This document shows, in pieces, positions 1-61,238 of a stretch of 61,238 bases of DNA. The DNA is from a virus. Taxonomy: Duplodnaviria > Heunggongvirae > Uroviricota > Caudoviricetes > Ackermannviridae. The number at the start of each line of letters is the position of its first letter. Positions within the stretch are counted from its first letter, which is position 1. The stretch covers positions 96,683 to 157,920 of IMG/VR virus record IMGVR_UViG_2974514734_000001, one strand, 5' to 3'. The notes under the pieces are model-generated. The model had not been told where the DNA came from and ran no database searches. It was given only the letters and a program-made list of their open reading frames with translations. The position numbers and the translations under genes were made by a program.

Positions 1-190
1 TACTATGGCACATGCGCCTACCCAGTCTCAGGAACCCCAGTGCCCGACAGCGCAGGAAAGTCTGAACCAACAACAATCTCAGCCTTCTAATGCACAGCAA
101 TCTGTTCCAGCCAATAATGGTGGTGCGGGTGCCGATGCGAAACAGACGGCTTCCATTGATGAGTTCGAGCAGTTCCTGAAGCAAGACTAA
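1..190 (+). CDS. 32: C-terminal end of single-stranded DNA-binding protein (gp32-like), 5'-truncated
   Basis: Q/S/A-rich linker ending in acidic tail ASIDEFEQFLKQD; position next to gp54/gp2 as in Vi01-like phages. Confidence 0.6.
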   Translation, partial: TMAHAPTQSQEPQCPTAQESLNQQQSQPSNAQQSVPANNGGAGADAKQTASIDEFEQFLKQD

Positions 191-197
191 TTTCACT

Positions 198-218
198 AAA
201 GCCCCTTCGGGGGCTTTT
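198..218. terminator. Bidirectional intrinsic terminator (UUCG loop)
   Basis: aaagcccc-ttcg-ggggctttt between convergent genes. Confidence 0.85.
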
Positions 219-1159
219 TAGTTTTTAACGACGTCCTGCAACAATCCGAGTAAACTACTCTTCTCAGACGCCGTCAGGTTATCATTGCCTAATATATCCC
301 TCTGGATGCCGATAGAGATCCTTTCGAAGTCTGCCAGGCTGATACCCGCCAAATTATTTACAAGCTGATCGAGTTGCTTATAAGCCAGCAGGGCTTCACC
401 TGTGAAGTTTCCTTCTTTGATCTTTTTATACAGCTGTCCGGCTTTTGACGCAGCGGTTTCCCAGTCTCCGGAAGCAAGAGCATCAGTAATACCCAAAGGA
501 AGAAAATCGCTGGCGAGGCTGCGCGTTTCATATTCAGTCTCCGATAATACTTTGTTATAAGAAAAGGAAATGTTGTACTGATTAAATTGATCGGCGGCGC
601 TTTTATCCAGATCTATAGAACTGAAGTTGATGGGGTGAGCCTCAGTCACATAAACGCGATGAACAACCTGATCTTCTGTATCCATTTGCTCTATACAAAT
701 ATCGGTCACGAAATCTTCATAATAACCCATCTTGGTTGTGTATGGGTCGAATATCAGATTCTTCCATTTGTCCATGACCGACTTTTCATAATAATCGTTG
801 GCGAGGAGGAACGACAACTCCAGATCAATGTTCGTCTTGTTGTTCGGCATTTTAATGTGGTTGCCGTTGTTGGTCATGGGAGTAGTGTCAATCCCTGTAC
901 CAGGTAAAGATGCGACCATACACATCATTTGCAGGGAACGAGATGTTTGGTTTGTCCCTCCAAAGAATGCGTTTACAATACGGGCGCTTTGTTTGAATAA
1001 ATCGCCGAATGAAGATGAAGGATATGCGTTCCCATCATTTGCTAGTGTCGCATTGGAATCAAATATTCCAGGCGGCAACGGAATTGTAACACGAAATCTG
1101 TTCTTGCGGGAAATACCCCGTTGAAGCAGTTGCGTTAGAAAATTGCGATAGTCTTCCAC
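218..1159 (-). CDS. 54: Baseplate tail-tube initiator (gp54-like); start corrected to GTG 1159
   Basis: gp19/gp54 tube-fold motifs (KWKNLIFDP, ICIEQMD, EAHPINFSSIDLD); GGAG RBS before GTG; late promoter upstream. Confidence 0.75.
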   Translation of the reverse strand: MEDYRNFLTQLLQRGISRKNRFRVTIPLPPGIFDSNATLANDGNAYPSSSFGDLFKQSARIVNAFFGGTNQTSRSLQMMCMVASLPGTGIDTTPMTNNGNHIKMPNNKTNIDLELSFLLANDYYEKSVMDKWKNLIFDPYTTKMGYYEDFVTDICIEQMDTEDQVVHRVYVTEAHPINFSSIDLDKSAADQFNQYNISFSYNKVLSETEYETRSLASDFLPLGITDALASGDWETAASKAGQLYKKIKEGNFTGEALLAYKQLDQLVNNLAGISLADFERISIGIQRDILGNDNLTASEKSSLLGLLQDVVKN

Positions 1160-1193
1160 GATGAGGACTCCATTTAAATAATATATCTGTTGA

Positions 1194-1201
1194 TATTTAT
1201 A
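1194..1201 (-). promoter_or_regulatory. T4-type late promoter TATAAATA
   Basis: Exact T4 late consensus about 35 nt upstream of the gp54-like start. Confidence 0.75.
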
Positions 1202-1213
1202 AGGAGTTGACAA

Positions 1214-1918
1214 ATGGCTAAGAACGCTATGGGTGAAGAAGACCCGTTGTTGCTTCCCGCCGAGATGGACGCCCCAGAACTGGTCAAGCGTTACATCCGC
1301 AAATATCGTCAACATTTTGGGCCGGAAGCGAAGCGTAATATCCGTCGTTCTCATGTGTGGTTTATGGAGCGCGTATCGAAAGATGCTAACTTATCTCCGA
1401 ATCACATGATGAAAGCATTCGCTGAAAATAAACGTCCTGTTCAGGGTGTGCGTTATATTGTTGGTCGCATGTATTATTTCAAATATGATGCGCTGACTAA
1501 AGATGAACTCCCGTATTGGGATATGTATCCTCTGGTGTTCTTCTTCAATTTTGTGAAGGGGGATGGGGTGAAATTCGGTGAACGTGGTGTAACCTATCTT
1601 TATGGCCTAAACCTCCATTATTTACCGCCTAAACTCAGATTGTTGGTATTTGAAGATCTCATTAAATTGAGAAATGAACGGGCATATCGTTCTAAAACAC
1701 GTTTGAGACTTACCTGGGATGCCCTGAAACGGTTCGCCAATCACCCTCTGTACAACCATTGTGTGAAACTGTACCGCGCTGATCAATTTCGTTCACAACT
1801 TTATGAAATTGAACCGCAATATTGGGAGGTCGTTTTGTTTATGCGTACTGCTCGATTCCAGAAACAGAGTCAGATGTCTGTTTGGAAGGACGCACGTCGT
1901 AAACACAAAAATGGTTAG
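1214..1918 (+). CDS. 2: DNA end protector protein (gp2-like)
   Basis: MYYFKYDA.TKDELPYWDMYPLVF, GLNLHYLPP and W..V.FM.TARF motifs. Confidence 0.9.
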   Translation: MAKNAMGEEDPLLLPAEMDAPELVKRYIRKYRQHFGPEAKRNIRRSHVWFMERVSKDANLSPNHMMKAFAENKRPVQGVRYIVGRMYYFKYDALTKDELPYWDMYPLVFFFNFVKGDGVKFGERGVTYLYGLNLHYLPPKLRLLVFEDLIKLRNERAYRSKTRLRLTWDALKRFANHPLYNHCVKLYRADQFRSQLYEIEPQYWEVVLFMRTARFQKQSQMSVWKDARRKHKNG

Positions 1919-1979
1919 TTCTAAAAGCCGTTCTACGTGATAATTCGCGAACGGCTTTCTATAAACATGAGGTTATGAT

Positions 1980-2726
1980 ATGTCACAGCTACATCGTATT
2001 TTTGGTATTGAATTCAGTTCTAATTGCGTCCGCTATGATCGCACCCATAAAGATTCGGGTGGTAAAACCGGATATGAACTCGGTAGCCAGTTGGGATATT
2101 CCAAGGAACAATTGTTCAATCAGCACAGGCTGAATGAAACGGATCTTCTTAAGGTTATGAGTATTGAACTTGATTCTGAAGCCAGCTTGGATCTGGGCGA
2201 CGAAATTCGTTTTGGCAAACCAGAAGCATTGGAATTCATTGAAGACTTCGTTTCTGGTTATACCCAAGCCGCTACGAACCGCCGCGCTGCTAATGATGCA
2301 GTGGGTAAATTCTACTTTGCGGCGAAATATCTTGCCGACAAACGTATACAGATGGAAGCGGAATTCAGTAAAGAAAATCTGAAAGCAGTTTTCGGCGAAG
2401 AAGGCGATTTCCGTTTAATGCCGGAATCTGGCACTGATTCAGCTCGTGATTTCTTTGAAAAACCATTTGTGGTCAAAGGCTGTAAAATTCTTACCGACGA
2501 AGACCACGCTTTCGCAATCCATACTGAAGTCGTTTACAATGAAGAGAATTGCCTTGTTATTTCCAGATTGTTCAACAGTCTGTCATATACAGCGTATTCT
2601 TTGATTGAACGTTGTATGGAAGAAGAGCATCGTCAGGTAGTGGTGAATAAAATTCGCTTACACGTTGAGCAGAATTTTAACGGGTTTGGTTGTGAATCCG
2701 GCGAAATCCCTAATTTCTATCTGTAG
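1980..2726 (+). CDS. Hypothetical protein
   Basis: 248 aa ORF with GAGG RBS; no recognisable motif. Confidence 0.75.
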   Translation: MSQLHRIFGIEFSSNCVRYDRTHKDSGGKTGYELGSQLGYSKEQLFNQHRLNETDLLKVMSIELDSEASLDLGDEIRFGKPEALEFIEDFVSGYTQAATNRRAANDAVGKFYFAAKYLADKRIQMEAEFSKENLKAVFGEEGDFRLMPESGTDSARDFFEKPFVVKGCKILTDEDHAFAIHTEVVYNEENCLVISRLFNSLSYTAYSLIERCMEEEHRQVVVNKIRLHVEQNFNGFGCESGEIPNFYL

Positions 2727-2743
2727 CACAAGCAGGGGGCTGT

Positions 2744-3031
2744 ATGAAGAAATATGTTCGTCTGAACACGGTACTGGAATCTGTAATCGAATATTTCATA
2801 ATGCAGCACCTGAGAGCAGAAAATGATCATGTGAGCGATGCTTTGACTTATGACCACCGGATAGTGGTTCATTCCGTCGAAATAGTGGACGACGAATTGT
2901 TGATTGCCAACATAGAACATGCTCTCTGGGACGAAGTTTTGGACCAGTATGTTCAACCCAAATTCACACAAATCGAGTTGTCTGCCATGTGGCCACCTGA
3001 AACAGTTTTCAATATTGAAATACAAAGTTAA
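2744..3031 (+). CDS. Hypothetical protein
   Basis: 95 aa ORF with GGGGG RBS, co-oriented with neighbours. Confidence 0.65.
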   Translation: MKKYVRLNTVLESVIEYFIMQHLRAENDHVSDALTYDHRIVVHSVEIVDDELLIANIEHALWDEVLDQYVQPKFTQIELSAMWPPETVFNIEIQS

Positions 3032-3094
3032 TATTCACTCCAGTCCACGCTGATACAGCGTTCCGTTGTCTAACACAGAAGTGTTAACCAACTT

Positions 3095-3139
3095 TTCAAT
3101 AAAAAGTGGTTTACATCTTCTAAAAAGGCAGTATATTAA
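3095..3139 (+). promoter_or_regulatory. Sigma70-like early promoter (TTTACA...TATATT) with upstream TTCAATA
   Basis: ttcaataaaaagtggTTTACAtcttctaaaaaggcagTATATT in an intergenic gap. Confidence 0.6.
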
Positions 3140-3204
3140 TGTTCCAGACGCACAGTTGAACATTAGACTGCCAAAGAAGGTTACTACACAAAAGGGTTTT
3201 TATT

Positions 3205-4164
3205 ATGTCCTATATTCTTCATATCGAGTCCGGCCTGAAATTTGAAATTGATGGTAAAACCGCTGCTGATCTTCAAGCAGAAATCAAAGGTGCAGACCTT
3301 ATCATCGGCAACGTCACGCTACGCCGTATGATGGAAGGCGTCCTCCAGTCAGCCAACGGCTTTGAACTCATTGAAGGTCTGAGCCAGGAAGAGAAAGAAG
3401 AGACTCTCGAAGCTCTTGACCGCGCTGAAGCCGAAAAAGTTAAACCGACCGAAGATGCGGGGGTTAAACAGGGCGACGGTGAATCAAATCCGGTGATTGA
3501 CGCCGAAGAAACGGTTGGGCAACCTGTCGGTGATCAAATTTCCCAGACCGTCGAAGACGGTTCTCTTGAAGTCAACAAAGACGGTTCCATTTCCCTGGTA
3601 GTTGAAGGCGAAGAAGTTCTTGACGAAGAAGCGCAAGCCCGTGCTGAAGAAGTTCGCCGTCGTATGCTGGGCACAACCGTTGCTGAAGCAATCGCCGACG
3701 TTGAAAATCCGAAGGATGATCAGGCTTTAGCGAACGCGAAGGCGGTTCTGGCCAAGAAATCTTCTGAAATGCGCCCTGCATCTTCTACCGAAGAACGCAA
3801 GCGTCGTCATAACAAGCGTGAAGAAATGGTTGAAGCGGCTCGCGCATCCAATTATGGTCCTATCCTGGCTGCGGTTGAATCAGGGGTTGTGCCTGGGGTT
3901 TATTTGAGCTATGTGAATCCGGATATGCGCTGGTTCCAGTTCCCTGTTACCGAACTGGCAGATGAAGCCAATCCACACGCCCGCACCAATACTTATGTTG
4001 ATCTGGCGCCAATCGTTTCCGGCGGCTGGGGGTTCAGTCTGTATGTGAATGGTAAATCATTCACCAAACGCCAGAAAATCAAAGAAACTGATGCCGAATC
4101 TCTGGTGAAAGCAATCAATGAATGGTTGCCTCAGGCGTTGGCCGAAGCGAAAGCTGCTGCGTAA
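3205..4164 (+). CDS. Acidic hypothetical protein, probably early
   Basis: 319 aa ORF, E/A-rich, downstream of the promoter. Confidence 0.8.
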   Translation: MSYILHIESGLKFEIDGKTAADLQAEIKGADLIIGNVTLRRMMEGVLQSANGFELIEGLSQEEKEETLEALDRAEAEKVKPTEDAGVKQGDGESNPVIDAEETVGQPVGDQISQTVEDGSLEVNKDGSISLVVEGEEVLDEEAQARAEEVRRRMLGTTVAEAIADVENPKDDQALANAKAVLAKKSSEMRPASSTEERKRRHNKREEMVEAARASNYGPILAAVESGVVPGVYLSYVNPDMRWFQFPVTELADEANPHARTNTYVDLAPIVSGGWGFSLYVNGKSFTKRQKIKETDAESLVKAINEWLPQALAEAKAAA

Positions 4165-4179
4165 TTTAATTCAGAAGCG

Positions 4180-4220
4180 TTCAATAGATAAAGGGGCTGC
4201 TATAATAGCAGCTCCTTTTG
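4180..4220 (+). promoter_or_regulatory. TTCAAT-N15-TATAAT promoter overlapping a terminator hairpin
   Basis: TTCAAT 4180-4185 and TATAAT 4201-4206 at the apex of the aaggggctgcta/tagcagctcctt stem followed by a T-run. Confidence 0.7.
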
Positions 4221-4236
4221 TTTATTGGAGCATGTC

Positions 4237-4899
4237 ATGTCTTATTCGCTCAAAGGGCTGTTGAAGCGCCCTGTGCATTTGTTTGTCAAACCACCTGCTG
4301 TAGAAGGGGAATATTCGGCACGAGGAGAGTTGTATTACATTAAAGGCTCCAATGGTAGTGGTAAGTCTACTGTGCCTTCTTATTTGGCGGAGAATGATCC
4401 TCAGGCGTATGTCGTAACCCATAACAGTAAGATCATGCTCACGGTTTGTCCATCTTACAATATTGTCTGTGTCGGTAAATATGACAAGTCTAAGTCCAAA
4501 GGGGTTGATTCTCTGAAGGATACTGAGCAGATGTTGTTCGCGTTGTCTATTTCTGACCAACCAGAATACCTGAAATATGATGTGATTTTCGAAGGCATCA
4601 TTCCGTCTACATTATTGAGTTCTTGGATCCCCCGCCTGACACGCCCACCACGTGAATTGGTCGTCCTCTTTATGGATACCCCTCTTGAAACCTGTATTGC
4701 CCGTGTTAAATCGCGTAACGGTGGCGCAGACTTCAATGAAAGTCTGGTGGTCGAGAAGTGGGAGAGAGTTCATGATCACCGTCAACGGCATAAAGGCTTG
4801 TTCCCTACCGTTCCCGCAGGTATGATGAAGTCCGATGGCCTGACTGTAGAGCAGGCTGTTTTTGCGTTTCTCAATCGTGATTTTGGGAGTATTGATTGA
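4237..4899 (+). CDS. P-loop kinase, probable 5-hmdU DNA kinase (5-HMUDK)
   Basis: Walker A GSNGSGKS, VIFEG Walker B; directly upstream of the dUMP hydroxymethylase. Confidence 0.75.
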   Translation: MSYSLKGLLKRPVHLFVKPPAVEGEYSARGELYYIKGSNGSGKSTVPSYLAENDPQAYVVTHNSKIMLTVCPSYNIVCVGKYDKSKSKGVDSLKDTEQMLFALSISDQPEYLKYDVIFEGIIPSTLLSSWIPRLTRPPRELVVLFMDTPLETCIARVKSRNGGADFNESLVVEKWERVHDHRQRHKGLFPTVPAGMMKSDGLTVEQAVFAFLNRDFGSID

Positions 4900-5939
4900 T
4901 GGAAATTTTTGCTCTAAATAATAATGACATGCTCAAGAAAGCTGTGTTGGCTATCCGTGAACACGGGATTGAGTCAGATCCTGGCAACGCAGAGATTAAC
5001 ACTGACGGGACTCGTTTTATTGATGGCGTGACGATTACGGTGGCTGATCCTCGAGATCGTTGGTTATCTGTTGAAGGTCGTAATTCATCTGCGCTTGCTG
5101 CGATTGGTGAAACATTCTGGGTTCTGTCAGGCCGCAATGACATCCGTTTCCTTTCCCGAGTCCTCCCTCGTGCGGTCAACTTCTCGGATGATGGCGTAAC
5201 GTGGCGTGGTGCTTACGGACCACGTCTGTACAACTATGGCCAGCTGGATAGTGTTATCAACCGTTTGCGCAATAACCCCAACACCCGTCAGGCGTATCTC
5301 ACCATCTATGATCCAGCTCTGGACTCAGATGAAAGTTTGGCCGCGCATAGTGAAACAGGAGAAGCCAAGACTAAAGACATGATCTGTAATCTGGCTTTAT
5401 TGTTCAGTATAACAGAAGGGCAGTTGAACATCACGGTCATCAACCGAAGTCAGGATGTCCTCTGGGGTATGAGTTCAATCAACTTCATTGAATTCTCCAT
5501 TTTGCAGGAAGTATTGGCGAAGGTGCTGAACGTGGAAGTCGGGAATTATAAACTGTTCTCGAATAACCTTCACTATTACAACAACGAAGTCAGTCGGAAG
5601 CAACTCGGGAACATAACCAACAAGACCAGAACTTCTACTGGTATGTACAATTCTTTGTTGGAATTCTCTTCAGAAAAGGTGAAATGTCAAGAAAACATCC
5701 AAAATCTGTTCCTCGGTGCACTTCATCACTGTGACATTGGCAGTGAATTTGGTAAAATCCGAGAGCATTTGAAGGAATATAACGCAGATACAGGTTTGAT
5801 GATGGATATGTCATATTGTCTGTGGTGTCGTCTTAATGATACCAAAATTGATAAACGTCGGATTGCTGATGATGGTCTTCGTAATGCGTTGTTACAATCC
5901 CCTGTTGATCAGAAATTTATGTGGGGGTATGGCGAATGA
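4899..5939 (+). CDS. Thymidylate-synthase-fold dUMP hydroxymethylase
   Basis: TS motifs GAYGPR, RQAYLTIYDP, catalytic ICN, RSQD; 5-hmdU gene context. Confidence 0.85.
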   Translation: MEIFALNNNDMLKKAVLAIREHGIESDPGNAEINTDGTRFIDGVTITVADPRDRWLSVEGRNSSALAAIGETFWVLSGRNDIRFLSRVLPRAVNFSDDGVTWRGAYGPRLYNYGQLDSVINRLRNNPNTRQAYLTIYDPALDSDESLAAHSETGEAKTKDMICNLALLFSITEGQLNITVINRSQDVLWGMSSINFIEFSILQEVLAKVLNVEVGNYKLFSNNLHYYNNEVSRKQLGNITNKTRTSTGMYNSLLEFSSEKVKCQENIQNLFLGALHHCDIGSEFGKIREHLKEYNADTGLMMDMSYCLWCRLNDTKIDKRRIADDGLRNALLQSPVDQKFMWGYGE

Positions 5940-6505
5940 TGTACCAGAACCTTGAATTCTTTACGGGGCGTAAGCGCTCCGGCAAGGACTTCTGTTTGGA
6001 GTCCCTGATCAGTTTTCATCATATTCAGGGTGATAAGGATATTCGTCGTCTGTCTTTCTCGGATGAGCTGCGCCGTGTTGCCAACTACATCTACCCGTGG
6101 CTGCCTGAGGAGGTAGAGGATGCCGTGAAGGACGTTCCTTACGTGCACCCTGATAACCCCAAGGGCTTAACTCCACGACAGATATGGCTTCATCTCGGCA
6201 GCGATACGGGCTTGCGTTACGTACAGCCTGATCTGTTCCTGGCGTTCTTCAAGCGCTTCCAGCTTCCTCTGGTAGAGCAGAACCCTCACGTCCATTATAT
6301 CGTGAGCGACCTGCGCACCCCCCAGGAATATGAATGGGCGCTGAGTACGAAATGTCCTATCACCCGCATTTCAAAGGCCGACCGCGCTGGTATCATAGAG
6401 GACGATATAGAGGCTTTCATTGATAAGATGGAAGTTGATTATGAATTTGTCAATCCGTTTGAAGGTTGGCAACCGTTCGTCAAATTTTATAGGGATCGGA
6501 AATGA
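5936..6505 (+). CDS. Deoxynucleoside monophosphate kinase (gp1-like)
   Basis: FTGRKRSGKD P-loop, SFSDELR, TPRQIW..LG, VSDLR..QE motifs. Confidence 0.85.
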   Translation: MMYQNLEFFTGRKRSGKDFCLESLISFHHIQGDKDIRRLSFSDELRRVANYIYPWLPEEVEDAVKDVPYVHPDNPKGLTPRQIWLHLGSDTGLRYVQPDLFLAFFKRFQLPLVEQNPHVHYIVSDLRTPQEYEWALSTKCPITRISKADRAGIIEDDIEAFIDKMEVDYEFVNPFEGWQPFVKFYRDRK

Positions 6506-7050
6506 TCACAACAGAACATATTAAAAGTCTGCTCGAACTTCAAAAGGCCACCAACGTGGCCTATTTTGGGGAAGAGTGGAAGAATGTATGGAGTCAGAAC
6601 GCGATCATCAACTCCATCTATCGCGAGTGGGCGGAGTTCCTTGACGAAACCACCCGCGACTGGAAGGTCTATGGTAACGACATCGGGTTTCACCATGCGA
6701 ACGCAGTCTATGAACTGGTGGACGTGGTTCACTTCATGCTGTGTTTCATCCTCGTCGATCGCACCAAAGGAGAGATTGAAGAAGAAATGGAGAATCTTGG
6801 CCGACGGCTCGTCCCAGGGACGAGTTCAGTAGGGCATCGCAATGTTACGTATCGCCTTGGGCAGTTCATGAACGATCCTTGCGTCGAGACTCTCATGGTC
6901 TTCCTATCGACTGTGTGTTCTTACATGGAGATCGACATTGAGACCTACATGCTGGCACACAAGCGCAAAAACGATCGCAATCGGCTGCGTGCTGCTGGCG
7001 GCGCGAATTACGATAAGTCCGCAGAAACCCCTCTGACCCTGGAGTTCTAA
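6502..7050 (+). CDS. Dimeric all-alpha dUTPase / dNTP pyrophosphatase
   Basis: EWAEFLDE, W-K, ELVDVVHF, KNDRNR motifs. Confidence 0.85.
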   Translation: MITTEHIKSLLELQKATNVAYFGEEWKNVWSQNAIINSIYREWAEFLDETTRDWKVYGNDIGFHHANAVYELVDVVHFMLCFILVDRTKGEIEEEMENLGRRLVPGTSSVGHRNVTYRLGQFMNDPCVETLMVFLSTVCSYMEIDIETYMLAHKRKNDRNRLRAAGGANYDKSAETPLTLEF

Positions 7051-7580
7051 TGTTTACAGTTGTCGTATCATATTATGCGGAACATGCCCCGCAAATGGCA
7101 GAGAACTTTGCTGAGTTTATTAAACCTGGCAGACATGTCGTTATCGCGACCAAATTCAACAAAGAACCAGATGGTGCGGCTACTGTAACGCAACATATTA
7201 CAACTCCAGAGCCGGAAACCCTTTTCAAACGTATTGAAGATTTTGCTTTTGGCGGGGAAGAAATTCCAGAGTCATTACAGCATATCTATTTTGAAGATGC
7301 GATATATTATGTTCATGCTATTCCAAAGGATGTTACAACTGAACAAATGATGTATATCCTGAATATCGCATTGAATGTTTCTTGTGTCAACAGGGCACAG
7401 CACAATCGTCTGCGTAATATGTATTTAACAGAACGCGGGGGTTCCGAAATTAACGATGAAAAACTCCCGTCAATAATGGCGATTCACGAAGCAATCAATA
7501 TATTGTCCAAGAAAGTCTTGGGCACCGATTTATTAATTACGATCAACAAGCAAGAGGAAACGAAATGGCCGATTCATTGA
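7050..7580 (+). CDS. Hypothetical protein
   Basis: 176 aa, translationally coupled to both neighbours. Confidence 0.75.
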   Translation: MFTVVVSYYAEHAPQMAENFAEFIKPGRHVVIATKFNKEPDGAATVTQHITTPEPETLFKRIEDFAFGGEEIPESLQHIYFEDAIYYVHAIPKDVTTEQMMYILNIALNVSCVNRAQHNRLRNMYLTERGGSEINDEKLPSIMAIHEAINILSKKVLGTDLLITINKQEETKWPIH

Positions 7581-8650
7581 TGGCTCGCATGCTCAAGACA
7601 GCAAAGAAACTGGACCCGAATGCCGAAGTGCTGTCAAAGACCGATGCGCTGAAGCCTGACATTATTTGCAGTACGGGTATTCCTATTCTGAATTTGGCCT
7701 GGTCCGGTCGTATTGATGGTGGTCTGATATCAGGCATCAAACAGTTGGTGGGGGATTCTCGTACATTCAAAACCATGTTTGGGCTGGTGGATGTTAAGGC
7801 TTACATGGATAAGTTTCCTGATGCAATTTGTATCTTCGCGGATTCAGAAGGCGGTGCGAATGAAAACTACTGGACATCTATGGGTATTGACATGGACCGT
7901 GTCTTGTATCTGCCGATTGAAAACGTTGAAAAGACGAAGATTAAGCTGACACAGCTTCTGAATGATGCTCAGAAAGGTGACAAGATCATCGTATTCATCG
8001 ACTCAATCAGCCAGTTGCCGTCTACCAAAGAAGTTGACGATGCTATCGCGGGCAAAGACACACAAGATATGACTCGCGCTCGCGCTCTCAATAGTTTTTG
8101 GCGTGTTATCACTCCGTTGGTCACTGAAAAGAAATTCGTTTTGGTATGGATCAACTCGTACTATGATGAAATCGGGAACCAATACGCCGAGCCGAACATC
8201 AAAGGCGGTAAACAGGGGTTCCTGTCTTCTAACCAATTGTGGTTCATCACGCGTTCTCAAGTAAAAGAAGACAAAGACCTTTTGGGATGGCAGTTTACAG
8301 TCAACATCATGAAAGGTCGCTTTGTCCGTGAAAAATCCAAGTTCCCTGTCACTGTGTTGTACGAAGGCGGTATTGACCGTTGGTCCGGTATGTTAGAAAT
8401 TGCGCGCATGCTGGGGTATGTGGATTTGGTGAGTGGTTCTTGGTATCAACGTACAGCCAAAGGCGGGTTTGATCCAGAAAAAGAAAAGAAATATCGTAAG
8501 GCAGAGCTGGGGGATGACTTCTGGTATCCGTTGCTGGAAAACCCAGACTTTGTTGACGATGTGAACAACATGTTCGGTATCTCTCAGAGTTCGGTTATGC
8601 CTGCAGATATGCTGGAGCGCCTCGATCATGTCATCAAAACAACCGAGTAA
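7565..8650 (+). CDS. uvsX: RecA-like recombinase UvsX
   Basis: STGIPILNLAWSG, GDSRTFKT Walker A, IFADSEGG, VFIDSI, DMTRAR. Confidence 0.95.
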   Translation: MADSLMARMLKTAKKLDPNAEVLSKTDALKPDIICSTGIPILNLAWSGRIDGGLISGIKQLVGDSRTFKTMFGLVDVKAYMDKFPDAICIFADSEGGANENYWTSMGIDMDRVLYLPIENVEKTKIKLTQLLNDAQKGDKIIVFIDSISQLPSTKEVDDAIAGKDTQDMTRARALNSFWRVITPLVTEKKFVLVWINSYYDEIGNQYAEPNIKGGKQGFLSSNQLWFITRSQVKEDKDLLGWQFTVNIMKGRFVREKSKFPVTVLYEGGIDRWSGMLEIARMLGYVDLVSGSWYQRTAKGGFDPEKEKKYRKAELGDDFWYPLLENPDFVDDVNNMFGISQSSVMPADMLERLDHVIKTTE

Positions 8651-8957
8651 TATTGCAGGGGGAGGAGACTCCCCCGTTAATTACAAAATCATCGACCCTG
8701 GTTCTAATCAGTTAGCTATTATCGAAATAACGGAAGGCAAGTTCCGCGGTGTTCAATTTCGTATAGGAAAAGTGGGTGTCCATGTAGACAATGGAGAACC
8801 TCGGTTATCCTTTACGACGGATATATTGAAGAAACCATGGCGTTTGTTATTTGTTAATTTGAAAGAAAATGACTTGTTCACTGTGGTGTCTGGGGATATC
8901 TTAGTTGATCTGATACAGCAAAATGCTCAGGATTACAACAAAATTTTGGTGGGGTAG
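8628..8957 (+). CDS. Hypothetical protein in the T4 gene 40 position (between uvsX and 41)
   Basis: Synteny with T4 uvsX-40-41; sequence similarity not verifiable by eye. Confidence 0.55.
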   Translation: MSSKQPSNIAGGGDSPVNYKIIDPGSNQLAIIEITEGKFRGVQFRIGKVGVHVDNGEPRLSFTTDILKKPWRLLFVNLKENDLFTVVSGDILVDLIQQNAQDYNKILVG

Positions 8958-8963
8958 TTGCCA

Positions 8964-10388
8964 ATGTTACTCGAATCTGTCGTGCTTTCCCAATTAATCT
9001 ATAACGAAGAATATCAAAGAAAGATCCAGCCGTATTTGAAAGCCGATTATTTCGATAACGAAGGCGAGAAGATTATATTTGGTCTTATAGACCATTACAC
9101 TTGCGAATATAATGCTCGTCCTTCGGTTGAAGCGCTGTCTATTATGCTGGAAAAGACTTCGCTCAACGAACACGTATTTGATCAGGCCATTTCTGCTCTT
9201 GAAAATATTAATGACAATACTTTTCATCAGGACTGGTTAGTAAAAGAAACAGAAAGTTGGGCGCGTCAGAAAGCTGTTCATAACGCAATTAGACAAGCCG
9301 TTAACATATACGGCGATGAGAAACGCAAAGATGAGATGAACAACATCCCTACTTTGCTGCAAGAAGCCCTGGCGATTCAGTTTGATTCATATCTCGGTCA
9401 CATCTATTGGGAAATGGCTGAGCAACAATACGACCACATGAACTCTAATGAAGCGAAGATCCCTTTCGCCGTAGAGATATTCAACAAAGCAACTCGTGGT
9501 GGTGTTGGCAAGAAGACATTGAACATCGTTACAGGCGCAATCAACGCAGGTAAGACAACAACTCTGATTGATTTGGCTGCTGGTTATGCCGAGCAGGGGT
9601 TGAATGTGTTCGTATTCACCCTCGAAGTGGCCGAGAACGTCTGGCGACACCGCCTTGATGCCCGTATGATGCGCAGGGACTTCGAGTCCTTAGAGAAGCT
9701 CTCACGGCACGAGTATATTGCCACCATACAAAAACTGAGAACCCGTCAAGACGGTTCCATGAAGGGTGATATTGTTATCAAGGAATATCCTTCGGGCGCG
9801 GGGCATACAGGTTTGTATCGTCGTGATATTCTTGATTATGCGACTGCAACAGGAATTACACCCGATGTCATCATTATTGACTACTTGGGGGAATCTGCGT
9901 CTTCTCGCCTTCCCGCTCACTTGATGCAAAACACCAACGTGTATTATACATCCGTGGCGCGAGAATTCCGTGCTCTTGGGTTTGAGTTTGATTGCCCTGT
10001 TTGGACAGGTATGCAGTTTAACCGTGAAAAGCAATCAGCAACTGATGGTGATATCAGTGACTTGGCAGACGCTATCGGTATCCCGAAGGTCGCTGACTTT
10101 ATCATGGCATTTTATGCCCCAGACGAACTGGCGGCTGTTAAGAAAGCCAGAGCATCAATCTTGAAAAATCGTTATGCCAACAAGCAGAAACTCAAATCAT
10201 TCTTGTTTGGTATGGACCAAGATAAACAGATCTTGTTCGACTTGGACTGGAATGAAGTCAAACGAGACCTGACTGATGAAGAAGCCCGTTATGTTGAGAA
10301 CGTGCATATCAAGCATGACTTGAATAAAACGGGGGACTCAAATGATGTTAAAAAAGCCGAGACCGTCAATAGTTGGAATTTCGGTTAA
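8964..10388 (+). CDS. 41: Replicative DnaB-family helicase gp41
   Basis: GAINAGKTT Walker A, FTLEVAE, IVIKEYP, IIIDYLG, NRY motifs. Confidence 0.95.
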   Translation: MLLESVVLSQLIYNEEYQRKIQPYLKADYFDNEGEKIIFGLIDHYTCEYNARPSVEALSIMLEKTSLNEHVFDQAISALENINDNTFHQDWLVKETESWARQKAVHNAIRQAVNIYGDEKRKDEMNNIPTLLQEALAIQFDSYLGHIYWEMAEQQYDHMNSNEAKIPFAVEIFNKATRGGVGKKTLNIVTGAINAGKTTTLIDLAAGYAEQGLNVFVFTLEVAENVWRHRLDARMMRRDFESLEKLSRHEYIATIQKLRTRQDGSMKGDIVIKEYPSGAGHTGLYRRDILDYATATGITPDVIIIDYLGESASSRLPAHLMQNTNVYYTSVAREFRALGFEFDCPVWTGMQFNREKQSATDGDISDLADAIGIPKVADFIMAFYAPDELAAVKKARASILKNRYANKQKLKSFLFGMDQDKQILFDLDWNEVKRDLTDEEARYVENVHIKHDLNKTGDSNDVKKAETVNSWNFG

Positions 10389-10389
10389 C

Positions 10390-10425
10390 TTCAATAATGG
10401 TGGTCATAGGGTATAATCTCTATGA
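10390..10425 (+). promoter_or_regulatory. TTCAAT-N16-TATAAT promoter with -10 box in a hairpin loop
   Basis: tcataggg-TATAAT-ctctatga. Confidence 0.55.
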
Positions 10426-10451
10426 TCTGAATATTAACCCAGGAGCACATC

Positions 10452-10784
10452 ATGTCGGATGTTGCATTTATAGCTGACCTGATTCGGGCGGCACAACAGG
10501 TGTGCCAGTCTGGAGAAACCAGTCTCAAACTCACTACAGAGCAGACTCTAGAATTTTATAAGAATCGTCGGCATTGGGGTAAGAATGTCAAGATACATTG
10601 CGAACCAGGTGAATTGGTTCAGCTTGATCTTCCGTCTTTTCCATTGCCGGTACAGACCAACACTCAGGAATATTACAATGTTGAAGGCGTTGATATTATT
10701 CCTAAGTTTGGTTTTCACAGTATCGTTTACTTCTTCCTACGCCGTTTGGGAACCAGTATCGGCCCACTCGGTTCTCGTCATTAA
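10452..10784 (+). CDS. Hypothetical protein
   Basis: 110 aa ORF with AGGAG RBS. Confidence 0.75.
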   Translation: MSDVAFIADLIRAAQQVCQSGETSLKLTTEQTLEFYKNRRHWGKNVKIHCEPGELVQLDLPSFPLPVQTNTQEYYNVEGVDIIPKFGFHSIVYFFLRRLGTSIGPLGSRH

Positions 10785-10796
10785 TGAGGATATATT

Positions 10797-11099
10797 ATGT
10801 CAGTTGAACAAATTGGTTTTTATCAACTCCCTTCTGATCCGAAACTGCGTCAAAAGATGATGCAGACTTTAGAAAATTGTCGCGCCGCCCAGATCCGTAT
10901 CAAGTCTGAACAGACCTTTGTTACCGAAGCCCTGGCCGAATTGGCAAAAGAAACAGGCATCAAAGCCGTTGATCTGCGCAAAGTCGTTACCGACCGCGCT
11001 GGTGGAACTTATACCAAGACCATCGAGACCAGCGCCAAATACCAAGATCTCTATGAGTCTCTGTATCCTAACGCCGCGCCTGATCGCACGGATGAATAA
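10797..11099 (+). CDS. Probable DsbA-like double-stranded DNA-binding protein
   Basis: Helical pattern resembling T4 DsbA (RIKSEQ..V.EALAELAKETGI...LRK...LYESLY). Confidence 0.5.
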   Translation: MSVEQIGFYQLPSDPKLRQKMMQTLENCRAAQIRIKSEQTFVTEALAELAKETGIKAVDLRKVVTDRAGGTYTKTIETSAKYQDLYESLYPNAAPDRTDE

Positions 11100-11106
11100 C
11101 ACCAGT

Positions 11107-11130
11107 AAAGCCCAACATTTGTTGGGCTTT
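11107..11130 (+). terminator. Intrinsic terminator hairpin
   Basis: aaagcccaac-attt-gttgggcttt. Confidence 0.7.
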
Positions 11131-11158
11131 ACCTCAATAAAACTTTACTTCAATAAAA
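11127..11158 (+). repeat. 16-bp tandem direct repeat overlapping the -35 box
   Basis: ctttacctcaataaaa followed by ctttacttcaataaaa. Confidence 0.85.
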
Positions 11159-11172
11159 CTTGCGGCTATCAT
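11144..11172 (+). promoter_or_regulatory. Sigma70-like early promoter TTTACT-N17-TATCAT
   Basis: Near-consensus hexamers with 17-nt spacing. Confidence 0.7.
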
Positions 11173-11215
11173 TTAACCTACATTGAAAAGTTTCACTACA
11201 TCATGAGAGGCAAAA

Positions 11216-12409
11216 ATGAAAGCCAAGACCTTCAGCATCCCAATTGATAACATTGGTCGTGTCAAGGAACGTCTGGCCAAACTTGAAAGAACGGCCAAGC
11301 GCCTGAATCTCGAGTTCCCTCTTGTCGAATACAGCGAACCATACAAAACCCAGCATCGCGATTCTATCACTGGTGAAAAATTCTATCGGTGGTGGCAGGA
11401 TTGTACACTCACTGGTGAAGGCATCGACCGCCCCGTTTCCTACGGCGGGTGGAGCATTATTGGACAATTCAATCACCAATATCCAAAAGTCATCTTGAAT
11501 AAATTAGCAGATGACATCCACCCTAATTTCATTCAAAGATTCGAAGCCGAAAACGTGTCTTGGTGTGAGCATTGTAATAAATCTGTGCGTCGTCATAACA
11601 CATATGTCGTTCGTAACGAACAATCCGGCGCTCAAATGTTGGTCGGCAGTAGCTGTATGCACCATTACGTTCCTCATCAGAAATCGCTTGATGCCGTGAT
11701 GTCTTATTATATGTCGATACATGAAATGTTCTCACCTGATGAAGATGACCCTGAAGGCATCTATCGAGTGAACGAACCTGATTACGTTGACACTGAAGGT
11801 TATTTGCGGAATTGCTTTCAGGTTCTGCTGTCTGGTATGAGTATGAAGAGCGATGATTTTGGTCGAGTTCTTGGTCATATTTCTAGCGGGACTCTTCCGG
11901 AGAAAGGTTCTGACATTGAGATATTCTATAACAAGGCTGTTAAAGCCCGTGAAGATGCTCAATCAGAAATGTACCATATGATGCTTTTCATCGCCGCGTT
12001 GTCTGAGAACAATGATTTCAACGTTCGCCTGAAACGTATGTGTGAACCTGGATATCACATCGTTAAGGACTCCACGACAGTTCGTTGGGGAGCAGCAAAG
12101 TATTATGATTATATCCACACCCCCCGCCAAATGCGTTCTGTATCAAATTGGGTGGGGGAAGTCGGTGAAATGTTAGAAGTGCAAGTCAAATTCGAAGCAA
12201 GGATTTTCCTGTATTCATCTGATTATGGTGACACGTATCTGTATACTTTCAAAACCAAAGAAGGCAATACCATTACATGGAAGACTTCTTATATGGAAAC
12301 CGAATTCCTGGAAGGTGATATGATCATTCGTGGTCGCGTCAAAGAATTGACCGAATTCAAAGATGTTAAACAAACTCAGGTAACAAGGGCAAAACTGAGG
12401 AAATTATGA
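11216..12409 (+). CDS. Hypothetical protein with CEHC Zn-knuckle and C-terminal OB-fold-like domain
   Basis: WCEHCNKSVRR; C-terminal VGEVGE.LEV.V....YG...LY.FKT.EGN...WKTS...IRGRVKE pattern. Confidence 0.7.
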   Translation: MKAKTFSIPIDNIGRVKERLAKLERTAKRLNLEFPLVEYSEPYKTQHRDSITGEKFYRWWQDCTLTGEGIDRPVSYGGWSIIGQFNHQYPKVILNKLADDIHPNFIQRFEAENVSWCEHCNKSVRRHNTYVVRNEQSGAQMLVGSSCMHHYVPHQKSLDAVMSYYMSIHEMFSPDEDDPEGIYRVNEPDYVDTEGYLRNCFQVLLSGMSMKSDDFGRVLGHISSGTLPEKGSDIEIFYNKAVKAREDAQSEMYHMMLFIAALSENNDFNVRLKRMCEPGYHIVKDSTTVRWGAAKYYDYIHTPRQMRSVSNWVGEVGEMLEVQVKFEARIFLYSSDYGDTYLYTFKTKEGNTITWKTSYMETEFLEGDMIIRGRVKELTEFKDVKQTQVTRAKLRKL

Positions 12410-12522
12410 TTCTTTTACAATTTGTTTTGAAAGCATTTGCATTCGGTCTTATCGCATGCGGAGTGATCACAGCTATGCTGTTAATCATAGCCCTGATCAT
12501 CCCCTTTAAGAGGAAACGCTGA
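12406..12522 (+). CDS. 38-aa single-pass membrane peptide (not in ORF track)
   Basis: MILLQFVLKAFAFGLIACGVITAMLLIIALIIPFKRKR; GAGG RBS; ATGA and TGATG overlaps with neighbours. Confidence 0.7.
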   Translation: MILLQFVLKAFAFGLIACGVITAMLLIIALIIPFKRKR

Positions 12523-12731
12523 TGGAATGTTCATGCGGAGGGCAAGGCACAAGTGCATACTTGCCATTTAACACCGTCAAGGAAGCCGAAGACGCTGGAT
12601 ATGCCGTGGACAAGGCTCCCTGTGTAATTGCCACCAAGGATTGTCCGTGCTGTAAGAGGCACTCTCAGAACGTTTGGTATGCCCCAGAAGCAAAGGGCAA
12701 AATTAATTTATTGAATATGATGAGGAAGTAA
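12522..12731 (+). CDS. Small Cys-rich (Zn-finger-like) protein
   Basis: CSCGG and CPCC motifs; coupled start. Confidence 0.7.
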   Translation: MECSCGGQGTSAYLPFNTVKEAEDAGYAVDKAPCVIATKDCPCCKRHSQNVWYAPEAKGKINLLNMMRK

Positions 12732-12732
12732 T

Positions 12733-13071
12733 ATGACCACACTCGTAGAAACATTATTCCCAGGATGCACCCTTGGGCGCGGCGGTAGCGAAGCCAACGG
12801 GCTGGCAATTGACGCCGAACCCCAGAACTGTGTTGTTATCGACAAGTTCCATGACAACCATTATCCCCTGAGCCATCGCCGTGATCATTATCTGGTTTCT
12901 GTGGGTGAAACATTAGTCTCTCTTCGTATTTGTGAAGCAATGCCTGGTTATGGTTACGATGCATTTGCATATATCCATAGCGTTTCCAATGGGGAAATGG
13001 GGAAAGAAACCCTGACCGAACAATTCAAAGGATGGAAAGAATCTTTTACGTCTGTCAAGGAAAGGAGTTAG
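12733..13071 (+). CDS. Hypothetical protein
   Basis: 112 aa ORF with GAGG RBS. Confidence 0.7.
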   Translation: MTTLVETLFPGCTLGRGGSEANGLAIDAEPQNCVVIDKFHDNHYPLSHRRDHYLVSVGETLVSLRICEAMPGYGYDAFAYIHSVSNGEMGKETLTEQFKGWKESFTSVKERS

Positions 13072-13079
13072 AATAATTC

Positions 13080-13127
13080 TATTGAAGTCTCTGGGGTTAT
13101 AATAACAAGACGAATAACCCTGGAGAC
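13080..13127 (+). promoter_or_regulatory. TATTGAA-N11-TATAAT promoter within an inverted repeat
   Basis: tattgaa gtctctggggt TATAAT; stem gtctctggggttat/ataaccctggagac. Confidence 0.55.
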
Positions 13128-13129
13128 AT

Positions 13130-14557
13130 ATGATGCTTCCTCTCTTAGAAATAATCCAAAATCTTCGTGATACCAAAGGCACTAATGCTAAGAAAGCCGT
13201 GTTGACCGAAGCGTTCAGAACCAATCCGGAACTGGTTGATTTCCTTCAATATGTTTATGATCCAATGCGTTCTTATTATCGCACGCAATTTAATCTGAAT
13301 GCATTCCCTCGCATGCTTTCGCGCGGCGTAGTAGGTAGCTGGGATCAGGTTTACGACGTTCTTGATCTGATGTCAGAACGTCGTATTGGCGGGATGAAAG
13401 CCGACCAAGAACTGGCAAAAGCGGCAACAAATATTCATCCTGATTACCACACCCTCATTCAGATCATTCTCGACCGAGACATTAAAGCAGGGATTGCTGA
13501 GAAAGGTATCAACGCAGCATTCAACGCAGCTGGAGGCACAGGTCGCCTGATTAACATCCTCCCATATCATCGTTATGACAACATGACGATTGATCTACTG
13601 AAGAAGATGGATTTCAAGCGCGGCGTCTACAGCCAGCTGAAGTCGGACGGGATGTTCGCTAACATCATTTGTCGCTATGGAAAAGATGCAGAGATTCGTT
13701 CTCGCTCTGGTTCTTTGATTGCGGGTGGTTCCGTTGATAACCTTTCATTGGTTTTCAAAGATATCATCTATGACGCTGGGATTGGGGAAAGCGTTTTTCA
13801 TGGTGAACTCCTTGTTATCGATCTGAAGACGAATACAGTTCTTCCCAGAGCTATCGGTAACGGGAAACTTAACAGCGTCATCCAGACTGGTGAACCTCTA
13901 GAAGATCGTTATAAAGTGATTTATCGTGTATGGGATGTTGTTCTATACGACAAATGGTTCAATGCAGAGCGGGTTGACACCCCGTATGAAAGACGCTTCG
14001 ATATTATCCAGCAGCTGTTTGATGAAGATGACGGGTTGGTTCAGGTTCAGGAGACCCGCGTTGTTCACTCGTTTGAAGAGGCGGTTGATCACTTCAAAGA
14101 CGCGTTGGCTCGCAAAGAAGAAGGCACGATCTGTAAAGCCGCCGACATGCCATGGGAAGACGGAACGTCCTCTCAGGGGCTGAAGCTGAAGATGGAGGTT
14201 GAGTGTGACCTTGAAATCGTGGGCTTCAATGAAGGCGACAAGAAAGGCAAACATGCCAAGACTTTTGGCTCTCTGTTATGTAAGACTTCCGACGGCCTAT
14301 TAGTCGTTGGCGTCTCTGGGATCTCAGATGAGCTGAGGCTCCGGATGTGGGAAAACCAGGGCGACTACATTGGCATGATAGCTGCAGTGCTCTCTAATGG
14401 CGTACAGGATAAAACAGATGACGCCATGAAGTCCTTGTTCCTCCCGCGACTTGTTGAAGTGCGCACGGATAAGAAAGTTGCCAACACGCTGGCTGAGGTC
14501 TATGCGATTCAGAAAGCATACATTGAAAACATTTTGGTGTTGTTAGAGGCAGCATAA
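13130..14557 (+). CDS. 30: ATP-dependent DNA ligase gp30
   Basis: Motif I QLKSDG, FHGEL, EEG.ICK, KLKMEVECDL, FLPR...RTDK. Confidence 0.95.
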   Translation: MMLPLLEIIQNLRDTKGTNAKKAVLTEAFRTNPELVDFLQYVYDPMRSYYRTQFNLNAFPRMLSRGVVGSWDQVYDVLDLMSERRIGGMKADQELAKAATNIHPDYHTLIQIILDRDIKAGIAEKGINAAFNAAGGTGRLINILPYHRYDNMTIDLLKKMDFKRGVYSQLKSDGMFANIICRYGKDAEIRSRSGSLIAGGSVDNLSLVFKDIIYDAGIGESVFHGELLVIDLKTNTVLPRAIGNGKLNSVIQTGEPLEDRYKVIYRVWDVVLYDKWFNAERVDTPYERRFDIIQQLFDEDDGLVQVQETRVVHSFEEAVDHFKDALARKEEGTICKAADMPWEDGTSSQGLKLKMEVECDLEIVGFNEGDKKGKHAKTFGSLLCKTSDGLLVVGVSGISDELRLRMWENQGDYIGMIAAVLSNGVQDKTDDAMKSLFLPRLVEVRTDKKVANTLAEVYAIQKAYIENILVLLEAA

Positions 14558-14567
14558 TCTCGATTGA

Positions 14568-14614
14568 ATTAAGGGGGTTACAACCCCCTTTCAATAAATC
14601 TGTGGTAGTATAAT
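14568..14614 (+). promoter_or_regulatory. Terminator hairpin followed by TTCAAT-N13-TATAAT promoter
   Basis: aagggggtt-ac-aaccccctt, then TTCAAT 14590-14595 and TATAAT 14609-14614. Confidence 0.6.
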
Positions 14615-14642
14615 TCCAACAAATCATTACAACGGTATCGTC

Positions 14643-14906
14643 ATGAAACTTGTTGACAAACAACCAAGAAAGAATAATGACTCATTACATCTCTTAACCA
14701 TTATGCGGGAGTTGGGAGTTTCTGAATTGCAAATGATGAAGATGATGAATTGTTCTGACGTTGTCTATAATTGGACAAACGGTTATCGTCTTATCCCAAA
14801 ATCATTCCGTCGTTTTATTTTGGCGTTGGTGTTTATTCATCGCCAAGGAAAAACAGAAGAGTTTCAACGTTTCGTTAAATCAGAGGAGAGATCACGTGGT
14901 TGGTAA
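14643..14906 (+). CDS. Small XRE/Cro-like helix-turn-helix protein
   Basis: IMRELGVSELQMMKMMNCS.DVVYNWTNG.R.IP resembles an HTH_XRE pattern. Confidence 0.6.
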   Translation: MKLVDKQPRKNNDSLHLLTIMRELGVSELQMMKMMNCSDVVYNWTNGYRLIPKSFRRFILALVFIHRQGKTEEFQRFVKSEERSRGW

Positions 14907-15060
14907 AAATCCGCCGTCATATGTCAAAATCGGGATCGCTTTCCGGAACGCCATGCTTTTCATTAAAGAGAAAGGCTTGATGTCGGAGTTCAATCAGTTC
15001 TGTTCTGAACGCCGCAGATTACAGAAACAGAAAAGCAGGGAGAAACGCCATGATAACTGA
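14896..15060 (+). CDS. Small basic hypothetical protein (GTG start)
   Basis: GAGGAG RBS before GTG 14896; fills the gap before gp59. Confidence 0.55.
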   Translation: MVGKNPPSYVKIGIAFRNAMLFIKEKGLMSEFNQFCSERRRLQKQKSREKRHDN

Positions 15061-15712
15061 GTGGGAGAAAATGCAATATGAACGTGCATTTAACGTTTAT
15101 TGCATATATATGGCGATCAAGTTGCATTTCACCACCAAAGATTTTGATTATGGTCTGTATGGGCCGATGAACAATTACAAGTTTGAAACATTCTATTCTA
15201 AACAGGGTGTGGCCAAACAATTTGCCAAACTTGCTCGTCGGTTTGAATCTTCCCAGGGTGAAGTGGTGGAAAATTATATCATCGCCAACTTTGTTAAATC
15301 ACCAAAAACATGGGTGACAACATTACTCACCCGTCAGGCTCAAGAAAATTATAATGAATATCGCCGCCTGTACGATAACTTTTCATATAATTTTCTTGAC
15401 CATTTTGAACGTTATATGATTCCGGAAATAAAAGAAAGAGGTGTGAACTTTATCCAGTACATCAAAGGAAATGGGAATGGTCACCCACCGTTGCTGACAG
15501 ACATTATCATCAAACGTTATCCGATTTGGTTTTTGGTTGGATTGAATAAAGTGGTGGGATTTATTCATTTGTATGATACAATACTCAAGGAAGATATTTA
15601 TTGGAATTCTGAGTCGTTCTTATTGAAAAAGACTAATTCTGTGGTTCCGGATGAAAATACAGAATACACGAAAGGAAAACTCCGTGAGCTAATCCTTGCC
15701 CACGGAATTTGA
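15050..15712 (+). CDS. 59: Helicase loader gp59
   Basis: YCIYMAIKLHFTTKDFDY N-terminus typical of gp59. Confidence 0.9.
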   Translation: MITEWEKMQYERAFNVYCIYMAIKLHFTTKDFDYGLYGPMNNYKFETFYSKQGVAKQFAKLARRFESSQGEVVENYIIANFVKSPKTWVTTLLTRQAQENYNEYRRLYDNFSYNFLDHFERYMIPEIKERGVNFIQYIKGNGNGHPPLLTDIIIKRYPIWFLVGLNKVVGFIHLYDTILKEDIYWNSESFLLKKTNSVVPDENTEYTKGKLRELILAHGI

Positions 15713-17653
15713 TTACCAATCCCAAAGAATACGACCTGCGTCAGTACGGTTGGACGGCTCCAGTTGTGAACTGTTGAAGTTGTTTGTCGTACTGACTTTC
15801 TTCGAGTTATCAACATTTTGTTGTACAGGCATTACCACACTGGCTGGCGGGTTGGCGTAGGAAGATTTAACTTCCTCAATGTTGTTAGCCGCTCTCCCCT
15901 GAACCGGATATGCCCCACCCAGAGTACCTCCCCCGATCCCAGCATATGCATCTTTCAATTGAGAAGTGCGATCTGTTACGTTCACAGCATCCGAAGAAAC
16001 CCCAGAAGGCATTGGAGTCAGCGTGCTGATATCTGCATTAGGTTGTGCTGGCGATTGACTGTTCGGTGGTACAGAGGCATTCTCAGGAGCCTTATCGTCT
16101 TGGCTTATCAGCATAGACTGTCTTGCTTCCGCCATCTTATTCCTGGCTGCTTCACCACCCAACGCATCGGGGATAATGCTGACAAACTTATCCACGATAT
16201 CAAACATCGCATTGGTGATAGCATTCAACATGTTGAAGAAAGGTTTCTTCACATTTTCAGCAAATCCTTTCTTCATGTCTTCAACGACTTTGTTTGCAGC
16301 CGCCATGCCGTCATCTATCAGGCCAGTTATTCCACCCGTTACCCAATCAACCAATTTTATCAATTGGCCTTGCAAGTTATCTGCAAGTTTACCAGGTATT
16401 TCGGTCAGTGATGTACTCTTCCCGATACCCGCAAACAAATCGTTGGTGACCCAATCAACAATCGAGTTCAACCAACGCACGGGCGCTTCGGTCATTTTCA
16501 GCACTTGTTCACGGAACGCCTTTCCAAACCCAGCATTGTTCCATCCGAATATTTCAGCAACCCAATCGGCGAGATCCCCGAAACTACCGACCAGCTCTGT
16601 TATCCCTGCCTGAACCCGATCAACGATCGATACTTGCGCTTTACCAAGGATTTCTTTAGCATTAAAGAACCCTTTACCGAATTCAAATACAGATGTTATT
16701 AACGCCAGAGGTCCAACTCGAAGCATCTTGGTTGCTGCTTTCAGAGGCGCAAGCAACCCGCCGATCCCAGCACCAAACCCCATGAATAATTTAATGAAGC
16801 CACCAACAAGTTTTAATGGGGACATCAGGAGTTTTAACGCGCCCAGTCCAAGGAGTGCCCCCAGCGCCGCGCCTAACCCAGAAGATTGACCATCTTGTTT
16901 AGGCTCAGACGGAGGGATAGAACCAGCCTCTGGGTTGTTCTTGTTTTCCTTACCTTCTTCGCCACGACGGAATTTCTCTTCTTCTCTATATTTTTGATCA
17001 CTTTCATAGATACGTGTCAGAGTATCATTAAGATCTTCGTTCATGTATCCCAATTTGTCATCAATGCTGTCGAGGCGGGTAACAGTTTCGTTACTGGCAT
17101 CTTTATTGAAATCCAGCGTGTCCTTATGCGTTTGAAGCATTATGTCAGTCAGGTTTACGATCTTCCCTCCGACCAACGCCAGCTTATCCTTTAATCCATC
17201 AAGGCGTTCAAGACTATCTTCGTTGGCCGCGCCCAATTGATCTGATATCATGTCAAGATATTCAACTGACATGTCGTCAACTGGACCATTCGCTGCTTCA
17301 CCAAATTTTTCGATCTTGGTGGCGATACGCATCAGTTCTTCATTGCCATCCTTTGTTAGACTGACGGTGTCTTTCATCCAAGTGCTGTAATCCCTTGTGA
17401 AAATAGGACTGACGCGGACAAACCCACCAACAATATCATTCACCGATGGGAATTTAATTGGCGGGACTTTCTGCTCCTGATTAGACGCCTGGCGTGTCTT
17501 CAGAGATTGCAGTTGTTTGTTGACATCGGCGAGCTGTTTATTCGTCTCGGATTGGGCGCGCAATTGCTTGCGCTCCATCATTTCTTTTTTGATTTTATCC
17601 AAAACCTTGACGATGTCTTGCTGCCCTGGTGTCGGTTGATTGTTATCTGCCAT
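15713..17653 (-). CDS. Baseplate hub / tape-measure protein (gp29-like)
   Basis: 646 aa helical protein with G/A/L-rich hydrophobic centre, in the baseplate cluster. Confidence 0.7.
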   Translation of the reverse strand: MADNNQPTPGQQDIVKVLDKIKKEMMERKQLRAQSETNKQLADVNKQLQSLKTRQASNQEQKVPPIKFPSVNDIVGGFVRVSPIFTRDYSTWMKDTVSLTKDGNEELMRIATKIEKFGEAANGPVDDMSVEYLDMISDQLGAANEDSLERLDGLKDKLALVGGKIVNLTDIMLQTHKDTLDFNKDASNETVTRLDSIDDKLGYMNEDLNDTLTRIYESDQKYREEEKFRRGEEGKENKNNPEAGSIPPSEPKQDGQSSGLGAALGALLGLGALKLLMSPLKLVGGFIKLFMGFGAGIGGLLAPLKAATKMLRVGPLALITSVFEFGKGFFNAKEILGKAQVSIVDRVQAGITELVGSFGDLADWVAEIFGWNNAGFGKAFREQVLKMTEAPVRWLNSIVDWVTNDLFAGIGKSTSLTEIPGKLADNLQGQLIKLVDWVTGGITGLIDDGMAAANKVVEDMKKGFAENVKKPFFNMLNAITNAMFDIVDKFVSIIPDALGGEAARNKMAEARQSMLISQDDKAPENASVPPNSQSPAQPNADISTLTPMPSGVSSDAVNVTDRTSQLKDAYAGIGGGTLGGAYPVQGRAANNIEEVKSSYANPPASVVMPVQQNVDNSKKVSTTNNFNSSQLEPSNRTDAGRILWDW

Positions 17654-17663
17654 TTGTCACCTC

Positions 17664-19052
17664 TCAGACCTTCTGGGCTTGTCCTTTCTCTATTGGCGTC
17701 GGAGTTGGTGTAGAAGCCACAGTTTGACCAGTCTGAGGCGGTAAGACCTTCTGGATCATACTATCTTTGGCAATCTCAGCGACGCATTGATAATCATTTG
17801 TCAGGCGTGAAATCTTGTGGCGTATCTTTGTGACGATATAATGGCCTGTTGATAACTTACTTAACTCGGCAATGTTTTCATTAGATTTCGGGCGGTTCGA
17901 CAAATCTTCAATATAATAAACCTGCCCAACATTCAGACGGTTATCCCCCACGACCAGCAAACGCATAACCGTTGACGCGAGGCTGAATTCTATAACGCGT
18001 CGTGCGTAATCTATTTGTTCGGCACCATCCGGTTGCGCTTCAATGTACCTAACGTTCTCACGGTCGAATTGATCAGAGAACAAAGGGAACGGATCAAGGT
18101 GAGCAGTGCTGTCAAACCATTCTGAATAAATGCGTTGGGTCGCTGTCGTGGATTTTGTACTAAAGTCATACACGCGCTCGTTCACTGCCAAGATATCCCG
18201 ATAATTCGCCATGTACTGATCACGCGCCAGTTTCTTTTCAGCCTTGATGATCGTCCGCATAAAACGTTCGGAGTTGAAGTTATTGTCTTGCATCAACGGG
18301 GCATCTTGAGGATCACGGAAGAATTTCTTTTCCGCGCTTGCCTCTTGTTTCTCTTCGGCAGTCATGGACTGATTGCCCTGGTTGAACAATGTCGTCATGC
18401 TCTTGAAGTGATAGCCTGTGAAGTCTTCATAGAAAACAAATGGCATAAACAATTCGTCGTATGCGCGGCTGGCCATATAATCGATGGAACGAAGTACAGG
18501 CCAAAGAGGAGTTGCGAATCGTTCTTGCACGCCATACGACGGATCTATGTCTTCAAATTTGGTTCGAGAATTTAACTGCTCAAAAATCTTGGCCGCCATT
18601 TCTGAATAAGAACCGTTCAGACCGATAGACTTACGCAGCATGCTGTCACGGTACGCATCTGTTGTCACCAAGTGCAGCCAAAATGCTTTTTTAGATGATG
18701 AATTGGATTCATCCGCAACTCTACCCACCCGACTCACGCGCAATGAGAGAGTAGTGTAATCAGAAGCCGCTGGTGATTTGAATGACACCACTACTTCTTC
18801 ACCGCCAAGTATCGGCATTGTGTCCAATATATCCCAACCTTCTTTTATCAAGATATTGGCTGTCAGTGAAGGAGAAGCATTGCCTTCCAAACCAAGATCT
18901 TGGTAGACGTTGAATTCTTGAAATAAAGAAGACAGGTCATATGGTCTTGGCGTACCACCTTCTGGAGTATGTGGTAGGATCGCCATATACTTCAAATCAA
19001 ATGTGGTGGACGGTGTTAAAATACCGTCTTGAGATTCTTTATTTTCGATCAT
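17664..19052 (-). CDS. Baseplate hub subunit (gp27-like)
   Basis: PILGGEEVVVSFK, FYEDFTGYHFKS, GDNRLNVGQV, GHYIVTKIRH motifs. Confidence 0.75.
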   Translation of the reverse strand: MIENKESQDGILTPSTTFDLKYMAILPHTPEGGTPRPYDLSSLFQEFNVYQDLGLEGNASPSLTANILIKEGWDILDTMPILGGEEVVVSFKSPAASDYTTLSLRVSRVGRVADESNSSSKKAFWLHLVTTDAYRDSMLRKSIGLNGSYSEMAAKIFEQLNSRTKFEDIDPSYGVQERFATPLWPVLRSIDYMASRAYDELFMPFVFYEDFTGYHFKSMTTLFNQGNQSMTAEEKQEASAEKKFFRDPQDAPLMQDNNFNSERFMRTIIKAEKKLARDQYMANYRDILAVNERVYDFSTKSTTATQRIYSEWFDSTAHLDPFPLFSDQFDRENVRYIEAQPDGAEQIDYARRVIEFSLASTVMRLLVVGDNRLNVGQVYYIEDLSNRPKSNENIAELSKLSTGHYIVTKIRHKISRLTNDYQCVAEIAKDSMIQKVLPPQTGQTVASTPTPTPIEKGQAQKV

Positions 19053-19606
19053 TTGGTCAGCTCCTGTTCCAGCTGATTAACAAAGGAAGAAACATAATCT
19101 GGATCGAGCACTTGGATGTTACGTTTGGCTTCGTTTTTGTTTATTGCATCATCGTGATATGTAATGCCAGTCAGCCCGTAATTCGCGATGATTGTCGCGT
19201 CGTCCATAGCGCCAAGGCCATATGCCAAACGGATAGCGCGGGGATCTGTTTCATTCCCAAATTCGTCAACGTAGTATTTTACGTCCCACATCCCATCGAG
19301 TCCATAACGAGCAGTTAGCTCTTCAATGATTCTGCGTTCTGGTTTTGGCCAGTCTTCTGTGATATCCATGATACCATTGATAAGACATGGTATCCAGAAC
19401 AACTCGAAGGAACCATAGACCCGTTCCGCAAAAGACCTTGGGGTTTCCCCATCGAAAACAGTATAAGGCAGGAGAAGCCCTTCTATGTCCCGAATTTTCT
19501 TAACAACCATAACCCGTCGTGTCAAGTTTTGCAACAGGACTTGGTCATTTTCTTTGACACCAATTAGTTGATGCCATACGAGTGGAAATTTCTCAAAATA
19601 TTTCAT
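19049..19606 (-). CDS. 53: Baseplate wedge protein gp53
   Basis: MKYFEKFP start; LysM-like YTVFDGETPRSFAERVYG; DWP motif. Confidence 0.9.
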   Translation of the reverse strand: MKYFEKFPLVWHQLIGVKENDQVLLQNLTRRVMVVKKIRDIEGLLLPYTVFDGETPRSFAERVYGSFELFWIPCLINGIMDITEDWPKPERRIIEELTARYGLDGMWDVKYYVDEFGNETDPRAIRLAYGLGAMDDATIIANYGLTGITYHDDAINKNEAKRNIQVLDPDYVSSFVNQLEQELTK

Positions 19607-19618
19607 GGCATCTTCCCC

Positions 19619-20587
19619 TTAGAAGCTGTCGCCTTCGGTATCAAAGCGGCCTTTGTGCAACGGTTCCAGTTCGATAAATGTCATATCAATCTGGGTTGAC
19701 ACGATGCTGTCATCTTTGTGGACAGCATATGAAGAATCCGGCGTCTCGTTGACAAACATGTTTGACAAAACACAAGTCGATATCCGATGCAACCATTTGT
19801 TGCGTTCCCCCTGCACCATGAACGTGATGTCAAATGTGGAAGGGTGTAGATAGAATGCACTGGAATTCTTGTTGTATTTGTATTCGGGGTACATATGCAT
19901 CTTGAACAGACGAATGATTTCCCTCACCATTTTCGCCTCTTTTTGCGATCTTGGAGTGAATTTGAATGTGAACGGGATTTCTCGGTTGCGCACCCCTTGG
20001 AAAATCATTTCCACATACGGGTTGGTCATCGTACCTGTAAACAATTCTAATGTATCATGAGCATTAATTGTCGGCAAGAAAGGAATTGCTTCCGAAGCAG
20101 ATTGGATGGCCTTTGTCGCCGCAAATCTCCCCATTTCTTTCCCAACATTCAAAGCATCCCCAAGTTTGAATTGACTCATATCTTGGGCGGCGCGTGATAA
20201 GAATTGGGCACCCATACCTGCTAATCCCAACTCGGAGCCGTTCCAGCCAACGCCATAGTTGGTTGTAATGGATTCGGGCATACACAACACGATTGATTCG
20301 TTAGAGCGGACGTGACGCGCCCAAGCATATTTGCTAATAGAACCCGATTTAGAACCATAAACCACAGGAGTCTTACCCAATGGATTTTGTATCGGATTTT
20401 CGACGGTTTGGGTTGTGGTGTCCCCATATGAAGAACCGGATATTCGGTTGATGTTGAATAGAACATAATGGCCGAGGGTTTTACCCCCTGTTATGTCTAA
20501 TGGATAGACCAATTGCTTCTGAGACTTGGCCAAGCCTTTTGTGTTCAGAACTTTGATCTTATCGATGGTCGACTTGAAATTCGCCAT
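19619..20587 (-). CDS. 48: Baseplate tail-tube cap gp48
   Basis: NPYVEMIFQGVRNREIPFTFKFTPRSQKEA; FKMHMYPE. Confidence 0.9.
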   Translation of the reverse strand: MANFKSTIDKIKVLNTKGLAKSQKQLVYPLDITGGKTLGHYVLFNINRISGSSYGDTTTQTVENPIQNPLGKTPVVYGSKSGSISKYAWARHVRSNESIVLCMPESITTNYGVGWNGSELGLAGMGAQFLSRAAQDMSQFKLGDALNVGKEMGRFAATKAIQSASEAIPFLPTINAHDTLELFTGTMTNPYVEMIFQGVRNREIPFTFKFTPRSQKEAKMVREIIRLFKMHMYPEYKYNKNSSAFYLHPSTFDITFMVQGERNKWLHRISTCVLSNMFVNETPDSSYAVHKDDSIVSTQIDMTFIELEPLHKGRFDTEGDSF

Positions 20588-20623
20588 GGTCTGAAGCCCT
20601 TTAATTAGAATAGAGTGATGACA

Positions 20624-20631
20624 CTATTTAG
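20624..20631 (-). promoter_or_regulatory. Late promoter CTAAATAG
   Basis: TAAATA core upstream of gp48. Confidence 0.6.
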
Positions 20632-20640
20632 GACTAGAAT

Positions 20641-21381
20641 ATGGCTATGTATCTCGTATACCAAATTACCAATCTGATAAACAATAAAATATATGTTGGG
20701 GTTCATAAAGGAACTCCAGATGATGGTTATATGGGTTCTGGCCGAGTTATAACAAGAGCGATATTGAAATATGGTGTTGAGAATTTCCGCAAAGATATAT
20801 TGAAAGTTTGTAAAACATCAGAAGAAATGTATGAAGAAGAATTCAGGATAGTGAATCAAGAATTTATAGATAGAGATGACACATATAATTTAACATGCGG
20901 TGGGCGCGGTTCATTTACGCACATAAATTCGGATCCATTAATCAGGGCCAACGCTTCGGAGAAGGCTCTCAAAACCCTAAGTTTAAAATCAAAAGACGAA
21001 TTACAAAGAATTTACAAATCTAGGGGATTTCCTGGAGAAAGAAATTTTTGGTTTGGTAAAAACAGGTCCGGTGAAAATAACCCAAGATTTGGCTGTGTAA
21101 TGGAACAAGAAACAAAGGACAAAATAAGAAATTCCAACAAGAAAAGAGTGGAATCCGGCCTCGTGGATTATTCTAATTGCAAAGGACCAATCACAAAAGA
21201 AGGGAAGAACGCGATATCCCAAGCGAACTCCAGAGAATTCAAATTTGTTAATCCAGAAGGAAATTTGGTCACAGTTATCAACCTTTCCAAATTCTGTAAA
21301 GAAAATGAGTTGAGCGAAGGATCTATGAGACATGTCCATAACGGCCGAAACATACAACATAAAGGTTGGAGGAAAGCATAA
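20641..21381 (+). mobile_element. Free-standing GIY-YIG (Seg-like) homing endonuclease with NUMOD3-like and C-terminal HTH-like modules
   Basis: VYQITNLINNKIYVG, YMGSG, YNL..GG; GENNPRFG; inserted between gp48 and gp4. Confidence 0.9.
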
Positions 21382-22001
21382 TGGCATCGTATTTACAAGG
21401 AAAATTTATTCCCAACAATCCTCAAAAATATGTCGGAGACGTAAAAGATATCGTGTTTCGTTCCTCTTTAGAATTGGTTGCATTCAAATTCTGTGACATG
21501 AATCCTGCTATCGTGAAGTGGGGTTCGGAAACTTGTGTAATCCCTTACATATCTCCGGTTGATGGCCGCGCCCATCGTTATTTCATGGATTTGAAGGTTT
21601 GGACTCGTCGGCAGGATTCCGATGAATTACAAATTACTCTTATTGAAATAAAACCCAAAGACCAGATTAAAGAACCTCGCAAAACTAAAACGATGAAGGA
21701 ATCAACATTCAATAATTCAATGCGCACTTGGTTGGTAAATCAGGCAAAGTGGACAGCAACTAAAGAACATTGCGCAAAGGTAGGTTGGAAATTCATTATC
21801 TGGACAGAAGAACATTTGGTGCCAGGTGAAGACCCAGAAGTTAAAAAACAATTTGCTCTTCGTTCTAAGAAAAAGCGCGAAGTCGAAATGGAAGATCGAC
21901 GCCGCGCTCAAAGGATTAATGCGTTGAAAGAGCAAATGAAGAAGGAAACTGCTAATAAACAACCAACGCAATTGAAAGATGATGGTTTGTTATTACCCTG
22001 A
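21381..22001 (+). CDS. 4: Head completion nuclease gp4
   Basis: YLQGKF.P.NPQKY.GD...IVFRSSLE, IPYISPVDGRAHRYFMD, IEIKP, AKW. Confidence 0.93.
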   Translation: MASYLQGKFIPNNPQKYVGDVKDIVFRSSLELVAFKFCDMNPAIVKWGSETCVIPYISPVDGRAHRYFMDLKVWTRRQDSDELQITLIEIKPKDQIKEPRKTKTMKESTFNNSMRTWLVNQAKWTATKEHCAKVGWKFIIWTEEHLVPGEDPEVKKQFALRSKKKREVEMEDRRRAQRINALKEQMKKETANKQPTQLKDDGLLLP

Positions 22002-22211
22002 TTTCCTTGGATGTCCAGGGGCAAAGCAAGTTTGTTTGTCCCTGCATATCATCCACCCATCAGCACGGGCTTGTCTAGCACAGTCTCCCCAAGATTCACC
22101 AGCATAAGACTTCATCCCGCATCTGGGGTGATGCTCTTGCCAAGCCCAATTACAAGATTTGCATTCAACACACTCACAATACAAATCGACGGTGTATCCT
22201 GCAGTAATCAT
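21993..22211 (-). CDS. Small Cys-rich hypothetical protein
   Basis: CECVEC and GW...C pattern; starts immediately after upstream stop. Confidence 0.65.
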   Translation of the reverse strand: MITAGYTVDLYCECVECKSCNWAWQEHHPRCGMKSYAGESWGDCARQARADGWMICRDKQTCFAPGHPRKSG

Positions 22212-22619
22212 TTAGTCACCCAGATGATCATAAATTTTTTGACGGAATTCGTTCCCTTTAGCACAACCTGTAGCCAACAGGCGAGTACCGCCCGTACCAA
22301 TAACACTGATTGTTGAAAACTTCAGGATACGGCCTGTAATAGACTGGTCCACCTTAATGGTTTCTACTTTACCAAGGCGGAGTTCATCAGCATCACGGCG
22401 GATAAACCCTCGTTTTACGATAACCCGTTTGTTGGTGACTGCGAATTCAGTTGTCAATACATTTAAAATTGTTGGTATCAGAAATAACAAACTGAATCCA
22501 AATGTTGGGATAATCGTTAAAATAACCAGAACATAAATCCAAAAACCGCTCCACCAAGTCGGGCGGGTGAAAGCGATGACATGTTCATTTTCGCGGAGCA
22601 TGCGGTCTACATAACGCAT
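22212..22619 (-). CDS. Membrane protein with bacterial PH (bPH_2)-like domain
   Basis: Two N-terminal hydrophobic segments, then TEFAVTNKRVIVKRGFIRR...LRLGKVETIKVDQSITGRIL. Confidence 0.8.
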   Translation of the reverse strand: MRYVDRMLRENEHVIAFTRPTWWSGFWIYVLVILTIIPTFGFSLLFLIPTILNVLTTEFAVTNKRVIVKRGFIRRDADELRLGKVETIKVDQSITGRILKFSTISVIGTGGTRLLATGCAKGNEFRQKIYDHLGD

Positions 22620-22620
22620 T

Positions 22621-23142
22621 TTAATTCCTTAATTTGTCTGGGTTGGATAAGATTTGTTCGTATCCGACTTCGCCTTGATCGTCGAAAACATGCTGAAGAA
22701 TCGCCATATCGTCTACCATCCGATAAACTTCAATTCCAGCGTTCATCAATTTTTTGATTCCATCCATGATACGATATGGCTCTTGATAATATACTTTATC
22801 GATTTTACCGCTATCTATTATCTTTTGAGTGCAATTAGGGCAAGGACTATGTGTCACAAACATAACCAACCCTGTGAAATCATCTGCATTTTCGGGGATA
22901 CGCATTAGAGCATTTTCCTCCGCATGAACAACACACGGGTTTGTAACAATTTGCCCGTGTTGCTCCATCTCACAAACATTCGGCATGCCAGGAGGCGTTC
23001 CGTTCCATCCAATAGCCACAGGCTGATCAGTTTCAGGGTTTACGATAACACAACCGACTTGCAGACGCCGAGCATAACTGGTTACACCATATGCTGCAGC
23101 TGATCGCATATGAGCAAACATCATACGTGGTTTGATAGCCAT
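22621..23142 (-). CDS. cd: dCMP deaminase
   Basis: HAEENA and SPCPNC Zn motifs; GWNGTPPG. Confidence 0.95.
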   Translation of the reverse strand: MAIKPRMMFAHMRSAAAYGVTSYARRLQVGCVIVNPETDQPVAIGWNGTPPGMPNVCEMEQHGQIVTNPCVVHAEENALMRIPENADDFTGLVMFVTHSPCPNCTQKIIDSGKIDKVYYQEPYRIMDGIKKLMNAGIEVYRMVDDMAILQHVFDDQGEVGYEQILSNPDKLRN

Positions 23143-23459
23143 TATTTTATCAGAGCCTTTTCAAGTAAAAAGATCATGTCATCCTGGTCGGCGCGGCCAA
23201 AGATCTGACCGAGGGACACCATGGAATGAACCTCTTTGACAATCAGGTCTTTGCCTGTTACACCGCTGTTGTCCAATTCGAGAATTGTAGACATGCGCTC
23301 AACCATATGAGGTGGATGATTGATATAACGTTGAAGATACTTTTCACGCAACGCAATTTTTTCGATAAGATCTGACATTTCTGCATTCTCTTCTGAATAC
23401 AGACGTTCTTTAGATTTCAGTTCTTCGAGGCGTTCGTACATTTCTTTTAATGAAATCAT
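23142..23459 (-). CDS. Hypothetical coiled-coil protein
   Basis: GGGAG RBS before ATG 23459. Confidence 0.7.
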   Translation of the reverse strand: MISLKEMYERLEELKSKERLYSEENAEMSDLIEKIALREKYLQRYINHPPHMVERMSTILELDNSGVTGKDLIVKEVHSMVSLGQIFGRADQDDMIFLLEKALIK

Positions 23460-23480
23460 GTTTGTCTCTCCCAATAAATT

Positions 23481-23512
23481 AAGGGGAAGTATACCTTCCC
23501 CTTTCTTCAATA
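23481..23512 (-). promoter_or_regulatory. TATTGAA-N12-TATACT promoter with -10 box in a hairpin
   Basis: Minus strand: tattgaa gaaaggggaagg TATACT tcccctt. Confidence 0.5.
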
Positions 23513-23522
23513 ACCTAAAATA

Positions 23523-23873
23523 TTATTCAGTACATGCTTTACCGAGGTCTGTAAGCCTATAGAATGTTACTTCAGCCTTCGGCCAATGCTTATACTCTTC
23601 AGAGTTGTCATGAACCATTGTAAACGCAGGTTCGATTAGACCTTTAGACAACAAGGATTGACCTGAACGCGTATCCCATGGATCACCCTTTACAGAACGA
23701 AACCCGCCAGATATCGGTGGCGCATGAAAAGTCCAAACCGTTTTCCCTTTATCGTTCGTCCAAGATTTGGGATTGAAATACCAATGACAAAGGCGTCTGG
23801 CTTCACCTTTTTCAAAATTCAACATTCCTAAAAGGACGCAGAGTTGATGTCCTGTGATGCGTGGCTTTTTCAT
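23523..23873 (-). CDS. Hypothetical protein (winged-helix-like ending, YRLTDLGK)
   Basis: Start corrected to ATG 23873. Confidence 0.65.
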   Translation of the reverse strand: MKKPRITGHQLCVLLGMLNFEKGEARRLCHWYFNPKSWTNDKGKTVWTFHAPPISGGFRSVKGDPWDTRSGQSLLSKGLIEPAFTMVHDNSEEYKHWPKAEVTFYRLTDLGKACTE

Positions 23874-24202
23874 AAGATCCCCAAGTCGGTAAGGTAACGA
23901 TAAAACAAGATTATAGACAGAAATCCAATTAACGCCCAAGACGATAGGATAGGCTTTCCATTGAGCGTGGTCTTCCCATTGGGTATGTTAGGACTTCCGG
24001 TAATAACGACGGAGTCTGTTTTGGCTCTCAGCGTCATGATAGAACCCATGAGAATGATTGGGCGCACATAATACCCTTCATGATTGCGCTTCACGATACA
24101 TGGTGAAGAAAATCGCAGGAACGGATCACCGCTTTTATAACCAAATAACTCGACCTTTTCTATTTCTTCGGGTACTTTCTGACCAGGAAAGAATATTTTC
24201 AT
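23870..24202 (-). CDS. Hypothetical protein with C-terminal transmembrane segment
   Basis: Coupled overlaps; hydrophobic C-terminus. Confidence 0.7.
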
Positions 24203-24777
24203 AATGCAATTCCTAAATTTGTGTATAACAACTCAGCCAGGGTGACAGGACGCTTGAATTGTTCCCAACTGCAGTTCAGGTATTCGCGCTCTTCGCGAAT
24301 ATTTTCGTGAAGATGACCATGGATATTATACGCCCAACGGTCTAATTGATAAGGAACATGTGTTGTCAACACACGGCCAACAGGCGTGTCACGTTCGTAC
24401 ATAGCGCCGAAGGAGCTAATCCAGCCGTCCATATACAAAGACAACAGCATCTTAAAGCTGTCGTGGTTGCCCTGTGCCACCCTGATGATAAAGTTCGGAC
24501 GCCAGTCATCGGGGACGGGGCGTCGCTTAAACTCATCAATGTTTCGCTTGGCACCCTCCCGCATCAGGCGAATGAACCCTTCAGCCCCGATGAAGCAGAT
24601 GTCTCCTGCAAGTTCCAACACATCCCGAGACTTCAATCCTTGGAAGATCGTGTCGATAACCGCAGCGTCATGCGCTTCCTGTGTATCAAACCCACGCGGT
24701 TTAAAGACCTTCTTATGCCCAAGGTGAGTGTCACCAAGGTGCTTTACGATTCCCGCCATTATGGTTTCCTCAGCCAT
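24199..24777 (-). CDS. Calcineurin-like metallophosphoesterase
   Basis: DTHLGH, LAGD, GNHD, THVP, HGHLH motifs. Confidence 0.9.
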
Positions 24778-25100
24778 TCTAAAATCGGCACGTTCACAAA
24801 CCCTTTATGCCAACGATGCGGTTTGTGACCTCTATTATGTTCGAGCAAACACGTGTCTGGTGGGACACTGAAGTGGATGCCTTCAATGTCATAATAATTC
24901 CCATCAATCATGGTGTATACATGACCTTCAATCTGGCTATAATGGATCTCTGCTTGGGGATATACGTGCTTCAGAACCAGAGCAACCTGATAGCATTTTC
25001 CGTTCTTCCCGATATACTCGACATCGACCTGTTGGGGGAACACGTCTTTGATAAGATTTATCAATCTCGTGATATCATTTACAACAACCGAACGTTTCAT
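24759..25100 (-). CDS. Hypothetical protein
   Basis: 113 aa; GKCY...GHVYT...YYDIEG pattern (possible Cys-His-Asp triad). Confidence 0.7.
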
Positions 25101-25102
25101 CT

Positions 25103-25765
25103 CTATGATAACTCATGGCGGTGTCGAACACACGCAGGGCAATTACAATTCTTTTTCAAAATTGGCATTTCACACCATGTCATTAAGTCATGTATTGGAG
25201 ACATGTGATGATAGAACCAAGATTTCTTGAGACTAATCAATGGATATAAAATTTCAATAGGTCTTTCCCCGTCTCTGGTCATCATGTTGTACCCTTCAAT
25301 GACTTTATTAAAGGCGGGTATCCAGTGTATTGCGTCATCGCCGTTAACATATGCCAATATATACGTGGACGGCAAGCCCCTGCCTTTTAATTGCGTGTTT
25401 AATAACCATATCGGGGCTTGTGCTAAACAAGCGCGAAAACCACCGTCAGGGACGTTGATGCTACTGATAGGTTCTTGATGATGTGTCCAACGATACATAA
25501 GAAGTGGGGCATTTTTATTAATCCAGTTGTGAATTTTATTCCTCGCCCAATTTTCGCGTTTAGATTTGCATTTATTATTTTCGAGGTGGCAATACACAGT
25601 ATGAACTGAATATCCTTTCGATAACAACCAAATCAACATGTATGTGCTATCCACCCCACCAGACCAGAACAACGTTACTTCTTGATTATTCTCCGGCAAT
25701 GGAGCATCCCCTTGAAGAACACGGTATACAAAATCACAATCAGATATTGAGACAACAATTTCCAT
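25103..25765 (-). CDS. QueC-like PP-loop ATPase (7-cyano-7-deazaguanine synthase fold)
   Basis: WSGGVDST PP-loop; PLISLKKS; C-terminal C-x8-C-x-C-x2-C Zn site. Confidence 0.75.
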   Translation of the reverse strand: MEIVVSISDCDFVYRVLQGDAPLPENNQEVTLFWSGGVDSTYMLIWLLSKGYSVHTVYCHLENNKCKSKRENWARNKIHNWINKNAPLLMYRWTHHQEPISSINVPDGGFRACLAQAPIWLLNTQLKGRGLPSTYILAYVNGDDAIHWIPAFNKVIEGYNMMTRDGERPIEILYPLISLKKSWFYHHMSPIHDLMTWCEMPILKKNCNCPACVRHRHELS

Positions 25766-25862
25766 TAAAATATTCCTCTTAAAGAATCATTTGTTGTGCG
25801 CCATAAAGATATGATGGTGCAATGATAATACATTATACAAATAGAAAAGACCCTTTCGGGGC

Positions 25863-26153
25863 TTATTTGTCTTCAGATTCATACAAACGCCAATTGCCGA
25901 TGCTAAACCATTCCCCTACATTATTTGAATATCTGGTGGTTCGGACTCCTCCGACTTCATACGCCCATTTGAAGAATTTCCATTTGGACGATAAAGAAGG
26001 ACATTCGCTTCCAGATTTCAGAGAACACGCTGTGAGCCAACGCGTAATACTGAGAGCCTGAAAAATCGGATGGATAAATGAAGAATACAATATCCAAAGC
26101 GTTATGACAACAAAAATAATGGTCGTGATCACCCCGACAATTTGAAAGAACAT
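25863..26153 (-). CDS. Small membrane protein
   Basis: N-terminal hydrophobic helix; GGAGG RBS. Confidence 0.7.
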   Translation of the reverse strand: MFFQIVGVITTIIFVVITLWILYSSFIHPIFQALSITRWLTACSLKSGSECPSLSSKWKFFKWAYEVGGVRTTRYSNNVGEWFSIGNWRLYESEDK

Positions 26154-26229
26154 TTAAGAACCTCCAAATATTGAACACTGACTATGAAGAAACCCATGAT
26201 TGTAAACAACCATGAAAACAAGGAAAGAT

Positions 26230-26862
26230 TCATCCTTCCACCTTCAGCCCCATCAGGTCTTCCATGGTTTTCTGAATGCGTAGCCAATCAAGCGCCGCAT
26301 CATAACGAGGATCATGATAGACCATACCTTCCAGTTCCCACGCCTTGATACCAGCATATCGATCCTGCTGCCCAACACCCTTCAGCCAGCTTACGATGTC
26401 AAATGTGTGGTGATAGTCCCAAGGTTCGTTGGAATCTTGCTTACACGTCACCTCAATGATATGCTGAGCCTTGCGTAGGTCAAACAGATTCCTATCACAC
26501 CAGTCAACCGAGCGCGGGTCGATCCCAAGGCGATGGCATCCCTTGCGAATTTCATCGGCCAATTCGAAAATAGAAATATCCTTGTCAGTCGGATATAGAC
26601 TGATAGCTCGGGCGGCGTCGCACGGGTTTCGTTTACCTGTACCCAGCCACCATTCCACAGTACCCTGGTCTTTCACACGGCCAAGTTCAATCTGTTCTTT
26701 GACATTCAGTTTGATAAATGTCGTGCGCTCTTCAACAAGCTGCTGAAGGGTATAACGCTTGGTCAGGTCGGCGATAGTCTGTGCCCAAGACAACATGACA
26801 GCATCATCCCAACGACCGAGAGTTTCGCTATCAGCGACGGCCAAGAAATTAGATTTATACAT
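26230..26862 (-). CDS. DEDDh 3'-5' exonuclease (DexA-like)
   Basis: ADSETLG ExoI, RNLFDL ExoII, HDPRYDA ExoIII. Confidence 0.8.
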   Translation of the reverse strand: MYKSNFLAVADSETLGRWDDAVMLSWAQTIADLTKRYTLQQLVEERTTFIKLNVKEQIELGRVKDQGTVEWWLGTGKRNPCDAARAISLYPTDKDISIFELADEIRKGCHRLGIDPRSVDWCDRNLFDLRKAQHIIEVTCKQDSNEPWDYHHTFDIVSWLKGVGQQDRYAGIKAWELEGMVYHDPRYDAALDWLRIQKTMEDLMGLKVEG

Positions 26863-27199
26863 CAGTTTCCCCTGCTTTCTCTAAAAGGAGTTTCAAAGGA
26901 TATGTCCCACAAGCGGTGGCATACTCGACTTTGAAATATGAATTATCGTTCATGGCGAAATTGCGATGTGGGAAATATTCCCCGTCATCCAACCCGCCTA
27001 ATCCCCCGCCGACGCGATATTGTTTTAACTCGACTTCGCCGCCATAACGGAGTTGGGCATATAGGCCGATAGGAGCGCGAACGTAATGCTCCAGCCATAC
27101 CCAATTTCCATCGTGTAAACGTGTAGGGATAAATGCAAAACGCACCTTGGGATGAAGAACGGCTTTGGCGAGCATCTCTTCTGTTATTTCACGCTTCAT
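26855..27199 (-). CDS. Hypothetical protein
   Basis: Coupled ORF, 114 aa. Confidence 0.7.
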   Translation of the reverse strand: MKREITEEMLAKAVLHPKVRFAFIPTRLHDGNWVWLEHYVRAPIGLYAQLRYGGEVELKQYRVGGGLGGLDDGEYFPHRNFAMNDNSYFKVEYATACGTYPLKLLLEKAGETDV

Positions 27200-27801
27200 C
27201 CAATACCTTCCTCTTCGATGATATCTTCTTCACTAGCGACGACAGAGATTCCGTAGTCTACCATCTGGGAAAGTTCTTGTAAATCTTGTTCAAACCCGTC
27301 ACCCTGTCGGATATAAAAGACGGGTACGACACGACGCCTGGTATCTTCGAAGATAGTCTCCGCGATTTTATTAATCTGACTCACCACGTGAAACAGTTTT
27401 AATCCACCGATGCCACAGCCGATGGCGGGTAAACCAACATAGACTGTTTCGTCAGTTTTTGCCTCAATGATATCGTGAACTTGTTCAAACATAATCTGAA
27501 CTGAACTGATAATGGAAGGCATGCGTGCGTTAGGACCAGGGTAGAACTGAGTATACAAATTGAATCCCCAGACACCAGTGTCATGATCAAACGCATAGGA
27601 CATGTTCCCCAAACGTTGTTCCGGACCACGTTCATCTAATTGGTCGGCTCGGTAAATTTCTGGGAAATCTAATCGAACATGGTTGGCGATACCTGCGCCC
27701 ATCACAGACCAACAATTTGCTCCATGAGCGAAAGCATTGATGAGATTAAAACTCGTAGCGGCTTTCAGTAAATCGCCGTTTGTGATAACATATGTGGTCA
27801 T
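27196..27801 (-). CDS. Macrodomain (ADP-ribose processing) protein
   Basis: ITNGDLL, HGANCWSVMGAGIA, NLYTQ, PAIGCGIGGL. Confidence 0.9.
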   Translation of the reverse strand: MTTYVITNGDLLKAATSFNLINAFAHGANCWSVMGAGIANHVRLDFPEIYRADQLDERGPEQRLGNMSYAFDHDTGVWGFNLYTQFYPGPNARMPSIISSVQIMFEQVHDIIEAKTDETVYVGLPAIGCGIGGLKLFHVVSQINKIAETIFEDTRRRVVPVFYIRQGDGFEQDLQELSQMVDYGISVVASEEDIIEEEGIG

Positions 27802-28034
27802 GCGTAACGTCTCCATTGTATAATTTCGTTGTTGACACAGCTAACCTGGATGATACACATATTCTGGCGATGGTCAGTGAGTGTCATAATAAAACTGTCT
27901 GTCTGTGCCATAACACAATTGACAGATATTCCTCGCATTATCAAACGAACACAGATTTCTTGATATAATCGTTTCATGTATCCTGAAACTGAAGCGGACT
28001 CATACACGCGTTCAAATTCATATAACTCGTTCAT
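27798..28034 (-). CDS. Hypothetical protein
   Basis: ATGA overlaps on both sides. Confidence 0.65.
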   Translation of the reverse strand: MNELYEFERVYESASVSGYMKRLYQEICVRLIMRGISVNCVMAQTDSFIMTLTDHRQNMCIIQVSCVNNEIIQWRRYA

Positions 28035-28255
28035 TTATTCAGACCATCAATAGCGTGTTCAGAAATATATTCAACGAATTGGTTATCAGCTGCCATCTTT
28101 AAAAGTTCAAATAATTCCGTTCCAACGGTACTCCCAAACATCCCTTCCAATACACTCTGAACATCTTCATCTATTTCTTCGATGACGAGTCCATACGATT
28201 TCAGGCGGCGTGAAATAGCACGGAACTGGGCAATATCACCAATTTCATTTGCCAT
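28031..28255 (-). CDS. Hypothetical protein
   Basis: 74 aa, downstream of a promoter. Confidence 0.65.
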   Translation of the reverse strand: MANEIGDIAQFRAISRRLKSYGLVIEEIDEDVQSVLEGMFGSTVGTELFELLKMAADNQFVEYISEHAIDGLNK

Positions 28256-28279
28256 GTTATTTGTCTCATTATGGGGTTA

Positions 28280-28310
28280 GGCGGCAATTATACCGCCAAT
28301 TTATTCAATA
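28280..28310 (-). promoter_or_regulatory. TATTGAA-N11-TATAAT promoter with -10 box in a hairpin loop
   Basis: Minus strand: tattgaa taaattggcgg TATAAT tg ccgcc. Confidence 0.6.
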
Positions 28311-28718
28311 GAGGTCTTCGGAAAAGAGTTCTTTGAAAGGAGTGTTCTTCAAACGGACCTGATTAGTTTGTCCGGCTTCACGAGCGACCACAGCGGCCTC
28401 TTCACGGGACATCCATTGCCCATAGTTATCAATAAACCCTTGTTCACGAGTGTGGGTGGTTTCGATAATACCTGCTTCCTTCAATCGTTTGAGTTGCGTG
28501 TTCATCAATTTGTCGTGATGTCGGGCGCTTACAACGATCACATCACCATATTTGTTGGCAGCAGCCACAACACGCCGATCAAACTTGGTTGGGTCAGGTA
28601 TATCACGAGTATACAAGGCGATGTGAGTGTCGTCCACGTCCCCTTTCACCTCAGAATATAACTGACACCCATTAGGAGATCCAGTAGGTAAAGAACGAAA
28701 ATATCCAAGTAATTTCAT
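28305..28718 (-). CDS. Conserved-looking phage hypothetical protein
   Basis: VVSARHHD and QGFIDNYGQWMSREEA, then FSEDLY C-terminus. Confidence 0.75.
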   Translation of the reverse strand: MKLLGYFRSLPTGSPNGCQLYSEVKGDVDDTHIALYTRDIPDPTKFDRRVVAAANKYGDVIVVSARHHDKLMNTQLKRLKEAGIIETTHTREQGFIDNYGQWMSREEAAVVAREAGQTNQVRLKNTPFKELFSEDLY

Positions 28719-28721
28719 AAT

Positions 28722-29033
28722 CTAATCTATCCATATTTCAGGTTCGGGGATATCAACCATCTCCACCGTTTGATTCTTTAATTCGTGGAAACAGTCACCA
28801 AGGAATTGTAATTTACCATCAGTCAAGAACAAATGACAACGACTCGCCGGATCAGAATGATTCACCAACAGACTAGGAGTGAAAGTCGGTGATTCGAGAT
28901 CGTGATTCCATTGCCATATTGGGCCAGGCATTTGCCCTGAAATGCGATAAGGATGAAGCATATTACATCCAGGACAATGAAAATATATGGAACCACCCAT
29001 TGATAATAATTTTGGAGTCAATAATTTTGACAT
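28722..29033 (-). CDS. DUF6527-like Zn-binding protein
   Basis: FHCPGCNMLH, W.WN.D..SPTFTPSLLV, RCHLFLTDG..QFLGDC.H. Confidence 0.65.
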   Translation of the reverse strand: MSKLLTPKLLSMGGSIYFHCPGCNMLHPYRISGQMPGPIWQWNHDLESPTFTPSLLVNHSDPASRCHLFLTDGKLQFLGDCFHELKNQTVEMVDIPEPEIWID

Positions 29034-29034
29034 A

Positions 29035-29313
29035 TCACGCCTCCACTTCTTCATCAGGATTGTATGGGTGTAATTCTCCAATTAACTTAGGGAATAATGC
29101 GAATCCAAATAAATTAAATGAACGCATGGTGCCAACCATACCCACTTCATCCGATTCGGTTACATCAGAAAGAGCGCAAAGAGGTATCCATAAATCTTGT
29201 TGGCCTTCATGATTGACAAAAGCAACTTCCTCTTTAATAAAACGAGGGCATAAGATATCGAACAACCAATAGAAGAAAGTCAGCAATGAGAGACTGCGGA
29301 AATATACAAACAT
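29035..29313 (-). CDS. Hypothetical protein with hydrophobic N-terminus
   Basis: Start corrected to ATG 29313. Confidence 0.6.
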   Translation of the reverse strand: MFVYFRSLSLLTFFYWLFDILCPRFIKEEVAFVNHEGQQDLWIPLCALSDVTESDEVGMVGTMRSFNLFGFALFPKLIGELHPYNPDEEVEA

Positions 29314-29355
29314 GGTGAACCCCTTGCTTGTTTGGAGGGAATTCACCCTCCGGAT

Positions 29356-30687
29356 TTATAGGCCCAATGCCTTTTCAAGATCATCTAAATCTTCAGTATA
29401 AAGATCGATGTCTTGCTTATTATTTAATTCTTCTCGTTGAACTTCTAAATTCTTTATCTGGTTCAACAAACGTTCACGGGCATCTAGTGTAATTGATGAT
29501 AAAGACATCTTGAATAAATCATCGAGATCGCCATCAAAATCAGGATAGTCTGTCTGGAATAACGCTTTCAGTTCCGTGAGGCTCCGGCGCATATCTGTAA
29601 CGACAGCCCACCCAATGAATATGGCACGATTGTTCAAACGGTGTATTTTGTCGGTCAATTCCTTGATAAGATACTGACGTCTATCTTCATAGCGACTCAG
29701 GCGATAATTGAAAAATGGAAGCAACATATCTTTCCAACCATCATAACGGTGAATAACACCATCTTCATCCCAAGCTGTCCACACGGGCTTATTAGCTGAG
29801 TAGAGACGGAACATTTGTTCAACCTGTTCGTCATTCAACTTAGACAATTCACCCCGCTTGAATACAACAGTGATATCCCAACCATCTTCGGTCGTATCGT
29901 TAGCATATTCAGTGAGTATGCCGGATTTGTACAACGGCAACAACACTTTGGTCTCATAGGTTTTAGAGAACCAACCAATAGGAACCTCGGTGATGTTCAG
30001 AGTGGTTGCATTGACGCGGGTGAACAAACCACGACTGTATGCTCTTCCTTCCTCAGTATAGCCTGTCTCTCCTTTGAAACCATTCCAGTACGGTTTTAAG
30101 TCCTTCGGGTCTTCGCCACGGAGAAGTGCTCTCAGGGCACTGAGCACGGACTTAACGCAGTGACATGGGGTGTCGGTGGCATAACCCGAGCCGATACCAT
30201 TGATACCATTCACGAGAAACATGGGCAGGATGGGTAAAAAGAATTTCGGCTCCAGTTTCTCTTCCCCAAGATAATTGTATTCCAATATCCCATCGTCCTC
30301 CTTTCGGAAGATCTTACGGATAACTTCAGACACTGCCACTGAAATATAACGAGCGGAAGACGCTTCGCGCCCCATGATTGAACCAAACTGTCCGTCGCGG
30401 TCAAAGTATGGGATGTTATTCGTACCTGGGAACCCCTGAGCCATGTTCACGATCGTACCGCTCATGTTCTCACCACCGGATTTGTAATTCGTGCGAGCGG
30501 CGGCGAACATGCCAAGGCGGTCAACAATCTCCTCCTTGTTGTATTCAAGAGCAGCGAAGAGTATCTTGCGCTGGCTTGGCTTCAGGCTGTCAATCAGCTG
30601 AGGGATTTGACGGATGCTGTTAACCACGGAAAACTCTTTATGATCCCCGTTGATAAATTCTGTTACGGTAATACTTTTAGCAACCAT
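29356..30687 (-). CDS. 52: DNA topoisomerase II medium subunit (gp52, GyrA-like)
   Basis: DSLKPSQRKIL, active-site SARYI, LVNG..GIGSGYAT. Confidence 0.95.
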   Translation of the reverse strand: MVAKSITVTEFINGDHKEFSVVNSIRQIPQLIDSLKPSQRKILFAALEYNKEEIVDRLGMFAAARTNYKSGGENMSGTIVNMAQGFPGTNNIPYFDRDGQFGSIMGREASSARYISVAVSEVIRKIFRKEDDGILEYNYLGEEKLEPKFFLPILPMFLVNGINGIGSGYATDTPCHCVKSVLSALRALLRGEDPKDLKPYWNGFKGETGYTEEGRAYSRGLFTRVNATTLNITEVPIGWFSKTYETKVLLPLYKSGILTEYANDTTEDGWDITVVFKRGELSKLNDEQVEQMFRLYSANKPVWTAWDEDGVIHRYDGWKDMLLPFFNYRLSRYEDRRQYLIKELTDKIHRLNNRAIFIGWAVVTDMRRSLTELKALFQTDYPDFDGDLDDLFKMSLSSITLDARERLLNQIKNLEVQREELNNKQDIDLYTEDLDDLEKALGL

Positions 30688-30688
30688 C

Positions 30689-32602
30689 TTATTCATCCTC
30701 GGTTTCAAATAGGCAAACATCGCTAAACCAGGTTTTTCGGTAATCAGCAGCCTCATCACCGAAACCATTCTTCAATGACTGCTTGTATCCATCGTCCAGC
30801 GTGACCGTCGTAGTATACGCATCCAGGTTGTTTAGAATACGCTTGAAGTCTTCAGTGCTGTTACCGCCAAGACCTTTCAGATATTTCTTCTTCGTGATCT
30901 TCTTGGCGTCGGGTGTCTTCAGGAACTCCTCATATTCGGCATTGTTCATGAATTCGTACATTATATTACCACACCACACGCGCATGTATGGAGTACGAAG
31001 GAGCTTCAGCCTACCCTGACGAACGTATTCAGGCCAGAACGTACAATACAGAGTTATTAACAACCCACGGATATGAATGCCGTCGTCATCCGCGTCTGTT
31101 GCCACGACGGTCTGTGGATAGCGACTGATATCAAGCGGTTGGCCTGGCACAGCACCGCCGTGAATGGTGCATAAATTCTTGAATTCTTCGTTCGCCATCA
31201 CTTTTGAGCGCGGGGCGTTCAAGCAGTTGATAAACTTACCACGAAGCGGGAACAAACCAATTTTCTTGGTATCACGAGCGTTCAGGATAGGGTTGGATGC
31301 GCTGTCACCTTCTGTCAGTAGCAGAGAACACCCACTGCGGTCGCCTCTGGCGGTCGCCGGATAATACTTCTCAATCTCACGATAATCCCGTTTGCTGATA
31401 TCCTTCTTCGCCTTTTCAAATTCGGCATCTTCTTGTTCATTGCGTAATGAAGCCAGTTCTTTACTCAGCCCTGCTGTCACGAACTCAAGCGCCTTGCGAA
31501 TCAGTTTATCGCTGGGCTTGTAGGACGTACCAAACTGGCTCACAGGAGTCGTCATGCGCTCCTTGGTCTGGCTGTCAAAGCGAGGGTTGTTGATGTCGGC
31601 GGCGATGAACAATGACATGTGGTTCTTGATCATCGCTGGCTTCAGTTCGGTCTTGAACTTCTTAACCAGCTGAGGGCGTATAGCCGCCACGATCTGGTCA
31701 GCAACATAATCAACGTGAGGTCCACCGATGTGCGTGGCGATTGAGTTCACGTATGATGCATGCATGAACGCACCAGATGAGGGAGTGATAGCAACAGACC
31801 AATCATCCGTTTCATCAACAGCCGAGCCAGCGTAGAAGTAATCAACGAAATGACCAAATCGATCAATGCGGATTTGCTTGCCGTTGAGAACAACCTTCAG
31901 GCGCGGGTTGCATGCCGCCACTTCGAATGCACGACGGTAAATCATGAGCAGGTTGTTCTGGTCAAGCCCCTTAACACCCAGGCGCGCATAATCAGGGATC
32001 CAGGCAATAGTGGTGCCGAACTCTTTCGGTGTATTGCCGATGACCGGATTGGACTTCTTGCTCATGTTGTCTTCAAACAGCTGAGTATAAGACTTCTTGC
32101 CGTCACTGGTAGCAACGCGGAACCACTTTGAGAACACGTTGACGAGCGAAGCCCCTTCACCGTTCTGGCCGCCGGACTTCTGGTTGTTGTACTCCTCGTC
32201 CTCATCGTTGAAGTTGCTGCCCGCATAGAGCGAGCCAAACAACATCTCAGGGAGCCACTCATTGGTGACGCCATGCTTGACCACAGGGATACCCCCGTTG
32301 TCAGAAACGATGATTTGACCGTTCATAGGGGAGACCGTGACGGTGATTTCCGTCAAGCCTTTACCCTCAGGGGTCTTGCTGTGGTCAACACAGTTGGTGA
32401 TGATTTCATCAAACTGTTTGATCAGCGCAGGGGAGTACTCAAAGTTGTCACGGAAGATGACTTTGTCTTTGGTTGGGTCATACACCCACACCGTCCCCAC
32501 AGACGAACGGATACTGCCCAGATGACGCTCTGGGCGAAGTAGGATATGCTCTATGTGAGTGAGCTTTTTGTATTTGCGTTCAATATCAATTTTGTTGGAC
32601 AT
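30689..32602 (-). CDS. 39: DNA topoisomerase II large subunit (gp39+60 fused, GyrB-like)
   Basis: EHILLRP, GGQNGEGA, LTEGDSA, PLRGK, TDADDDG, KYLKGLG. Confidence 0.95.
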   Translation of the reverse strand: MSNKIDIERKYKKLTHIEHILLRPERHLGSIRSSVGTVWVYDPTKDKVIFRDNFEYSPALIKQFDEIITNCVDHSKTPEGKGLTEITVTVSPMNGQIIVSDNGGIPVVKHGVTNEWLPEMLFGSLYAGSNFNDEDEEYNNQKSGGQNGEGASLVNVFSKWFRVATSDGKKSYTQLFEDNMSKKSNPVIGNTPKEFGTTIAWIPDYARLGVKGLDQNNLLMIYRRAFEVAACNPRLKVVLNGKQIRIDRFGHFVDYFYAGSAVDETDDWSVAITPSSGAFMHASYVNSIATHIGGPHVDYVADQIVAAIRPQLVKKFKTELKPAMIKNHMSLFIAADINNPRFDSQTKERMTTPVSQFGTSYKPSDKLIRKALEFVTAGLSKELASLRNEQEDAEFEKAKKDISKRDYREIEKYYPATARGDRSGCSLLLTEGDSASNPILNARDTKKIGLFPLRGKFINCLNAPRSKVMANEEFKNLCTIHGGAVPGQPLDISRYPQTVVATDADDDGIHIRGLLITLYCTFWPEYVRQGRLKLLRTPYMRVWCGNIMYEFMNNAEYEEFLKTPDAKKITKKKYLKGLGGNSTEDFKRILNNLDAYTTTVTLDDGYKQSLKNGFGDEAADYRKTWFSDVCLFETEDE

Positions 32603-32651
32603 CGGCCTATCCCGTCAATGGTAAACACACAAGATTATGTATGGGGTTGGC

Positions 32652-33230
32652 TTATAGACCAAATTTACCACGCCACTTTTCAACTTTGTGTTCTATGGCA
32701 TGTTCTACTTTAACGATCGTGTTGATATGGTTTTGATTATACCCACACGCCAATTTGGCAGTATTGCGTATCAGATTTGAAACCAGGTCCACCATATTAT
32801 CTTCTGAACGTTGAGGTTGGTTCAGTAAACGAGTGATGCGGCCTTTGTAATGATTAACCATCGCAAGATATTTGTCTATAGTTTCAACACCACTGCAGAA
32901 CCAATAATCCTCCAACGTATGTTGGCTGAGATCAGTTGTGTGATTGGCCGTAGCCAAAGCAAACACCATGGAGTCAAAGATTTCTTCTTTGGTCATAGAC
33001 CCATGTTGTTGAACTTGTTGATAATCCACAACATATAATAGATCCAGAGCCGAGATGATAACGTCCGCCACTTCACCGTTCAGGGGTTCGGATGCAGCGA
33101 TTCCATAAAGCACATCTGATAGTTCACAAGACTCTTCCACGAGTTTGCAATATACAAACACAGGAGAACGATTAGGATCGCGCTGGCTGAGTTCATATGA
33201 TGTGTTGAAGATAATTTTTAGAAAATTCAT
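32652..33230 (-). CDS. MazG-like NTP pyrophosphohydrolase
   Basis: KLVEESCEL and EVADVIISALDL (ExxE...ExxD). Confidence 0.7.
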   Translation of the reverse strand: MNFLKIIFNTSYELSQRDPNRSPVFVYCKLVEESCELSDVLYGIAASEPLNGEVADVIISALDLLYVVDYQQVQQHGSMTKEEIFDSMVFALATANHTTDLSQHTLEDYWFCSGVETIDKYLAMVNHYKGRITRLLNQPQRSEDNMVDLVSNLIRNTAKLACGYNQNHINTIVKVEHAIEHKVEKWRGKFGL

Positions 33231-33712
33231 TTCAAATATCCTTCTAGACGGAAGCGGTTAATATGCTGTATGATAAAATCCATAGAGTTTTGAAAACTGT
33301 ATTTCCCCTGATGCTCATATGCATGAATAAGGGGAAGACGGCTGTGGGCCAATTGGAATCTCAACTTGGATGGCATTGTCAGCAATTTTTGACTCGTCGC
33401 TGCGATAATGTCTCGTTTAAATTTGGGATCATCAGGGGACAATACAAAGATGCGTGACTTGGCCAGGGTTTGTCCAAATTGCTTGGCGTCGTTCCCGTAA
33501 AGACTACGCAAGTCGTCGTGGCGATATTTTAGCCAATACCAGTAGCCTTCTATTGAGTTGAAATTACCATCAACAGTATCCATGGGATGGTATGCAAAAT
33601 GGGAAAGGAATCTGCCTAGTTCTGTGCGACTTCGACTGTATATGTTGTAATGGGTCTTACCTTCACTATCCGGCGTCATACGTTCTTTTGGAACATTGAG
33701 TAATGGGAGCAT
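33227..33712 (-). CDS. NADAR-like (T4 gp30.3-like) protein
   Basis: LGRFLSHFAYHPMD...FNSIEGYWYWLK...AKQFG resembles the NADAR LSNF...F.S.E...K core. Confidence 0.5.
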   Translation of the reverse strand: MLPLLNVPKERMTPDSEGKTHYNIYSRSRTELGRFLSHFAYHPMDTVDGNFNSIEGYWYWLKYRHDDLRSLYGNDAKQFGQTLAKSRIFVLSPDDPKFKRDIIAATSQKLLTMPSKLRFQLAHSRLPLIHAYEHQGKYSFQNSMDFIIQHINRFRLEGYLK

Positions 33713-33755
33713 GATATAGGGTCTCAAATCAAAATTGCTGTGTGTGTGTGTTAAA

Positions 33756-33947
33756 TCAGATCTTTTTGTACGCTTTCAAAGCACTAATAACCGAGACGCC
33801 GCCAAATAGAACTAACAATATGAATCGTTCCATCCTGAAATCAGGAAGGGAAAGCAGTCCCACAAGGCTGTCTAAAGCAATCATGAACGTTACTCCAGTC
33901 AGCATGCCCAACTTAAAGGAGTTGGAACCTCTTTTGCAACGTAGCAT
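33756..33947 (-). CDS. Small two-helix membrane protein
   Basis: GGAGG RBS; two hydrophobic segments. Confidence 0.6.
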   Translation of the reverse strand: MLRCKRGSNSFKLGMLTGVTFMIALDSLVGLLSLPDFRMERFILLVLFGGVSVISALKAYKKI

Positions 33948-33993
33948 AAATCACCTCCGATTCAAATGGGGAGTTCTCTCCCCACACAGATAT

Positions 33994-34503
33994 CTAGCCC
34001 AGAAACACTACTAAAGTCAAATTTGTGAGACTGGTCCGAGCATCCTGCAACATTTCACGGGCAGCGGCTAAACGTTTTACATCATGTAGAGTGTCAGAGA
34101 ACACGATTATGTTAGCCTTATCGATCCTGGTCCCCATGAAATGGGTGATTGTCGTCGTGCTCTCTTTCTTGTCGACATCAGGGATAAGTAATTCTTCGCC
34201 CGTCTGAGGGTTGCGGGAAGGATAGAAGAATGCATCACGTTCACGAGAAGTATGGAAGACGCCAAACACATATGCGTCGTTTTCGACCTGAAACTTTTTA
34301 GAAAGTAGTTTCTTCAGAGCGGCTGTATGTCCGGTCTGGCGGAGCATTCTGTAGTAGAGCATGTTGCCGGAGCAAATAGGGTCTATCACTCCCCTAATTT
34401 GACGTTCCTTTTGTATCTCATACGCATCTGCCACAAGCTGCTGGATCATATCGACATGGGCATTCATGGAGATTTCTATTTTACGTTTGATCATAGATTG
34501 CAT
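33994..34503 (-). CDS. Hypothetical protein
   Basis: 169 aa; contains RQTGHT, a degenerate P-loop-like string. Confidence 0.7.
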   Translation of the reverse strand: MQSMIKRKIEISMNAHVDMIQQLVADAYEIQKERQIRGVIDPICSGNMLYYRMLRQTGHTAALKKLLSKKFQVENDAYVFGVFHTSRERDAFFYPSRNPQTGEELLIPDVDKKESTTTITHFMGTRIDKANIIVFSDTLHDVKRLAAAREMLQDARTSLTNLTLVVFLG

Positions 34504-34570
34504 TTGGTATATCCTCAGTTAGGTTCCGCTCATGGGGAACGGGTCCATTATACACCCAATGCTGGAAATG

Positions 34571-34592
34571 AAAAAGAGGCCGAAGCCTCTTT
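34571..34592 (-). terminator. Intrinsic terminator (UUCG loop)
   Basis: Minus strand: aaagaggc-ttcg-gcctcttttt. Confidence 0.85.
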
Positions 34593-34812
34593 AATCGTCG
34601 TATTGGCCTGTCCTGAAATTCCATTTTCGCGCCTTGGATAAATCCAAATCTTTGAAAATGCTGCCAAAGATCTTTTTAAAATCAGACTCTTCTTCAAGAT
34701 CTTTTGGTTTTTTGACAGGCTCCTTGACCATACCGCCTTCGGGTTTCCCCACATCGGCGGTCGTGGTTGCCGGAGCAGAAGAGTCTTCAAGGAAATCCTG
34801 GAAGCTCTTCAT
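34591..34812 (-). CDS. Putative internal head protein with capsid-targeting sequence
   Basis: N-terminus MKSFQDFLED matches the T4 IP signal MKTYQEFIAE; late operon context. Confidence 0.6.
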   Translation of the reverse strand: MKSFQDFLEDSSAPATTTADVGKPEGGMVKEPVKKPKDLEEESDFKKIFGSIFKDLDLSKARKWNFRTGQYDD

Positions 34813-34815
34813 AAA

Positions 34816-35625
34816 TTACACCACAGCCATTTCACAACGAGTAGACGTGACAGAATGGCCATCTGCATCAGAAACAACACACCAATATTCGCCTTCATTT
34901 GCGGCTTCAACTGCTGTGATAACCAGGTTAGCAGTGGCGGCGGTGGCATTAGTGCCAGCATCGATAACTGACCCCGCACCCCCAGGAGTATCAGAGAAAT
35001 GCCACACATAAGTGTATGGAGTTGTACCACCCGCAGCAACAACACTAAAGGTTCCGTCTTGTCCAGAAGTTACGTCTTTGGTGGCAGGTAAATCAGTCGA
35101 CAGCGACAGAGCGCCTGCAACTGTAATAACCGTAGAATCTGTGTGATTCCCTTCAACCGTGACACCATAAACCGTTACAGTTCCTGAAGCCAGCAATTTG
35201 AATTTACCACCACCGACATGTACAGCTTTCGTAATATCACCAGAATACCAATTAACGCCTTGATATGTGGCATTGGCAGGGGATACCGTCGCTAGCAATT
35301 CAACAAATTGTCCGATCTCTCCGCTGGCTGTAGCTGGAGTAATCACAAGTCCGGTGGTTAAAATGGCATTCGGATCGTGGATTTCATAAGATACTTGAAA
35401 GCCGATAGGCTTGGTGGGATCCACTTTGGTGACACCGTCCGCTTGTAAATTGCTCTTGGTGAGCAGAGCGTCAAGACCTTTACATTCGGTCAGGATCTCA
35501 TCAGGATCTTGGTTGAGGCTGGTCTTTTGCCAACCCTTTGCAACACCCGTCACGACATGATTGCGTTCGGTTTCGGGTTTGTTGCGGACAACTTCCGGTG
35601 CGACTAATACTGTGATTGTTGGCAT
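34816..35625 (-). CDS. Ig-like domain virion protein (Hoc-like / head decoration)
   Basis: Big_2-like (ATVSPANAT.QGVNWYS) and Ig (FSVVAAGG..PYTYVW...GEYWCVVSD) domains. Confidence 0.8.
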   Translation of the reverse strand: MPTITVLVAPEVVRNKPETERNHVVTGVAKGWQKTSLNQDPDEILTECKGLDALLTKSNLQADGVTKVDPTKPIGFQVSYEIHDPNAILTTGLVITPATASGEIGQFVELLATVSPANATYQGVNWYSGDITKAVHVGGGKFKLLASGTVTVYGVTVEGNHTDSTVITVAGALSLSTDLPATKDVTSGQDGTFSVVAAGGTTPYTYVWHFSDTPGGAGSVIDAGTNATAATANLVITAVEAANEGEYWCVVSDADGHSVTSTRCEMAVV

Positions 35626-35996
35626 GGTTTCCTCCACTCATCCAAATCGTTGTTCAGAGCCATCATCAGCTCATTATCTGGTTCGTATGAACCGGAACAT
35701 AAATCATCTCGCCAAACTCCTAACGTCAACAGCGCTGCTTTAAGACGAGGATGTTGGTTCTTATCCGTTTTCAACACCAACATTCGACACACGGCTTCGG
35801 TTTCAAAGGTATTGAAAAGGATAATCAATTGATTGATAAGTACGCGAGGACTTTTCCCTGGCACAAATCTTTTCAATGATTGATTAATTAGCGAAATTCG
35901 CTGAATGTCTACCATCAAATCATCTCTTGAGACACCAGGGGTGATATAATGTCTTAGAGCGTACTCCATCAAATTGCTTTCGTCAACGATAGCCAT
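35604..35996 (-). CDS. Conserved T4-superfamily late hypothetical protein
   Basis: YALRHY.....DL..DI.RI..I..SLKR....RVLINQLIILFNTF pattern; late promoter upstream. Confidence 0.7.
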   Translation of the reverse strand: MAIVDESNLMEYALRHYITPGVSRDDLMVDIQRISLINQSLKRFVPGKSPRVLINQLIILFNTFETEAVCRMLVLKTDKNQHPRLKAALLTLGVWRDDLCSGSYEPDNELMMALNNDLDEWRKPCQQSQY

Positions 35997-36023
35997 ATTG
36001 AATTATAATCAGCAGTTATACAC

Positions 36024-36036
36024 TGGGATTATTTAA
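36024..36036 (-). promoter_or_regulatory. Late promoter TTAAATAATCCC
   Basis: TAAATA core about 35 nt upstream of ATG 35996. Confidence 0.55.
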
Positions 36037-36442
36037 TCTGCAGTTTTTCAGTCAATTGCGAGATTATTTCATTACGGTCAGTCGCGTCGATACCCAGGGG
36101 TTCCGCAAGTGTCTTAAGATCATTGATATCAAGCAAAAGAAGAACTTCAACTGTAATATCGGTTGATACCACAGTACCTGGTTTCATAGGTTTACCGAAT
36201 TTATCTAACCCGTAACGGCGCAAAGTTCCGGCAAGTCCGGTGAGTTCCTCTAGAAGCTCCTTAGAGCCGTCTTTATATTCACACACCCAACCGTAGTCAC
36301 CAGCGTAGACAATACCGCCGTCGCCGCCCTGAGGCACGTTATCCACCACACGCTGAAGATAACTGGGAAGTTTATTTTCTTCCTGTGCAGTGATTTCTTG
36401 AATGGTTTGAGTGTTTTCAATTTTCTTTTGTGTCTTTGCCAT
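36029..36442 (-). CDS. Hypothetical protein (possible tail-fibre-associated)
   Basis: GGAG RBS before ATG 36442. Confidence 0.7.
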   Translation of the reverse strand: MAKTQKKIENTQTIQEITAQEENKLPSYLQRVVDNVPQGGDGGIVYAGDYGWVCEYKDGSKELLEELTGLAGTLRRYGLDKFGKPMKPGTVVSTDITVEVLLLLDINDLKTLAEPLGIDATDRNEIISQLTEKLQIK

Positions 36443-36722
36443 GATCAGTTCTCCTATAGACTGTAATATATTTACCACAACAATTGCAGCAATAAACATG
36501 CATGGAATATCCGTCGTCGTTAAAGTCACAGCCGCCACAACGACAAAATAATTTCACGAACTGGTCGCCTATGACTTCTCTCGGAGGAAAATTCCTGAAC
36601 GAGTATTCCTTGAGTTCTCCATCAAATTGGAATGAATCAACAAGGAATTTTGTTTTCCGGCGTAATGAACCAAATGCTTGTTGTTCATACACGAAGTAAA
36701 CATCTCTAGTTTCCATATTCAC
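36417..36722 (-). CDS. Hypothetical protein with CRCGGC/CCNCC Zn-ribbon
   Basis: GAGG RBS; two Cys clusters. Confidence 0.65.
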   Translation of the reverse strand: MNMETRDVYFVYEQQAFGSLRRKTKFLVDSFQFDGELKEYSFRNFPPREVIGDQFVKLFCRCGGCDFNDDGYSMHVYCCNCCGKYITVYRRTDHGKDTKEN

Positions 36723-36729
36723 CTCAAAG

Positions 36730-36754
36730 AAAAGGAGGCCGAAGCCTCCCTTTT
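36730..36754 (-). terminator. Intrinsic terminator (UUCG loop) after rIIB
   Basis: Minus strand: agggaggc-ttcg-gcctcctttt. Confidence 0.85.
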
Positions 36755-36768
36755 ATATCCATTTACAC

Positions 36769-38352
36769 TTACTTGTATAGACCTTCAACATCAATGGATT
36801 TATGTTGGCGGTTGTATTCCGTGGTGTAATCGTCTAATACCAGATATTCACAGCAGCGGATTTTACTGGAGCCATAATCATCAGTGATAGACACGATATC
36901 TTTCGGGTTCAGTTTGCAACGGACAACGCGTTGTCCCAGGCTACCAAAACATTGTTTCAGATAAGCCAGAGAACAAACGTGAAGACCGTAAGAGCACAGA
37001 TCTTTGTTGTTATCGTTCACGAATGAGCGAGCCATCCGAACAATGGTGCCAGGAGCATTACTAACTTTTCCTGTGCGCTTGTCCATGTAGTTACCGCGAA
37101 CGGATTTATACAGGATGATATCACCGTCTTCATGAATTTCGATATCCGAATATGCCATGAATTCATAGATTCGACCGGACTGAACCAGCGCGGCGCTCGG
37201 GTTTTGGAACATTTTGTCCAGAAAACGACCCAAGCGTTCTAAGTTCGGATAATCGCCTTTTAATGCCAGTGCCAAAATGCGTTTGGCGACGGAAGTTCCC
37301 GTGATGTCATAGCCACCCCAGCGAACACGATTGTCTGAAAGGTCAACCATGCCTGTGGTGAATTTGCTGATGGCTTCACGCGGTTTCATCAGAGTGTACG
37401 CTGTTTTGACGTCACGATTTTTAATCGCTTCAACAATACGATCATACGCCTGATGGCTTGTGGTTATCGTTTCCGGTTTGCCATCCATAACGATAACGAT
37501 GCTTTCCGGTAAAATCATGATCTGGTGCTCATTCAAGAACACTGACAGATCTTTTTCTTTAAATGAGTTTTGAGTTTGTTTGTCGCCAGACTCTTCCTCA
37601 ACAGCCGTTGTCTTAACCGAGAAAACAACAGACGACAACGCCAGTCGAAGTGTACGCCCCAGAATTGCGTCAAAGTATCCCACACGCCGACGGGCATCAA
37701 GGGAACCGCGCATCGGGTATGTTTCGCCGTCATGTTGTACACTGATTACCACGCCGTCATTGACTTTGGTAACGCCATCAACCAGTGCTGTCGCCAATTC
37801 GGCCAACGGAGAAATGTTTTCTTCATTGAAGCGGCTTGACCGAGTTTCTAACGGTTTCAGTTCTTCGCTTCTGAAAAGTTTGGCCTGAATAGCAGCAGAG
37901 CTATCGTAACGCATACAGATAAACACTGTTTGGTTTTCCAGGAAACGGCCAACATACCATTCTTCGCCTTCAGAATCGACAGACACCGAACCTTCCAGAA
38001 CTTCATAGGTGTCGGGGATTTTCCCTTCTTCAGTCAATTCTTTAATTGGCGAAATCACGACCACGTTATTAGATTCTTTGATGATACGAACCATCAGGGC
38101 GCGGGCAATTGTTTTGGCACTGACGCCATAAACTGATGCCAGAGAAGAATTGCTTTCACCTTTGCTGCTCTTGGTTTGTATTTCTTGAATCTGTTCAGTG
38201 GTCAGAGACTTAATCGAAGCTGGATCCACTCCCAGTTCTTTATCCGACACGCGTTGTATCATTGAGCGCGGTACGCCCAATTCACTGGCTATTGAACTTT
38301 GACTTCTGTTCTCATTCAACAGCTTGAGAATACGTTTTTCTATAGCATTCAT
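36769..38352 (-). CDS. rIIB: rIIB protein
   Basis: N-terminal HTH motifs; GDIILYKSVRGNY.D; V.DNNKDLCSYGLHVCS; KIRCCEY.V. Confidence 0.93.
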   Translation of the reverse strand: MNAIEKRILKLLNENRSQSSIASELGVPRSMIQRVSDKELGVDPASIKSLTTEQIQEIQTKSSKGESNSSLASVYGVSAKTIARALMVRIIKESNNVVVISPIKELTEEGKIPDTYEVLEGSVSVDSEGEEWYVGRFLENQTVFICMRYDSSAAIQAKLFRSEELKPLETRSSRFNEENISPLAELATALVDGVTKVNDGVVISVQHDGETYPMRGSLDARRRVGYFDAILGRTLRLALSSVVFSVKTTAVEEESGDKQTQNSFKEKDLSVFLNEHQIMILPESIVIVMDGKPETITTSHQAYDRIVEAIKNRDVKTAYTLMKPREAISKFTTGMVDLSDNRVRWGGYDITGTSVAKRILALALKGDYPNLERLGRFLDKMFQNPSAALVQSGRIYEFMAYSDIEIHEDGDIILYKSVRGNYMDKRTGKVSNAPGTIVRMARSFVNDNNKDLCSYGLHVCSLAYLKQCFGSLGQRVVRCKLNPKDIVSITDDYGSSKIRCCEYLVLDDYTTEYNRQHKSIDVEGLYK

Positions 38353-38384
38353 CTTGTAGTTCTCACTGTGGGGTAATGGGGCTA

Positions 38385-41126
38385 TTATGCCCCGAGAATA
38401 CGTTTTGAAATAGCCTTCACAAATCTAGTGGCATCTTCAATCGCGTTGTGTGCCGAAGGCTGATATGTTGACATCATGAATTTCACCAAACGATGACATT
38501 CAACTCGGTATCGGTTTTTGGCCTTTTGCTTTTGAGATATAGTGCTAGTGACCTTTATCTCATCAAATCCTTCAGCAGTTAATTTTTCATTCAATAAATC
38601 AACAACTTGAGTTAACTGGTTACAGGCGCGGAAAAATCTCGTAGTTGAGAAAGGCATTTCTATATGATAATGTAATTCCTCAACAGCCTTGCGGAAATAA
38701 CCGTACCCCGATCCAGACGGATTTCGTTTGGCCAGCATACGAACAATCTTCCATTCTTCTTCAGTGATTTGTTGTTTCGCATAACCGATGATTGCTTTTG
38801 CCCTGTGTTGATGATGGGCATAGCCATCCGTAACTTTTCCATGGGAATCAATCAACAGCTTGGCACCATAATCAATGCGATGAGACATGATGTTTATGCC
38901 CTTGCGAAGTTTCAGGAGTTTCTTAGATTCAAGCGCCTGAAATTCATCTTTATAATGCTCAAGCAACATATCAAACACTGCGTCAATGGGGATGAATACT
39001 TCAGGAAATTTCTTCATCATCGGAACAGATTTACGACGCGCAAGAACGATTGTTGGATGTGCTCCCAGCAAATCAAACAGGTTTTCGTTTCCATTCTCGC
39101 CGAACTTCGTTCTTTCCATCGCTTCACGCAAATGTCCAGCCGTGGATTGTCGTAAGGTATTACCATGAATTTTATGGATACCTTCTCGGCCAGATACTTC
39201 GATATATACGATCTTTTTGCCCGAATCAATAATATCTGAAACGGTTTTTCCATCTAATTCATAAACGCTGTCGAAGTTAAATGAATTGTAATGGAAACTA
39301 AACATCCCAGGATCTTTTTCAACGGTCGGGCGAACATATTCCATTTCATGCATGAAATAGACTTCATCCGGATTGAATAAATCGCCAAAGACCTCGATCA
39401 GTTTATCGGCAAAGACCAGGTAGTCCGGCGTTGTTTCTTGTACACCGATCCATGATTCAAAATAAGACTTCAATTCCTCATGGTTGGTAAATGATTCTTT
39501 ATGTGCCGCCAGCTGATTCCGATTACTGAAATAATTTTCATTCGGTTTGACGACGATAACGACATTGAAGTTATTGCGTGCTGTTTGTATCTTCAGGTTT
39601 CGAGCACGATTCGAGTTATCAATAATAACAGCAATTTTTGATTTAGATTTCAACCAATTTCCGACAGAGTTCACATAAATGCTGTCGTGTACTACACCGT
39701 TGTCGTGTACTTCAATTTCGTAAGGACTACCAATAGACCGGAAAGGTGCATCCAAAGAGTAATCGCGCACGACGTCCGGCGCTCCGATATAACGGAACGT
39801 GCCTTTGTAGAAACGGTTATCTGCAGGAAATTCTCGCTCCACTAATTTACGGAAACCGCTACCGAACATATCAGTCAGCTGAGTCTTTTTCATATACAAC
39901 ATAAGAGGACCCATTGACTCCGCTTGGCGAAGTTCATACATCTTCGCTTGCATGATATTTTCGGCCACATGCTTGAACACGCGGTTCAGGCTTTCACGAG
40001 TGAATTCGTCGTATGACAAGTCTTCGCGTGACGGCGGTACATTCAGTTCTCCAAGTTCGAAGAAGGTATAGGAACTCGGGAATTTTTCCAGCACGGTGCA
40101 TATTTCAGAGTCCAATTGGTCGAGATCTATCGGGTAAGAAACCCCGCCCATGACAGCATAGTGGATGTTGTCGGAATCTGACTTCGGTTGGATATATGTG
40201 TTGCCTACACGGTTTTCGAAGTTGATGTCAGACCAACGGAAAGAATAACTGGCGTTTTCAACCTTCGGTCGCATTGAAGGTCGCATCACTCGACCCAAAC
40301 GGACCAACTCTTGTTCAAAGGCGGTAAAACGCTGATTCTTTACAGGAACTTTAACAGTCAGGCCGTTGAACTCATCAGTGTCTTCCGGTTTAGGATCACG
40401 GGTATCTAAATCCTTGGTAATGAGATCTACAGTTGGGATTCTGTCCGCATTCAGATACATCAGGAAGCGATACAGTTTCCCTTCATAGCGACTTTCTACT
40501 GTAAATGAATCAGATACCGCAAATGGGGATTTAGAACCTAGCCCAAACGCCCCTATTTGCCCGTCGTCGTCCTCTTTTGTACTATGGAAGAGTGTTGTAT
40601 ACAAACCAGGACCACGAATGATCTCGCCATCCTCAGCGCGGAATACCAGTACCCCATTATAATAACCAGGTGTACCAATAACAGCAGTGCTATCAGGGAT
40701 TTCGTCTTCCTTCACGACGATATTACCTTCAACCAGCACTTCATCTTCACGCGCTGTAATAGGCTCGCCGATGATCATTTCTAATGGAAGACCAACCCCA
40801 TAATCTTTAATTTCCAGCCAGGGTTCCATAACATCCGGTAAATGTACAACAACAGGAGTTCCCTTGGGGGCAAGATGTTTGCTGTATCGTTGAGGCATAG
40901 GGGTGAGAGGAGCATAATACGATGGCATCCAGCGTTGTTGGCGATCACGCATATTATGCGAGTCTATACCATTACACAACGTCTCACGCAAAGACGCCGC
41001 CTCTTTATATTTGTAGAGACTTGAGAATAATGTTTCAAATAATTTATCCGTCATCTTGACATTGAATGTCTGTCCGACGATGGTAGAAGAAGAGCGCACG
41101 AAATGCTCAGACTTGCGCATTTTCAT
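38385..41126 (-). CDS. rIIA: rIIA protein (GHKL ATPase N-terminus)
   Basis: LYKYKEAASLRETLCNGIDSH, IKDYGVG, STKED..QIGAFGLGSKSPF. Confidence 0.95.
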   Translation of the reverse strand: MKMRKSEHFVRSSSTIVGQTFNVKMTDKLFETLFSSLYKYKEAASLRETLCNGIDSHNMRDRQQRWMPSYYAPLTPMPQRYSKHLAPKGTPVVVHLPDVMEPWLEIKDYGVGLPLEMIIGEPITAREDEVLVEGNIVVKEDEIPDSTAVIGTPGYYNGVLVFRAEDGEIIRGPGLYTTLFHSTKEDDDGQIGAFGLGSKSPFAVSDSFTVESRYEGKLYRFLMYLNADRIPTVDLITKDLDTRDPKPEDTDEFNGLTVKVPVKNQRFTAFEQELVRLGRVMRPSMRPKVENASYSFRWSDINFENRVGNTYIQPKSDSDNIHYAVMGGVSYPIDLDQLDSEICTVLEKFPSSYTFFELGELNVPPSREDLSYDEFTRESLNRVFKHVAENIMQAKMYELRQAESMGPLMLYMKKTQLTDMFGSGFRKLVEREFPADNRFYKGTFRYIGAPDVVRDYSLDAPFRSIGSPYEIEVHDNGVVHDSIYVNSVGNWLKSKSKIAVIIDNSNRARNLKIQTARNNFNVVIVVKPNENYFSNRNQLAAHKESFTNHEELKSYFESWIGVQETTPDYLVFADKLIEVFGDLFNPDEVYFMHEMEYVRPTVEKDPGMFSFHYNSFNFDSVYELDGKTVSDIIDSGKKIVYIEVSGREGIHKIHGNTLRQSTAGHLREAMERTKFGENGNENLFDLLGAHPTIVLARRKSVPMMKKFPEVFIPIDAVFDMLLEHYKDEFQALESKKLLKLRKGINIMSHRIDYGAKLLIDSHGKVTDGYAHHQHRAKAIIGYAKQQITEEEWKIVRMLAKRNPSGSGYGYFRKAVEELHYHIEMPFSTTRFFRACNQLTQVVDLLNEKLTAEGFDEIKVTSTISQKQKAKNRYRVECHRLVKFMMSTYQPSAHNAIEDATRFVKAISKRILGA

Positions 41127-41177
41127 AGTATAGAATTCCTGTTCAGATCAAAGAAGAACACATTATTGGGTAAGGTT

Positions 41178-41225
41178 ATGATACTGGCGGGTGGTTCAAT
41201 AGAAAAGCCTCCAATCGGAGGCTTT
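41178..41225 (-). promoter_or_regulatory. Terminator (41203-41225) followed by TATTGAA-N11-TATCAT promoter for rIIA
   Basis: Minus strand: aaagcctccgattggaggctttt c tattgaa ccacccgccag TATCAT. Confidence 0.65.
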
Positions 41226-41233
41226 AATCAGGA

Positions 41234-41587
41234 TTAACTTCCCTGAACGTTTACAACGGTGGCGTTGAAATTGAATATCGGGTGGGTGGCACCTGGCTCT
41301 AACGTCTCTTCCAGATAACCCACAATATTGCGTGTCACAGATTTCGGCTCTGCGCGGGAAGGCTTCGTTGCGCCGAGGTCAATAATGCTCGAAGTGACTT
41401 GTTCAACCTGAGTGTGATTGACAACAAAATGATAACGACTACCGAAGGCCGCAACTTCAACTTCTGTGATTTCTAAACCACTCAATTCAGAGCTGTTCAA
41501 CTGCTTCACATTCAATTGAGAGCGGAGGTGCTCTACGATATTACTGTAAACATATTGTGGTGTGATCAGCTGTTCAATAGAACTCAT
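41234..41587 (-). CDS. Hypothetical protein
   Basis: GAGG RBS; 117 aa. Confidence 0.7.
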   Translation of the reverse strand: MSSIEQLITPQYVYSNIVEHLRSQLNVKQLNSSELSGLEITEVEVAAFGSRYHFVVNHTQVEQVTSSIIDLGATKPSRAEPKSVTRNIVGYLEETLEPGATHPIFNFNATVVNVQGS

Positions 41588-41596
41588 GACATATCC

Positions 41597-41788
41597 TCAT
41601 TTCTTTGGGGGTTTATTGTTACTTAAACGGATCACCTCTGCTCGAAGGAAGAGGATTTCATCGGCCATCATTTTACCTTCTTGAAACATAACATGACATC
41701 GTGATGATCTGGGTTCACCTTCCGATAATGCGTGAAGGCGATATTCGGGGATGACGTCATTTACGGCGTTTCTTTTTGTTCTTTCCAT
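41597..41788 (-). CDS. Small hypothetical protein
   Basis: Fills a gap in a co-oriented cluster; start uncertain. Confidence 0.45.
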   Translation of the reverse strand: MERTKRNAVNDVIPEYRLHALSEGEPRSSRCHVMFQEGKMMADEILFLRAEVIRLSNNKPPKK

Positions 41789-41984
41789 GGGTCTTGGCCT
41801 TTTTAGGACGACTGACGGAAGGACGAGCATGCCCAGGTTCCCCAGGGGTACACCCCTGTGCATAACGATGATCATCCCAGAGACGACCATTATGCATCAT
41901 ATCTTCAGCCATGGCGGACAAAGCAAGGGTTGCTACAGTCGCAGCAGATAATGGTTTAGACATTTGTTTCACCTTTTGCTGCAT
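41757..41984 (-). CDS. Small basic hypothetical protein (Lys/Arg tail)
   Basis: Ends KKAKTHGKNKKKRRK. Confidence 0.6.
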   Translation of the reverse strand: MQQKVKQMSKPLSAATVATLALSAMAEDMMHNGRLWDDHRYAQGCTPGEPGHARPSVSRPKKAKTHGKNKKKRRK

Positions 41985-42402
41985 ACGACAGAGCTTTTAC
42001 GATCATAACAGCCAAACCGATAGGATCGTATGCATTGTCGAATTCTTGTTCTATGTTCTGACGAATTTCATCAGAAGATTGTACTTCAGAGCAGTTCTTA
42101 CTCTGTCTGCGTTGCTCTTGCTCGACTAGATCTTTGAACAGAAGGTCTTTGAAAGAATACTCATCGAAGTTTTCAAGATACCGTTGGATGCTTGGTTGTT
42201 TTACATCCATCGTTTGACGCAAATTGCTAATAGTTGAACTTGCCTGTTCGCGGTGTTTGTTCATAACAGCAAAGTTAACGGGCTTGCCCCAAGCATTCAT
42301 CACTGGATTAGAGCATACTTGGCCAAAGAGATCTTGGAAGGCATCATCCATGTGGATCAACGCAGTGGCCAATTCTTCATAAGTTGGTTTTTGAGTAGTC
42401 AT
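41956..42402 (-). CDS. Hypothetical protein
   Basis: GGAG RBS; coupled. Confidence 0.7.
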   Translation of the reverse strand: MTTQKPTYEELATALIHMDDAFQDLFGQVCSNPVMNAWGKPVNFAVMNKHREQASSTISNLRQTMDVKQPSIQRYLENFDEYSFKDLLFKDLVEQEQRRQSKNCSEVQSSDEIRQNIEQEFDNAYDPIGLAVMIVKALSYAAKGETNV

Positions 42403-42770
42403 TTTCGTTTACTCCGATTTTTATATTTCTTAGCCTGACGTTTATGTTGGGCGGCTCCATATAGGCGCGGCGGCTTTTGATAACGTTGTGACGCAATTAT
42501 GTCCCTGTCATCGGCTTCTGCTTCACAATACGAGATATCTGCCTTCCGTAACTGAGCCACCGCTTGAGATACCAATGTTTTGCGTTCACTTTCTACCAGA
42601 TCATCACAAATTATCATGCGTTCACCTGGTTCACAACGACGTTTAGGAATATCGTCTACACTGATACATTCTACTTCAACGCCTTTCAGCTTTTCTTGAA
42701 GGATAGTGGCCATAGTCTGAGCGCCGATTCCTCCTCCAATAATCGCTATCTTTCTTGGCTTGTCTGTCAT
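42399..42770 (-). CDS. Hypothetical protein with Rossmann-like N-terminal IAIIGGGIG and basic tail
   Basis: GxGxxA motif only; rest unassigned. Confidence 0.6.
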   Translation of the reverse strand: MTDKPRKIAIIGGGIGAQTMATILQEKLKGVEVECISVDDIPKRRCEPGERMIICDDLVESERKTLVSQAVAQLRKADISYCEAEADDRDIIASQRYQKPPRLYGAAQHKRQAKKYKNRSKRK

Positions 42771-42783
42771 GTTCTTGTCCATG

Positions 42784-42825
42784 AAAAGGGGATAGAGCAA
42801 TAATACCCTATCCCCATTTATTGAA
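42784..42825 (-). promoter_or_regulatory. TTCAAT-N14-TATTAT promoter inside an intrinsic terminator
   Basis: Minus strand: TTCAAT aaatggggataggg TATTAT tg ctctatcccc tttt. Confidence 0.7.
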
Positions 42826-42831
42826 GAATTA

Positions 42832-43254
42832 TTAGTCTTCCGAACCTACAACCCCACCACGCAGATCCTGTGCTGGCTTACCATCAGGTGCCATGACATA
42901 GATGGTATTGATGGTCTCAAACCAAGACAATAAATCAACTCCTTCAGTGTATGGCGTTACCGGAACAGAAGTTTTGATTTCTTTCTGTTCATCCTTCAAA
43001 TCCGGATGACTTCCCGATAGGGTTAACCAAGCGAATCTTCCGTTGGGATAAATAATGCCTTCTTTGAACATTACAATCTTTTTGCGAGGATTATTGGCTT
43101 CGCCCAGACACACCACCAAATGATGTATCATTTCGGGGCGCGTCAACAACGTGTCATCTTTGATAATGCCCTGCTTGACAGCAGAGATTACCACTTCATC
43201 CAGTAACGCCTGTTGCTGTTCCAGCGTCAGAGATTCGGTTAGTTTCACGCTCAT
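42832..43254 (-). CDS. Hypothetical protein
   Basis: Start corrected to ATG 43254. Confidence 0.65.
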   Translation of the reverse strand: MSVKLTESLTLEQQQALLDEVVISAVKQGIIKDDTLLTRPEMIHHLVVCLGEANNPRKKIVMFKEGIIYPNGRFAWLTLSGSHPDLKDEQKEIKTSVPVTPYTEGVDLLSWFETINTIYVMAPDGKPAQDLRGGVVGSED

Positions 43255-43258
43255 AAGA

Positions 43259-43828
43259 TCAGCCTTTGAAGTTAATCGGAGTCTGGACACCAGAGTCAAA
43301 TGCGGCCTGGGTGCGGGTGTCACTCACCACCTGACATGTCTTGTCAAGATCAATACGCGGATATCCAAAGATTCCTGCTATCAGAGAACCAGGGAACTGG
43401 CCAAGTTTAGTTTCATAGATCGCACATGCGTCCAATTTTTTAGTTTGGCTAATGCGGAATTCATCCCGACCTGAGCTGATAACAACCTGAATCTCTTTGT
43501 ACAAAGATGAATCAAACTGAATATTCTGTTCCTGAATCCATTGCATTACTGCTTTGGAACCGTCCGCGCCATAACGGCCTTGGAAAGTATCTTTGATCAC
43601 TTCCTTCAAACCGTTTTTGTACATGTCAGGAATCTGCGCCGTCTCCTGAACTTTGAGCGTGTAGTTGCTCAGGTGGTTTTCAGAATCTTTGTTGAACTTT
43701 TTGACCTGTTGTTCAATGCGGTTGAAGTCATTGAAATAGCTAACCACACTGCCAATCCCAATTACAGCAAATGCTAGAATCGCCAACCCAACAATCCAAC
43801 CAATTGAAATACCTTTACGTTGTGACAT
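43259..43828 (-). CDS. LemA-like membrane-anchored protein
   Basis: N-terminal TM, SYFNDFNRIEQQV...; YETKLGQFPGSLIAGIFGYP resembles the LemA C-terminus. Confidence 0.6.
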   Translation of the reverse strand: MSQRKGISIGWIVGLAILAFAVIGIGSVVSYFNDFNRIEQQVKKFNKDSENHLSNYTLKVQETAQIPDMYKNGLKEVIKDTFQGRYGADGSKAVMQWIQEQNIQFDSSLYKEIQVVISSGRDEFRISQTKKLDACAIYETKLGQFPGSLIAGIFGYPRIDLDKTCQVVSDTRTQAAFDSGVQTPINFKG

Positions 43829-43843
43829 CTTTACTTCCTCTTG

Positions 43844-44953
43844 TTAAAACAAACGTTTATAAGTTCGACCATTGTACTGCATGCGGCCTAATATGAAAAC
43901 TGCGGTAAAAGGGATACATCCAAACAGCACGACGATAATCACTTCCCAAGTTTTAAGATCTCGCCATTTCAGATATTCCATTTCCTTCATCTCAACTCGG
44001 TTGTATCCCTTACTGATATTGACCGCAACTTCTTGGAACACGGATATACCCATTGGTTTCCCAGTCAATGAAAGTCCGTTACGAGAATGGAGTTCCATGT
44101 TGTTCATGCCGTCGGCAAATGACGTAGACTTACCCCAATTAATTTTCATATCCTTTGAAATATCGGTGACTACAATAACATCGTTCTTTTTACCGCCAGA
44201 CCATGCATATAGAAGTCCCTGAAAATATTCAACAGGCTGGCCAGAAGTCACAACCCAAACGATATTAACCTGACGTGAAGCACCTAATGTTTTCAGAGTA
44301 TTGTTCAGATAGTCATTCCAGTAATCAACAGGAATGTCCATCCCTGACATATTCAGAACACGAGTTACTCGGTAATAATCATACACCCTCGGATATGAAG
44401 GGATATGCTCTTTGAACTTCTCAGCGAATTGCTGGTCAGATTTAGAGAATAATGAATCTTTGTTGCCCAGCACATAATTCATATATGAATGTTCACGTGC
44501 CGCAGGTTCCCCGATTTTAACTTGTGCCCAACGCGGAGGCTCTGTAGTACCCTGACGATCAATACGGTCAATGCTCAGATCACCGACGGTTGTTAATACG
44601 TCCCAATCAACGTCATAAGAGTGCTCATAGCATGTGCTGCAATGACGCGTTTGTGTACAAGATCGGTTATTTCCTGAACCTGTACAAGATGTTGTGTAAT
44701 AACACATACATTCATAAGAATGTTCACAACCCACCTTATTCCGTTGCTTATCAGTTACATATCCATTCAGGATTTCCACGTCCCCAGAACTACCAAGGGA
44801 GAAAGCAGCATATAATCCCGACTGGATAAGGCAAGACAATACGATAACAATGGCCGTGGAGATCAAAGTCTCCTTTGGCTCATGAGTCTTGCGGTGATAT
44901 ATCACAAACAAGATGGCCAAAATTACAGGAACCACAAACAGAAGGTAAATCAT
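43844..44953 (-). CDS. Membrane protein with large periplasmic (TPM-like) domain and Cys-rich loop
   Basis: Two N-terminal TMs, one C-terminal TM; 8 Cys in CEHSYECMC...CSTCYEH; LKTLGASRQVNIVWVV. Confidence 0.65.
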   Translation of the reverse strand: MIYLLFVVPVILAILFVIYHRKTHEPKETLISTAIVIVLSCLIQSGLYAAFSLGSSGDVEILNGYVTDKQRNKVGCEHSYECMCYYTTSCTGSGNNRSCTQTRHCSTCYEHSYDVDWDVLTTVGDLSIDRIDRQGTTEPPRWAQVKIGEPAAREHSYMNYVLGNKDSLFSKSDQQFAEKFKEHIPSYPRVYDYYRVTRVLNMSGMDIPVDYWNDYLNNTLKTLGASRQVNIVWVVTSGQPVEYFQGLLYAWSGGKKNDVIVVTDISKDMKINWGKSTSFADGMNNMELHSRNGLSLTGKPMGISVFQEVAVNISKGYNRVEMKEMEYLKWRDLKTWEVIIVVLFGCIPFTAVFILGRMQYNGRTYKRLF

Positions 44954-45336
44954 AACACACCATCCACGAGTTGTTCCTTCGTCATACCAAGAAGTTGATT
45001 TTTATGCTCAGATTTAGCCCCATTTTTCAACAACAGATCCCAACGTTCTTCATGATACTGTGGAGTCATTGCATCGTCAAAAGAAACATGGTGGCGATGC
45101 ATAATTGTTGCAACGGTATGAAGAACGATTGCTGTTGCTCTTTTTAAAGCACGTGTATCCGTGATGTGGTCTTCGTATTCGATTCCCATCAAATCGAGTT
45201 CTTTTCGGATATATGCTATAGACAAATCACCTTCAGAATGCAATTTAACAATAGTCGCTTTCTTAGGGTGGAGCGCACCATCCGTTTCTTTCATGAACAG
45301 ATCGTACAAATATTGTTTGTATTCGGGGCGCTTCAT
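44950..45336 (-). CDS. Hypothetical protein
   Basis: Coupled, GGAGG RBS. Confidence 0.7.
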   Translation of the reverse strand: MKRPEYKQYLYDLFMKETDGALHPKKATIVKLHSEGDLSIAYIRKELDLMGIEYEDHITDTRALKRATAIVLHTVATIMHRHHVSFDDAMTPQYHEERWDLLLKNGAKSEHKNQLLGMTKEQLVDGVL

Positions 45337-45554
45337 CTCGTAATCCCTCCGGCACAGATGATATTCAGTTCACCGCGACGGAAACCGCCTTGCCCACCGT
45401 TCAATTTAGTCGGAAGCGTATCTTGAACTTTTTGTGCGAACTCTTCCGACACTACCAGATGACCCTTTTCTTGTTTCGGGGTAGATTCAAAATAGTCGCC
45501 AAATGTCGCTTCCATATCGAGCACAGACATATCTTCAATTCGTTGCATTGCCAT
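45333..45554 (-). CDS. Small hypothetical protein
   Basis: GAGG RBS; coupled. Confidence 0.6.
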   Translation of the reverse strand: MAMQRIEDMSVLDMEATFGDYFESTPKQEKGHLVVSEEFAQKVQDTLPTKLNGGQGGFRRGELNIICAGGITR

Positions 45555-45565
45555 GATATAGGACC

Positions 45566-45757
45566 TCAGTATAATTTCGTATAAACTTGTTTAACGCCAA
45601 TATCGGCAGGAGCTGTGCTCTGCTGCATATTATAGAATGCCAAATCTGCTTGTTCTTTGTTTTCAAAATCAACTACAACTGTGTGTACTGATATTGCTTC
45701 ACCCTGTCCATAAGCATAACAACGGCTGGTGACCAATATTTTGTATTGAGGTGTCAT
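45566..45757 (-). CDS. Small hypothetical protein
   Basis: 63 aa downstream of a promoter. Confidence 0.6.
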   Translation of the reverse strand: MTPQYKILVTSRCYAYGQGEAISVHTVVVDFENKEQADLAFYNMQQSTAPADIGVKQVYTKLY

Positions 45758-45771
45758 AAATCAATCCTTGC

Positions 45772-45819
45772 AAAAAGAAAGGGGAACGGGCTAATAATAA
45801 CCCATTCCCCTTTATTGAA
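45772..45819 (-). promoter_or_regulatory. TTCAAT-N14-TATTAT promoter inside an intrinsic terminator
   Basis: Minus strand: TTCAAT aaaggggaatgggt TATTAT tag cccgttcccc tttctttt. Confidence 0.7.
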
Positions 45820-45838
45820 GAACGCAATCGCAATCAGA

Positions 45839-46006
45839 TTACTTTTTCTTCAGCTCGTCCAGTTTGGCTTCGATTTGTTCCAGGATGTCTTTACCCTTCT
45901 GAACAATCACTTCACCGTCTTGCGCGTGTTTGCGAAAGACCAGAGCGCCAGCGATGAAGCCGACAACCACACCAGGAAGCGCATAAACCAACAGATCTTG
46001 TAACAT
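45839..46006 (-). CDS. 55-aa single-TM coiled-coil peptide (YtxH-like; not in ORF track)
   Basis: MLQDLLVYALPGVVVGFIAGALVFRKHAQDGEVIVQKGKDILEQIEAKLDELKKK; GAGG RBS. Confidence 0.75.
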   Translation of the reverse strand: MLQDLLVYALPGVVVGFIAGALVFRKHAQDGEVIVQKGKDILEQIEAKLDELKKK

Positions 46007-46041
46007 GATAATATCCTCACTTTATAGCGAGGATATTTATA

Positions 46042-47283
46042 TCAGCGTTTCAAGAGTGTCATGAGGTTCACACTTTTAGAAGGATACACAGTACCATTTC
46101 GGCTCATGGTGTCCAATTTACCAACTGACAAACAAACCTCAGACGGTTCCCAACGTGTACCCTGCTGTAAATGCCAGATATGTAGAGGAACACCCGTCTC
46201 AAAGAACACGGGCATCTTCCACTTCTGGACGCCTGGAACGTGCCCTGCAGGAGCTTTCTCACATAACAGGGTATCTGGTAGCCAGAGTGAACGGGCTTCC
46301 CAGAGAGGTGCACAGGAGTATTCAGGCCAAATACGTTCCATATAATCGATCTCGTCCCATGTACGCTCGGCGTCCCACCCGATGTAACGGGTATTCTTCA
46401 GTCGGAAGAATTTCTTCAGCCAACAAGCACCGGAGGTCTCAAAGTTCAGACGATTGATAAACGTGATGTGGCCAAACTCTTCAACGCATTCCTGAAACGC
46501 TTTCTCAAGGTCGGTTTCGAGTATATCACATTCTTCGTCTGTAATAGGACAACCGTTAATCTTTTTCTTCCCGTGCTTGGTCACCCAGTCGTCACGGTTG
46601 GACAAGAATGCCGCGCCGTTGCGGTTGGACTCGCTGCCATCGCGGTCACGCAACATGAAACCAGGGACGTCTATATCCCATATGTTACCGAAGACCATGT
46701 TCAGGGCTTCCAGGAAGTTCCATGCGCTCAGGCGACCGAAGTATTTCCATGACATCGCCGTATTCCACAGTTCGGTGAACTGGTCTTCCTTGGTAGTGCA
46801 TTCCAACATCCAACGAAAAGAATCCATTTGGGTTTTACCACCCAACCAATCGATATAGGACTGAACGCACGGAATCATTTTCGACTTACGATAACGACAA
46901 TCTGTATCGAAGCGCATACGATCAAAGTTCAGGTTATACCAATCAGAAAATCGCTGAAACTCTTTCGGAGATTGTGGGGGTACAGGAAATTCACTGTAAA
47001 TTGTCCATGGTCCAATCCCATTATAGCAACACCCCCACAAAAAGGCCATCCAAATCTTGCGCTCGATCTTTTCGAGCTGTGTGATGCCTTCTGTAACCTC
47101 GATGGCATAATCCATCAGACGGACTTGCTGGTTATGCTCTTCAGTGTAGGATAGCGCCTCCACCCATGCCTTGAGCAGGTACATGCGATTTTCTGGCTTA
47201 CGATAATCTACTGCCAGATCAATCGGGTATTTCCATTTTTCAGGGGCTTTATATCCCTGCGGCATTTTAGACAGATGCGTCAT
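46042..47283 (-). CDS. Amino-acid:DNA transferase (aGPT-Pplase2 family) for thymidine hypermodification
   Basis: DTDCRYRK, W.YFGRLSAWNFLE, SESNRNG, NFETSGACW.K; near the second 5-HMUDK as in Vi01-like phages. Confidence 0.8.
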   Translation of the reverse strand: MTHLSKMPQGYKAPEKWKYPIDLAVDYRKPENRMYLLKAWVEALSYTEEHNQQVRLMDYAIEVTEGITQLEKIERKIWMAFLWGCCYNGIGPWTIYSEFPVPPQSPKEFQRFSDWYNLNFDRMRFDTDCRYRKSKMIPCVQSYIDWLGGKTQMDSFRWMLECTTKEDQFTELWNTAMSWKYFGRLSAWNFLEALNMVFGNIWDIDVPGFMLRDRDGSESNRNGAAFLSNRDDWVTKHGKKKINGCPITDEECDILETDLEKAFQECVEEFGHITFINRLNFETSGACWLKKFFRLKNTRYIGWDAERTWDEIDYMERIWPEYSCAPLWEARSLWLPDTLLCEKAPAGHVPGVQKWKMPVFFETGVPLHIWHLQQGTRWEPSEVCLSVGKLDTMSRNGTVYPSKSVNLMTLLKR

Positions 47284-47617
47284 CCTTCACCTCGGCTTCG
47301 AGTTGGATATCTTCGGGGCTTACTACGGGCTGTCCCAGAGACCAGATAGGCAGGAAACGACGATCATTCGTTACCAACCAAATTTGCTTGGCGGTTTTCG
47401 TCTTTTCGGAAATAAAATGCTGGGCATTGACCTGGGTACGAGCCAAACCCACCTGACGCCAAGAACCGAAATCCTTAGAAGAAGGATTGGTATTCAGTTG
47501 AAATTGTGGGACGATTTTATTCTGTTCCGGATAATAACGGACAGCGTTAATCATCTTCGCATCACCACGGTAATCAATAGCAACAGCGACAACGTTGCGT
47601 GGAATGAGGATTTTCAT
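47267..47617 (-). CDS. Hypothetical protein
   Basis: Coupled; AGGA RBS. Confidence 0.7.
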   Translation of the reverse strand: MKILIPRNVVAVAIDYRGDAKMINAVRYYPEQNKIVPQFQLNTNPSSKDFGSWRQVGLARTQVNAQHFISEKTKTAKQIWLVTNDRRFLPIWSLGQPVVSPEDIQLEAEVKDDASV

Positions 47618-47618
47618 T

Positions 47619-47822
47619 TTAATTCCTTTTGAAACTCTGAATTATGTTATAGACGAAAGGCGTTAATAAGATAGCACCCCCCAAATAATATAACGCGTAA
47701 ACGTTCAATATTTCGGTTGAATCCAACTCAACGATGCCCAAATATTTCATGATACCGACAAGCACAGCTGTGATACACATCACCAATCCGACGAACACAA
47801 AATATTTAGACATCTGTTTCAT
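47619..47822 (-). CDS. Small two-TM membrane protein
   Basis: Two hydrophobic helices. Confidence 0.65.
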   Translation of the reverse strand: MKQMSKYFVFVGLVMCITAVLVGIMKYLGIVELDSTEILNVYALYYLGGAILLTPFVYNIIQSFKRN

Positions 47823-47824
47823 TT

Positions 47825-48718
47825 CTAACCCTTACTCAACAGGCCGAGAAGGGATACAGAGGACTTTGTTACCTCTCCCTTGGCGCTCGCCTTGGTTTTA
47901 GATTTGGTCGCCTTCTCAGGGACTCGATGCGCTAGAGGATCATCCCCACCGACTTCACGCGTCATTGGGTCAGTTTCACAGAATCCGTAGAAATCTTTGA
48001 TGTCGAGATCGATCGCACCGATATCCATCTGGTATGCGATGGCATCACCAACAACCCAAAGAGGAGCATCAAACGGCATGACCGCTATTTCGCTGCGGTG
48101 GTCCATGTCATACACATTTTCATTAGGCTTCATATATACGATATCTTGACCGCTGTAAGCATCTTCTAATACATTCCAGCCCAGCGCCAGCATTTCAGCT
48201 TTCGACTTCTCAAACTCCTTGGAGTAAGATTCGTTGCGTGACCAGCCGGAGTCCCCTGCTTCCTTACCAGAGCGACCACGGATGCGTGCATCATACTGAT
48301 AGCGGTCTGGGTATGCAAAATAAAGCAACGCCAGAGATTCAATCGGATAGTTCTTGAACATCCATTCAGGACGCCATTTATCCGATAGCATGAGGGGTTC
48401 ACCCTCGCACACCAAAGTGTAACCCTGAGCCAGCCAGCCTTTGACCAGATCACGGGCGATATCACCCGAGCCTGTGGCAGCATGAATAGCATCCATGGAA
48501 GTCCAGGAAGCCAGACCGGATTTGTTGGACACAGTATACTGGCCAACGAAGATTAACTTCAGCTCTTCGAATTTCAGGCCGAATGGGCGCGTCTTGTCAC
48601 CAATGGTGTAGGTGAGTTCAGTAGGCTCCAGCTTAGTGCGGAGCCATTCGATGAACTGAACAACACGGGTGCCTTTACCCGTGCCAGATGTTCCTTTCAC
48701 TACAATTATTTTAGCCAT
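47825..48718 (-). CDS. Second P-loop 5-hmdU DNA kinase (5-HMUDK)
   Basis: IVVKGTSGTGKGTR Walker A, VCEGE Walker B, SWTSMDAI, RIRGRSG. Confidence 0.75.
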   Translation of the reverse strand: MAKIIVVKGTSGTGKGTRVVQFIEWLRTKLEPTELTYTIGDKTRPFGLKFEELKLIFVGQYTVSNKSGLASWTSMDAIHAATGSGDIARDLVKGWLAQGYTLVCEGEPLMLSDKWRPEWMFKNYPIESLALLYFAYPDRYQYDARIRGRSGKEAGDSGWSRNESYSKEFEKSKAEMLALGWNVLEDAYSGQDIVYMKPNENVYDMDHRSEIAVMPFDAPLWVVGDAIAYQMDIGAIDLDIKDFYGFCETDPMTREVGGDDPLAHRVPEKATKSKTKASAKGEVTKSSVSLLGLLSKG

Positions 48719-49059
48719 TATGCATCTTCCTCAATACGCCAGCTCACACCGCCCAACCAGGGAGACCAGAAAACAGCAACCTGTGGGCGATCGTTTTCTA
48801 CAAACTTCACTTTATACTGGTCTTCAAAGTTATAGAAAATTTCATCGTCATCTGGTGCCATACCGTTTTCTATCAGAACACGCTTTAACTCCAGCGCCGC
48901 ACCAACGGAAGTGGGTGTGGTTTGTTTACGAATGAAGTTGTTCACATGGATAATAACGCCATCCATATCGCTATCACCGGAACGCTTGTCTGGGGTTTCC
49001 CCAAACTTGGATTGTTCTTGCACGATGTCCTCCTCAATGGACGTATTGATAATGGCCAA
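48718..49059 (-). CDS. Hypothetical protein
   Basis: Coupled, 113 aa. Confidence 0.7.
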   Translation of the reverse strand: MAIINTSIEEDIVQEQSKFGETPDKRSGDSDMDGVIIHVNNFIRKQTTPTSVGAALELKRVLIENGMAPDDDEIFYNFEDQYKVKFVENDRPQVAVFWSPWLGGVSWRIEEDA

Positions 49060-49816
49060 TCAGGCGGTTCACCACTTCGACAATATTGCGGTTCAGGAAG
49101 TCGAAGTGGTTCTGGCCTTCTACTGGTTTAATATAAAGCATATCTTCCGAGTTCGAAAGATCCAGTTTTTCATAATTTCCCTGAGGAACAAAGATGACAA
49201 AAATATTGTTCATCGCACAGGGTTCAACGTATTTCGGGTTATCATCAATTAAAACATCACCTGCCAAAAGATGCTTTTCGTCGGTGCTGACAAACCCGTT
49301 GAAGATGCCAGGGAACTTGTCATAGACAAACTGGCGCTTGCTGCGCTCGTGTTCTGGCTCACACTTAGATACTGCGATCAATTCAACATTTTCAAAGTCT
49401 TCGAGAAGGATCTTCTTCAGATTCACCAGGAACTCGTAAGCGCCTGGAAGCGGGTTCATCTTGGCATACAGGTCCGGCATGCGCCACCAATCCATAGGAT
49501 CACGTCCTGTAGGTGAATCCATCCATTGACCAGCAACAAACACACGGCGCGTCAACCATGCTGGGTGAGCGCGTTCCCGCATGAGGATCGCCAAATCACC
49601 AGCATGAGCCATATAGCACTCTTTGGTGATACGCTGGAAATCATTGGGATAATCATGGCAACCCATGTTTTCCGCAGCAGCTTTTGAATTGGAAATATTA
49701 AACCAATCCACCCAAGGGGAGAGGCTATCAACCAAAGTCAAGTCTACGTCTACCAGGATACGATACATTCCACCGATTTTAGAATTGGCATCATACAGAC
49801 CAACATGATTATTCAT
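49034..49816 (-). CDS. HAD-family 5'(3')-deoxyribonucleotidase
   Basis: VDVDLTLVD (DxDxT), P.PGA.EFL, K....GDVLIDDNP. Confidence 0.85.
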   Translation of the reverse strand: MNNHVGLYDANSKIGGMYRILVDVDLTLVDSLSPWVDWFNISNSKAAAENMGCHDYPNDFQRITKECYMAHAGDLAILMRERAHPAWLTRRVFVAGQWMDSPTGRDPMDWWRMPDLYAKMNPLPGAYEFLVNLKKILLEDFENVELIAVSKCEPEHERSKRQFVYDKFPGIFNGFVSTDEKHLLAGDVLIDDNPKYVEPCAMNNIFVIFVPQGNYEKLDLSNSEDMLYIKPVEGQNHFDFLNRNIVEVVNRLIGHYQYVH

Positions 49817-50153
49817 CAGACTTCTCCACTTGATCATAACCAGTTGCGGTGCATTGCTCTTCTGTGCAATCTGCATACAGAACCACAGAAGATTCCTTCA
49901 CGTAAGTGGTGCAGTGATAGGTTTCATCTTCCTGGATGGAATCATCATAATTGCAAACAGTTTGCAACGGACCAGGAGTGGTGTTGTCCAAAGCTGCATG
50001 TGCCTTGATGGTGTCTTCCATCTTATTCACCGCTTGCTGATTGGTGAACGTTGGCGCATCGAGGTCAACAGTAGACGCAACGTCCAGAAGGGTAGAGCAT
50101 GCAGTGGTAGAGAAAGCCAGAGCGCACACCAGAAGAATCTTATTGAGTTTCAT
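49809..50153 (-). CDS. Lipoprotein
   Basis: Signal MKLNKILLVCALAFSTTA-C19; four further Cys in the mature part. Confidence 0.75.
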   Translation of the reverse strand: MKLNKILLVCALAFSTTACSTLLDVASTVDLDAPTFTNQQAVNKMEDTIKAHAALDNTTPGPLQTVCNYDDSIQEDETYHCTTYVKESSVVLYADCTEEQCTATGYDQVEKSDE

Positions 50154-50181
50154 AACAATACCTGTTGTCAAAGGGATAACA

Positions 50182-50213
50182 GGGGGAATTATATCCCCCT
50201 TTGGTTTATTGAA
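50182..50213 (-). promoter_or_regulatory. TTCAAT-N14-TATAAT promoter with -10 box as hairpin loop
   Basis: Minus strand: TTCAAT aaaccaaaggggga TATAAT tccccc. Confidence 0.75.
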
Positions 50214-53210
50214 TCAACCTTTCTTGCCCATCATGGACAACAGATTAACTCGACGTTTATGAGACCAACCAACCACATCCAAGATAGACTGAATTGGCTC
50301 TATGAAGGTCTTTTCAAACGTGGTGTGGTAATCCACCCATTTATCCAATCCCAATTCTGGAGGAAGGAAGTCAGGGAAGGCTATGCGATCATTCCCCACA
50401 GGATTGCCAGGTTTCAGGTTGATGATTTTAACCTTATCACCGGATTCGATAGGCGGAAGACCGAGATCTTCGTGCTTATCGATCAGCTTGTTGTACATAA
50501 TACAAGCCTTGGCAGCAAAGTGCGTACCGCTGATGTAATTCCCGTTCGCGTCTAACCACTTCTCAATATCGCTCACACCAGATGCCTGAGCGATATCATC
50601 CACGGTGAGTTCCATATATTCCTTTTTGTATCCAGCGATTAATTCCTGAACCTCCGCCTCAGTACCGAGCAGGACTTTCTCATAACATTTGACAAGACGC
50701 TCACGACACCATTCCGGCGTTGTAGATTTACGCGCTTCCAGACCTTTGAATTTGATCTTTGGTTTCTCATACTTGATGCCTTCGCTATCGTATACTGCCA
50801 TGCAATACATCTTCTTGGCTCGCCATACAGCAGACGATGCGATGACCTCACGTTCCCAGACCATGCGCTGCTCAAACCCGTTCATGGTATTACACAGCAA
50901 TTGCGCCCATTCACTAGTTTTTGGTTGGTAATTCTCTTTGATCCATTGGTCGATGTTATCAACAAGTTTATGATGATCCTTTTCATCAGGCCATAATTGC
51001 TTGACCAGGCGTTCAATGCAAATATAATTGGAGTCTGTATCACCTGCGATAACAAAATCCTGACCAGTGGTGCCACAAAGTTTGTTCAGATAATCATCAG
51101 TGTGGCGTTTGTTCCATTTATTGATCAGCTGGCCGGAAGTGGTAATTGCTTCAGCGATGTTGATGTTGAAGTATTCTTTAAACCAGACGTTAGAAATTGC
51201 ACCATATCCTGCGTTCATCAAGATCTTCAGACCTTGTTGTAACGTATCTTGGGCAACTCCCAAATCTTCCCACTTATGCATGACTTCAGTCAGGTGATCA
51301 AGGTCGATATGCTTGTGTTCTTCATACCATTCAGGATCGTAGAAACGAGACTTCATGGCGGATTCAAGGTGGAAATCACCTTTAGACATTTCCTTACACC
51401 AACCAGCCCATTGCTCATACTTCAGGCCAGTTGCTTTCTCTCCTTTACGGTCAGCGTATATGCCTCGCATAATTTCGGAAAGGAAGGACATCTTCTCATT
51501 ACTGAAGAACTGAACGTTCGGAGTAAACGAAACGTTATAACGGCGTAACGTTTCAAAATGGAATTCACCCAGCGCGACCAATTCATCAACAACTTGTATG
51601 CGTTCATCAATAGCACGCAGCAGCTTGTCGTGAAGATTTTTGAGATGACGGCGCTTGTTCATCGGCGTTGTCATATCATTCATCGCTTTGGTCAATTCTT
51701 CACACATGGACTCAATGATATCGCGACGTGTGTGCTTGTCAGAAACAATAGTCTCAGGACCAAGGTTGTATTGCTGTATGATGTGGGGATACAGGGAGTT
51801 TAAGTCCTCAGAGAATACCCAGAAATATATCCCTGGTGCAACCTCCATGACATATGCGCCTTCAAAGTCCGTTGGACCATCATATACACGCTGTATTTTA
51901 GGGACAATCCCCTTTTCATAAAGGCGATAGTAACACATCGCCAGCCATGGTGCTACAGTCCCCAGACCGTCTTCATAGTTAGATTTGGTGCGATACGCCA
52001 ATACGAACATCAGCTGTATCAAACGCAGCTTTTGTTCTAAACGCCACACGAGTTTGACGTCTTTGATACCATATCGGGTGTGTTTGCAATAATCATTAAA
52101 ATATAGATCATACAATGACTTGCTTTCACTATAATCCAACTTCTTCTCACCAAGTTCACAATAAGCGATCCAATCCAGTGAGTATTTTTCTCGGGTTGTG
52201 TACGTGTGTTTCTTGTAAACTTGCATGTAGTCCATCATAGGACAACCCACGAATTGATAAGAAGTCACGTCGCCTTTACGGTCTTTGATGAAACGTTTCT
52301 TGAGTTTGCCCCAAGGACTGAGGCGCTCTGCCTGAGTTTCACCGAGAACCTGCGTAATACGTTCAACCAAGTACGGGCTATCAAACGTTTCGATGTTCCA
52401 GCCAGTCCAACCATCAAATTGACGTTCAGACCAATAATCTAAGAAAGCGCGAAGAAGTTCTTGTTCAGTAGTGTATTCTTTGTATTCAACCTCAAGACCA
52501 CCTATCTCTTCATCATTTGGATCATATTTGAATTTATGGCGATCCTTAGAGCACGGCATACCCCAGACATAGAACTTGTTGGTGTTCATGTCTTGAAGCT
52601 GGATGAGCGTAATAGGGAAGGCGGCATTCATGTTCTGTGTGATCTTACCATTACTATCAATGATAGGGAACTGGTCAGTCACGTTGTTGGAAATAAAGGA
52701 ACCTGGGAAGTGCTCTCGAACGAAATCATGGTTGGCCAACACTTGCTTATGGAATCGGCGAACACGCGCCTCGCTCCCCTTAAACGTGTGGGATTCAATC
52801 GTCGCGTGAGGAAATGGACCTTTAGTCATTTCTCCATCGCGCCACCCAGCCGAGAAAACTTCGATATCCACGTTGGCGATGTGAATATTTGAGTAATCGG
52901 GGGTGATCATCCCAGGAAAACTATGTGCTATGAATTGATATGCATAATCCGTTTGCCCGTAAACGGCAGCGCCTTCGACCTCCTTATACTCCTCCAGATA
53001 GTTGTCGGCGTCACGCATTGACGCAAATTTTTTAGACACCAATGGTTCATTGAGAAGGCCAATCTTTTCAACTTTGGAATAATCGGCTGTGGGTAAATAC
53101 AAGGTGGGTTCGAATTTCTTACGCAACATACGGCGATTGCCGTTGTCGTCTGCAATACGAATCAGAAGGTCGTTACCCTGTCGGGCAACGTTCGTATAGA
53201 AAACAGTCAT
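50214..53210 (-). CDS. 43: Family B DNA polymerase gp43 (998 aa; start corrected)
   Basis: DIEV ExoI, GWNIETFD ExoII, DLNSLYP, K..MNAGYG, GDTDS, KGLE motifs. Confidence 0.97.
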   Translation of the reverse strand: MTVFYTNVARQGNDLLIRIADDNGNRRMLRKKFEPTLYLPTADYSKVEKIGLLNEPLVSKKFASMRDADNYLEEYKEVEGAAVYGQTDYAYQFIAHSFPGMITPDYSNIHIANVDIEVFSAGWRDGEMTKGPFPHATIESHTFKGSEARVRRFHKQVLANHDFVREHFPGSFISNNVTDQFPIIDSNGKITQNMNAAFPITLIQLQDMNTNKFYVWGMPCSKDRHKFKYDPNDEEIGGLEVEYKEYTTEQELLRAFLDYWSERQFDGWTGWNIETFDSPYLVERITQVLGETQAERLSPWGKLKKRFIKDRKGDVTSYQFVGCPMMDYMQVYKKHTYTTREKYSLDWIAYCELGEKKLDYSESKSLYDLYFNDYCKHTRYGIKDVKLVWRLEQKLRLIQLMFVLAYRTKSNYEDGLGTVAPWLAMCYYRLYEKGIVPKIQRVYDGPTDFEGAYVMEVAPGIYFWVFSEDLNSLYPHIIQQYNLGPETIVSDKHTRRDIIESMCEELTKAMNDMTTPMNKRRHLKNLHDKLLRAIDERIQVVDELVALGEFHFETLRRYNVSFTPNVQFFSNEKMSFLSEIMRGIYADRKGEKATGLKYEQWAGWCKEMSKGDFHLESAMKSRFYDPEWYEEHKHIDLDHLTEVMHKWEDLGVAQDTLQQGLKILMNAGYGAISNVWFKEYFNINIAEAITTSGQLINKWNKRHTDDYLNKLCGTTGQDFVIAGDTDSNYICIERLVKQLWPDEKDHHKLVDNIDQWIKENYQPKTSEWAQLLCNTMNGFEQRMVWEREVIASSAVWRAKKMYCMAVYDSEGIKYEKPKIKFKGLEARKSTTPEWCRERLVKCYEKVLLGTEAEVQELIAGYKKEYMELTVDDIAQASGVSDIEKWLDANGNYISGTHFAAKACIMYNKLIDKHEDLGLPPIESGDKVKIINLKPGNPVGNDRIAFPDFLPPELGLDKWVDYHTTFEKTFIEPIQSILDVVGWSHKRRVNLLSMMGKKG

Positions 53211-53289
53211 TGTTTGTCTCCGGTTAACCGTGCCGTTAGCACGTCCCCGTAATTTAGCCGAGGAACGTTCAATGACCAAGGAGTTTATT

Positions 53290-53862
53290 ATGGCAATCCC
53301 CTTTGTGAGTATGATCCCAGGGGCGCTAAAGCAACTCTGGAATCTTGGGACTGATTTGGTGCAATACAAGCGGGAAATTGTTCAGGCTAAACACGATGTA
53401 AAGCTGGAGGCTATCAAGTCCTCCTCAGATTGGGAGCTGTCTAAGATCACCGAAGTCGGCGGGTCTTGGAAAGATGAATTCTGGACTATCGTATTAGCTG
53501 TTCCCGCTATCCTTGTAATGATCGCTCCGGTTGTAGAACTTCTAATGTTCCCCACCGAGTATCATAAAGGGGATTTCATCAAAGCAGTAATTGGTGGTAT
53601 GCAAGCCCTTGAAACAGCACCTGATTGGTATACAGCTTCATTATTGACAGCAATTAGTGCATCATTCGGTATCAAGGGGTATAACCATTACAAAAGCAAC
53701 AGCCGGAAAGCGCAAGCTGTGGATGCTCTCAAGCAGTTTGGGGTCAAAGTGGTTAACAAAGATCCCACTGTTGTTACTCAGTCGGGTTCTCCCGATCTTG
53801 AGTCTGCTCCCCCAGCTGGGTCTACTGCGACCTCTGGTGCGTGGCCTGATCTGAAGAAATAA
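53290..53862 (+). CDS. Putative holin (3TM GTA-holin-like)
   Basis: SWKDEFWTIVLAVPAIL...ALETAPDWYTASLLTAISASFGIKG; AGGAG RBS; possible second start at 53272. Confidence 0.55.
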   Translation: MAIPFVSMIPGALKQLWNLGTDLVQYKREIVQAKHDVKLEAIKSSSDWELSKITEVGGSWKDEFWTIVLAVPAILVMIAPVVELLMFPTEYHKGDFIKAVIGGMQALETAPDWYTASLLTAISASFGIKGYNHYKSNSRKAQAVDALKQFGVKVVNKDPTVVTQSGSPDLESAPPAGSTATSGAWPDLKK

Positions 53863-53865
53863 GTT

Positions 53866-53892
53866 AGAGGGGAGGAAACTCCCCTTTCTTTT
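53866..53892 (+). terminator. Intrinsic terminator (GAAA loop)
   Basis: gaggggag-gaaa-ctcccctt followed by tctttt. Confidence 0.8.
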
Positions 53893-53903
53893 GGTGTTAA
53901 GGA

Positions 53904-54116
53904 ATGAAAGTGGTAAACAAGAGATTGCTTGTCACCCAAGGCGGGGCGACGATAGTGAGAGGAAGGATTTATGAACAAATTCAGCTGGGTGATCATAAGA
54001 CACGCCTGACTGTCAAGGCACCGGACGGTGGATGGCCCACAAAGGTGGTTGTCCCCGACGGCCTCATAGAACGAGGGAAAGCAGTGTACAAAGGAGCAGA
54101 ATTCAAAATTTATTAA
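53904..54116 (+). CDS. Small hypothetical protein
   Basis: AAGGA RBS; 70 aa. Confidence 0.55.
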   Translation: MKVVNKRLLVTQGGATIVRGRIYEQIQLGDHKTRLTVKAPDGGWPTKVVVPDGLIERGKAVYKGAEFKIY

Positions 54117-54121
54117 AATAT

Positions 54122-54162
54122 TTATTGAATAAAGTTTACTTATTCAATAACTGGCGTATACT
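54122..54162 (+). promoter_or_regulatory. Sigma70-like early promoter (TTTACT...TATACT) with flanking inverted repeat TTATTGAAT/ATTCAATAA
   Basis: ttattgaat-aaagTTTACTt-attcaataa-ctggcg-TATACT. Confidence 0.65.
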
Positions 54163-54211
54163 TCTAATTGTAGTACGAACAAACAACAATCTGAAGAGAA
54201 GGAAATACATC

Positions 54212-54769
54212 ATGGCAATCGAAATTATCGCTCAATCCAAATCCGGCAAAACTGTATTGTTCGGCACCGAAGAAGGCCGTGTAATCACCACTTTGGGCAC
54301 AGTTGACGGCAGCAACCCCGTAAAAGGTGGACGCTTCCTGGTTGAGTACGGTTCTCGTGTCGTGATGGTAAGTAAAATTGATGGGCGTGATATCACTGCT
54401 CCTCGTCAAGAATTCTTTGATTCACGTTCTGCCGCCATGCAATTCTTTTTCTTCCAGAAACGTCACGAACTCTTTGTAGAAGCGAAAGACGCAGGTCTGG
54501 ACGACGCAACGGCTGAGCTGATTGCCGAAGGTAAAATGACTCTTGAGACTGCTCTGGGAGACATGGATTGCGAAGCCGAAGCGCATTATATTGAATATTC
54601 CGCATATCAGAACGAATGTGAAGATGATCCGGAAGATGATGGATTTGATCCAGATCTTCACGGCGGCGAGGATGACAATACTCCTTCTCTGGAAGTTATC
54701 ATGGCAGGTGGTCAGGCCGCTTGGGAATGGCAGAATGAAAAGAACGCATGGTTGGATTCCCGCCTCTAA
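54212..54769 (+). CDS. Early hypothetical protein with very acidic C-terminus
   Basis: AAGGA RBS before ATG 54212; D/E-rich tail. Confidence 0.75.
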   Translation: MAIEIIAQSKSGKTVLFGTEEGRVITTLGTVDGSNPVKGGRFLVEYGSRVVMVSKIDGRDITAPRQEFFDSRSAAMQFFFFQKRHELFVEAKDAGLDDATAELIAEGKMTLETALGDMDCEAEAHYIEYSAYQNECEDDPEDDGFDPDLHGGEDDNTPSLEVIMAGGQAAWEWQNEKNAWLDSRL

Positions 54770-54775
54770 TATGAC

Positions 54776-54794
54776 AAAGCCCCTTCGGGGGCTT
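54776..54794 (+). terminator. UUCG hairpin identical in core to the one at 198
   Basis: aaagcccc-ttcg-ggggctt; short T tract. Confidence 0.55.
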
Positions 54795-54819
54795 ACCTTG
54801 AAAACTGAAGGACTATATC

Positions 54820-55365
54820 ATGAATATGCCAAAAACTCCTGTCCGTATCGCAGTTGAGCCTCTGTTGTCCCAGGCTGAAGACGCCGCAGTCATGTCGGCA
54901 ACGAATATTATTAACAAAGTCATGGAAGATTTAGAATCTCACGGCTGGGATATTAATGCTTGTGCTCCATGGCCGTCCAGCGTAGGGATAAGACTTGGTC
55001 ATCCAGATTACGTGGGCATGAAATCTAAACATACATTGTATCATTCATTGGTTCAACTCGTTTCTTCAACATATCAGCCTGGTAAACCAGAAATTGTTAA
55101 GCGCGACCCAGACCGTCAAAAACGATTTATTGATGAAGCTCGTCGTAACGCTGCATTTCAATATGAAGCATTCATCATTAAACTAGAAAATAAAATCGGT
55201 GGGCACAGTGATGCAATCTTAAAGGGTTCCCATATCTGGGATTATTCGATTCTGGAAGTGACTACACCAGAGGGAATTGAATATTGGAAGACACACACGA
55301 TCATCAACGTGTCGAAACTCGGCAAAATTTTTAACCAATATCCAACAAGAAAGGTCAAAGCATAA
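54820..55365 (+). CDS. Hypothetical protein
   Basis: 181 aa; AAGGA RBS; ends NVSKLGKIFNQYPTRK. Confidence 0.8.
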   Translation: MNMPKTPVRIAVEPLLSQAEDAAVMSATNIINKVMEDLESHGWDINACAPWPSSVGIRLGHPDYVGMKSKHTLYHSLVQLVSSTYQPGKPEIVKRDPDRQKRFIDEARRNAAFQYEAFIIKLENKIGGHSDAILKGSHIWDYSILEVTTPEGIEYWKTHTIINVSKLGKIFNQYPTRKVKA

Positions 55366-55392
55366 ACAAGGGGGCAATAGCCCCCCTTGTTT
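55364..55392. terminator. Bidirectional terminator between convergent genes
   Basis: aaacaagggggc-aata-gccccccttgttt. Confidence 0.75.
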
Positions 55393-55849
55393 ATTTCCCA
55401 TCCCAAAAGTCGTCTTCATCGTCTACTTCATCAAACGCAGAATCCAATTCTTCGTCAGAGTACTCTGGAAGACGACCATTCTGTTTCAGATATTCAATTT
55501 CGTCATCTTCCAATTGAAGATCCGTGGCTATAAACAGCGCCCCTGTTTCTTCATCGTGCTCAATACTGTAAGATGTATATTCAGCACCCTGGACTGTAAT
55601 GATGATAGACGTCGGGTCTTCTGGGTCCACATGGGCTTCAAACGGGATACCGTCAATCGGGGCGTCCTCTAAAAATGTAGCAAGAGCTACGGCGGCGCGG
55701 ACGACGTCTGTCCCTTGCACGGAAGCATAAATCTCTTCAGCGCCTGTTTCCCCGCGCTCAAAGAATTCAATCGTAGTCCCGTCTTGAACACCAGTCCAGA
55801 TAGGCATGTCTGCTGGGGAATCCGCTTCAAATAATTTCGAAATTGGCAT
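55391..55849 (-). CDS. Acidic late hypothetical protein
   Basis: GAGG RBS; CTAAATAG upstream at 55881-55888. Confidence 0.75.
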   Translation of the reverse strand: MPISKLFEADSPADMPIWTGVQDGTTIEFFERGETGAEEIYASVQGTDVVRAAVALATFLEDAPIDGIPFEAHVDPEDPTSIIITVQGAEYTSYSIEHDEETGALFIATDLQLEDDEIEYLKQNGRLPEYSDEELDSAFDEVDDEDDFWDGK

Positions 55850-55884
55850 GGTAATGTCCTCTTGAATAAACTGCTTTGGACTAT

Positions 55885-56334
55885 TTAGGCTTCTCTGGTC
55901 GCCAGCCCTGGCTTAAACACCACCATTTCCTCAACGTTATTGGCACTCATAGAGGCTATGGAATCGAACCCTTTGTTGATAAGTTCTTTCACATTATCAT
56001 GTATCTTACCAGGCTTTATCCCCAACTCACGCATTTTATTTTCCCACACCGAAACATTGTTGGAATCTATTACAAGAGTCTTCTTGGCCTTGACACGAAA
56101 TGCCATGACGACAGGTTCACCAGATTGACGATAGCGCACGGCATTTTCTGCGTAGATCTGTGCCTTTTCTGGATCCCCCGTCAGGTAAAACCCAGCACCC
56201 ATCGTACCAGAGTCAGTCTGGCCAAATTTTTCAAAATCAAATATATCGAATTCAACATTAGACCCATGATACAAAACGATATTCGTAAAATCAGGTAACG
56301 TTGATTCGCGATAAAATTCTAGAAAGGTTTTCAT
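55885..56334 (-). CDS. ADP-ribosyltransferase-fold protein (H-Y-E clade, ART-PolyVal-like) with capsid-targeting N-terminus
   Basis: LYHGS, GAGFYLT, EEMVVF; N-terminus MKTFLEFYRE. Confidence 0.7.
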   Translation of the reverse strand: MKTFLEFYRESTLPDFTNIVLYHGSNVEFDIFDFEKFGQTDSGTMGAGFYLTGDPEKAQIYAENAVRYRQSGEPVVMAFRVKAKKTLVIDSNNVSVWENKMRELGIKPGKIHDNVKELINKGFDSIASMSANNVEEMVVFKPGLATREA

Positions 56335-56356
56335 AGATACCCCACACTGGTCGTAT

Positions 56357-56367
56357 GGGGTATTTAG
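56357..56367 (-). promoter_or_regulatory. Late promoter CTAAATACCCC
   Basis: Matches the late-type motif recalled for Vi01-like phages. Confidence 0.7.
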
Positions 56368-56373
56368 GATGGA

Positions 56374-57567
56374 TTAGCTGGGGACAAACTCATTCACAGG
56401 GACATGTTGGGGCATTGATAATTCAGGACAAGCAGCTTTCATCGCTTCCTGATATGGCTTGCTACCCACGATCCAAAACAATGAGTTCTCATTAAGCAAT
56501 TCTGGTTTGTGTTCCTGTATCCATGTCATCACCTTCCCTTCATAACGAGGATGCAACTCAATATCTCCCCACTGGTAATCCATGAGGTCGTTATAACGAA
56601 CCCAATTAGTGGTATGAAGATCCCAATGGTGCACCTCAAAGCGAGGAAGCACGATATCCGGCTCGTTCTTTGGCCTGATACCACTTAGGAGGCCAGCCAG
56701 CGAAACGCTCTTAGAGGCATGCTGAAGATCCTTCTTACCATACACATAGTCTGGGTTGTCGTGATAGCGACGAGTGAAATCAGTTATGTGAGGGAGGTTT
56801 GCTTGCTTACCGATAATGCGCAAACGACTTTCAATGAAATCTAATCGGTTTGGTCCAATCCCGATCAGATAGACATTCTTCAGATTTGGTTTCGGATGCA
56901 TCGCTAAACCTGTCAGGATACTGGTGCATGAATTACAAGAACCAGCAGGAATGATCAGATCAGTGATATGGTCTGGGATATTGGCAACCTGCTCGCCACC
57001 CAGCATATGGAATCCAGCAATGCGTTCTGGTGAATGAACGGTATGATCCAATGTAATGCCATATTCCAGATAATACGCCTTTGGATTTAATTGTTCAATG
57101 AGTTTCTTACAGCGCGGCTGAATGGTGCTATTGTAACCAGATCCAACAAAGTTGAACTCACTACCAAACCATGCTGACATTGAAACCATATCATGGTTCA
57201 TGCATGTGGTTGGTTTAGTGGCACCCAGCACAGTGGTTGTCTTGCCGCCGAAATGCCGTGAGACTGCCGTCGCCATAGGGGACTGTGGACTACCAACGAC
57301 AGTACCATGGATAAGATCTGGGGATCCTCCCGCTTTAAGATGCTCCATCATGAGCCAGATGGCCTGACGGAGTTTGCTGCCATTGATCCCCTGCTTGCCA
57401 TTCATATAGCATGACAAAGGCGCGAAGTAATCTTCACGTTTGAACCAAACCTGCTGATTGGTTTCTGGATTGGCAATGAGTTCGCACGGGGTGTGTTTGT
57501 AGAGATAATCTTCCCAATGAACCAAATCGCGGTTGAGGGAAAGGGTATCGAAGATGGTTTTGTTCAT
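56374..57567 (-). CDS. PLP-dependent enzyme (fold type II), probable serinyl-DNA decarboxylase of the hypermodification pathway
   Basis: VWFKREDY, NGSKLRQ (PLP lysine), PAGSCNS, YEGK motifs. Confidence 0.8.
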   Translation of the reverse strand: MNKTIFDTLSLNRDLVHWEDYLYKHTPCELIANPETNQQVWFKREDYFAPLSCYMNGKQGINGSKLRQAIWLMMEHLKAGGSPDLIHGTVVGSPQSPMATAVSRHFGGKTTTVLGATKPTTCMNHDMVSMSAWFGSEFNFVGSGYNSTIQPRCKKLIEQLNPKAYYLEYGITLDHTVHSPERIAGFHMLGGEQVANIPDHITDLIIPAGSCNSCTSILTGLAMHPKPNLKNVYLIGIGPNRLDFIESRLRIIGKQANLPHITDFTRRYHDNPDYVYGKKDLQHASKSVSLAGLLSGIRPKNEPDIVLPRFEVHHWDLHTTNWVRYNDLMDYQWGDIELHPRYEGKVMTWIQEHKPELLNENSLFWIVGSKPYQEAMKAACPELSMPQHVPVNEFVPS

Positions 57568-57636
57568 TCTATTTCTCCTGTAGGCATTGGCTTATCATAG
57601 CGTATCTACAGGAGTATAGAAAAGGAGAATCTCGGC

Positions 57637-58338
57637 TTACTTCTTGAACAGACGAAGGAACTTCATCATGTTATCCATGAAAGTCGGCTTCTTGACCTTT
57701 TGTTTTACCGGAGCGCCCTGATCATTCAGAACACGACTGGCCGGAGGAGTAGGCGGTGTCGGGATTGAACTGTCATGTTTAACAACCGGAGCACCACTGG
57801 CCAGAGGAGTTGGCTTCAAAGATTTAATTGCCTGATTCAAATCGGAATTATCCACGACACCCACTTCTTCACCGACCGTAACGCATGGTTTGATCAGAAC
57901 GGATTTCTTAGACTGCTCATACTGATGAGCGATGTCCAGATATTTCTTGCGCTCTGAGTAGAAATCAACATTCTTTACTTTACGGCGGCGAGCAGTAGAA
58001 CTCTCTTCACCATAGAAATCATAACCATTTTTGAATAACCAATTCACGGCTTGCTCAAATGTGTTGAACACCATATACAGACCGCGTCGACCATTTACCA
58101 TGTCGTCTTCACTGGAATAACCAATGAATACCGCTTGCCCTTTCTTGTTGATATCAAAAGGAGTACACACACCAGTTTCTTCAAGTGATCGCGGAGCAAG
58201 ATGCCCGTCCCGATAGATATATGCCGGATACAAGAACTCATTAAGAGTACGTTTGTTCCCTTTGTATGTGTACAGGCGAGCAAATGGAGGCAGGTCACAA
58301 ACTACATCGTTGTAATCCCAAATCGTAACATTACGCAT
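57637..58338 (-). CDS. Hypothetical protein with Pro-rich C-terminus
   Basis: GAGG RBS; promoter upstream. Confidence 0.75.
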   Translation of the reverse strand: MRNVTIWDYNDVVCDLPPFARLYTYKGNKRTLNEFLYPAYIYRDGHLAPRSLEETGVCTPFDINKKGQAVFIGYSSEDDMVNGRRGLYMVFNTFEQAVNWLFKNGYDFYGEESSTARRRKVKNVDFYSERKKYLDIAHQYEQSKKSVLIKPCVTVGEEVGVVDNSDLNQAIKSLKPTPLASGAPVVKHDSSIPTPPTPPASRVLNDQGAPVKQKVKKPTFMDNMMKFLRLFKK

Positions 58339-58358
58339 GTTGTTTCCTCAAATCAATG

Positions 58359-58405
58359 AAGGGGTTTATAAACGGTTAAATTTTAAACCCCTTATTCTCA
58401 TTGAA
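58359..58405 (-). promoter_or_regulatory. TTCAAT-N14-TAAAAT promoter within an inverted repeat
   Basis: Minus strand: TTCAAT gagaataaggggtt TAAAAT ... aaacccctt. Confidence 0.6.
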
Positions 58406-58409
58406 CAAA

Positions 58410-58928
58410 TCAAATACTAGTCATATAGAGTGGGACAACCTGCTCAGCGATCAACACGACCTCGGTAATGGTAAAGTCACCACCATAAGAGTACAGTTTC
58501 ATTTGCGCTCCGTTGGTCGCCAGGTTCCCATCCTTGTCAACGCTGAAGAATGTAATGAAAGACAAAGTGTCCGGCGGCGGTACGCTAGCATCACGACTTC
58601 TTGATAACTGGTTCCCCACAGAACCCACAAAATCTAATATCATAGTTCTATTAGAAGTAGACCCAGACCATGATCCGACAATATTAACCTTCACAGGAAG
58701 AATAGAATCATAGGGAAACGCATGAAATTTGTGATCTGACAATTTAAAAAACGGGGCTAAACCAGTAGGAGAAGAAGGGTTTGGAGTCTTCCCATCTAAC
58801 ACGGTTAATAAATCTATTCCAGTTGCTCCAGAAGTTAGCAGTTGTGACAACCCAGAAAATCTGACTTCTGTTTTAATGCGGTGGGTCTGAAGCATATTCC
58901 CCAAATAGGGAGATGTCAAAATAGCCAT
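58410..58928 (-). CDS. Late, probably virion-associated beta-rich protein
   Basis: GGAGGGAG RBS; downstream of a late promoter. Confidence 0.7.
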   Translation of the reverse strand: MAILTSPYLGNMLQTHRIKTEVRFSGLSQLLTSGATGIDLLTVLDGKTPNPSSPTGLAPFFKLSDHKFHAFPYDSILPVKVNIVGSWSGSTSNRTMILDFVGSVGNQLSRSRDASVPPPDTLSFITFFSVDKDGNLATNGAQMKLYSYGGDFTITEVVLIAEQVVPLYMTSI

Positions 58929-58937
58929 ACTCCCTCC

Positions 58938-59171
58938 TTAAGAAACGATAACTGTCGCATCAGAATTAATTGCCTTAACCCAACCCACCGTCGGCGGGGT
59001 TAAAACGACCATATTTCCTTGATATATGATATGCGCGTTGTTACCCGTTGGAGCGCTGGGGCTATCACACAGATACACAGAACCGTGAGTCACTTGAAGA
59101 GTTTTCAAAGATGTGCCGTCTGAGACTTGCGTCCATGTACTTGCGTTTGGTGTGATCTTAGCAGTTGCCAT
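58938..59171 (-). CDS. Small late beta-rich protein
   Basis: GGAGG RBS; ATAAATAG promoter at 59197-59204. Confidence 0.75.
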   Translation of the reverse strand: MATAKITPNASTWTQVSDGTSLKTLQVTHGSVYLCDSPSAPTGNNAHIIYQGNMVVLTPPTVGWVKAINSDATVIVS

Positions 59172-59212
59172 AATAGACCTCCTTTACAAGTCAGATCTAT
59201 TTATTATAGACA

Positions 59213-59242
59213 AAAAGAAGCCCGATCTTCCTGATCGGGCTA
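59213..59242 (-). terminator. Terminator of the tRNA-cluster transcript
   Basis: Minus strand: agcccgatc-aggaa-gatcgggct-tcttttt. Confidence 0.8.
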
Positions 59243-59301
59243 TGGTTAAACCATCGTGGGGATGGAAAGACTACTCACAGCAATTTCTGGTATTAGGCGT
59301 T

Positions 59302-59456
59302 TGGGAGAGTGCGTCGGGAATCGAACCCGAAATCGTCAGGACGTTGAAAGCTATTTGCATTTCACTTGCATATCCTGCGACTTTCTTAACTTCCTTAACC
59401 CCAGATTGTTATGAAGTCGGCATGCACACCTTCTTCATCTTCAGGAAGTCACACTC
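59302..59456 (-). ncRNA. 155-nt tRNA-like RNA with canonical acceptor stem and T-arm but greatly expanded internal arms
   Basis: GAGTGTG/CGCACTC stem, TCGGG-TTCGATT-CCCGA T-arm, 3' end UCCCA. Confidence 0.7.
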
Positions 59457-59484
59457 ATAATTTGATTTGCGTTCATCGCAAATT

Positions 59485-59568
59485 TGGTGTGAGTGGATGG
59501 ATTCGAACCACCGCGCTGTTACGGGGAGATTTACAGTCTCCTGCATTCGACCGCTCTGCCACACTCAC
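59485..59568 (-). tRNA. tRNA-Tyr (GTA)
   Basis: Full cloverleaf; ggaga-ctGTAaa-tctcc; long variable arm; encoded CCA. Confidence 0.95.
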
Positions 59569-59571
59569 ATT

Positions 59572-59646
59572 TGGTCTGCCGCTGCGTGCTGGGCCACGCT
59601 CGAGGACATCGGCCATCCTTCCTCAGCTAATCCACGCAGCGGCAGA
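59572..59646 (-). ncRNA. 75-nt CCA-terminated long hairpin RNA (non-cloverleaf)
   Basis: 14-bp perfect stem TCTGCCGCTGCGTG/CACGCAGCGGCAGA followed directly by CCA. Confidence 0.6.
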
Positions 59647-59714
59647 TTTGTATCAGAGTGTCCGGTGTAGCAACCCGTGAGGTGCGCACTACTGTAGCCT
59701 CTACACTCTGAATT

Positions 59715-59820
59715 TGGTGGGCGCTACTATCGTCGTCTTCGGATTCCGTTCGGCTATTGGACAGAGGCTTGGAGCTTGTCGGTCGCGTACTTTATGCCTA
59801 TTCACTTTCGTTCACACCCA
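59715..59820 (-). ncRNA. About 106-nt CCA-terminated RNA with acceptor-like stem
   Basis: GGGTGT/GCGCCC pairing plus ACCA end; no canonical T-loop. Confidence 0.45.
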
Positions 59821-59825
59821 TTGTC

Positions 59826-59901
59826 TGGCGACGATGGCAGGACTTGAACCTGCGACATACGGTTTAACAGACCGCCGTTCTACCGACTGAACTACATCGT
59901 C
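59826..59901 (-). tRNA. tRNA-Asn (GTT)
   Basis: Cloverleaf; gcggt-ctGTTaa-accgt; TTCAAGT T-loop; CCA. Confidence 0.95.
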
Positions 59902-59910
59902 TTGCAAATC

Positions 59911-59935
59911 ACTATACCATATAAAGTTTATTGAA
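59911..59935 (-). promoter_or_regulatory. TTCAAT-N13-TATAGT promoter upstream of tRNA-Asn
   Basis: Minus strand: TTCAAT aaactttatatgg TATAGT. Confidence 0.55.
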
Positions 59936-59963
59936 CAAACATTTATTTTACAACAAACTGTAT

Positions 59964-60066
59964 TGGCGGGGTCTGAGGCTTTTCACCTCACCTGCTGGGT
60001 TTGGCCGCCCAGCCGTTCTCTATGAGGATTCACTGTCCGGACAGCTATCCATTAAACTATCGCCCC
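59964..60066 (-). ncRNA. 103-nt degenerate tRNA-like RNA ending GCCA
   Basis: 5' GGGGCGA-TA-GTTTAATGG start; gctggg/cccagc arm; tgagg-TGAAAAG-cctca T-like arm; CCCC-G-CCA end. Confidence 0.5.
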
Positions 60067-60072
60067 TTAATA

Positions 60073-60149
60073 TGGTGATCCTGATTGGGTTTGAACCAAT
60101 GACCAATGAATTATGAGTTCACTGCTCTAACCGACTGAGCTACAGGACC
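60073..60149 (-). tRNA. tRNA-CAT (Ile2-like or Met)
   Basis: Cloverleaf; gtgaa-ctCATaa-ttcat; body resembles enterobacterial tRNA-Ile2; CCA. Confidence 0.93.
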
Positions 60150-60157
60150 AAATTATT

Positions 60158-61220
60158 GTGTACCAACCAAGGACTGTCAACCCTTTATCCCGTTTGTGCA
60201 TGATCAGTTCATGCATGCCTGTTTGTGCGCCTCACGGCAACGCGCTTCTGTGGGTCTTTGGCTTGCACCGTAGCCTCACCACAGGCGTTTATTTTTCCAG
60301 GGCTTTCCACTTGCAAGTCTTGACCATACAGGGATACGGGCTTGCAAGATCGGGTTGGACACAACTTTGATGGCTCTGGTACTAAAGATCCCGCGTCACC
60401 CATAGACATGGTTTATAAAATCCAGAGCCATCAAAGTTGCAACCAAATGTTATAACTCGCAGCTTCCATACAGAAGCAACTTGTCCTCTAACGCTCGGAC
60501 CAAACGAGGCTGGCTGGTTGATTCAGAGCCGCTGGTTGCTCCAGCAAGCATGGGTTGATAGCCCGACAACATAGAATCACCCAAAGATGAAGAACACTCA
60601 GTGGTACAAGCCAGGGATACCAATTTTCAGGTCCTTTGCGAGTTCTTTAATGCTCTTCATTTTGCGAACTCGAGAATACTGCGCCTGTCTCGGGTTTCCC
60701 CTTAGTTCGGCCTCTCATTGTTCGTCCGGTCAGGGAGCTACCCTTGATGACCAGCTTATATTGAGATCTTCGCCAGCGCCCACCAGTGTCTAGAATGTGT
60801 AGGCGTCGAGGTCTGCAAGGCATTGCCCTATTTCATACAACGCTCTCTCAAGTACGCAAATCGAAGTTCTCTGGGCTTAACAGGTTCGACCCAACATGTT
60901 GAATATCGCCTAACTTACTCATGGGACGGCCACTTCTGTGTACAGACCTTGAGGGTTAAAAGATATACCCAAAGAACTTCGATTTGCGTTGTGGGGGCAA
61001 ACCCCCACACGGCTACTTCTTTGACAGGGATTGCTAGCCCTGGGGATTCCACTATTTAAGGCTTTATCCCATAACGCCCGAGGCGCGTTTTAACTTATTG
61101 AAGCTTGCATAACTGCAAACTGATGCGCTGTGAGACACATCTGGGAGGGCACTCCGTGGATTCATTTTACAGCATCCCGTATAGCGGATACCGACCTCGA
61201 TCAAGTGCCCTCTCAGATGT
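60158..61220 (-). ncRNA. ORF-poor, highly structured region: candidate large ncRNA or array of structured RNAs
   Basis: Successive long stems at 60158-60362, 60362-60439 (18 bp perfect), 60582-60664, 60854-60989 (17 bp perfect), 60990-61009 and 61137-61220 (17 bp, one mismatch). Confidence 0.55.
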
Positions 61221-61238
61221 CGGCGGGAGCTTATTAAT

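Follow-up and report, generated by a model that had tools for sequence, protein, structure and literature searches.

We describe a small gene of an Ackermannviridae phage, of the group of ViI-like phages, whose product is very probably an ADP-ribosyltransferase (ART) of the H-Y-E (diphtheria toxin/PARP) type, judging from its sequence and its structural model. Because the start of the protein looks like the address tag by which T4 loads its head, the enzyme is probably carried in the particle and injected. The stretch of DNA analysed, hereafter the window, has 61,238 nucleotides and corresponds to bases 96,683-157,920 of a genome of 157,920 bp in total. The region is 98-99% identical to that of Salmonella Kuttervirus phages such as BSP101, Se-B, and SFP10, and the orthologues of the gene are Vi01_183, LIMEstone1 ORF173, and kage_200 (phrog_4700). 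The full proposal, that of a late-made, leader-packaged, and injected H-Y-E ART, is in our judgement fairly probable. The original prediction of such an effector held for its H-Y-E enzyme, its T4-type leader, and its late-type promoter, to which a virion record is now added; packaging through the tag came out as likely, and the injection and the host target are kept here as conditional steps. The prediction had extended the feature to 56367, which is the first base of the promoter motif and lies beyond the open reading frame. The features are collected in Table 1.

Table 1. Features of the ART locus and related loci (window positions unless marked as genome).
Feature	Position	Strand	Remarks
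ART gene	55885..56334	-	149 aa + stop; from ORF translation, Pfam, AF2 model, and structure matches
ART leader MKTFLEFYRE, residues 1-10	56305..56334	-	resembles T4-type capsid targeting sequence (CTS); putative prohead-protease site after Glu10
ART motif 1, LYHGS (residues 21-25; His23-Gly24-Ser25)	56260..56274	-	predicted NAD-binding His
ART motif 2, GAGFYLTGDPEKAQIY (Tyr50, Tyr61)	56152..56199	-	aligns with exotoxin A RGFYIAGDPALAYGY
ART motif 3, EEMVVF (residues 135-140; Glu136)	55915..55932	-	putative catalytic Glu, strand start
Late-promoter-type motif CTAAATACCCC	56357-56367	-	33 nt upstream of ART ATG
11-bp hairpin	56337..56363	-	promoter 3' part AUACCCCAUAC pairs with ribosome-site region GUGUGGGGUAU
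Eight hairpin late leaders	genome 5766, 9294, 11530, 40286, 43464, 82977, 94091; window 56337-56367		
CTS-like 73-aa protein, MKSFQDFLED	34591..34812	-	directly downstream of Hoc-like Ig protein; phrog_4805
CTS-like 189-aa protein, MKPFIEYFKE	genome 78842-79411		own CTAAATAC motif upstream
CTS-like 80-aa protein, MKGFQDFLLKE	genome 79421-79663		directly after 189-aa gene
PLP-dependent enzyme, upstream neighbour	56374..57567	-	Vi01_182 = ViI gp226 (Vi01 note 'orf00226'); phrog_3650
Very acidic 152-aa virion protein, downstream neighbour	55391..55849	-	Vi01_184, LIMEstone1 ORF174; phrog_3852

The probable H-Y-E ADP-ribosyltransferase

The three motifs by which the enzyme had been recognised, LYHGS, GAGFYLT (residues 46-52), and EEMVVF, were all present on translation of the 149-residue reading frame. 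By comparison with Pfam, residues 19-142 matched positions 7-127 of the 140 of the ART-PolyVal model (PF18760) with 42.2 bits, the cut-off being 31.2, and when the whole genome was scanned with the same model this protein was the sole match (40.6 bits); the related DUF3990 model fell slightly under its own cut-off. An AlphaFold2 model built on 21 homologues had a mean pLDDT of 79.5 and presents the split-sheet fold of the ARTs. The structure search proposed with the original prediction was carried out with Foldseek against the PDB, and it returned ADP-ribosyltransferases and related NAD+-utilising toxins only, among them 6kyf (anti-CRISPR), exotoxin A, tankyrases, PARP4, diphtheria toxin (DT), MbcT, and ParT, with no non-ART fold such as that of an RNase. 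Among the 21 homologues, whose identity goes down to 60%, the residues H23, G24, S25, Y50, Y61, and E136 are invariant, and the GQTDxGxxG loop is also invariant within the clade. The term minimal, applied to the enzyme beforehand, is a fair one, with 149 residues and about 139 if the leader is processed off.

With a profile of the broader family, YHGS and GFYLTGDPEKAQIYA of the ART were aligned with YHGT and GFYIAGDPALAYGYA of exotoxin A at a marginal E of about 0.01-0.03, while a sequence search of the PDB with the ART family profile gave no significant relative. The exotoxin A positions so aligned correspond to the NAD-site His and both NAD-site Tyr of the DT group, which we take to be His440, Tyr470, and Tyr481.

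The putative catalytic acid, Glu136, is invariant in the Ackermannviridae clade and opens a strand in an E-x-V-V-F context, and it resembles the pattern of DT, exotoxin A (ETA), and PARP, in which a Glu at the beginning of a strand is followed by hydrophobic residues; the assignment is one of position and sequence context and not of residue-level superposition. In the broader ART-PolyVal alignment the same position is occupied by E, Q, or H, and it is D124, within G-[YFH]-D-[SG], that is invariant family-wide. The ART family of the polyvalent proteins has been described as H-Y-D (Iyer et al. 2017, PMC5512222). Because of this description and of the family-wide invariance of D124, Asp124 is a second candidate for the catalytic acid beside Glu136. 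The variable strand-5 acid, together with an ART activity that is a prediction only, would also suit a catalytically dead ART fold kept as a structural or binding protein of the head. We regard this as very improbable: the His, both Tyr, Glu136, and the GQTDxGxxG loop do not vary within the clade, and the gene has been cleanly lost in some lineages without replacement, which is not the behaviour of a structural component.

The T4-type leader and the virion record

The first ten residues, MKTFLEFYRE, had been matched beforehand to the packaging signal of T4, and this was borne out by translation of the T4 record, in which IPII and IPIII start with MKTYQEFIAE and IPI with MKTFKEFTST. The leader has M, K, T, E6, F7, and E10 in common with IPII and IPIII and MKTF-EF in common with IPI, and it has the form MKT[YF]xEF..E. 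In the 21 homologues MKTF is invariant, also across four genera, and L5 is nearly so, while the enzyme body falls to 60% identity. In the structural model the leader is placed outside the ART fold, as a low-confidence helix (pLDDT 48), and the structural alignments begin at residues 10-17. The function of the CTS in T4 has been described (PMC3012670, PMC9958956), and by analogy the leader would act in the same way in Ackermannviridae. Packaging of the ART through its leader is likely, and its injection together with the DNA would be rather probable.

The occurrence of the leader in the genome was examined at each Met, in all six frames, that is followed by 50 residues or more (1670 Met positions). 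The strict pattern MK.F.[ED][FY] was found at 4 of them, all at genuine gene starts, for a chance expectation of 0.006 among about 210 genes calculated from amino-acid composition, a statistic that is only indicative because the pattern was relaxed after the matches had been seen; with the a-priori T4 pattern MKT[FY].EF the ART was the sole match. The three other proteins with this start, of 189, 80, and 73 residues, match no Pfam family. The leaders of the first two are kept in Dickeya phage JA15, and the 189-residue protein is 'phage associated' according to the Vi01 record and an 'unknown structural protein' according to that of JA15. These three proteins and the ART may define the head cargo of these phages. 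The genome also holds a T4-type head set, with matches to Portal_T4 (496.1 bits), Peptidase_S77 (gp21-type, 98.9), T4_CASP (gp22-type scaffold, 154.8), and Gp23 (408.8). As a separate observation, the 795-residue virion protein Vi01_094c (genome 76403-78790) starts with MAIQSFLNFLDESKQLDEA and its JA15 counterpart with MSKPSFLQFMQEKDQLDEA; in pairwise BLASTP against T4 Alt it gave a nonsignificant E of 0.55, the best local alignment joining both N-termini.

Cleavage by the prohead protease after Glu10, which the original prediction had included, is possible, and we would put it a little short of an even chance from the sequence comparison. Residue 10 is Glu in 13 of the 21 homologues and Asp in 2; in the other six the acid is found only at residue 11 (four) or at neither position (two). 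Between the tag and strand 1 of the ART there is no Glu but Glu10, past which the protein continues from Ser11 as STLPDFTNIVLYHGSNVEFDIFDFEK. At P3 of the putative site this protein has Tyr, and its relatives and siblings have Phe or Leu, a hydrophobic residue in each case, as in the I-A-E of T4, whose gp21 protease prefers Leu or Ile at P3.

The presence of the protein in virions finds agreement in the records of two phages. ORF173 of LIMEstone1, the orthologue of the ART, is recorded as 'confirmed structural protein', and Vi01_183 carries the label 'phage associated protein'. By mass spectrometry, the authors of the LIMEstone1 paper found ORF173 (17.33 kDa) with a coverage of 11.84% from one peptide, and they state that for all 12 of their unknown structural proteins a counterpart exists in the ViI virion; their table also lists one-peptide matches to rIIB, ligase, and gp44, which they called unexpected. 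A search of the Sajous1 virion table S3, confined to rows on tailspikes, gave no peptide of the ART and none starting past residue 10 of the ART or of the sibling CTS proteins, and with this scope it is uninformative; the phiD3 paper, which lists 10 proteins, is of no help either. The virion association of the ART orthologues is real but thin, with one LIMEstone1 peptide. It could be argued from this single peptide, and from the probable contaminants in the same table, that the ART is a late cytoplasmic enzyme active only in the cell that produces it, perhaps on proteins of host or phage while particles assemble or the cell lyses, the virion signal being carry-over and MKTF a preference of translation initiation; AAA is a common second codon and MK- starts are frequent in well-translated genes. 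This seems unlikely to us, considering that the leader lies outside the ART fold and yet keeps MKTF across genera over a body that goes down to 60% identity, that three unrelated proteins, one of them likewise found with virions, have this leader too, and that detection was reported in two phages, LIMEstone1 and Vi01.

The late-type promoter and the predicted leader hairpin

The late promoter proposed for the ART gene proved to be a motif of the late type, common to the leaders of tailspike and endolysin genes. The genome of 158 kb has 4 copies of CTAAATACCCC, against about 0.08 expected for an 11-mer, and the other three sites precede large tailspike-type ORFs. In the LIMEstone1 record a 'putative late promoter' is annotated at the same place, just upstream of ORF173. 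From the motif to the ATG, over 40 nt, the sequence is near-identical in Kuttervirus, Limestonevirus, Taipeivirus, and Agtrevirus, with variation in the five loop bases only. No terminator was found between the gene of the upstream PLP-dependent enzyme and the ART gene. The sequencing runs retrieved were mostly of genomes, and the only one declared as RNA was X13, a metatranscriptome available as contigs only; an 18-kb contig of it spans the ART region and is uninformative on transcription, start, and strand.

The promoter overlaps a hairpin (Table 1), and the predicted late start, near 56355 and about six bases past the motif as for a T4-type late promoter, falls within it. The folding energy calculated for the read-through RNA of the ART gene was -18.7 kcal/mol (z -4.65), and for the RNA that begins at the predicted +1 only -2.1 kcal/mol. 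Eight late-type leaders of the genome share this design, in which [CT]TAAATACC is followed by an inverted repeat and the 3' part of the promoter pairs with the region that binds the ribosome (GGGG or GGAGGTATT). The genes behind them are three tailspike genes, ORFs of 242, 502, and 199 aa, an endolysin-like gene, and the ART. Their read-through RNAs gave -8 to -20 kcal/mol, seven of the eight between -15 and -20, and the RNAs from the predicted late start 0 to -5. The stems differ in sequence between the eight sites and the pairing is kept; for the ART hairpin itself there is no covariation support, because its stems are invariant across the orthologues. From these folding predictions, read-through transcripts are likely to be translationally silent and only those initiated at the late start would be translated.

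In T4 the same arrangement of a late leader masked by a hairpin has been described for genes e, 49, and I-TevI. By analogy, the leaders of this genome look like the same device, used genome-wide and including an endolysin-like gene. Late promoters embedded in hairpins would account for late genes that lie right behind earlier ones and yet stay untranslated until late.

Relatives, known systems, and the proposed mechanism

An exhaustive HMMER search with the ART gave 590 proteins at E <= 0.001, and the best matches that were not orthologues are domains within polyvalent proteins of 1,500-7,300 residues. Small standalone relatives (39-50% identity) that carry the tag were also found, with the starts MKTFEQFLKE, MKTFLEYITE, and MLTFEAYLAE; the 50%-identical metagenomic relative lies on a divergent Ackermannviridae-like contig, with a terminator and a AATAAATAACCCATA motif upstream. 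The ART gene is accessory, missing or deleted in about a fifth of the relatives. By tblastn of phage records, the ART was present in 212 and the acidic protein encoded downstream in 264. In Klebsiella phage Magnus, which is without the ART, the PLP gene directly adjoins the acidic gene, and the Serratia phages have no ART gene. The record of Shigella phage MK-13 keeps a remnant at 2360-2465, in which promoter, hairpin, and first ten codons are joined to the last thirteen, apparently by an internal deletion through recombination between two CGTGAG repeats; this remnant is also short of one A in an AAAACC run. No other leader-tagged gene was found in the place of the ART in the relatives that are without it. 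Apart from these phages, OR844942.1 and other records assign a Kuttervirus ART gene (99-100% identity) to 'Enterococcus phage Efm 3-10' and to a Pseudomonas phage, and they are probably mislabelled or contaminated.

The acidic downstream gene has its own promoter, CTAAATA at 55882-55888, which contains the TAA stop codon of the ART. A dedicated partner or immunity protein of the ART was considered for its product and rejected because of the 264 records against 212; in the divergent relative it also lies apart from the ART. Close to this gene, at 55359-55364, contigs of related phages have 373 extra bases that match the 375-bp ORF kage_198 of phage kage, absent here. The upstream enzyme reached 31.4 bits against Pfam PALP, under the cut-off of 35, and in relatives it is variously annotated as threonine ammonia lyase or threonine dehydratase. 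Its ViI counterpart, gp226, belongs to a set of five genes that suffice to reconstitute 5-NeOmdU, a thymidine hypermodification, in vitro (PMC5889632), and a role of the ART in that pathway was set aside, the modification having been reconstituted without the ART gene. The Macro family of Pfam (PF01661) had no match in the genome, and for this reason the 'ADP-ribose binding protein' of a core-genome table was not located in it.

Much of this has been published, namely the ART annotation, the detection in virions, and the notion that phage ARTs are packaged in the head. The system is not new, and it belongs to kinds already known, the ART-PolyVal enzymes and the head cargo tagged with a CTS. 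The gene is named 'ADP-ribose transferase' in the GenBank records of STP-4 and SeF3a and ART-PolyVal-like domain protein in UniRef, and phrog_4700 was assigned as ADP-ribose transferase by Gendre et al. 2022 (PMC9409062). According to Iyer et al. (2017, PMC5512222, and 2022), phage ARTs are often packaged in the head and injected, especially in myoviruses. In the literature search no paper came up in which the ART, or any other protein of the Ackermannviridae, is connected with the capsid targeting sequence of T4.

With the ART-PolyVal domains of polyvalent proteins (Iyer et al. 2017, PMC5512222) the ART shares the Pfam family, its nearest relatives being inside these giant proteins, and likewise the prediction of delivery by the virion and of early action on host proteins. 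It differs from them in being a standalone protein of 149 residues, with no MuF, portal, RNAP, or other effector domain joined to it, in presumably being delivered by means of a leader of the T4 IP type, and in having a strand-5 Glu where the family is H-Y-D. With IPI, IPII, and IPIII of T4 (Mullaney and Black 1996, via PMC9958956 and PMC3012670) it has in common the MKT[FY]xEF...E leader, the small size, the late expression, a genome that also encodes a T4-type scaffold and a gp21 protease, and the accessory presence or absence; the internal proteins, however, are not such enzymes (IPI is a restriction-enzyme inhibitor) and show no similarity to the ART beyond the leader. T4 Alt, a late-made ART that is carried in the head, processed at its N-terminus, and injected, would by analogy be the functional model for the proposal. 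Alt belongs, unlike the ART, to the R-S-E (Alt/VIP2) clade, has 682 residues, and has a different N-terminus that does not share the CTS of IPII and IPIII (PMC9958956). Between the ART and Alt BLASTP detected no similarity, and the R-S-E active site (Arg, Ser-Thr-Ser, Glu-x-Glu) was not found in the ART.

Among the structural matches, 6kyf is presumably AcrIF11, a minimal ART of phage origin with the type I-F CRISPR complex as its ADP-ribosylation target; its match was weaker than that of the DT group, its expression follows entry and it is not known as a packaged protein, and nothing here ties the ART to CRISPR. Another structural match, to residues 1419-1600 of the pre-ejectosome protein of cyanopodophage A4 (PDB 9k3a chain B), belongs to a podovirus protein of more than 1000 residues and is a lead only, because its authors describe no ART domain in it.

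The proposed sequence of events is as follows. The gene would be transcribed from the gp55-type late promoter within the hairpin, with the ribosome site exposed only on late transcripts, and its product would be a mono-ADP-ribosyltransferase that is active and belongs to the H-Y-E (diphtheria toxin/PARP) group and the ART-PolyVal family. The leader MKTFLEFYRE would direct it to the gp22-type core on which the T4-like prohead is scaffolded, along with three or more other proteins that have the same leader, and the gp21-type prohead protease may then cut the leader off after Glu10. The enzyme of ~139 residues would remain in the DNA-filled head and enter the next cell with the DNA, where, ahead of all phage gene expression, it would modify a macromolecule of the host with NAD+ drawn from that host.

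The same route of packaging and injection could serve an enzyme with a non-protein substrate, either a nucleic acid, as for DarT or Tpt1, or NAD+ itself through consumption or phosphorolysis, as for RES or MbcT. Such a substrate appears improbable: the nearest matches in sequence and structure are the protein-modifying DT, ETA, and PARP, protein targets are predicted for this ART clade (Iyer et al. 2017, PMC5512222), the 5-NeOmdU pathway runs in vitro without the ART gene (PMC5889632), and depletion of NAD+ would hurt the phage. We also considered a more specific form of the proposal, in which the MK.F.[ED][FY] leader would be the mark of a small exchangeable set of injected Ackermannviridae proteins, here the ART, the adjacent 189-aa and 80-aa proteins, and the 73-aa protein beside hoc, and the ART a pre-emptive anti-defence enzyme acting on a component of host immunity, and we hold it as a doubtful extension. 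If it were true, chemistry like that of AcrIF11 would be delivered as protein within seconds of DNA entry, and it would be explained why the ART is kept in phages of Salmonella, E. coli, and Dickeya and deleted in many relatives that infect Klebsiella, Shigella, and Serratia.

Returning to the packaged and injected H-Y-E ART that we favour, this protein, if the proposal is true, would be a natural H-Y-E ART as head cargo, beside the R-S-E Alt of T4. Because the enzyme is small and cleanly lost in some lineages and the phages are easily grown and edited, it would offer a practical system for the role of a pre-loaded ART in the first seconds of infection. Ackermannviridae phages are widely used in the biocontrol of Salmonella, E. 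coli O157, and Dickeya, and if the leader works as it does in T4, the injected proteins of the family would be predictable from sequence alone.

What the first reader, a model, noticed from the sequence alone, without database searches (positions are those of the whole stretch)
59302..61220. tRNA cluster interleaved with non-canonical CCA-ended RNAs: candidate phage tRNA-mimic/decoy array
Seen: only three units in this 1.9 kb are true cloverleaves (Tyr, Asn, CAT). Between them, with the same short A/T spacers and on the same strand, are units that keep tRNA processing signals (terminal stem plus CCA) but break the cloverleaf (59302-59456, 59572-59646, 59715-59820, 59964-60066), plus further closed stems upstream. 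The transcript ends at a strong terminator (59213-59242). Known: T4 has two stable RNAs of unknown function (species 1 and 2) in its tRNA cluster, and host defences such as PrrC, RloC and PARIS attack tRNAs. Inference: the phage uses host RNase P and 3' trimming to release a set of stable mimics that may decoy anticodon nucleases, synthetases or T-box-like sensors.
Basis: partly seen in the sequence, partly recalled or inferred. Interest (0 to 1): 0.88.

Follow-up and report, generated by a model that had tools for sequence, protein, structure and literature searches.

The report
Structured small RNAs among phage tRNAs
Between the three real tRNA genes of this Salmonella phage lie at least five other small, conserved, folded RNAs, with more upstream; they are the same unexplained kind as the "stable RNAs" long known from phages T4 and T5, two of them recur in hundreds of phages of three families, and nothing yet shows that they are decoys.

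Summary
The window is a Kuttervirus (Ackermannviridae) genome. On the minus strand ARAGORN and Rfam call only tRNA-Tyr, tRNA-Asn and a CAU tRNA.

- Helix covariation is strong for 59302-59456, 59575-59646 and 59651-59710.
- It is weak for 59964-60066, and for 59715-59820 it is limited to a variable hairpin.
- Upstream stems such as 60671-60847 also covary.

Modules 59651-59710 and 59575-59646 recur beside tRNAs in T5-like and N4-like phages (346 and 235 GenBank phage records, all unannotated). They are absent from 185,579 bacterial species genomes and have no Rfam family. So they are not decaying pseudo-tRNAs.

The kind is already known. The T5 RefSeq record annotates eight "stable RNAs with unknown functions" of the same anatomy in its tRNA cluster, and T4 has rnaC and rnaD. 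No homology to either was detected.

The decoy idea is untested. No unit carries an anticodon-loop mimic, which speaks against decoys of anticodon nucleases. A tmRNA-message look-alike in the same tract keeps a wider mimicry reading open. Earlier reports of this scan found the same RNAs on other phage DNA.

The parts
59213..59241 (-). Intrinsic terminator that closes the RNA cluster
   Evidence: 9-bp stem (6 G-C pairs), 5-nt loop, T run. Conserved in relatives.
59302..59456 (-). U1: 155-nt oversized tRNA-like RNA. It has an acceptor stem, a canonical T arm, a branched D-like arm, a long anticodon-like arm that ends in a 5-nt loop, and the tail UCCCA.
   Evidence: Fold -49.1 kcal/mol, z = -2.9. 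Of 38 pairs, 10 show compensatory changes and 97.7% of cells are paired, against 41-49% in slid controls. Model R3 scores 159-183 bits in three other genera or species.
59485..59568 (-). tRNA-Tyr (GTA)
59572..59646 (-). Module B: 13-14-bp closing helix, invariant core with an internal hairpin, a possible GGCC/GGCC pseudoknot, and a 3' (A)CCA.
   Evidence: z = -3.2. Across 16 sequences from three phage groups, 97.8% of cells are paired and 16 pairs change on both sides; 0 of 500 shuffles reach this. Model R1 scores 80-100 bits. Found in 235 phage records.
59651..59710 (-). It has no CCA.
   Evidence: 94.7% of cells paired; helices P1 and P2 covary. Model R2 scores 58-84 bits in Ackermannviridae, T5-like, N4-like and environmental phages. 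Found in 346 phage records.
59715..59820 (-). U3: 106-nt RNA conserved in sequence, with a 6-7-bp terminal stem, ACCA and a variable hairpin. The rest of its fold is unresolved.
   Evidence: 16 distinct homologues at 72-97% identity, all ending CCACCA. Lengths of 105-109 nt rule out coding. z = +0.65.
59826..59901 (-). tRNA-Asn (GTT)
   Evidence: 91% identical to E. coli tRNA-Asn.
59964..60066 (-). U4: 103-nt four-way cloverleaf-like RNA with a tRNA-like 5' part, an arm capped by a CCGG tetraloop, a T-arm-like hairpin and a GCCA tail.
   Evidence: 96% of cells paired, but only 3 compensatory pairs in 7 close sequences. A wastewater contig matches exactly 59964-60066 with different flanks.
60073..60149 (-). 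tRNA with a CAT anticodon, probably Ile2-type
   Evidence: Its best E. coli matches are genes annotated tRNA-Ile, at 76-80% identity.
60152..60180 (-). Sigma-70-like promoter (TTGACA, 17-nt spacer, AATAAT) just upstream of the CAT tRNA
   Evidence: 11 of 12 positions match. This is a consensus match only.
60154..60371 (-). Upstream module M5b, unusually conserved (94% identity in the Dickeya Limestonevirus)
   Evidence: (7 compensatory pairs in 18 sequences).
60333..60471 (-). Upstream module M6, a long hairpin RNA
   Evidence: 8 compensatory pairs in 12 sequences. The minus strand is favoured.
60671..60847 (-). Upstream module M8, a multi-branched RNA
   Evidence: 47 pairs, 15 of them compensatory. 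The minus strand is favoured.
60853..60989 (-). Upstream module M9, closed by a stem of about 23 bp
   Evidence: 5 sequences, 3 compensatory pairs.
61124..61238 (-). Upstream module M10. Its 5' end and the neighbouring tmRNA-like module lie beyond the window end, at the start of the genome record.

Best explanation
This stretch is most of a roughly 3-kb RNA-gene locus of a Kuttervirus phage with almost no protein genes. On the minus strand it carries three working tRNAs. Packed among them are at least five discrete non-tRNA RNA genes (U4, U3, A, B, U1), and larger structured RNAs lie upstream.

They are new families of a known kind: the "stable RNAs of unknown function" that phages T5 (RNAI, III, IV, 1, 2, 2H, 3, X) and T4 (rnaC, rnaD) encode inside their tRNA clusters.

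Shown here:
- They are conserved, folded, modular and phage-specific.
- They move between phage families as units.

Inferred:
- They are co-transcribed with the tRNAs from sigma-70-type promoters and end at the terminator at 59219-59241.
- Host tRNA-maturation enzymes cut them out. RNase P would cut at the acceptor-like terminal helices, and endonuclease or exonuclease trimming would stop at the encoded CCA.
- They accumulate as stable small RNAs whose invariant loops, not their helices, are the working surfaces. Most likely these loops bind a host or phage protein.

The target is unknown.
For: - Only three tRNAs are called.
- Covariation supports B, A, U1 and M8.
- The helices vary while the loops are invariant.
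- The modules are present in four Ackermannviridae genera, and their order is reshuffled.
- A and B occur next to tRNAs in Demerecviridae and Schitoviridae.
- Neither is found in 185,579 bacterial species genomes, and E. coli matches tRNAs only.
- There is no Rfam family for them.
- ORFs across the tract are broken in relatives.
- G-U pairs and consensus energies favour the tRNA strand.
- CCA tails are conserved.
- A promoter and a terminator are present.
- T5 and T4 records annotate stable RNAs of the same anatomy in the same genomic position.
Against: - There is no RNA-level evidence of any kind.
- U3 has no demonstrable fold beyond its terminal stem and a variable hairpin.
- Covariation in U4 is thin, with 7 close sequences.
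- Module A has no CCA, and the U1 tail is UCCCA rather than NCCA.
- The closing stem of U4 is only 4 bp, a poor RNase P substrate.
- The predicted promoter would start transcription at or inside the first tRNA.
- Structures taken from RNAalifold on the same alignments bias the slid controls.
Confidence: 0.72

Rival explanations
1. One reading: the excised RNAs mimic tRNAs and soak up anticodon nucleases (PrrC, RloC, PARIS), synthetases or tRNA sensors.
For: - U1 and U4 are tRNA-shaped, and model R3 cross-hits ordinary tRNAs at E = 1e-3 to 1e-5.
- CCA tails are conserved.
- The same tract holds a tmRNA-message look-alike with a conserved tag reading frame, so mimicry of host translation RNAs does occur in this locus.
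- One environmental copy of module A lies next to a Tad2-like anti-defence gene. This is a single lineage.
Against: - No unit has an anticodon-type stem-loop.
- A and B have no tRNA features beyond a closing helix.
- B lacks CCA in N4-like phages.
- The core of A occurs in phages without tRNAs.
- T-box sensors are not an enterobacterial device (my own knowledge).
Confidence: 0.15
2. The units are cis-acting processing or insulating elements: structured spacers that guide or protect maturation of the polycistronic tRNA transcript and have no function once released.
For: - They sit tightly between tRNAs.
- They have long closing helices.
- CCA followed by an A/U spacer recurs at the junctions.
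Against: - The invariant parts are loops, while the helices vary freely.
- The order relative to the tRNAs is not conserved.
- The core of A stands alone in tRNA-free phages.
- The analogous RNAs of T4 and T5 are annotated as stable species.
Confidence: 0.1
3. The units are decaying pseudo-tRNAs, DNA-level repeats, or small protein genes.
For: - Relatives annotate short hypothetical proteins over them.
- The 5' part of U4 looks tRNA-derived.
Against: - Compensatory changes are seen across genera and families.
- The ORFs are interrupted or shifted in relatives, and the protein is less conserved than the DNA.
- G-U pairs fit one strand only.
Confidence: 0.03

Closest known systems
Phage T5 stable RNAs (RNAI, RNAIII, RNAIV, RNA1, RNA2, RNA2H, RNA3, RNAX), as annotated in NC_005859
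   Same: - They are interleaved with tRNAs on the same strand.
- RNAI has a closing stem plus GCCA, like U4.
- RNAIII and RNAIV are closed by stems of 8-12 bp, like A and B.
- RNA1 and RNA2 are oversized tRNA-like RNAs with a canonical T arm, like U1.
- The 719-nt RNAX lies directly upstream of a tRNA, like the 60150-61238 tract.
- Their function is unknown.
   Different: No homology was detected. R1 and R2 give no hit in the T5 cluster, R3 hits only its tRNAs, and blastn finds only a tRNA fragment. In Epseptimavirus relatives of T5, module A lies just upstream of the RNA2 homologue.
Phage T4 rnaC (species 1) and rnaD (species 2)
   Same: - They are the last genes of the tRNA cluster before the end of the transcript.
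- rnaC folds into four arms with a canonical T arm, like U1.
- The sequence just past the annotated end of rnaD reads CCA (the annotated RNA ends in CC).
- Their function is unknown.
   Different: Models R1, R2 and R3 do not hit them. The sequences are unrelated.
Canonical tRNA (Rfam RF00005)
   Same: U1 keeps the acceptor stem and the T arm. U4 keeps a tRNA-like 5' part and a four-way junction.
   Different: Neither ARAGORN nor Rfam calls them at E <= 1. They have no anticodon arm and are 103-155 nt long.
Bacterial tmRNA (for the neighbouring module just beyond the window end)
   Same: A resume-codon context and a 10-codon tag frame of the type ANDxxxLxxA plus stop are conserved, with synonymous changes, in phages of six families.
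   Different: No tRNA-like domain is recognised. ARAGORN finds nothing, and Rfam hits are far below gathering scores.

Membership tests
tRNA (RF00005) | Cloverleaf with an anticodon arm, recognised by ARAGORN or the Rfam model | tested here: not met
   Only Tyr, Asn and CAT are called. No hit at E <= 1 over the five units.
tRNA (RF00005) | 7-bp acceptor stem stacked on a 5-bp T stem with a UUCGAUU-type loop | tested here: met
   Met by U1 only, with compensatory changes in both helices. Not met by A, B or U3. U4 has a T-arm-like hairpin with a non-canonical loop.
T4 rnaC / rnaD | Sequence or structure homology | tested here: not met
   R1, R2 and R3 give no hit on L040:1909-2172.
T4 rnaC / rnaD | Non-tRNA RNA at the 3' end of the tRNA cluster; four-arm fold with a T arm | tested here: met
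   The position and fold of U1 match the fold of rnaC.
T5 stable RNAs | Sequence or structure homology | tested here: not met
T5 stable RNAs | Closed-stem or tRNA-like RNAs interleaved with tRNAs on the same strand, some with encoded CCA | tested here: met
   Searches compared.
T4 / T5 stable RNAs | Accumulates as a discrete stable RNA in infected cells | not testable with these tools
   No usable RNA data were obtained.
RNase P model substrate (helix plus RCCA) | Coaxial helix of about 12 bp followed by a 3' RCCA | tested here: inconclusive
   B: 13-14 bp plus ACCA. U1: 7+5 bp, but the tail is UCCCA. U3: 6-7 bp plus ACCA. U4: 4 bp plus GCCA. A: no CCA. Cleavage itself cannot be tested here.
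Known self-cleaving ribozymes, Y RNA-like RNAs, GOLLD/ROOL | Match to the Rfam covariance model | tested here: not met
   No such hit at E <= 1 in 57000-61238 or in L011:1-1300.
tmRNA (neighbouring module) | Conserved tag reading frame after a resume codon | tested here: met
   Seven phages, with synonymous substitutions and a conserved stop codon.
tmRNA (neighbouring module) | tRNA-like domain with an alanine-accepting stem | tested here: not met
   ARAGORN finds none. Rfam scores are 14-21 bits against gathering scores of 47-84.

The most novel reading that the evidence does not exclude
The whole 3-kb tract is a portable toolkit of look-alikes of host translation RNAs: oversized tRNA-like RNAs, CCA-tailed helices and a tmRNA-message mimic. 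Homing endonucleases exchange its modules among virulent enterobacterial phages. The host's own tRNA-processing enzymes release the RNAs, which then sequester or redirect host factors such as ribosome-rescue, tRNA-repair or defence proteins.
Probability: 0.2. Interest if true: 0.85.

Novelty: new member of a known kind. Interest (0 to 1): 0.6.

Why it matters
The purpose of the non-tRNA stable RNAs in phage tRNA clusters has been open since they were found in T4 and T5.

This work gives several unannotated families with exact boundaries. Three of them (A, B, U1) have covariation-supported structures. Their invariant loops mark the likely working surfaces. Two families are shared by hundreds of phages of three families, many of them candidates for phage therapy or biocontrol.

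That makes the question directly testable by deletion, pull-down and end mapping. It also corrects many genome records in which these RNAs are unannotated or annotated as hypothetical proteins.

Tried and rejected
- **RNA evidence.** No RNA holder was listed. The two wastewater "RNA-Seq" runs are contigs and probably DNA. The two raw-read runs laid nothing. So nothing can be said about expression.
- **Weak Rfam hits rejected as chance.** mir-3119 is simply the long hairpin at 60349-60448. Plastid-ycf2 is the antisense of the CAT tRNA. The Betaproteobacteria toxic sRNA hit is the terminator hairpin.
- **Bacterial genomes.** The module A pattern gave 0 matches. The two module B pattern matches lie in GC-rich, coding-like DNA without a closing stem and get no R1 hit, so they are chance.
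- **Host mimicry by sequence.** E. coli genomes match only the tRNAs.
- **Coding reading.** The ORFs of 57-115 aa are not conserved.
- **Literature.** Six successful full-text searches found no description of these families. A paper on HDV-like theta ribozymes next to phage tRNAs (PMC10879173) prompted a ribozyme check; the helix topology does not fit and Rfam gives no hit.
- **CsrA-binding GGA reading of the module B loop.** Dropped because GGAUG is not conserved in the N4-like copies.

Full report
**What is there**

The window is the end of a 157,920-bp linear phage record. Its last base joins the first base of the same record. The DNA is 93-99% identical to Kuttervirus phages of the Ackermannviridae.

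On the minus strand, ARAGORN and Rfam call exactly three tRNAs: Tyr(GTA) 59485-59568, Asn(GTT) 59826-59901 and CAT 60073-60149. Nothing else is called at E <= 1.

The region with almost no protein genes runs from about position 810 of the genome record, back through the window end, to 59172. That is roughly 3 kb. It ends in a clear intrinsic terminator at 59219-59241.

All four are present at the stated coordinates.
- U1 (59302-59456) has a 7-bp acceptor stem, a canonical T arm, a branched D-like arm and a long anticodon-like arm.
- B (59572-59646) is a 13-14-bp helix closing a 45-nt core, followed by CCA.
- U3 (59715-59820) has a 6-7-bp stem plus ACCA.
- U4 (59964-60066) is a four-way junction closed by only 4 bp, plus GCCA.

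**Are they real?**

Each unit is found, with the same boundaries, in Taipeivirus, Limestonevirus, Agtrevirus and divergent Kuttervirus. The order of the modules differs between genera. A wastewater contig carries exactly 59964-60066 between unrelated flanks.

Covariation by unit:

| Unit | Cells paired | Pairs changed on both sides | Controls |
|---|---|---|---|
| B | 97.8% | 16 | 0/500 shuffles; slid 36-45% |
| A | 94.7% | 6 (helices P1 and P2 covary) | slid 28-46% |
| U1 | 97.7% | 10 of 38 | slid 41-49% |
| U4 | 96% | 3 | 7 close sequences only |
| U3 | not measured | 0 of 19 pairs predicted by RNAalifold | see below |

U3 has only one-sided changes in its stem and a hairpin of variable sequence. 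The rest of it is conserved but unpaired.

In A and B the helices change freely while the loops are invariant.

ORFs overlapping the tract are interrupted in relatives. The pattern of G-U pairs and the consensus energies favour the tRNA strand.

The "further closed stems upstream" are structured RNAs too. M8 (60671-60847) has 15 compensatory pairs out of 47. M6 and M5b have 8 and 7.

A near-consensus sigma-70 promoter at 60152-60180 suggests that the tRNA-proximal cluster and the upstream tract are separate transcripts. This is inference.

**Distribution**

A and B recur next to tRNA genes in T5-like Epseptimavirus and in N4-like Ithacavirus and Gamaleyavirus. Their closing stems there are completely different in sequence but still paired.

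Covariance models built from them score 58-100 bits on all of these copies. blastn finds A in 346 GenBank phage records and B in 235, annotated as nothing or as hypothetical proteins.

Neither occurs in one genome each of 185,579 bacterial and archaeal species. E. coli genomes match only the tRNAs.

The core of A also occurs in environmental phages with no tRNA gene nearby.
- In one it lies between a Tad2-like gene and a P22-type portal gene.
- In another it follows a YqaJ/RecT recombination module.
- Only the RNA of about 100 nt is shared between these two.

**Comparison with what is known**

The T5 RefSeq record annotates eight "stable RNA(s) with unknown functions" inside its tRNA cluster, three of them described there as tRNA-like or putatively tRNA-like. 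Folding them shows the same anatomy as the units here: closing stems, a GCCA tail, and oversized tRNA-like RNAs with a T arm.

T4 has rnaC and rnaD in the same position. rnaC folds into four arms with a T arm.

No homology was detected to either set.

So the kind is known, the families are new, and the function is still open. Earlier reports of this scan reached the same reading on other phage DNA. I re-derived their claims independently.

**Mechanism**

Shown: these are conserved, folded, modular, phage-specific RNA genes.

Inferred, by analogy with T4 and T5 and from the acceptor-like helices, the encoded CCA and the A/U spacers:
- They are co-transcribed with the tRNAs.
- RNase P and 3' trimming cut them out.
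- They accumulate as stable RNAs and act through their invariant loops.

The decoy idea is not excluded, but no unit carries an anticodon-type loop.

A tmRNA-message look-alike lies in the same tract, just beyond the window end. Its tag frame is conserved across six phage families. It shows that mimicry of host translation RNAs does occur in this locus, and this keeps a broader mimicry reading alive.

No RNA-level data could be obtained.

Noticed in passing
G000:C1:21-161 (L011, minus strand); its 3' hairpin reaches window 61218-61238: A tmRNA-message look-alike with a 10-codon tag frame of the type ANDNTFLAVA plus stop. The frame is conserved, with synonymous changes, in Felixounavirus, Drexlerviridae, Ithacavirus, Moazamivirus, Taipeivirus and Agtrevirus. 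No tRNA-like half is recognised. The sequence is shared by several hundred phage records.
   Followed up: partly
L011:286-352 (minus strand): A 67-nt tRNA-like element with an acceptor stem and a canonical T arm but no anticodon stem. ARAGORN does not call it here. The relative SeKF_19 annotates its homologue as tRNA-Ala.
   Followed up: no
L011:811-960 (minus strand): A 49-codon ORF with a good ribosome-binding site that encodes a hydrophobic peptide, probably membrane-bound. It lies at the upstream edge of the RNA tract, so the non-coding tract probably starts only after it.
   Followed up: no
window 59467-59483: Relatives (Mansal, SeKF_19, 3HA11, KFSST3) carry about 446 extra bases here, including tRNA-Ser and a "tRNA-OTHER". 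This phage lacks them, which points to a deletion or a module swap.
   Followed up: partly
window 60073-60149: The best E. coli matches of the CAT tRNA are genes annotated tRNA-Ile (76-80% identity). It is probably a lysidine-dependent Ile2 tRNA rather than a Met tRNA.
   Followed up: partly
window 60598-60660 (minus strand): A 20-codon ORF that begins MKSIKELAKDL and resembles the start of a helix-turn-helix protein. It has no ribosome-binding site and may be a gene remnant between RNA modules.
   Followed up: no
L015:4806-5138: In an environmental podovirus-like contig, the core of module A lies directly downstream of an 80-aa Tad2-like (PF11195, Thoeris anti-defence) ORF, between the terminase and portal genes.
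   Followed up: partly
window 60504-60584: This stretch matches Klebsiella phage vB_KpP_FBKp27 (76 kb, not an Ackermannviridae) at 83% identity. It may be another module shared across families.
   Followed up: no
GenBank OR844942.1 and MN871475.1: Records named Enterococcus phage Efm 3-10 and Pseudomonas phage Pa-sanjiao hold DNA 96-99.5% identical to this Kuttervirus tract. They are probably mislabelled or contaminated.
   Followed up: no
L003, L045, L059 and L040: HNH or GIY-YIG homing endonuclease genes lie inside or beside the tRNA and small-RNA clusters of 3HA11, Felix O1, T5 and T4. They are plausible vehicles for the module shuffling.
   Followed up: no

Follow-up and report, generated by a model that had tools for sequence, protein, structure and literature searches.

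Introduction

The role of T4 species 1 RNA has been without explanation since the 1970s. According to reviews and a 2022 omics study, this RNA, encoded by rnaC, and RNAD are real, stable RNAs seen on Northern blots that still lack an assigned function (PMC9697503, PMC3014915). T4 rnaC (139 nt; sequence from NC_000866) has relatives in Tequatrovirus, Karamvirus, Moonvirus and Gelderlandvirus, and its fold is backed by 18 compensatory pairs in T4-like phages (Karamvirus, Moonvirus and Gelderlandvirus relatives). It is a unit of a tRNA operon.

RNAs of the tmRNA (SsrA) type, among them phage forms that have kept just the tRNA-like half, and Y RNAs also carry tRNA-like parts. The tRNA-like domain of tmRNA has an acceptor stem and a T arm, lacks an anticodon arm, and carries extra domains in the place of that arm. 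YrlA is a non-decoding RNA with a module of tRNA-like T arm and D arm; its 5′ and 3′ ends make the Ro-binding stem, and the tRNA-like module is internal. Introns in the tRNA genes of bacteria and phages belong to group I and measure at least 200 nt. Here, an RNA family that is absent from Rfam is described from the tRNA clusters of Ackermannviridae phages. The family is new; the kind of RNA is already known, and unexplained, from T4 species 1 RNA.

Results

Location and operon context of the element

The window (the whole stretch of DNA analysed, 61,238 nucleotides) takes up the last 61 kb, on the right-hand side, of a 157,920-bp record, and its DNA is 95-99% identical to that of many Kuttervirus phages (Vi1-like, Salmonella/E. 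coli). The element scored 172 bits (E = 8e-48) with the covariance model of the family (R1, described below) and is present as a single copy in its genome. Among relatives, similarity begins at the spacer AAAUUAU before G1 and stops right after UCCCA, and these sharp limits at both ends show the element to be a discrete unit. The coordinates of the element, its parts and the neighbouring features are collected in Table 1.

The 28-nt spacer between tRNA-Tyr and the element has AAAUUAU as its 3′ end. The same leader is found 5′ of the element copies in Klebsiella phages and 5′ of T4 rnaC. The window copy adjoins tRNA-Tyr directly; many relatives have the two separated by a ~450-bp block that contains tRNA-Ser and an odd tRNA. 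The candidate promoter is the sole sigma-70-type site of that kind in 59000-61238 and, judged by its match to the consensus, is likely to be the start of the tRNA operon. The site matching the terminator carries a terminator annotation in Klebsiella phages Magnus and May. With a candidate promoter before tRNA-Met and a terminator beyond its 3′ end, the element closes what looks like a single tRNA operon. The sole RNA-labelled public run (contigs) covers 59483-60019 and represents a variant with a 452-bp insert; the element falls outside the covered part, so the run is silent on its expression.

Table 1. Window coordinates of the tRNA-like element, its structural parts and the flanking operon features.
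Feature	Window coordinates	Strand	Details
Candidate sigma-70-type promoter	60152..60180	(-)	TTGACA-17-AATAAT, 11/12 consensus matches; just upstream of tRNA-Met
tRNA-Met	60149-60073	(-)	ARAGORN and Rfam
tRNA-Asn	59901-59826	(-)	ARAGORN and Rfam
tRNA-Tyr (GUA)	59485..59568	(-)	ARAGORN and Rfam; directly upstream of the element
tRNA-like RNA gene	59302..59456	(-)	155 nt; RNA position n = window coordinate 59457-n
Acceptor 5′ strand	59450..59456	(-)	RNA 1-7, GAGUGUG; partner strand RNA 144-150, 100% of cells paired
D-position arm	59389..59449	(-)	RNA 8-68; 6-bp stem CUUCCU/AGGAAG, inner hairpin, unpaired AAUC..GG
D-position inner hairpin	59410..59439	(-)	RNA 18-47; cap GGU-GUGCAU-GCC
A-rich junction linker	59381..59388	(-)	RNA 69-76, UAAGAAAG; unpaired in the consensus structure
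Arm at anticodon position	59333..59380	(-)	RNA 77-124; 8-bp stem with bulged A121, internal loop, apical hairpin
Apical hairpin	59346..59363	(-)	RNA 94-111, GAAA(U)GC-AAAUA-GCUUUC; 5-nt loop; 12/18 columns invariant across genera
T arm	59314..59330	(-)	RNA 127-143, UCGGG-UUCGAUU-CCCGA; 100% of cells pair
Acceptor 3′ strand and tail	59302..59313	(-)	RNA 144-150 and 151-155; tail U-CCC-A
Intrinsic terminator	59209..59241	(-)	61 nt 3′ of the element; 9-bp stem, 6 G-C pairs, then UCUUUUU

Fold and covariation of the RNA

The minimum-free-energy fold of the element (-49.1 kcal/mol, z = -2.9) was equalled by 2 of 200 shuffles. It is a four-way junction that joins the acceptor stem, a branched arm at the D position, the T arm and, where a tRNA has its anticodon arm, a long arm. 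When nine diverse copies were aligned with plain MAFFT, RNAalifold recovered all the helices with 15 compensatory pairs. R1, a covariance model built from the nine-copy MAFFT alignment, retrieves 19 copies at 127-177 bits. Among the 18 distinct sequences, standard pairs fill 96.2% of the pair cells, as against ~45% with slid partners. Both-sided changes occur at 16 pairs (87 cells); in 500 shuffles these values were never reached.

The 7-bp acceptor stem GAGUGUG/CGCACUC that the preliminary description had drawn is present on the minus strand, with six Watson-Crick pairs and one U-G pair. It contains one compensatory pair and three pairs with one-sided changes; pair 4:69 turns from U-A into C-G in 8 of the 18 sequences, and G1, G3, G5 and G7 are invariant. 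The T arm named in the same description is likewise in place and covaries, with two compensatory pairs in its stem and a T loop that is invariant at 6/7 positions. The UCCCA reported as the 3′ tail ends the window copy. Across the family CUCCC is invariant and the final A is U in phage May (UCCCU), and the 3′ end as encoded in the gene is not an exact N-CCA.

At the D position, the branched arm as first described, (A)CUUCCU/AGGAAG(U) around AUGAAG/CUUCAU, was recovered in both the minimum-free-energy fold and the RNAalifold structure. Its outer stem CUUCCU/AGGAAG shows no variation across the sequences. The GG in the unpaired segment (RNA 55-56, window 59402-59401), at the place of tRNA G18 G19, is invariant. 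In the inner hairpin, four compensatory pairs support helix 3 and one supports the GGU/GCC stem (G-C to A-U in six sequences), and the loop UGUGCAUG is invariant.

The extended stem at the anticodon position, UCGCAGGA/UCCUG(A)CGA, also forms in the minimum-free-energy fold and with RNAalifold, as the preliminary description had it. Compensatory changes are found in six of the seven counted pairs of this stem (helix 5), which has no invariant stem position. The cap placed on it in that description, UGCA-AGUGAAA-UGCA with a 7-nt loop and a central UGA, did not survive the comparison: its four pairs are found in 59.7% of cells, equal to the slid control, and show no covariation. The outermost pair, needed by all four, is present in 5 of the 18 sequences, Kuttervirus only, and the cap would put G at position 33. 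Instead, the hairpin GAAA(U)GC-AAAUA-GCUUUC never varies as the conserved apex of the arm.

Covariation supports the acceptor stem, the T stem, the D-position inner hairpin and helix 5, the long stem of the arm in the anticodon position. The earlier view that the RNA retains the acceptor/T-arm face of a tRNA and is novel in its other half is borne out, since both stems of that face covary, the T loop is canonical and the GG of the D-position arm is invariant. The invariant columns are concentrated outside the long stem: 0/17 in the stems of helix 5, 12/18 in the apical hairpin, 10/16 in the loop-1 hairpin, 6/7 in the T loop and 4/5 in the tail. The loops are thus kept across genera and the stems drift, a pattern in the alignment that fits sequence-specific recognition of the conserved loops. 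Pairing between the two loop regions, UGCAU (RNA 31-35) with AUGCA (RNA 97-101), is possible in 18/18 sequences; both sides are invariant, hence no covariation signal is possible.

No reading frame that is open in every clade was found when all frames of the family alignment were inspected. The 'hypothetical proteins' annotated over the element region are spurious.

Comparison with tRNA, tmRNA, YrlA and intron-containing tRNA

The element resembles a canonical tRNA (RF00005) in its 7-bp acceptor stem, its 5-bp T stem, the T loop UUCGAUU, the GG of the D loop and its location in a tRNA operon. It differs in being 155 nt long, with a 6-bp D stem that closes a ~47-nt loop containing a hairpin and with a variable region of 2 nt, and the single nucleotide 26 of tRNA is replaced by a linker of 9 nt. 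The anticodon arm of tRNA (5-bp stem, 7-nt loop, U33) is absent, and the apex of the corresponding arm is a hairpin with a 5-nt loop. Since no clade has an anticodon loop, the RNA cannot decode. ARAGORN and Rfam (at the gathering threshold and at E up to 10) called the three neighbouring tRNAs and did not call the element a tRNA. The Rfam scan proposed with the preliminary description thus returns the neighbours and names no family for the element; a permissive scan of the region gave at the element only a 10-bit tmRNA match on the T arm, plus noise.

Three comparators had been put forward for the element, and only the T4 species RNAs held up, as an architectural analogue (see below); tmRNA and YrlA failed on their defining features. 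For tmRNA, pair 3:70 is G-C in 17/18 sequences and G-U only in CRW-SP2, so that the identity pair of AlaRS, G3:U70, is missing, and the discriminator of the element is U, not A. A 9-codon AUG..UAA frame sits in a covarying hairpin and is broken in Agtrevirus, and no tag frame is conserved. The Rfam tmRNA match has to be read against a gathering score of 47.

The ends of the element make the acceptor stem, in contrast to the Ro-binding stem made by the ends of YrlA. There was no Rfam match, and the phage genome encodes no TROVE domain. The E. coli and Klebsiella hosts are not known to have Rsr.

An intron-containing normal tRNA, which the preliminary description had named as the finding that would overturn it, was not encountered. 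No intron family matched, the extra parts amount to only ~80 nt and themselves covary, and no anticodon loop is left in any clade.

Comparison with T4 RNAC

T4 rnaC and the element are both units of a tRNA operon and share the AAAUUAU 5′ leader. In each, a 7-bp terminal stem abuts a canonical T arm (GGUUCGAAUCC in T4 rnaC) and is followed by U; each also has a D-position hairpin of ~60-70 nt, an A-rich linker of 8-10 nt and a second hairpin that lacks an anticodon loop. The D-position hairpin of T4 rnaC is ~70 nt long, and its A-rich linker, ~10 nt, lies in the same place as RNA 69-76 of the element. The layout they share includes features foreign to tRNA, namely the length of the A-rich linker and the size of the hairpin at the D position, and the stems of both RNAs are supported by covariation. 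The T4-like phages and the Ackermannviridae belong to the same order, Pantevenvirales, according to the taxonomy of one record.

The two RNAs also differ. Two U-U mismatches interrupt the terminal stem of T4 rnaC, and T4 rnaC has the tail UACA where the element has UCCCA. The second arm measures 26 nt, with an invariant loop, in T4 rnaC and 48 nt in the element, and the arm sequences and conserved loops are different. The element is always at the cluster end, whereas rnaC has a mid-cluster position in some T4-like phages.

Model R1, run on T4 rnaC with filters off, gave 23.2 bits, which equals the best tRNA-containing stretches; in the reverse direction, a model of the T4 family (R2) gave 7.4-10.1 bits on the Ackermannviridae copies, below tRNAs at 14. 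As neither cross-score is better than the tRNA background, homology of the element and T4 rnaC is not demonstrable, and their similarity in sequence or profile is limited to the generic tRNA part. The element is best described as an architectural analogue, the apparent Ackermannviridae counterpart of T4 RNAC in architecture and genomic position.

Distribution among phages

By blastn, the 155 nt matched in 224 Ackermannviridae phage records at 75-99% identity. The element is carried by Kuttervirus (94-99% identity), Agtrevirus/Shigella phages (~79%) and Klebsiella Taipeivirus (~76%), and a divergent copy is present in Salmonella phage CRW-SP2. Length and structure are steady, with 150-156 nt in 19/19 copies. 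In every genome examined the element is the final unit of the tRNA cluster, followed by a terminator and then by the late tail-needle genes; the unit on its 5′ side varies and may be tRNA-Tyr, -Gln, -Lys, -Ile or an aberrant tRNA. Two whole genomes, of Dickeya phage RC-2014 (Limestonevirus) and of Serratia phage IME250, gave no match to R1, which indicates that the element is accessory in the family and dispensable in some lineages.

An invariant 20-mer of the element matched only known Ackermannviridae in IMG/VR. In genome_contigs it had four matches, in unrelated taxa, which we read as chance. A looser pattern of two blocks had 41 viral and at least 119 metagenome matches. When these loci were scored with R1, the viral ones confirmed were Ackermannviridae contigs only, and among the 80 metagenome loci listed none was confirmed.

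In GenBank, nearly all records leave the RNA without annotation or have a spurious ORF drawn across it, and the literature gave no paper that ties Ackermannviridae to a tRNA-like or small RNA. The element family is real, unannotated and absent from Rfam.

Searches for partners of the RNA

Complementary words of 9-14 nt were searched between the element and its own genome. The longest were 12-mers, of which four were found against an estimated ~3 expected, and none of them was on the transcribed strand of the RNA island. Five conserved segments of the element were also tried in RNAduplex for pairing with E. coli tmRNA, 16S, 23S, 5S, tRNA-Glu and the upstream phage island, and every z was above -2.3; complementarity to the upstream island was at chance (best z -2.2). 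Domain scans of the phage genome found no PolyA_pol/CCA enzyme, TROVE or SmpB domain. The domain scan for T4 Rnl1 had no match in the phage either and carries no weight, since the control likewise matched in no genome.

A weak tmRNA-like module lies ~1.9 kb upstream of the element on the same strand, just past the end of the window (L196 27-225, minus strand). In Rfam it matches tmRNA_permuted at 20.7 bits (E = 0.3) and beta_tmRNA at 14.4 bits (E = 0.2), and it carries a tag-like frame, ANDNTFLAVA-stop.

Discussion

The structure of the element, its conservation, its position at the end of the operon and its lack of an anticodon make it probable, in our judgement, that it is a stable, non-decoding, tRNA-shaped small RNA of the T4 RNAC type that acts in trans. 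Transcription of the tRNA operon would start from the sigma-70-type promoter at 60180, reach the element last and stop at the terminator at 59219. RNase P reads the acceptor/T-arm helix, the T loop, U-1 and a C-rich 3′ tail. Because the element has a 7-bp acceptor on a 5-bp T stem, a canonical T loop, U-1 and a C-rich tail, the host RNase P is expected to excise it at G1, and host 3′ processing may then leave an end at about UCCC(A). A tRNA-like elbow probably arises by docking of the T loop on the invariant GG in the enlarged D-position arm. The tRNA body would serve as a scaffold for processing and stability, and the loop UGUGCAUG and the hairpin GAAAUGC-AAAUA-GCUUUC would be displayed to a partner in trans. 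This partner would most likely be a host protein that handles or targets tRNA, for which the RNA may be a decoy or an adaptor.

The position of the element invites a different account, in which it works only in cis as an end-piece of the operon, a site for RNase P/RNase E with a nuclease-resistant structure and without function once excised. Such a piece would define the 3′ end of the polycistronic tRNA precursor and shield it, or would keep the precursor apart from the downstream late tail genes. We consider this unlikely, although the element is always the final unit before the terminator and adjoins the late gene cluster, IME250 and RC-2014 have lost it and have nothing in its place, and no antisense target is conspicuous in the phage genome, in host tmRNA or in rRNAs. 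An acceptor/T minihelix would suffice as a processing signal, yet ~110 nt extra are kept, with loops that are invariant and stems that drift, and the analogous rnaC is found mid-cluster in some T4-like phages. The acceptor end might on the other hand be there to be charged. The element would then be an aminoacylated tRNA mimic, either a donor of amino acid outside the ribosome or the tRNA-like half that serves a tmRNA-like message RNA in the island, and a host synthetase would recognize it through the invariant U73 and G1:C72. The conserved acceptor stem, T arm and U73, the invariant G1, G3, G5 and G7, the tmRNA-like module with its tag-like frame upstream and the G3:U70 of CRW-SP2 all agree with such a role. 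We nevertheless hold it to be highly improbable. With G3:C70 in all the other sequences, AlaRS, which charges tmRNA, should reject the element; the tail in the gene is UCCCA, or UCCCU in one relative, and not N-CCA; pairing with the upstream island is at chance level, and the phage has no SmpB.

The location in a tRNA cluster and the tRNA ends would also suit a decaying tRNA gene, a pseudogene with insertions, or a tRNA that is spliced to 76-90 nt, and aberrant neighbour units are annotated tRNA-OTHER in relatives. This is barely credible in view of the selection seen on the inserted parts (helices 3, 4 and 5 carry compensatory changes, and the loops are invariant), the constant size of all the copies, and the lack of both a 7-nt anticodon loop in any clade and a match to an intron family. 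The same substitutions bear on coding by a small ORF on either strand, for which a 115-aa ORF antisense to the element (59113..59460), a 51-aa ORF in the sense direction (59409..59564) and the 'hypothetical protein' of some GenBank records can be cited. The substitutions preserve pairs and are not codon-patterned, each frame gains stops in some clade and the annotated ORFs overlap tRNA genes, and the probability of coding is negligible.

The preferred reading, a stable RNA acting in trans, can be carried one step further. The element and T4 RNAC may be divergent members of one old class of non-decoding tRNA-shaped RNAs common to T4-like and Vi1-like phages. Their conserved loops would bind a host factor that handles or targets tRNA (for example a defence nuclease, or a modification or charging enzyme), and the RNA would be a decoy or adaptor of importance for host range. 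This extension is speculative and we regard it as doubtful; if it is true, T4 species 1 RNA, a 50-year-old puzzle, gains a function. The Ackermannviridae (Vi1-like) phages are widely isolated against Salmonella, E. coli O157 and Klebsiella, and they provide a second, independent family beside T4 RNAC, with usable covariation and clear invariant loops, as a handle on the old question. The element also adds to the view of phage "tRNA islands" as loci rich in tRNA-shaped RNAs that do not decode. A convergent rnaD SNP was seen in a 2025 evolution study during adaptation to a semi-permissive host, which is a weak hint at a role of such RNAs in host adaptation.

Organization of the tRNA operon around the element

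The tRNA operon that ends with the 155-nt RNA gene contains a further non-cloverleaf unit, a perfect 14-bp stem (UCUGCCGCUGCGUG / CACGCAGCGGCAGA) placed directly upstream of tRNA-Tyr and followed immediately on its 3′ side by CCA. In many relatives, tRNA-Tyr and the element are separated by a block of ~450 bp carrying tRNA-Ser(GCU) and an 86-nt 'tRNA-OTHER', a tRNA-Ile body in which the anticodon arm has been replaced; a normal tRNA-Ile occupies this place in phage GOT. The block is missing from the window's phage, and DNA contigs of related phages carry 452 additional letters at the corresponding joint.

Covariance searches of the whole records of Serratia phage IME250 and Dickeya phage RC-2014, both Ackermannviridae, did not detect the element. 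In IME250, tRNA-Tyr is separated from the next gene by only 174 nt. With R1, the covariance model built from aligned Ackermannviridae copies, full-length matches of ~130-146 nt were obtained in L015, L020 and L042 at 22-26 bits over tRNA-Tyr and the structured unit preceding it; these probably reflect a generic tRNA signal, less certainly so for L015, at 26 bits.

Location of features in the window and in the compared records (L-numbers)
Feature	Location	Strand	Remark
tmRNA-like module	L196:27-225 = G000:C1:27-225 (own genome)	-	weak; Rfam matches
14-bp stem unit	window 59572-59646	-	
Site of ~450-bp block	window joint 59462/59483; L001:1589-1766; L002:1364-1541		
Late-promoter-like site	window 59150-59215	-	AUAAAUA in CUAUAAUAAAUAG; 3′ of terminator
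77-aa gene	window 59171-58938		Shine-Dalgarno + ATG
Tail-needle-knob gene	window 58928-58410		next after 77-aa gene
R1 low-score match	L015:3203-3335	-	26 bits
R1 low-score match	L020:2137-2282	+	
R1 low-score match	L042:9097-9242	-	
T4 rnaC	L017:1409-1547	-	

tmRNA-like module and T4 rnaC

The tmRNA-like module shares the strand of the element and lies ~1.9 kb upstream of it, which on the circularly permuted map is just past the right end of the window. Its Rfam scores are weak, at 20.7 bits for tmRNA_permuted (E = 0.3) and 14.4 bits for beta_tmRNA (E = 0.2). The tRNA-like half is absent from this module, and its complementarity to the element is not above chance. A tag-like frame, GCU AAU GAU AAC ACG UUC CUG GCA GUA GCU UAA (ANDNTFLAVA-stop), is present.

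In the D-position hairpin of T4 RNAC, CCGUAAG faces AUAUGG, an arrangement that by eye resembles the 11-nt GAAA tetraloop receptor (CCUAAG/UAUGG). Relatives of rnaC are labelled tRNA-Lys or tRNA-Trp by some annotation pipelines.

Junction with the late genes

The T4-type late promoter is TATAAATA, and the AUAAAUA site, ~30 nt ahead of the Shine-Dalgarno sequence and ATG of the 77-aa gene, resembles it. Since this site and the 77-aa and tail-needle-knob genes follow the terminator, the RNA operon adjoins the late structural cluster.
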